Shown here: positions 1-18,874 of the stretch, in pieces
Numbering within the stretch: position 1 is the stretch's first letter
Layout: each line of letters begins with the position of its first letter
Origin: Candidatus Hydrogenedentota bacterium
GTDB taxonomy: Bacteria > Hydrogenedentota > Hydrogenedentia > Hydrogenedentales > GCA-2746185
DNA length: 18,874 nucleotides
Assembly: GCA_046583315.1 (NCBI GenBank)
Contig: JAYGCN010000092.1
Location: 1 to 18,874, forward strand
Direction of reading: 5' to 3'
Program-made: the position numbers and the translations under genes
The notes under the pieces: model-generated
Databases searched by the model: none
Told to the model about the DNA's origin: nothing
What the model saw: only the letters and a program-made list of their open reading frames with translations

Positions 1-2
1 CG

Positions 3-598
3 ATCAGCTTTCGGGATTTCTGGACGCGCTGGCACATTTCGCTGTCCAGCTGGTTTCGGGATTACGTGTATATTCCGCTGGGCGGATCGCGTCGGTCGAA
101 ATACGTGGGCATGCGAAAACATGGGCATCACGATGGTCGTCTCGGGACTCTGGCGCGGCGTGGACCTTCGTCGTCTGGGGAGCATTGCATGCACTGTATC
201 TCGCCGTGGAACGCCTTACCAGTTGGCCCGAGAAATTGCAGAAACTTCCCGGAGGCCGACACGCCAGCGCCCTCATCATTTTCGTGCTCGTTCTCGTCGC
301 TTGGGTCTATTTCCGTGCGCATTCGTTCACTCAGGCGCAAACGATTGTCGCGCAACTCTTCGATTTGAGCCACTGGAATCTCGACCAGGCACTCACCGGT
401 ATGAGCGGAAAAGCACTGCTGCTCACCGCCCTGATCGCGTTGCGCCAAGTCTATGTCTATTTTGTAAAAACGCCTCTTTTCGAATCGCCCCGATTTGCCC
501 GAATCGAAGGTTTACAGCCCGTATTGTTGGCGATTCTGATTTTGGCCTGTGTGTTCTTCCGTGGACCCGGCGAGGCGTTTATCTACTTCCAATTTTAG
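3..598 (+). pseudogene. MBOAT family O-acyltransferase (AlgI/DltB-like), 5'-truncated by the window edge, with two apparent frameshifts
   Basis: Frame 3 from nt 3 reads [31 protein letters not shown] (MBOAT signature). Frame 1 from 121 reads [11 protein letters not shown]. Frame 2 from 161 reads [18 protein letters not shown] and ends FIYFQF* at 598, a typical AlgI C-terminus. The indels lie near 116-119 and 151-160 and could be sequencing errors. Confidence 0.85.
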
Positions 599-613
599 CG
601 AGAGAGGATCAGT

Positions 614-1582
614 TTGACCGATACGCAACATATTAAAGACGACGCAACAGAGGGAAACCTCTGGCGGGACCGATCCGCGCAGACGCTCGTGCTCGCATGT
701 GTGTTCATCGCGATACTCGGCACGCTGCGGCGTAACGACACCAGCGGCATGGAGCCCGAAGCGTTTTGGGCGATGAAGTCCGAATGGAACAACGAGGCCG
801 ACGTGATATTGCTTGGCGATTCCCGTACGCTGGTGGGCGTGTCGCCCGACGCGATGGAGCCGTCGTTTCCCGACCAGCGAATCCTGAACTATGCCTTCCA
901 TGCCGTGGGGTATACCGAATCCTATTTTCAGGAAGTCGATTCGTTGTTGAAGGAGTCCTCCACTCATCCGGCAATCGTTCTGGGCATTAGCCCCCTGACC
1001 CTGACGAAATCGTCCGCGCGCGATAACGGCTTCCTGAACTACATCGTGGACGGCAACACTGCGAAACTCGGAAGTCGATTTGCCACGATGCGCCAGTTTT
1101 TTGCACCCATCACAACCCGTGAACTCATCAATACGCTGGGATCGGAAGGAAAAGCATTTCACGAGTACCGACGCTATCACCAAAGCGGTTGGCTCGAAGC
1201 CTACGACGCTCCTGAAGATCCGGGCGAAAGCATGGCGACCTACTCAGTGATGTTTCGACCAGAAAAACGCGGGCCGTCGCACGAGGATGTGGTAGACCTT
1301 GTCATCAACGCGACCAACGAATGGACGAATCGCGGCATTCGCGTCTACGCCTTTCGACCACCTACCTGCGAGGCCATGATCGCGCTGGAAGAGGAGCAAT
1401 CTCAGTGGGATCTCCCGGGTTTCGTTGAAGGGTTTGAGGCTGCGGGCGGAATTTGGCTGACATTTGACGAGGATCGCTACCATTCCTACGACAACAGCCA
1501 TCTTGATCGGGAGCCGGCAACGCGATTTTCAGAAGATCTCGCAACACTGATCGCCAAAAAACAACAGAGAACGGTTGAATAA
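614..1582 (+). CDS. Membrane-anchored SGNH/GDSL-like protein (AlgJ/DltD-like partner of the MBOAT)
   Basis: TTG start after GAGAGGA. N-terminal hydrophobic anchor, LLGDSR block I motif and a C-terminal DNSH (DxxH) motif. Lies directly downstream of the MBOAT gene. Confidence 0.7.
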   Translation: MTDTQHIKDDATEGNLWRDRSAQTLVLACVFIAILGTLRRNDTSGMEPEAFWAMKSEWNNEADVILLGDSRTLVGVSPDAMEPSFPDQRILNYAFHAVGYTESYFQEVDSLLKESSTHPAIVLGISPLTLTKSSARDNGFLNYIVDGNTAKLGSRFATMRQFFAPITTRELINTLGSEGKAFHEYRRYHQSGWLEAYDAPEDPGESMATYSVMFRPEKRGPSHEDVVDLVINATNEWTNRGIRVYAFRPPTCEAMIALEEEQSQWDLPGFVEGFEAAGGIWLTFDEDRYHSYDNSHLDREPATRFSEDLATLIAKKQQRTVE

Positions 1583-1600
1583 AGCGCGACGATGCCGATT

Positions 1601-1629
1601 TTGACCTGTTGACATGCCCGTGCTATCGT
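1601..1629 (+). promoter_or_regulatory. Putative sigma70 promoter with extended -10
   Basis: TTGACC (1601-1606), a 17-nt spacer, then TGc-TATCGT (1621-1629). SD GAGGAG at 1635-1640 precedes ATG 1647. Confidence 0.55.
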
Positions 1630-1646
1630 CGCACGAGGAGAAGACT

Positions 1647-2960
1647 ATGAAAACACACAATATTTCGACTCTCAAATACCTGTTCCTGGGCTTGACCGTG
1701 ACCTTTGCCAATGGACTCGTCTTGGCAGATGACTGGCCCCAATGGCGCGGCCTCAATCGAGACGGCGTGTGGCATGAGACGGGTCTGCTAGAGAAGTTTG
1801 ACGGTCCCCAATTACCGATCAAATGGAAAGCAAAACTATCCAACGGTTATTCAGGACCGACCGTGGCCAGGGGGCGCGTGTACGTAACGGATCGCGTCGA
1901 AGAACCGGAAGCGATGGAACGTGTGCTGTGTTTCGATGAGCAAACGGGTAAGGAACTCTGGACACACGAGTATGCCTGCGCGTACAAGAGTGTCGGATAC
2001 CCGGATGGTCCGCGCGCATCCGTGACCGTTATCGATGGCCTGGCCTATTCGCTCGGCACAATGGGGCATCTGCGTTGTCTCGATGCCGTAACCGGCGAGT
2101 TAATCTGGAACAAGGATCCTGGAATCGACTACGACATCAAGAAACCTGTCTGGGGTATCACCTCGGCGCCTCTCGTAGACAACGATCTCGTGATTGTTCA
2201 ACTGGGCGCGCGACCGGACGCGTGCATCGTCGGGTTGGATCGACTCACGGGTGACGAAGTATGGCGCTCCCTCGAAGATGAGGCGTCCTATTCCGCTCCG
2301 GTCATCATTGAACAGAACGATACGCGTGTATTGGTGTGTTGGACGGCGGCCAATATCGCAGGGTTGAATCCCGCTACGGGCGAGGTTTACTGGGCATACG
2401 AGACACCCCCCGAGAAAATGGTCATCAACGTGCCGACACCGGTAATTGACGGGAATCGGATGTTTCTCTCCTCATTTTACGATGGTTCATACATGTTCCG
2501 CTTAGGTCAGGACTCGGTCAGCATCGAGAACATCTGGCAACGGCGTGGTCGCAACGAGCGTAAGACCGACGCATTGCACGCCATGATTGTGACACCAATC
2601 CTGGACGGGGAGTACATCTACGGTGTGGACAGCTACGGGCAGCTGAGATGCCTCAATGCGAGCAACGGCGACCGTATCTGGGAAGACCTCACGGCTGTGC
2701 CGGAAGCACGATGGGCCACGATTCACATGGTCCGCAACGGCGACAAAGTTTGGATGTTTAACGACCAGGGCGAGCTCATTATCTGCACGCTTTCACCGGA
2801 GGGTTATAACGAAATCAGCCGGACCCAACTGATTAGTCCTACCAAAGGACAACTCAATCGCGGTGACGGCGTGGCTTGGTCGCATCCCGCTTATGCCAAC
2901 AAACATATTTTCATTCGCAACGACAACGAACTGGTTTGCGCCAGTCTCGCGGCTGAATAG
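1647..2960 (+). CDS. Secreted PQQ-binding-like beta-propeller repeat protein (BamB-like)
   Basis: Signal peptide followed by DDWPQWRGLNRDG, GYSGPTV, repeated 'D..TG...W' blades and a C-terminal WSHPAYANKHIFIRN. ATG 1647 has a strong SD and is preferred over 1614. Confidence 0.85.
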   Translation: MKTHNISTLKYLFLGLTVTFANGLVLADDWPQWRGLNRDGVWHETGLLEKFDGPQLPIKWKAKLSNGYSGPTVARGRVYVTDRVEEPEAMERVLCFDEQTGKELWTHEYACAYKSVGYPDGPRASVTVIDGLAYSLGTMGHLRCLDAVTGELIWNKDPGIDYDIKKPVWGITSAPLVDNDLVIVQLGARPDACIVGLDRLTGDEVWRSLEDEASYSAPVIIEQNDTRVLVCWTAANIAGLNPATGEVYWAYETPPEKMVINVPTPVIDGNRMFLSSFYDGSYMFRLGQDSVSIENIWQRRGRNERKTDALHAMIVTPILDGEYIYGVDSYGQLRCLNASNGDRIWEDLTAVPEARWATIHMVRNGDKVWMFNDQGELIICTLSPEGYNEISRTQLISPTKGQLNRGDGVAWSHPAYANKHIFIRNDNELVCASLAAE

Positions 2961-2971
2961 AGGAGAACCGA

Positions 2972-4384
2972 ATGCACGAATTGCTTGGATTATCGTTGGT
3001 CGACCTGACGGAGAAATTACTCGCACGAGACGCGTCGCCAGTAGAGCTGATGGAAGCCGTGCTTGCGCGCATCGACGAGACGCATGAGGATATCAATGCT
3101 GTCGTTGCCATGCGGGATCGGGATGCTTTGATGGATGACGCAAAAGAAGCCGAGGCACGTATCTCGAAGGGTGATGGACGACCACTCGAAGGCGTACCGT
3201 TGGGCGTGAAGGATCTGGAAGACGCGGCAGGCTTGGTTACGTCCATGGGATCGCGACCCTTTGCGGACGACGTGGCTACACAGGATTCCGATCAGGTCGC
3301 GCGACTCCGGGCTGCAGGCGCGATTCTGCTTGGCAAGACCAATGCGCCGGAGTTTGGCTATACAGCAATCACGAAAAATCTGGTCTACGGCGTGACCCGT
3401 TCCCCGTGGAATTTGGAGCGCACACCGGGCGGATCAAGCGGCGGCTCATCGGCTGCCATGGCCGGATGCGTGTTGCCATTGGTGACGGGTAGCGATGGCG
3501 GCGGATCGGTACGTATTCCGGCGAGTTTTACCGGTTGCTTCGGCCTCAAACCGTCATACGGGCGAATCTCGTATGGCCCCAAGAAACGTTGGGGGTATAA
3601 CGACACCGCGGGGCATGGACCCATCACAAAAACGGTGGAAGATGCCGCGTTGTTCATGGATCACACCGCCGGGTCATCGCCGCACGATCCCAACTCGTTG
3701 CCGCATCCCGGATATTCGTACCTGGAGAAGGTTCGAGAACCCATGACCGAGACGTTGCGCATTGGCTACTCGCCGGATCTCGGTTTCGCCGTTGTTCAGT
3801 CCGATATCGCGGCGACTATCGAGCAAGGCGTCAAGGTTTTCGAAGGGCTCGGTCATCGTGTCGAAGAAGTGAAAGGTGGACCGCCCCTGATGGCGGCCGA
3901 ATGGGGGAAAATGGGTGCCTTCGAAATCGGAGGCGGCCTTCACAGTTTGATGGCTGAACACGAGTCGGAGTTTGGGCGCTCGTTTCTCGCGGGTATCAAG
4001 AATTCGGAGTCGTTGACGGCCGAATGGTGGGGTAAGGCCGCCCATAAACGCGAACAATTGAACGCCTGGTGTGCCGATATTTTCGATCAATACGACATTC
4101 TCGTTACGCCAACACTTTCCTTTGATCCGCCGCCTGCTGGCGGACCGTTTCCCGCTGAAACCGAGGGTCGCAAGCAAGTGGATGTCGGCGTGGCAGCGTT
4201 TACCGTTCCGTTTAACTTGTCGTGGCATCCCGCCGCAACGGTGCGGGCAGGAATATCTGACGCGGGGCTACCCATTGGATTACAAATCGTCGGTCCGCGT
4301 CACCGCGATGATATCGTGCTTCGTGCGGCACGCCTGTTCGAATCCGAACGCCCCTGGCATCCGGAATGGCCCACGAGCTGGTAA
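2972..4384 (+). CDS. Amidase signature (AS) family amidase
   Basis: GVPLGVKD (catalytic Lys), GKTNAPEFG, PGGSSGGSSAA, GSDGGGSVRIPA (catalytic Ser) and GLPIGLQIVG. SD AGGAG. Confidence 0.93.
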   Translation: MHELLGLSLVDLTEKLLARDASPVELMEAVLARIDETHEDINAVVAMRDRDALMDDAKEAEARISKGDGRPLEGVPLGVKDLEDAAGLVTSMGSRPFADDVATQDSDQVARLRAAGAILLGKTNAPEFGYTAITKNLVYGVTRSPWNLERTPGGSSGGSSAAMAGCVLPLVTGSDGGGSVRIPASFTGCFGLKPSYGRISYGPKKRWGYNDTAGHGPITKTVEDAALFMDHTAGSSPHDPNSLPHPGYSYLEKVREPMTETLRIGYSPDLGFAVVQSDIAATIEQGVKVFEGLGHRVEEVKGGPPLMAAEWGKMGAFEIGGGLHSLMAEHESEFGRSFLAGIKNSESLTAEWWGKAAHKREQLNAWCADIFDQYDILVTPTLSFDPPPAGGPFPAETEGRKQVDVGVAAFTVPFNLSWHPAATVRAGISDAGLPIGLQIVGPRHRDDIVLRAARLFESERPWHPEWPTSW

Positions 4385-4401
4385 TCGATTTTCAGAATCA
4401 A

Positions 4402-6186
4402 TCAGTGATGATCGTACCAGATGGGCGAGGAATACGCGCGCTCCTGAATCGTCGTGGCGTGATCGGTGGGAATCGGTATTCCCAGTTCTTTGGCATCAAA
4501 CATGCTCCAGCGTGGCGTTGGGATTTCGAGAACACGCACATAATAGAACGCATTTTGATCCGCTTTGAAATTGGGATCGCTCCAGGTGCCCATCAACTCC
4601 ACCGAACCCACCGAGTTCGAATATTCGAGCGTGTCGAGATTCACCGTGTTCTTGATCGCCGGAACTTTTCCGGTTTTGGAATCCTTCACCCGATCACCTG
4701 ACCACACGGCATCGTATACCTGTTCGTGACTCTCACCGTTTTCGATCCACCCTTTCACGACTTGAAAGCGATCCAGATTCGCGCCTTCAGCATCTTTGAT
4801 CGCCCACAACGCGAAGGTAGGTGCGTCGCCCGCTTGGGTCGCTTTCAGTTCTCCGCCCATCGGAACGCCGCCGGCATAGGCCGCATTGACCCAGCCGTCG
4901 TCACCCGGTTTTACATCGGCCATATCGAATCCGCCGAAGAAACGAACCTGAATCCGCGGTCCACTCGTGCCCCAGGTTTCTTTTCGGTCCAACGCGTCAA
5001 AGATGTCCTCGCGGGTGTTTTCATCGGCCCATACGCCGGCCAATCCAGACGCGCCAAAAAAGCTGTACCGTTGTTTTCCGGCGTCCGAGACAAGCCTGTT
5101 CTCCGGTGAGCCGTCTCGCGAGCTGATTTTGCCGGAGAATTGATTTTCATCGACAGGCACGATGCCCGTGTGGCTATCCGAGGCCGCGATGAGTCCGAAT
5201 CGGTAGGGGTTAAAGCCGTTTTCCTCCTGAAATTCAAGGCCCGTGCGGTAGGCATCGCGCACGTAGCTGCCTTTGAACTTCGTAATCGGAATCGGCATCG
5301 CAACGTACAGTTCCAGCAACTCGAAATCCGCGAACTCATCGTTCGGACTCAATGTCGGGTGTGTTTCGGAGGTCCCCTTCACCTGAGTCACTTCCACCAG
5401 GCGCTCGTTGCGATTCCGGGCTTCCGCATACTCTTTGGTGAAGGGTATATCCCAACTATCCTCGCGTTCGAACATACGACCGTCCGAAAGATTGGAGTTG
5501 TGCGGAATGGCGAGCACCTCGTTGCCTTCTTCACGTACTTTGTCCATCCATGCCCAGAGGTCTTCGGGGCGATCCGACTGAATGCGTGTGAATGGAATTG
5601 GAGCCGTGTCGCCCCTGAAGATCACATTGCGATGCAGATTTTGTGAGTTCGGCGTACTCGTCCATTCGTAGCCGATCAGTGCTGTGAATGTGCCCGGATC
5701 GTTGTGTCGATTCGCGGAGTCGATGATATGGTCCCATGTCTCCTTCATGATCGCGGGATCGGTCAGACCCCGGATCAATGCCGGAGTCGCAGCACCACCG
5801 ACGATATCGCGAAAGGCTGAAGACATGATATCCGGGTCAGGGCTGTTTACTTTATTCGCGATGGGCAATTTCGACAAGGGATGCGTGGGGTCAGCCATTT
5901 TCGCGAAAGCACCCAGAAACATTCCGTGATCGGTGACCGCCATGAAATCGAGTGGACGGGTCAGTTGATAGGTCTTGCCCAACGCGTGTTTCAGCGGCTT
6001 GCCTTTTGCGAAGTTATAGGCGTCGTCCGGCGTTGCGCGGGTGTTGAACAGGTAAGCGTCGAAGGACCACGCCGTATGCATGTGCAATTCGCCGAACAAC
6101 GCTTTGCGGTTGGCTTCTTCGCTGTAGGCGGTCGTGCTAAGAGCCACAATCAACCCGGCTACCCAAATATGCTGAAATGTCTTCAT
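4402..6186 (-). CDS. Secreted DUF3604 domain protein (PHP-like metal-dependent hydrolase fold)
   Basis: Signal peptide; FGELHMHTAWSFDA, LDFMAVTDH, GYEWTS, NLHRNVIFR, IPHNSNLSDG, KGTSETHP, SDSH, YYVRVLEIPTPRWS and IQERAYSSPIWY. SD AAGGAGAG supports ATG 6186. Confidence 0.88.
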   Translation of the reverse strand: MKTFQHIWVAGLIVALSTTAYSEEANRKALFGELHMHTAWSFDAYLFNTRATPDDAYNFAKGKPLKHALGKTYQLTRPLDFMAVTDHGMFLGAFAKMADPTHPLSKLPIANKVNSPDPDIMSSAFRDIVGGAATPALIRGLTDPAIMKETWDHIIDSANRHNDPGTFTALIGYEWTSTPNSQNLHRNVIFRGDTAPIPFTRIQSDRPEDLWAWMDKVREEGNEVLAIPHNSNLSDGRMFEREDSWDIPFTKEYAEARNRNERLVEVTQVKGTSETHPTLSPNDEFADFELLELYVAMPIPITKFKGSYVRDAYRTGLEFQEENGFNPYRFGLIAASDSHTGIVPVDENQFSGKISSRDGSPENRLVSDAGKQRYSFFGASGLAGVWADENTREDIFDALDRKETWGTSGPRIQVRFFGGFDMADVKPGDDGWVNAAYAGGVPMGGELKATQAGDAPTFALWAIKDAEGANLDRFQVVKGWIENGESHEQVYDAVWSGDRVKDSKTGKVPAIKNTVNLDTLEYSNSVGSVELMGTWSDPNFKADQNAFYYVRVLEIPTPRWSMFDAKELGIPIPTDHATTIQERAYSSPIWYDHH

Positions 6187-6287
6187 GCCCACTCTCCTTG
6201 AAATCGATTTAGATTATTGTAAGAACACGATACGGCAGGATGTCACCGGGAACAGTCTCCACGAAACACGGTCAACATTCAAACTTC

Positions 6288-7568
6288 TTATCCAGGCGAC
6301 GCTTTGCCCTCATTCCAGCGTGTCGCCGTCAGCAACGCTGCGATGATCGAGAAAATCACGAAGATCGGAAATATCCTGTCCCAGCCGTATCGGCTTTCAA
6401 TCGTCGCGACCAATATGGGAGACAAGGCCGCACCGATGGACCCGATGCCGTTGATGATACCGGCCGCCATTCCCGCGGCCTTCTGTGAGCCGATGTCCAT
6501 CGCGCCCGCCGCGGTCATCAATGCATCCGGGCCGAAAGTCATGATGCCGATCAATGAGAGACCCAGAATGTTCAGCCAGCCCTTCTGCGCAGCCAATGAC
6601 GGATAAATGAAGCAGGCGATAGCGAGACCAAAGAGCATGAAGCAGGCCACCGGAAATCGCCGCGAACCCATCAGTTTATCCGAGGCATAACCGGCAATAA
6701 TGACGCCAAAGAATCCAGCCAATTCGAATACCGTGGAAGCGTATCCCGCTTCGTCTACTTCGTAGCCCACAGACCGTACCATGAACATGGGAAGCCAAAA
6801 CAGGAAAGAGTAACGGATCATTTTGAGAAAGAAGTACATTGCGCCCGTCGTCCAAAGGGCCTTGGATTTTAATACCTCTTTCCAAACAGCAACGACGTTG
6901 TCCTCGTCACCCTCTTCTCGCTTATCAAGACCCGGTGTCGGTTCTTCAAAGTCTTTAAAGCCCGCATCCGAGGGTCGATTCCTGCCGAAGACGATATAGC
7001 ACACTGCAATGACCAGCAACGCCGCGGCAGGCGCATAAAAACCGCGACGCCATCCCAGATGCTCTAAAAACGGCGCGTTGAACACAGCCCAAGTCGCGAA
7101 AGCCGTTGCAAGCGCCCCGCCCAGGGCATAACACGTGCTCCACCACGCCATCACCACGCCTCGTTCCTCAGGGTGGAACCACGTAGACATATTCTTGATC
7201 ATGCCGGACCAGCCTGTCGATTGAGCGTAGCCGTTAACCACATACATCAAGCCGAGTAGCGTCAATGAACTCGCCGCGATTCCCATAAATACATTCGACG
7301 CGACGGCTACAAGGAGGCCGAGACCGACCACCAGCCGCGGGCCGAATCGATCGGACAGAAAGCCGTTCCCAAATTGCCCGATGGCATAAATCGTGAGATA
7401 ACCTGTCAGAATTATAGCGAGGTCACTTGTCGTGTATCCCAGGTCCTCCTCCAGCGTGGGCATGATCACACTAAAGTTTTTTCGACACAAATAAAAACCA
7501 GCGTACACAAACCACGTCAGCACGAACATTCGGTAACGCCAGAAGCGTAGGGAGTTTGAAATTGCCAT
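6288..7568 (-). CDS. MFS transporter, organophosphate:Pi antiporter (GlpT/UhpT/OPA) family
   Basis: About 12 hydrophobic segments; YAGFYLCRKNFS (GlpT R45/K46 region), GFLSDRFGPR, WFHPEERG, KMIRYSFLFWLP (R269 region) and AGYASDKL. Start placed at MAISNS (7568) rather than the ORF-finder 7661. Confidence 0.88.
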   Translation of the reverse strand: MAISNSLRFWRYRMFVLTWFVYAGFYLCRKNFSVIMPTLEEDLGYTTSDLAIILTGYLTIYAIGQFGNGFLSDRFGPRLVVGLGLLVAVASNVFMGIAASSLTLLGLMYVVNGYAQSTGWSGMIKNMSTWFHPEERGVVMAWWSTCYALGGALATAFATWAVFNAPFLEHLGWRRGFYAPAAALLVIAVCYIVFGRNRPSDAGFKDFEEPTPGLDKREEGDEDNVVAVWKEVLKSKALWTTGAMYFFLKMIRYSFLFWLPMFMVRSVGYEVDEAGYASTVFELAGFFGVIIAGYASDKLMGSRRFPVACFMLFGLAIACFIYPSLAAQKGWLNILGLSLIGIMTFGPDALMTAAGAMDIGSQKAAGMAAGIINGIGSIGAALSPILVATIESRYGWDRIFPIFVIFSIIAALLTATRWNEGKASPG

Positions 7569-7678
7569 AGCGTCGAGTATACCGAATGCCATGAGACTGT
7601 TGTTAGCGACCTTCGACAGCGTTGACACCGCCGAAGGCATATCGTTCATGCCGACCGTCAATTTGTTACAATGAAGAT
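7569..7678. promoter_or_regulatory. Divergent promoter region, both transcripts probably leaderless
   Basis: Plus strand: TGt-TACAAT (7664-7672) lies 6 nt before ATG 7679. Minus strand: TATACT (7581-7576) lies 7 nt before ATG 7568. Neither start has a clear SD. An imperfect inverted repeat TTGAC..GGCAT / ATGCC..GTCAA spans 7622-7661. Confidence 0.55.
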
Positions 7679-9172
7679 ATGACTAATAAACAAGCTGTTG
7701 ATACGATTGAAGAAAAGCAAAAATCTCATGGGTCGCCAATTCGCACCGCCGTCATCCTCGCCGCAGGAAGGGGTATCCGCTTGAAAGAACGCGGAAAACT
7801 GACCCCAAAGGGTTTTCTGCAGTTGGGTGAGAAGCCGATTATTGAGGAGTCCATTGTGCGTCTTCTGAGCGTGGGCATCAAACGTATCGTAATCGTCACG
7901 GGACATCTCGCTGACCAATTCGATGCTTTATACGATCGCTATCCTGACACCGTGGAACTGGTACACAACCCGCATTACGCCGATTCGGGTACGATGTATT
8001 CTTTGTTTTGTGTGCGCGACTGCGTGAACGAAGCGTTCTTATTGTTGGAAGGGGATCTCGTTTATGAACGCCGGGCGCTCACCACATGCCTGGAACATCC
8101 CAATGACAACATTCTATTGGTAGCGGGCTTTTCGAATACCAGCGACGAATACTTTGTGGAGTCAAAAAACGGTAACTTGGTAACCATTGCCAATGATCGG
8201 GCTCGTCTGGGTGCTGAGGTAGGGGGTGAGATGGTCGGCATTAGCAAAATCTCGCGATCCTTGTTTACTGTTATGTGCGAGACTTCAGAGCAGCGCTTTG
8301 GAACAACCCGTCACTTGGGGTATGAGATGGACGGACTCATTTCGGCAGCACAAGACATCCCCATAGCCTGTCCCGTCGTTGATGATTTGGTATGGTGCGA
8401 AATCGACGACGAGACGCATCTCGCGCGAGCGCGTGAAGAAGTGTACCCGCTTGTTCGCAAAATTGACGTGGAGCACGCGGGACAGAATAGCGATATCAGC
8501 AAGTTCAAAACGGTTGGTTTTTTTGGCGAACGCGAATTGATTATCAATCATGTTCGCGATTTTTATGAAACCGCGAATAAGCATCAGATTCGCTCGTGCA
8601 TCATGTTTGGCACCTTGTTGGGTCAGCTTCGTCACAACGATTTCATCCCTTGGGATGACGATGTCGATATCGTCATATTCGACTTCGATACGTTCCGGGA
8701 GCACTGCGTACCCGAACTGGAGCAGCAGGGATATACCGTCGAGCCGGATGTTCGCCTCGGGAAAAGAATGGGATGCCGACTTTTCCGCGACGACAGCGCA
8801 GCAGTTCCCGGCAAGCCCCGCCTACGATTTCCCTGGATAGGAATATGGGAACATGAAATAGGAGATGACGGGCTCGTCGTTCTACCCCCGGAAGGCGCAC
8901 GGTATAAGTTGGAGGATTTTCTCCCCATAAAGCAAGTCGACTTTCTGGGCATTCAGGTCGGAATTCCTCATGATTCCCAAGCAATCATGAATACCTGTTT
9001 CAATTCTGAGGACTGGATGGATGTGTGTCAGTTACCCTATCGCGATCATCGAAACGGTGGCGAACTTACCGGCTGGTCAGATCATAAATTCGACCTCCAG
9101 ACTGTTTTGGACTATCTTGATTCAGATGCGTCTTCTAATTCGGATGATATCTCCACGAACGTTTTCCAATGA
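7679..9172 (+). CDS. Fusion of an N-terminal PntC/LicC-like (phosphonate/phosphocholine) cytidylyltransferase and a C-terminal LicD-family phosphotransferase
   Basis: N-domain: AVILAAGRGIRL..PKG, LLLEGDLVYE, GEMVGISK, WCEIDDETHL. C-domain: FGTLLGQLRHNDFIPWDDDVDI (LicD/fukutin signature). One continuous frame. Confidence 0.88.
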   Translation: MTNKQAVDTIEEKQKSHGSPIRTAVILAAGRGIRLKERGKLTPKGFLQLGEKPIIEESIVRLLSVGIKRIVIVTGHLADQFDALYDRYPDTVELVHNPHYADSGTMYSLFCVRDCVNEAFLLLEGDLVYERRALTTCLEHPNDNILLVAGFSNTSDEYFVESKNGNLVTIANDRARLGAEVGGEMVGISKISRSLFTVMCETSEQRFGTTRHLGYEMDGLISAAQDIPIACPVVDDLVWCEIDDETHLARAREEVYPLVRKIDVEHAGQNSDISKFKTVGFFGERELIINHVRDFYETANKHQIRSCIMFGTLLGQLRHNDFIPWDDDVDIVIFDFDTFREHCVPELEQQGYTVEPDVRLGKRMGCRLFRDDSAAVPGKPRLRFPWIGIWEHEIGDDGLVVLPPEGARYKLEDFLPIKQVDFLGIQVGIPHDSQAIMNTCFNSEDWMDVCQLPYRDHRNGGELTGWSDHKFDLQTVLDYLDSDASSNSDDISTNVFQ

Positions 9173-9858
9173 GTCTAGATCAGTGGAAGTATCCAGCACT
9201 TGCAAAGCCGGACTCGGACGGTGCCTACACCTATCATGTACAGCGGCGCATATCGGCTCCTCTCACGGTTCGACTCACGAACTATATTGGGCCTAACACG
9301 GCAACCGGTATTGATTTGACTTTCGGCGTAGCCGCCGCAATCTTGGTGGCGCTGGATTACTGGATATTGGGAGTAGTGTTTATTCAGATTTTCGGAATAT
9401 TTTCGTGTGTGGATGGTGAAATCGCACGGATTCAGAATCGACCGTCACGGATGGGTGATTTCCTGGACACGTTGACCGACAGACTTACCGAATTATTACT
9501 AGTTTGCGCAATTGCATGGTCTCTGTTCGAGCGTCTGGATTCGGTGAGTGGCTTAATCACCGGTTTCGGATATCTTGGCGGCGTTTTCCTGTTAACGACG
9601 AGCTCGGAAAAATTCCGCTCCGTCTGGAAAATGAATTACCCCAAGCGGAAACTGGAGAAGATCTTCGGGCTCTTCTGCGGAGGGAGCGACAGTCGCCTGC
9701 TGATGTTATCCATCGGCCTATTCGCGAGCGAGTTGACCGGAGATGCTTCGATTCTACTCTGGCTCCTACGGATTTGGGCCGGGGCTATGTGCATCAACTT
9801 CGTAGTGCGGATCGGACTGATCTACCGCCACTTCGATGGCATAGATGACACTGAATAA
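9169..9858 (+). CDS. CDP-alcohol phosphotransferase family protein, DIPP synthase-like
   Basis: SCVDGEIAR..(x7)..GDFLDTLTDR motif, N-terminal DG..(x5)..RRIS..GPN, and multiple transmembrane segments. ATGA overlap with the upstream stop codon. Confidence 0.85.
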   Translation: MSLDQWKYPALAKPDSDGAYTYHVQRRISAPLTVRLTNYIGPNTATGIDLTFGVAAAILVALDYWILGVVFIQIFGIFSCVDGEIARIQNRPSRMGDFLDTLTDRLTELLLVCAIAWSLFERLDSVSGLITGFGYLGGVFLLTTSSEKFRSVWKMNYPKRKLEKIFGLFCGGSDSRLLMLSIGLFASELTGDASILLWLLRIWAGAMCINFVVRIGLIYRHFDGIDDTE

Positions 9859-10568
9859 TGACGAAAATCGTCGTGAGTGATATCGCCCAATTTATTTCTG
9901 AACAAGATTCCCATTGCCTTATTCTCGCCCGACACGGTGAAACCGAGTGGAACGCGGTCGGGAGATTACAGGGTCAACAAGATACTTCGCTCAATGAGAA
10001 AGGCATGGGACAAGCATCAAGGGTCGCCCGATTATTGGCGAAAGTCTCAATCAATCAGATTCATGCCAGCACGCTGCAGCGGTCCCAAAAAACCGCACAA
10101 CCCATCGCTGAGCAAAATATCAATGAACCAGATATTTTTCCAAGCCCTCTACTAAAAGAAACGGCACTAGGCGTACTCGAAGGCGAAATGATTGCACAGC
10201 AGTCGACGCCTGAACTGACCCGGCACTACCAGGATTTCTCCCGTGATGAGATCAATTATCGGATTCCCAATGGCGAAAACTTGCACGATGTTTTCGCGCG
10301 GGTCGAGCGATTCTTCAAAGCCCAAGATCAACTCTTGAAGAAGACGGGAGTCCATGTGATCGTTGGGCATCGAAACCTGAACAAAATGATCATCAAGTAT
10401 CTTCTCGGATTGTCATTTGAAGACGGATTTCAAGTAGAGCATAAACATGAACAGCTATACCTCTACTTTGGTACCCGGAAGGAATTATGGTTCTGCGGAA
10501 TCAATGGCGCTCAATCCCAATTCACTCAAGGGCACAGTACCATCGAAGGCGGCCCAAGCTACGCCTAA
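9858..10568 (+). CDS. Histidine phosphatase (phosphoglycerate mutase-like) family protein
   Basis: LARHGETEWN catalytic motif, STLQRSQKTA, LKETALGVLEG, GENL and VGH. TAATG overlap with the upstream gene. Confidence 0.92.
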   Translation: MTKIVVSDIAQFISEQDSHCLILARHGETEWNAVGRLQGQQDTSLNEKGMGQASRVARLLAKVSINQIHASTLQRSQKTAQPIAEQNINEPDIFPSPLLKETALGVLEGEMIAQQSTPELTRHYQDFSRDEINYRIPNGENLHDVFARVERFFKAQDQLLKKTGVHVIVGHRNLNKMIIKYLLGLSFEDGFQVEHKHEQLYLYFGTRKELWFCGINGAQSQFTQGHSTIEGGPSYA

Positions 10569-10623
10569 TAAATGGTGCGATGAAAGCTTCGATGTCCGGG
10601 TAGGTCAATGAGTAAGTAATCAT

Positions 10624-10688
10624 TGGTCATCAAATTCAATGTTTGCTACACTAGCAGTCCGAAATCTTTCGAAACCGTTGATTCGGAC
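10624..10688 (+). promoter_or_regulatory. Putative internal promoter and 5' hairpin upstream of phnX
   Basis: TGGTCA (10624-10629), a 17-nt spacer, then TGc-TACACT (10644-10652). Inverted repeat GTCCGAAATC (10657-10666) / GATTCGGAC (10680-10688). Confidence 0.45.
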
Positions 10689-10731
10689 GAAGACCACAAT
10701 CTATAGACATCCAAGAAGGGACAAAACGATT

Positions 10732-11547
10732 TTGGGCGGCTCGCGAAAAGGAATATCATTGGTCGTCGCTGACATGGCCGGAACATTGTGCGATTACGGA
10801 AGCAGCGCACCGGCCGCCGCGTTTGTGGAATTGTTCAAGCGCCACGACATCACCGCAACCGATGCCGAGGCGCGCGTCCCCATGGGCCTTCAAAAACGCG
10901 ATCATGTTGAAACGATGCTGAAGATGGACTCCATTGCTGACCAATGGGCTGCCATAGCCGGTCACCCTTGGAGTGAAGCCGATCTGGATGCGCTCTATGC
11001 CGACTTCATTGGCATCCAACTCGGCGTGTTACCGGATTACACCGATCTTATCCCGGGAATCCTGGAAGCCATCACCACGATTCAAGAGCACGGTATCGCA
11101 GTCGCCGGAACCACAGGGTACGACACAGAAATGATGGCCATCGTGGTCGCCGGGATGGCCGATCAGGGGGTGAAACTGGATGCTGCCATCTGTGCCACGG
11201 ACGTCGCCGCTGGTCGACCTGCGCCGTGGATGATTTTTCGCGCGATGGAAGCCACGCAGTGCTCCCCACCGCATACGGTCGTGAAAATTGGCGATACCCT
11301 GCCCGATGTCGAAGCAGGCGCACGCGCGGGCGTCTGGTCCATCGGAGTCACTGACACCGGCAACATGGCCGGATGCAACAAGCCGACTTGGGACGCGTTA
11401 TCCGAATCCGAACAGGATTCCCGGCGAAACAAAGGCACGGCTGAAATGAACGACTCAGGTGCACACTACGTCTTGGCAAGTGTGGCCGAGTTACCTTCCA
11501 TCATCGAAAAAATCGACCAACGTATTCTCGCCGGGGAGAAGCCATGA
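10732..11547 (+). CDS. phnX: Phosphonoacetaldehyde hydrolase (phosphonatase, HAD superfamily)
   Basis: DMAGTLCDYGSSAP (motif I), ARVPMGLQKRDH (cap with the Schiff-base Lys), TTGY, GRPAPWM and VKIGDT..D..AG..AGVWSIGV. TTG 10732 after GAAGGGA is preferred over ATG 10639; the start is uncertain. Confidence 0.88.
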   Translation: MGGSRKGISLVVADMAGTLCDYGSSAPAAAFVELFKRHDITATDAEARVPMGLQKRDHVETMLKMDSIADQWAAIAGHPWSEADLDALYADFIGIQLGVLPDYTDLIPGILEAITTIQEHGIAVAGTTGYDTEMMAIVVAGMADQGVKLDAAICATDVAAGRPAPWMIFRAMEATQCSPPHTVVKIGDTLPDVEAGARAGVWSIGVTDTGNMAGCNKPTWDALSESEQDSRRNKGTAEMNDSGAHYVLASVAELPSIIEKIDQRILAGEKP

Positions 11548-12875
11548 AATATGATGAATCAGAAGGGGATATCAACGTCTCCCCGGAGCGCAACGAGTGG
11601 CAAGAACGCCACCTGAACGATGAGACTCGGGCCCTTCTGGAAGAAGACTCCCGCTATTTCATGCACCAGGCCCTTTCGACGCCCTGCCTCAATGTACTCA
11701 CCAACAGCGAAGGAAGCACCTTTCAGGATTTCGAAGGACGACGTTATCTGGACTTCCACGGCAACGCCGCGCATCAGGTTGGATTCAATAACCCTGCGGT
11801 AATCGACGCGATAAAATCACAGCTCGACACTTTACCCTTTTCTCCACGACGATACACCAACGAACCCGCCATCCGTCTCGCCAAACGGCTCACCGACGCG
11901 GCGCCCATGGAAGATGCACGGCTTCTCTTCGCACCCGGTGGTGCCGAAGTCAACAGCATGGCCCTGCAATACGCGCGACAGGCCACAGGACGGTTCAAAA
12001 CCATAAGCTTCTGGGAAGCCTTTCACGGCGGCACACTCGACACCATCAGCGTCGGCGGCGAAGCCATGTTCCGTTCAGGCGCAGGCCCATTAATGCCCGG
12101 TGCCATCCATGTGCCCCCTCCCCGTGTGCAAACATCCGGTTGGGAAGAAAGTGTCGCACACATTGAATACGTCATGGAGCACGAAGGCGATATCGCCGCG
12201 TTCATCGCAGAACCCATCCGCTGCACCAACATGTATCAGCCGCCGGCCGCCTACTGGCAAGCGGTTCGCGACGTCTGCGACCGAAACGGCACGCTGCTCA
12301 TCTTCGACGAAATTCCCATCGGGCTTGGTCGCAGTGGATACATGTTCTGCAACGAATACACCGGCATCGTGCCCGATATCATCACGCTGGGCAAAGGGCT
12401 CGGCGGCGGAGTAGTACCTCTCGCGGCCATGATTGCCCGCGCCGATCTCAACGTCGCCGGAAACCGGGCCATCGGACATTTCACCCACGAGAAAAGCCCC
12501 GTCGCCTGCGCAGCGGGAAATGCTGTACTCGACATCATCGAAAAAGAGTCGCTCGTGCAACGCGCCAATTCAAAAGGTGCACGATTCAAAGATAGCCTGG
12601 AACAACTCGTCCAGCGGCACGATTGCGCCGTCAACGTACAAGGAATGGGATTACTGCTCGCCCTCGAAGTAGAATCGAAATCCGCAGAACAATCCACCTC
12701 CGAATTGACCAACCGACTTCTGTACAGCTGCCTGGAACGTGGGCTGAACTTCAAAACCTCCAACGGACGTTACATTATCCTGACCCCGCCGCTCACGGTA
12801 TCTGAAGACGGGATCGACGAGGCGGTTGCCATCATCGATTCCGCCCTGACCGATGTCAGCGAGGCCTGTGCGTGA
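11544..12875 (+). CDS. pbfA: Class III aminotransferase-fold PLP enzyme, likely (R)-1-hydroxy-2-aminoethylphosphonate ammonia-lyase
   Basis: Class III motifs FDEIPIGLGRSG and TLGKGLGGG (PLP Lys). Segments SEGDIN, HQALSTPCL, DFHGN, LPFSPRRYTN, LFAPGG, FHGGTLDTISVGGE and FTHEKSP match my recollection of the PbfA family. ATGA-coupled to phnX. Confidence 0.8.
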   Translation: MKYDESEGDINVSPERNEWQERHLNDETRALLEEDSRYFMHQALSTPCLNVLTNSEGSTFQDFEGRRYLDFHGNAAHQVGFNNPAVIDAIKSQLDTLPFSPRRYTNEPAIRLAKRLTDAAPMEDARLLFAPGGAEVNSMALQYARQATGRFKTISFWEAFHGGTLDTISVGGEAMFRSGAGPLMPGAIHVPPPRVQTSGWEESVAHIEYVMEHEGDIAAFIAEPIRCTNMYQPPAAYWQAVRDVCDRNGTLLIFDEIPIGLGRSGYMFCNEYTGIVPDIITLGKGLGGGVVPLAAMIARADLNVAGNRAIGHFTHEKSPVACAAGNAVLDIIEKESLVQRANSKGARFKDSLEQLVQRHDCAVNVQGMGLLLALEVESKSAEQSTSELTNRLLYSCLERGLNFKTSNGRYIILTPPLTVSEDGIDEAVAIIDSALTDVSEACA

Positions 12876-14077
12876 AAGAAACCTATGCGGTAATCGGTGC
12901 GGGACCGCTGGGCAGTTGTGCGGCAAGAGCACTCGCCGATGCATTTGAAGACGAAAACCGATCGGCCGAAATCTTGCTCATCGATGCCAACGACCCACTC
13001 AATCAAAAATTCGATTCCTTGTCCGCAGCGGGACCCCATGCCGCAGGCCAACTGATGCTTCATTTCTTCGATGCGGACAGCTCGGCCAAAGACCTGACCC
13101 GTCGCTCCCACGAAATTCTCAAAGGCCTGAACGCAGAAGGTGCCGTCGATCTCCATTCCAGACCCTGGATATGTTGTACCGGAAACACCAACTCCGAATT
13201 GGACACCACTGCACAGGAGGGATTGGCCCAGTCTTTCTCCGAAGGAAGACTGGAAGGCTGTGAACTCGTCCGAGGCGAAGAGTTACCCGGCACGAAGGGA
13301 CTACGAGCCGACCAGGTCGCGTGGGCACTGCTCGATCCCACCGGGATGGCCGTAAACCCGCGCGTCTTCGTGCAGCAACTCGCCCAACGCGCGATTCAGC
13401 ACCCCATGATTGAGGCCCACTTCCATACCCGCGTGACTCGATGCAGCCACAACACGATCACCACTGAATACGATGGCGTGACCACCGAAGGGCCCGTGAC
13501 AGGCGTAATTTTATGTACCGGAATCCATCGCGATCTGTTTACCGACGCGCTGCCCGATGGCAGGCCCGAATTTCTTCACGTCACCGAACATAAGGAAGTC
13601 AGCCATCGCCCGGAGGTCATGCACCTCATTTCCGGCGAAACAACCATCGCACGTTACGCCGGATTCGGTCCCCATCGAGAGAAAATCACACCGCTTCTAC
13701 CCGAAAACACGCAGAAATACGGTATTCACGGATTGTTCACCGACGTACCCGGATTGCGCCGCATGTTGGACAGCCACTTCGAAAACGAAGACCTCGCCGA
13801 ATCCAAAAACGATCTCGTATGGTCATTACTTCGCGAAACCATCGGACGATACATACAACCCGAAATGCTGCTCGGGCATTCGGCAAGCAACCGCGAAACG
13901 AATCTATCTTACGTTGCCGCATACAATAAACTATTGGATAGCGACGGACCCTACCTCGAACAATTACCAGTCGAAATGCCGACCGTGCACGTTCAACCCA
14001 GCAACGGACTCGGTCTGAACCAGTGCGCGGCGTTGGGGGCAGATGCCGCTTCTCTCCTGATGGAAGTCACGGGCTAA
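12872..14077 (+). CDS. FAD-dependent oxidoreductase (DAO/glycine oxidase-like), divergent phosphonate-associated amine oxidase
   Basis: VIGAGPLG Rossmann motif, VNPR, VILCTG, ARYAGF..YGIH..DSH and a C-terminal NGLGL..AALG. GTGA-coupled to pbfA. Confidence 0.75.
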   Translation: MKETYAVIGAGPLGSCAARALADAFEDENRSAEILLIDANDPLNQKFDSLSAAGPHAAGQLMLHFFDADSSAKDLTRRSHEILKGLNAEGAVDLHSRPWICCTGNTNSELDTTAQEGLAQSFSEGRLEGCELVRGEELPGTKGLRADQVAWALLDPTGMAVNPRVFVQQLAQRAIQHPMIEAHFHTRVTRCSHNTITTEYDGVTTEGPVTGVILCTGIHRDLFTDALPDGRPEFLHVTEHKEVSHRPEVMHLISGETTIARYAGFGPHREKITPLLPENTQKYGIHGLFTDVPGLRRMLDSHFENEDLAESKNDLVWSLLRETIGRYIQPEMLLGHSASNRETNLSYVAAYNKLLDSDGPYLEQLPVEMPTVHVQPSNGLGLNQCAALGADAASLLMEVTG

Positions 14078-14095
14078 ATACATTGGTCGAGTTTG

Positions 14096-14677
14096 CTATT
14101 GATCCTTCTTGCGTTCCTCCAGGAGAATTTCGACGGCCCGATCCGCATCACCATTTGCCACATCGGCGAAGCGCAGGATACCTTTGTGATCGATTAGGTA
14201 ATAATCAGGAAATCCGTCCACGTGAAAGCTACTGATGACATTGTCCTTGCTATCAAAAGCAATGGGGTATTCCATCTTTTGCTCGCGGACATACGCTGGC
14301 CCTTCCTCCTCGGCATTCTTCGTATGGATTCCCAGGACGATGAGCCCGTCATCGGCATGTTTTTCTGAGAGCTCTTTAAGGTGCGGGATGGCGCGACGGC
14401 ATGGCGGGCACCAGGTTCCCCAGAAATCGATGAGTATCACCTTGCCTTTGAGATCCGCCCACGCGAGAGGTTTCCCGTCCACCGTATTCATCCAGCCGGT
14501 CAGATTACCGAGGGCCGGAGGCGCTTTTCCTTCAAGCGCATCCTTCTTCGCGTTCTGCGTGGGGTCGTTCGGATTGCGTTCTCGTGTTGGGCCATTCTCC
14601 GCGTAAGCCGATGCGACCGACCAGCACAACACCAGAGCCGCGACTGTTCCTATTCTCAATATATTCGGTCTGTTCAT
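14096..14677 (-). CDS. Secreted TlpA/ResA-family thiol-disulfide reductase
   Basis: Signal peptide; LKGKVILIDFWGTWCPPCRR (CXXC) and GFPDYYLIDHKG. SD GGAGGG. Confidence 0.9.
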   Translation of the reverse strand: MNRPNILRIGTVAALVLCWSVASAYAENGPTRERNPNDPTQNAKKDALEGKAPPALGNLTGWMNTVDGKPLAWADLKGKVILIDFWGTWCPPCRRAIPHLKELSEKHADDGLIVLGIHTKNAEEEGPAYVREQKMEYPIAFDSKDNVISSFHVDGFPDYYLIDHKGILRFADVANGDADRAVEILLEERKKDQ

Positions 14678-14833
14678 GATTACCGCCCTCCCGGAGCGGT
14701 TCGTGTTTCTTGAAATCAGGTATCAAACACTTAGTGGAGTGGATTCACCTGCGTATTATCGCGCATGATTCCTGCCTAAGGCACAGCATAAGTATGGGTG
14801 TAAACGTCGGATCTGTCAACGAAAAGTTTTCCT

Positions 14834-14862
14834 TTGAACTAGCAGCCCGCCCGTGCTATTTT
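14834..14862 (+). promoter_or_regulatory. Putative sigma70 promoter for phoD
   Basis: TTGAAC (14834-14839), a 17-nt spacer, then TGc-TATTTT (14854-14862). The palindrome GAAAAgTTTTC (14821-14831) lies just upstream. Confidence 0.5.
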
Positions 14863-14904
14863 CAGATTGCGCAATACCCTTAGTTATCGAAAGAGGAATC
14901 ACCT

Positions 14905-16233
14905 ATGAGCAAAATTACACGACGTGAGTTCGGCGCGGCAGCTGGTGCAGGCCTGCTTTTGCACCCGGTGTTGTCCAGCGCGGCTGAATCCGGCGACACC
15001 AAAGGAACGACTGGCCCGATGATCGGTCATGTTTCCGAGACCACTGTGGAGATATGGTTTCGACCCGCGAAAACGGGAAAATATACGGTCGTTGTATTTC
15101 AGGACGACAAAGAGATTCGTCGCGCCACGGAACGCTCACTGAGTGAGAACGATCAATGCCTGACTTGGCATGTCCGGAGCCTAAAAGCGAAAACCCGGTA
15201 TCATTACAGCGTGCTTGACGATGACGGCTCGGTTGTTGCCGGATATACCAGTGACCATTACTTTGACACGGCACCCGACCCGAATAAACTCGGAAAGGTC
15301 TGCCTTGCATTCGGGTCCTGCGCGCATGCCAAGCCGCTGGAATTGTGGAAACAGATACACGACCAAGGCGCGCAAGGGTTGGTGCTTCTCGGCGACACAC
15401 CCTACATAGACTCTACTCGTCTGAGCATCGCGCGACGAAAACAACGCGACTTCCTGGCGGTGCCTGATATCGCGCAACTCATTCGCAACACGTCGATCTG
15501 GGGCACGTGGGACGATCACGACTTTGGAAAGAATGATTCAGACGGCACCTTGCCCGGCAAGGAGAACTCCCGACAGGCTTTTCTTGAGTACCGCGCCAAC
15601 GCGAATTACGGGCACGGTTCTGAAGGCATCTATACCCGCTTTCGATACGGCCCGATCGAAGTATTTCTGCTGGATACCCGATGGTTCGCGCGAACGGAAA
15701 CGTCCCCCGTTGATCCGTCTAAACCGACCCTGCTCGGCGCGCGCCAATGGGCTTGGCTGAAGAAATCACTCAAGGGATCCACGGCCCCCTTCAAGATTAT
15801 CGCGTGCGGCATGATTTGGGATGACAAAGAAAATGGCGAGTCGGATGACTGGGGGACCTATTCCCACGAACGTTCGGCCCTGTTTGACTTCATCGGCGAG
15901 AAGAATATTTCGGGCGTGGTCCTCATCGGAGGCGATATCCATTGTTCCCGCCTGCTTCAATACAAAACGGAGCAACAAGTCGGTTATCCGATTCGACAAT
16001 GCATCGTATCGCCGATTCACGACAGCACGATTCCCTCGCTAAATGTCGCGCACCCGGATTTGATTCACGGCGCGGCGATTCCCCACGTGTGGTTACGTGT
16101 CGAAGTGGATACCACCGCATCACCCGCCACGTTCAAAGCGGACTGGGTGCAAAAAGACGGACAGGAAATGTGGGCACTGGAACTCGATGAGAATGATCTC
16201 ACCAGACCGGGCCGAGGGAATCGTAGCGTTTAG
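14905..16233 (+). CDS. phoD: Tat-exported alkaline phosphatase D family metallophosphatase/phosphodiesterase
   Basis: Twin-arginine signal TRREFG and an FN3-like N-domain. Motifs [28 protein letters not shown] and GGDIH. SD AAGAGGA. Confidence 0.88.
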
Positions 16234-17363
16234 TAGAGGATTACGAAGCGTCCATCGGGCAATGCGACGGCCTCGGGAATGGTCGTTCGAGGCATATCGG
16301 TGACTCCCTGCCCTTTTTGACCCGTGGGGGTGCCTTCGGAATCGAAGACTTGCCAGTGAAGTCTTCCCCCCATGCTCCAGCTTTTTCCTTCGGCCCATGC
16401 CAAGAGTGTCGAGCCATCTTGGGCAATGGCCAACGCGGCGTTTTTCTGACGGTCAACGGCTGGCGGCAATCCAACGGAAACGGGATTCGACAAGTCAGAT
16501 ACGTCCGCGAAATAGGCTTGTTCCCGACTTTCAAATGCAACGATCGCGCCTCCGCCAAGTTTTGCTTGTACGCGCGTAATCGTCACTGGACATGAAGCCA
16601 ACTCCCATGCGTTGATTGTTTGGGCGGAAAAATTTTCGCCGCCATCTGTGGACTTCAGCAAGGTCATATCGCGGTGGACGCCCTTTCCGGCAGCTCGGTA
16701 GGAAATGTAGAGCACATTATTGTGGTCGACCAATGCGCTCAACGCGCAGCATCCACATACGCCTTTTTTATCCAGATCGACTTGCGTCTCTGGGCCAAAA
16801 GTATCTCCGTCATCTTCCGATTTTCGCAAGTACACGCCTCGACGAGATTCGTTTGACAGATTTCCCGCATGCCACACGAGGTACACATTGCCCTTTCCGT
16901 CCGCCGTGATCGCCGCACCCGCTTCTACACCGCGGTAGTTCTCTTCGACAAGGTTACGTTGTTCCTTGAAGGCATCCTTCGCATCATTGGTACGGGCATA
17001 CCAATATTTTTCCGCGCGCATGTCGAACCAGGTGATGTGTACGCGGCCGCTTTTACCCAAGGCGATCTGCGCGAGACTCAGCGATCCAGTTCGGGGGACA
17101 TTCTTGTCCGTAGTGTTCACGCGGATCGGCTCTGACCATTCCGGGGCATCAATTGCTCGCGTGGCGTAAAAAAGATTTCCTCCAGCACCCTTTGATTTGA
17201 AGTAGACAAGATGAATCGTACCTTGCTGATCGACTGCGGCCCTGGGCTGGATGCCGCCGTTGGGCGTGCGCAGTATGTCGATGGGCTTTTCAGTGTCCTC
17301 CGCGTTCGTCGCGATACAGAAGATCAAAGCAAACGCGAACACCATCGCCGTCTTAGAGGCCAT
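16230..17363 (-). CDS. Secreted BNR/Asp-box (sialidase-like) beta-propeller protein
   Basis: Signal peptide [21 protein letters not shown]; Asp-boxes SEDDGDTF and [12 protein letters not shown] and W..xCP motifs. The ORF-finder extension to 17648 overlaps the opposite-strand gene and is rejected; the exact start is uncertain. Confidence 0.75.
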
Positions 17364-17505
17364 TTCACTAAGGAACTTCACAACACGACACCCGACTTCC
17401 GAGTAAATTTCATAACCTTGGGGGAAATTATACACTATATAAGTGAATTCGCGTGTAAACGAATTGGGCTCATTTGTAGTCAAACAGGCTATGAGGAGAA
17501 AACCT

Positions 17506-18738
17506 ATGCGATCCATCGTGTGTTCAGCTTTCGCGCTGATTGTAGTCAGTTCCGCGTTCGCCACCGATCTCTCTGCGCGTAAAATCAGTGATGAGGCGTG
17601 GCGCGCGGACATCAATGAATACATACAATTGGTGAAAGATACCCACATCGATATGTTTCATGCCGTGTCTGAGCAGGAATTTCAGCAGGCCGTGGATACC
17701 TTGCTGAGTGTGGTTCCGGCGATGAGCGACGAGGATATCGCTATGGAGATGGTGGCACTTGCGGCCCTGATTGGCGACGGCCACACCTGGACCAGTTTCG
17801 GCGAAAAGATCGTGCCTGCTTACCTCCCGCTGACGGTCTATGAATTTGAAAACGGAGTGTTTATCACGCAGGCCCTGTCACCCTACCAAAGACCACGTTG
17901 GCAAACGACTGACCCATGTGGCCGACGTTCCTGTTGATCAGTTGGTTCTTCGCGCCCCTCGATATGCCTCTCGTGACAACGAATGGGGCCTGCTTCGATC
18001 GCGCGCACAATGGCTGGTGAACGAAGCATTTCTGGTACACGAGGGAATCGTTCAGAAAGGCGAAGATTTATCCGTTACCCTTTTGGCATCCGACGGGAAA
18101 GAGGAGCGTGTCACGCTAAAGGCTATCCCCAGACAAGAATACGTGGACGGCTTGGAGAAAATCCCCGCGACTCCCGATAGTAAGTTGCCGTTGTATCGAC
18201 AACGCGGTTCGGAATTTTACTGGATGAGCTATTTGGCTAAAGAAAAAGCACTCTTTGTCAAGTTCAATGCCGTGCGCGATGCTGATGAGGGGCCTCGACT
18301 TGGAGAATTTACAAACGATATGCTCGCGCTCATTGATTCAAATAAAGTAAAAAGCTCATCATTGATGTACGTCATAATGGCGGGGGAAACGGTGACCTCA
18401 CGCGACGCCTTGTACGCAAAATATCCACCAACGAACGAATCAATCAAAAGGGCAAATTATTCGTCATTACCGGGCGGCAAACGTTCTCTGCGGCATTGAT
18501 GTTCACCGCACGCATGGAACGCCGGACGGAGGCCTTGTTCGCGGGACAGCCCGGAGCTGGAAAACCCAATTCGTATGGCGAATTCAACCCATTCACCCTG
18601 TCGAATTCGCAGATGTACGGAAGCATCTCATCGCGATGGCACGAGGAAGGTGAACCCGACGACACACGTGAATTTATTCCGGTCGATATTCCCGCCCCGC
18701 TTAGCTCGGAGGCCTTTTTCTCAGGACGCGTTTATTGA
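17506..18738 (+). pseudogene. Secreted S41-family peptidase-like gene with two frameshifts and a truncated 3' end
   Basis: SD AGGAGA, ATG 17506 and a signal peptide; GDGHT in frame 1. A +1 shift near 17884-17890 leads to KDHVGKRL..FVKFNAV in frame 2. A -1 shift at the A-run 18349-18353 returns to frame 1: KLIIDVRHNGGGNG..GRQTFSAA..GKPNSYGE..IPVDI. Confidence 0.82.
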
Positions 18739-18874
18739 ACGCTTCAACAGAACCTACAGAGAGGAGGTACTCAGCGCACACCTGTTTCATTCCTTAGAAG
18801 AAGTACGCGAAATCACCTGGTGGTGGATGATGGACTACAACGAAGAACGCCCACATAGTGCCACCAATCGCGTT
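18722..18874 (+). mobile_element. IS3-family transposase C-terminal (integrase core) fragment
   Basis: Frame 2 reads QDAFIERFNRTYREEVLSAHLFHSLEEVREITWWWMMDYNEERPHSA, which matches the IS3 'QNAFIERFN..YN..RPH' signature. The upstream DD part and the terminal IR are absent. This frame is not in the ORF track. Confidence 0.85.

Follow-up and report, generated by a model that had tools for sequence, protein, structure and literature searches.

A phosphonate tailoring cassette without pepM in a predicted aminophosphonate uptake and breakdown locus of a Hydrogenedentota bacterium

Seven genes for predicted uptake, tailoring and breakdown

The window, an 18,874-nt stretch of DNA from a marine Candidatus Hydrogenedentota bacterium, carries at 6288..14077 seven open reading frames that are real and intact, and profile matches place them in the families named in the original prediction. 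A leftward transporter gene is followed by two rightward triplets separated by 163 bp, and the stop/start overlaps within the triplets lie where they were first noted (ATGA at 9169-9172, TAATG at 9856-9860, ATGA at 11544-11547 and GTGA at 12872-12875). The first triplet encodes a PntC-type cytidylyltransferase (amino acids 21-259; NTP_transf_3) fused to a LicD-family phosphotransferase (7679..9172, + strand), a CDP-alcohol phosphotransferase (CDP-OH_P_transf; 9169..9858, +) and a branch 1 histidine phosphatase with an intact RHG motif (His_Phos_1; 9858..10568, +). The second consists of phnX (10732..11547, +), pbfA (11544..12875, +) and a predicted FAD amine oxidoreductase gene (12872..14077, +).

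We corrected start codons by inference, using spacing and the homologous genes of L102, a related locus in which the transporter gene is divergent from phnX and an oxidase gene, with neither the first triplet nor pbfA. On this basis the transporter would start at ATG 7592 or 7568 and not at TTG 7661, PntC-LicD would start at ATG 7679, and phnX probably starts at TTG 10732, its frame being open from 10639. A possible extended -10 box (TG-n-TACAAT; 7664..7672, +), spotted by eye 6 nt 5′ of the PntC ATG, may speculatively serve a leaderless start; it was missed by our promoter scan, and the promoter and terminator scans ran at chance level (6 hits where 6.3 were expected and 8 where 9.5 were). 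A hexamer resembling a -10 box sits just 5′ of the ATG in L104 and L014 and is absent from the other 19 loci printed, and a conserved promoter motif 5′ of the triplet, present in only 3 of 22 sequences, was rejected. The junction between the transporter and PntC genes is bridged by contigs of other public runs (X2, 4501-8149; X7, 7500-7904). The phosphatase/phnX gap is spanned in full by no piece among those listed, X7 extending to 10610, and X2, in which cover is absent from about 9420 to 14000 with 66% of the run read, was left out of the argument.

The breakdown genes are well supported by profiles. PhnX scores 304 bits against TIGR01422 (cut-off 220) and carries DMAGT and MGLQKRDH, which we take to be the DxxGT nucleophile motif and the Schiff-base lysine motif of this enzyme. 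PbfA scores 608 bits against NF049939 (cut-off 525) and is 43% identical to a gene of the class III aminotransferase family in a Vibrio phnW-phnX cluster; absent from L102 and G006, pbfA joined the locus later. The oxidoreductase, a DAO-family flavoprotein, shares the glycine/sarcosine oxidase fold at 13-17% identity and gives 28 bits with TIGR03364 (cut-off 285). Its family comprises 20 clusters at 90% identity; a search of 1.84 billion representatives gave 11 matches at E<=1e-3, so few that they speak against its belonging to a widespread family, which bears on PbfB and PbfD2, and a metagenome scan found none with the single oxidase sequence and three loci with the oxidase alignment. Scored with a profile of the family, the FAD gene of the Azospirillum B510 phn cluster reached 10.8 bits and two genes from Acinetobacter clusters about 6 bits; we took these genes to be PbfC and PbfD1 by their context rather than by accession. 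Judged by sequence against references so assigned, the predicted oxidase forms a rare family separate from both. Close members sit 3′ of phnX or pbfA, and since distant members (34-41%; G003, G092-G094, L103) have no phn genes nearby, a phosphonate role is limited to the close subgroup (at least 57%). We predict that this enzyme converts aminoethylphosphonate (AEP) or N-methyl-AEP to phosphonoacetaldehyde, replacing PhnW. The combination of phnX, pbfA and a PF01266 flavoprotein without phnW resembles hydrolytic AEP catabolism (PhnX, PbfA, PbfB/C/D; PMC10590968, PMC12366243), as in PbfD2-PhnX, but differs in that the flavoprotein is unrelated beyond fold to the tested PbfC and PbfD1 cluster genes and in that a tailoring cassette lies inside the locus.

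The transporter (6288..7592, − strand), a predicted aminophosphonate:Pi antiporter of the OPA family, was assigned from profiles and from homology to L102, whose transporter is 79% identical; its best profile, TIGR00881, gives 247 bits, under the 407.75 cut-off. Within its seven-member clade, four transporters adjoin phnX and three adjoin aldehyde dehydrogenases, while three have no phn gene within the DNA fetched. The nearest named relative, a Pseudomonas MFS (37%), lies two genes from a PhnR-like regulator. AepP, described in the part of PMC8316502 available to us, is an OPA-family MFS encoded beside phnWX and a proven AEP permease; the window transporter is likewise an OPA-family MFS, encoded in one locus with phnX, and the AEP-type importer originally proposed is plausible.

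A mobile cassette in a mosaic locus

The first triplet is a mobile marine cassette. Its histidine phosphatase is the third gene in 16 of 16 complete triplets of a 63-locus survey, and in nine of the 14 GTDB loci with readable downstream DNA the triplet continues directly into pepM, a link to phosphonate (AEP) chemistry. The remaining five carry it without adjacent pepM, in unrelated settings. Codon usage sets the window triplet apart (4th-20th percentile of 2605 genome ORFs, against the 33rd-81st for the transporter, phnX, pbfA and oxidase), so the triplet is the newer part of the locus. The locus is a mosaic, its two triplets being separate modules with different histories, and the notion of a conserved seven-gene unit is not supported: none of the 63 surveyed loci has phnX, pbfA, the oxidase or the transporter. 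The co-occurrence of both triplets in relatives held in part, in that the cassette of L104 stands beside phnX and oxidase genes; those genes are remnants, however, and no second intact seven-gene locus was found among the loci surveyed.

L104 is the sister of the window copy on the concatenated triplet (100/99), and the two form one clade with L026, L030 and L052 (SH-aLRT 94; 81 with L014), all without adjacent pepM. Over 887 codons the window and L104 differ by pS 0.745 and dN 0.21 with no stops, and against every relative the window triplet shows pS 0.70-0.79 and dN 0.20-0.25; three-point dS estimates are unreliable owing to synonymous saturation. Loss and decay of the triplet are common: the copy in L027 is degraded, that in L028 no longer has its LicD core, and IS copies lie near the one in L014.

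A cassette this patchy, mobile and often truncated might be a passenger or relic that came to lie between the transporter and phnX by chance, its substrate supply lost and without functional tie to its neighbours. The transferase family occurs in only 1 of 135 host-phylum genomes and 3 of 351 in a Verrucomicrobiales sample, and no relatives were found in the viral contigs or the plasmids searched. The window's terminal branch is 0.27 against a median of 0.13, window and L104 being the two longest of the tree, and three of four polymorphisms listed in PntC-LicD are non-synonymous, a weak sign drawn from 40 of 107 strain differences; a lost active-site lysine, treated below, points the same way. 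We nevertheless regard a relic as unlikely, since all three reading frames, their overlaps and their catalytic motifs are intact despite synonymous saturation, the sister copy likewise lies in phnX/oxidase DNA, and the entire subclade persists without pepM. Together, the context of L104, the saturated synonymous sites and the low dN favour salvage maintained over a long time rather than a recent accident.

AEP as the likely substrate, and its source

The closest solved relative of the cytidylyltransferase is Tde-PntC (6PD1, E 1e-46), with LicC (1JYK) at E 6e-18. The enzyme has the PF12804-type fold and the GxG(T/S)R-x-PK motif in the form AAGRGIRL...TPK, with the motif R and K kept, and its E124 and E216 correspond to Tde E104 and E196, which are Asp in LicC. 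Among distant homologues (35-43%), 19 of 21 lie beside pepM and/or ppd. Its nearest solved structure, and the nine of 14 readable relatives that run on into pepM, thus bear out AEP as the likely substrate, as had been proposed. The locus shares with the Lic pathway (LicB import, LicA kinase, LicC, LicD) a salvage logic of head-group import, CMP activation and LicD transfer, but its importer is an OPA-family MFS, its enzyme is nearer PntC than LicC and lacks the Asp pair, and it lacks licB as well as licA or any other kinase, which a phosphonate would not need.

One residue departs from PntC. Lys153 of PntC contacts the phosphonate and is partly conserved, and K153A leaves Tde-PntC with less than 10% activity; the window has N172 there. 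The position is N, R, T and T in four of five members of the pepM-free subclade and K in 18 of 18 other close-clade members. Three subclade members, moreover, pair with a PssA-like transferase instead, and a choline-kinase-like gene lies on contig C135 of the genome, with a homologue directly 3′ of the transporter in L102. The subclade might accordingly have abandoned phosphonates to activate phosphoethanolamine, or less likely phosphocholine, in a Lic/Kennedy-like pathway. We consider such a switch decidedly unlikely: both Glu residues that give AEP a steric advantage over phosphocholine are kept, L104 retains the lysine, pepM-linked Bacteroidota enzymes also lack it (Q in Reichenbachiella), the choline kinase family went unmatched in G064, G065 and G143, and the neighbours are phosphonate genes.

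Neither the window nor the rest of the genome, a 355-contig bin (96.7% complete, 5.4% contaminated), yielded pepM, ppd or phnW, in agreement with the original prediction. Three full-length PF13714 matches over cut-off (23-31% identity to PepM) and two partial ones were rejected as PepM, as none has the EDKxxxxxNS motif, which was also absent from a six-frame search of the genome; matches to ppd and PhnW/AepZ fell under cut-off. By the definition of PMC6697681, which identifies PntC by proximity to ppm, nine of the 14 relatives have the expected neighbour and the window does not. It is extremely improbable that pepM-ppd-aepZ lie in the unassembled part of the genome and that the triplet belongs to an ordinary biosynthetic cluster split between contigs. 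Such splitting has a precedent, pepM being on other contigs in G063 (L029) and G141 (L021), and the bin is fragmented, but at this completeness none of the three was found, pepM occurs in 2 of 135 phylum genomes, and it is absent over cut-off from all five searchable genomes (subclade plus L014), one of them a single-contig chromosome record.

Proposed salvage of imported AEP

The IPCT/DIPPS route leads to di-myo-inositol phosphate, and the first triplet resembles that of Archaeoglobus (4MND, 4O6M) in joining a cytidylyltransferase, a closely related CDP-alcohol phosphotransferase and a phosphatase. The transferase matches IPCT/DIPPS and AF2299 at E 1e-16 against 7e-5 for PIP synthase, superposes best on 4MND (TMq 0.72) and shares the N-terminal DG-x7-RR-x-S helix of both; NF041135 gives 80 bits against 580, a cut-off set for a bifunctional protein. 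It differs in that the donor would be a CMP-phosphonate and that the first Asp of the DxxDGxxAR...GxxxDxxxD motif is replaced by Ser79, a residue that all 44 aligned sequences share. Inositol phosphate as acceptor was rejected because ino1 (PF07994) turned up in only one of five triplet genomes and not in G000. Nearness to archaeal DIPP synthase suggests that the product is a soluble ester between a phosphonate and a phosphorylated polyol.

Synthase-phosphatase logic suits lipid pathways too, so that LicD might place AEP on a polyol that the transferase then lipidates from CDP-diacylglycerol, in the manner of PIP or PGP synthase, with dephosphorylation to follow. In the fold search PIP synthases rank next (TMq 0.65-0.70), the best NCBIfam match of the LicD domain, far under cut-off, is a glycolipid cholinephosphotransferase, and the part of PMC8942020 available to us describes CDP-alcohol transferase genes in predicted phosphonolipid clusters. 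A phosphonolipid product is still very unlikely, as sequence and fold are clearly nearer IPCT/DIPPS and AF2299 and as L028, despite having no LicD core, still carries pepM-ppd-aepZ and the transferase.

Our best explanation, to which we give about even weight, is that a pepM-less tailoring cassette set between importer and phnX genes salvages imported AEP; for AEP salvage in some form the balance tips slightly in favour. The transporter would import AEP and its 1-hydroxy and N-methyl forms against Pi, and PntC would form CMP-AEP, fed, since PhnW is absent, only by intact imported aminophosphonate. The DIPPS-like transferase could then place AEP on a small alcohol phosphate, glycerol-3-phosphate being the likeliest, and the phosphatase strip the phosphate to leave a glyceryl-AEP-type ester, an exact product that we put forward tentatively. 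The LicD domain may place AEP on a second acceptor with a hydroxyl group, for example a glycan or glycolipid. Alongside this, the action of PbfA and the FAD oxidase would yield phosphonoacetaldehyde, which PhnX would split to Pi and acetaldehyde. Because the cassette sits inside an uptake and breakdown locus and genes for C-P synthesis were not found, scavenged AEP is likely reused as building block as well as nutrient.

We counted against salvage the lack of an intact second locus, N172 in place of K153, Ser79, and the three of seven transporter-clade members without phn genes.

Pnt clusters of Treponema denticola and Atopobium rimae (PMC6697681) likewise combine a PntC-type enzyme with a LicD-like transferase, and pepM-ppd-aepZ follow the triplet in most of the window's relatives; the window differs in its PntC-LicD fusion, in the DIPPS-like transferase and histidine phosphatase that come after it, and in that pepM was not found in its genome. 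In the literature searched we found no description of the cassette or of bacterial AEP salvage; the main survey of pepM neighbourhoods lay outside that search, so an earlier mention is possible. What is new is a variant combining known phosphonate tailoring and catabolism. A fuller account, doubtful as a whole, is that a widespread deep-marine cassette makes a soluble AEP-polyol ester by DIPP-synthase-like chemistry and that, in a single lineage, this cassette has become separated from C-P synthesis and linked instead to AEP uptake and to a new family of flavoenzymes taking the place of PhnW.

Counts of phosphonate producers rely on pepM, and less than 1% of marker-bearing marine genomes are both producer and consumer, according to the part of 10.1101/2020.11.04.368217 available to us. 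PMC6697681 described the steps after CMP-AEP as unknown, and the compact three-gene cassette, which occurs both with pepM and without it, offers a ready system in which to test them. The rare flavoprotein may be one more family of enzymes that oxidize AEP or N-methyl-AEP. If our reading is true, pepM-free tailoring in a catabolic locus would add a third role, the recycling of intact C-P units into new esters, and bacteria that install phosphonates without making them would be invisible to pepM-based surveys.

Gene content and host genome

The seven genes have the strands and overlaps originally predicted: an OPA-type MFS transporter (6288-7592, minus strand) diverges from a triplet encoding a PntC-LicD fusion, a CDP-alcohol phosphotransferase and a histidine phosphatase (7679-10568, plus strand), which is followed by phnX, pbfA and an FAD oxidoreductase, here called the oxidase (10732-14077, plus strand). 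PhnX and PbfA score above curated cut-offs, while the other five proteins are named at superfamily level only. The window is the entire 18,874-bp contig C266 of a 4.65-Mb bin of 355 contigs (completeness 96.7%, contamination 5.4%). Independent contigs run across the MFS/PntC junction; none of those listed covers the full gap between the histidine phosphatase gene and phnX. Near-identical DNA occurs in marine and hydrothermal-vent metagenomes, with at least half of the sampled words present in six runs from four studies, one run being a possible source of the window itself.

Outside the locus, a DUF3604 gene (4402-6192, minus strand) has at least eight more copies or fragments in the same genome at 64-71% identity. 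A PhoD-like phosphatase that probably carries a Tat signal (14905-16233, plus strand) lies 830 bp off the locus; it has four paralogues in the genome, and a 40% homologue also adjoins the triplet in L020. Two ORFs of 164 and 219 aa that overlap in different frames and match no Pfam family (17443-18499, plus strand) read like one exported protein broken by a frameshift.

A mobile phosphonate cassette

The first triplet is a mobile phosphonate cassette. A homologue search of GTDB returned 63 loci, 24 of them matching at 53-71% identity and spread over Verrucomicrobiota, Planctomycetota, Pseudomonadota, Acidobacteriota, Gemmatimonadota, Hydrogenedentota and a deltaproteobacterium. The complete triplet recurs in the same order at 16 loci, 14 of them assessable, as two end within the phosphatase. 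In nine of these 14 pepM lies directly downstream, with ppd visible in eight of the nine and aepZ in six; for the five triplets without adjoining pepM, the gene is encoded elsewhere in two of the genomes, and the other three have no hit above the cut-off. More distant cytidylyltransferase loci (35-43%) have pepM and/or ppd adjacent in 19 of 21 cases. The cassette is patchy and rare, occurring in 1 of the 135 host-phylum genomes and in 3 of 351 genomes sampled from Verrucomicrobiales, and the transferase nevertheless matches 465 protein clusters (90% identity clustering; E<=0.001). Two individual copies deserve mention: at L028 (8866-9855) the LicD core is deleted in frame from the fusion and pepM-ppd-aepZ is retained, and at L014 (373-13497), a chromosome in a single contig, a pepM-less triplet has one IS481 copy ~600 bp away and a further one ~7.6 kb upstream.

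The N-terminal domain of the fusion is closest to Treponema denticola PntC (E 1e-46 vs 6e-18 for LicC). It retains the equivalents of both Glu residues in contact with the AEP amine (PMC6697681), while Lys153 is replaced by Asn; the C-terminal domain resembles LicD and retains an intact GTLLG...DDDxD motif. By profile comparison the membrane transferase is nearest to archaeal IPCT/DIPPS and AF2299 (E 1e-16; PIP synthase, 7e-5), and its predicted fold has the same nearest relatives (pLDDT 81, TMq 0.72). Its D82, D100, D104 and R105 align with D71, D89, D93 and R94 of Mycobacterium tuberculosis PgsA1, and an invariant Ser occupies the PgsA1 D68 position. PgsA1 holds its phosphorylated acceptor in a pocket of R94, S132, K135, R155 and R195, according to PMC6506517; aligned via DIPPS, the invariant S145, K148, R176 and R214 of the transferase would be counterparts of these acceptor-pocket residues. 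A phosphorylated acceptor would explain why a phosphatase gene adjoins. This acceptor is unlikely to be inositol phosphate, because ino1 was found in only one of five triplet genomes, and our guess is glycerol-3-phosphate.

A probably older catabolic locus

In a relative, L102, the MFS (79%) diverges from a phnX-oxidase pair (72% and 74%, respectively) at 70-73% DNA identity, and neither triplet nor pbfA is present; another genome, G006, has phnX-oxidase and no pbfA. These arrangements suggest, most simply, that the ancestral locus was MFS<>phnX-oxidase and that the triplet and pbfA were inserted afterwards. Codon usage is consistent with later arrival of the triplet, and both pbfA (42 of 135 genomes) and phnX (31 of 61) are frequent in the host phylum.

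The oxidase has a glycine/sarcosine oxidase-type fold and belongs to an isolated family found in 6 of 135 genomes of the phylum, with no match among the PbfC and PbfD1 cluster genes tested. By analogy with PbfD2, which substitutes for PhnW next to phnX (PMC10590968), we infer that it may replace PhnW. Four of seven members of the MFS clade have a phnX neighbour, other OPA-type paralogues lie beside phnWX at six additional loci, and AepP is a proven precedent for such a transporter (PMC8316502). Close MFS orthologues (51-66%) at L164, L165, L167 and L169 accompany an aldehyde dehydrogenase and no phn genes, two of them with an iron alcohol dehydrogenase as well.

A second locus of the bin (G000:C355:1-4374, L206) holds the end of a pbfA-like gene, an oxidase copy (71% identical) interrupted by a single TAA, and an OPA-type MFS. 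The iron alcohol dehydrogenase also encoded there might reduce phosphonoacetaldehyde; its top NCBIfam match is TIGR03405 (189 bits, cut-off 424). Codon usage on this contig is atypical (2nd-7th percentile), and it may therefore be foreign or a contaminant. Choline-kinase-like and dimethylglycine-dehydrogenase-like (FAD + GcvT) genes lie downstream of the MFS at L102:3443-6747, the same pair occurs in the window's genome (G000:C135:1006-4337), and in G061 phnX-phnW is followed by two GcvT-like genes (L178:9133-14018); these are candidates for demethylation of N-methylated aminophosphonates.

Substrate supply and the case for salvage

The absence of de novo biosynthesis genes, originally noted for the window, extends to the whole 96.7%-complete bin, where pepM, ppd and phnW were not found. 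Three full-length PEP_mutase-family genes are ruled out as PepM by their 23-31% identity to true PepM and by the EDKxxxxxNS motif, which is missing from every frame of the genome. The best Ppd score was 48 bits (cut-off 312), the top PhnW/AepZ score 186 (cut-off 361), and PhnJ, PhnA and a close AEP ABC transporter were not detected in the genome.

In a PntC-domain tree, the window and L104 group with three stand-alone copies (SH-aLRT 94) and then L014 (81), all within a wider set of pepM-linked copies. No pepM adjoins any of the six, and none over the cut-off was found in the five searchable genomes; such long persistence without pepM favours an imported substrate for this subclade. The stand-alone copies are PntC-like genes partnered with a PssA-like CDP-alcohol transferase (L026:4486-6008, L030:8920-10512 and L052:7419-9023), each in a genome without a pepM or choline kinase match, and may provide another salvage route, leading to a phosphonolipid.

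Whether the triplet stands beside catabolic genes by more than chance is judged against one other contig with the pairing, L104, where an intact triplet, opposite a different OPA-type MFS, is flanked by what remains of phnX (144 bp) and of the oxidase gene (two pieces). The two triplets are sisters (support 100/99; 887 concatenated codons, 11 loci), although they are also the longest branches in that tree; synonymous sites between them are saturated and dN is 0.21. Against salvage, no second intact seven-gene locus was found, the cassette is often decayed elsewhere, and three of four PntC-LicD strain polymorphisms are protein-changing, vs 7 of 16 in the MFS (among the 40 of 107 differences listed). 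Recurrence of both triplets as one unit is not supported: phnX, pbfA, the oxidase and the MFS were found in 0 of the 63 loci, and L104 holds catabolic remnants only.

Known analogues exist for every part: Pnt, Lic, DIPPS, PhnX/Pbf and AepP (see also PMC8942020 and PMC12366243). The literature searched, which leaves out most subscription papers, contained no description of the gene combination, the triplet cassette or the oxidase family. The original interpretation survives in part: the seven genes form a mosaic, not a conserved operon, with no sign of a regulated switch, and salvage in any form, by a somewhat better than even judgement, is the best reading of the locus.
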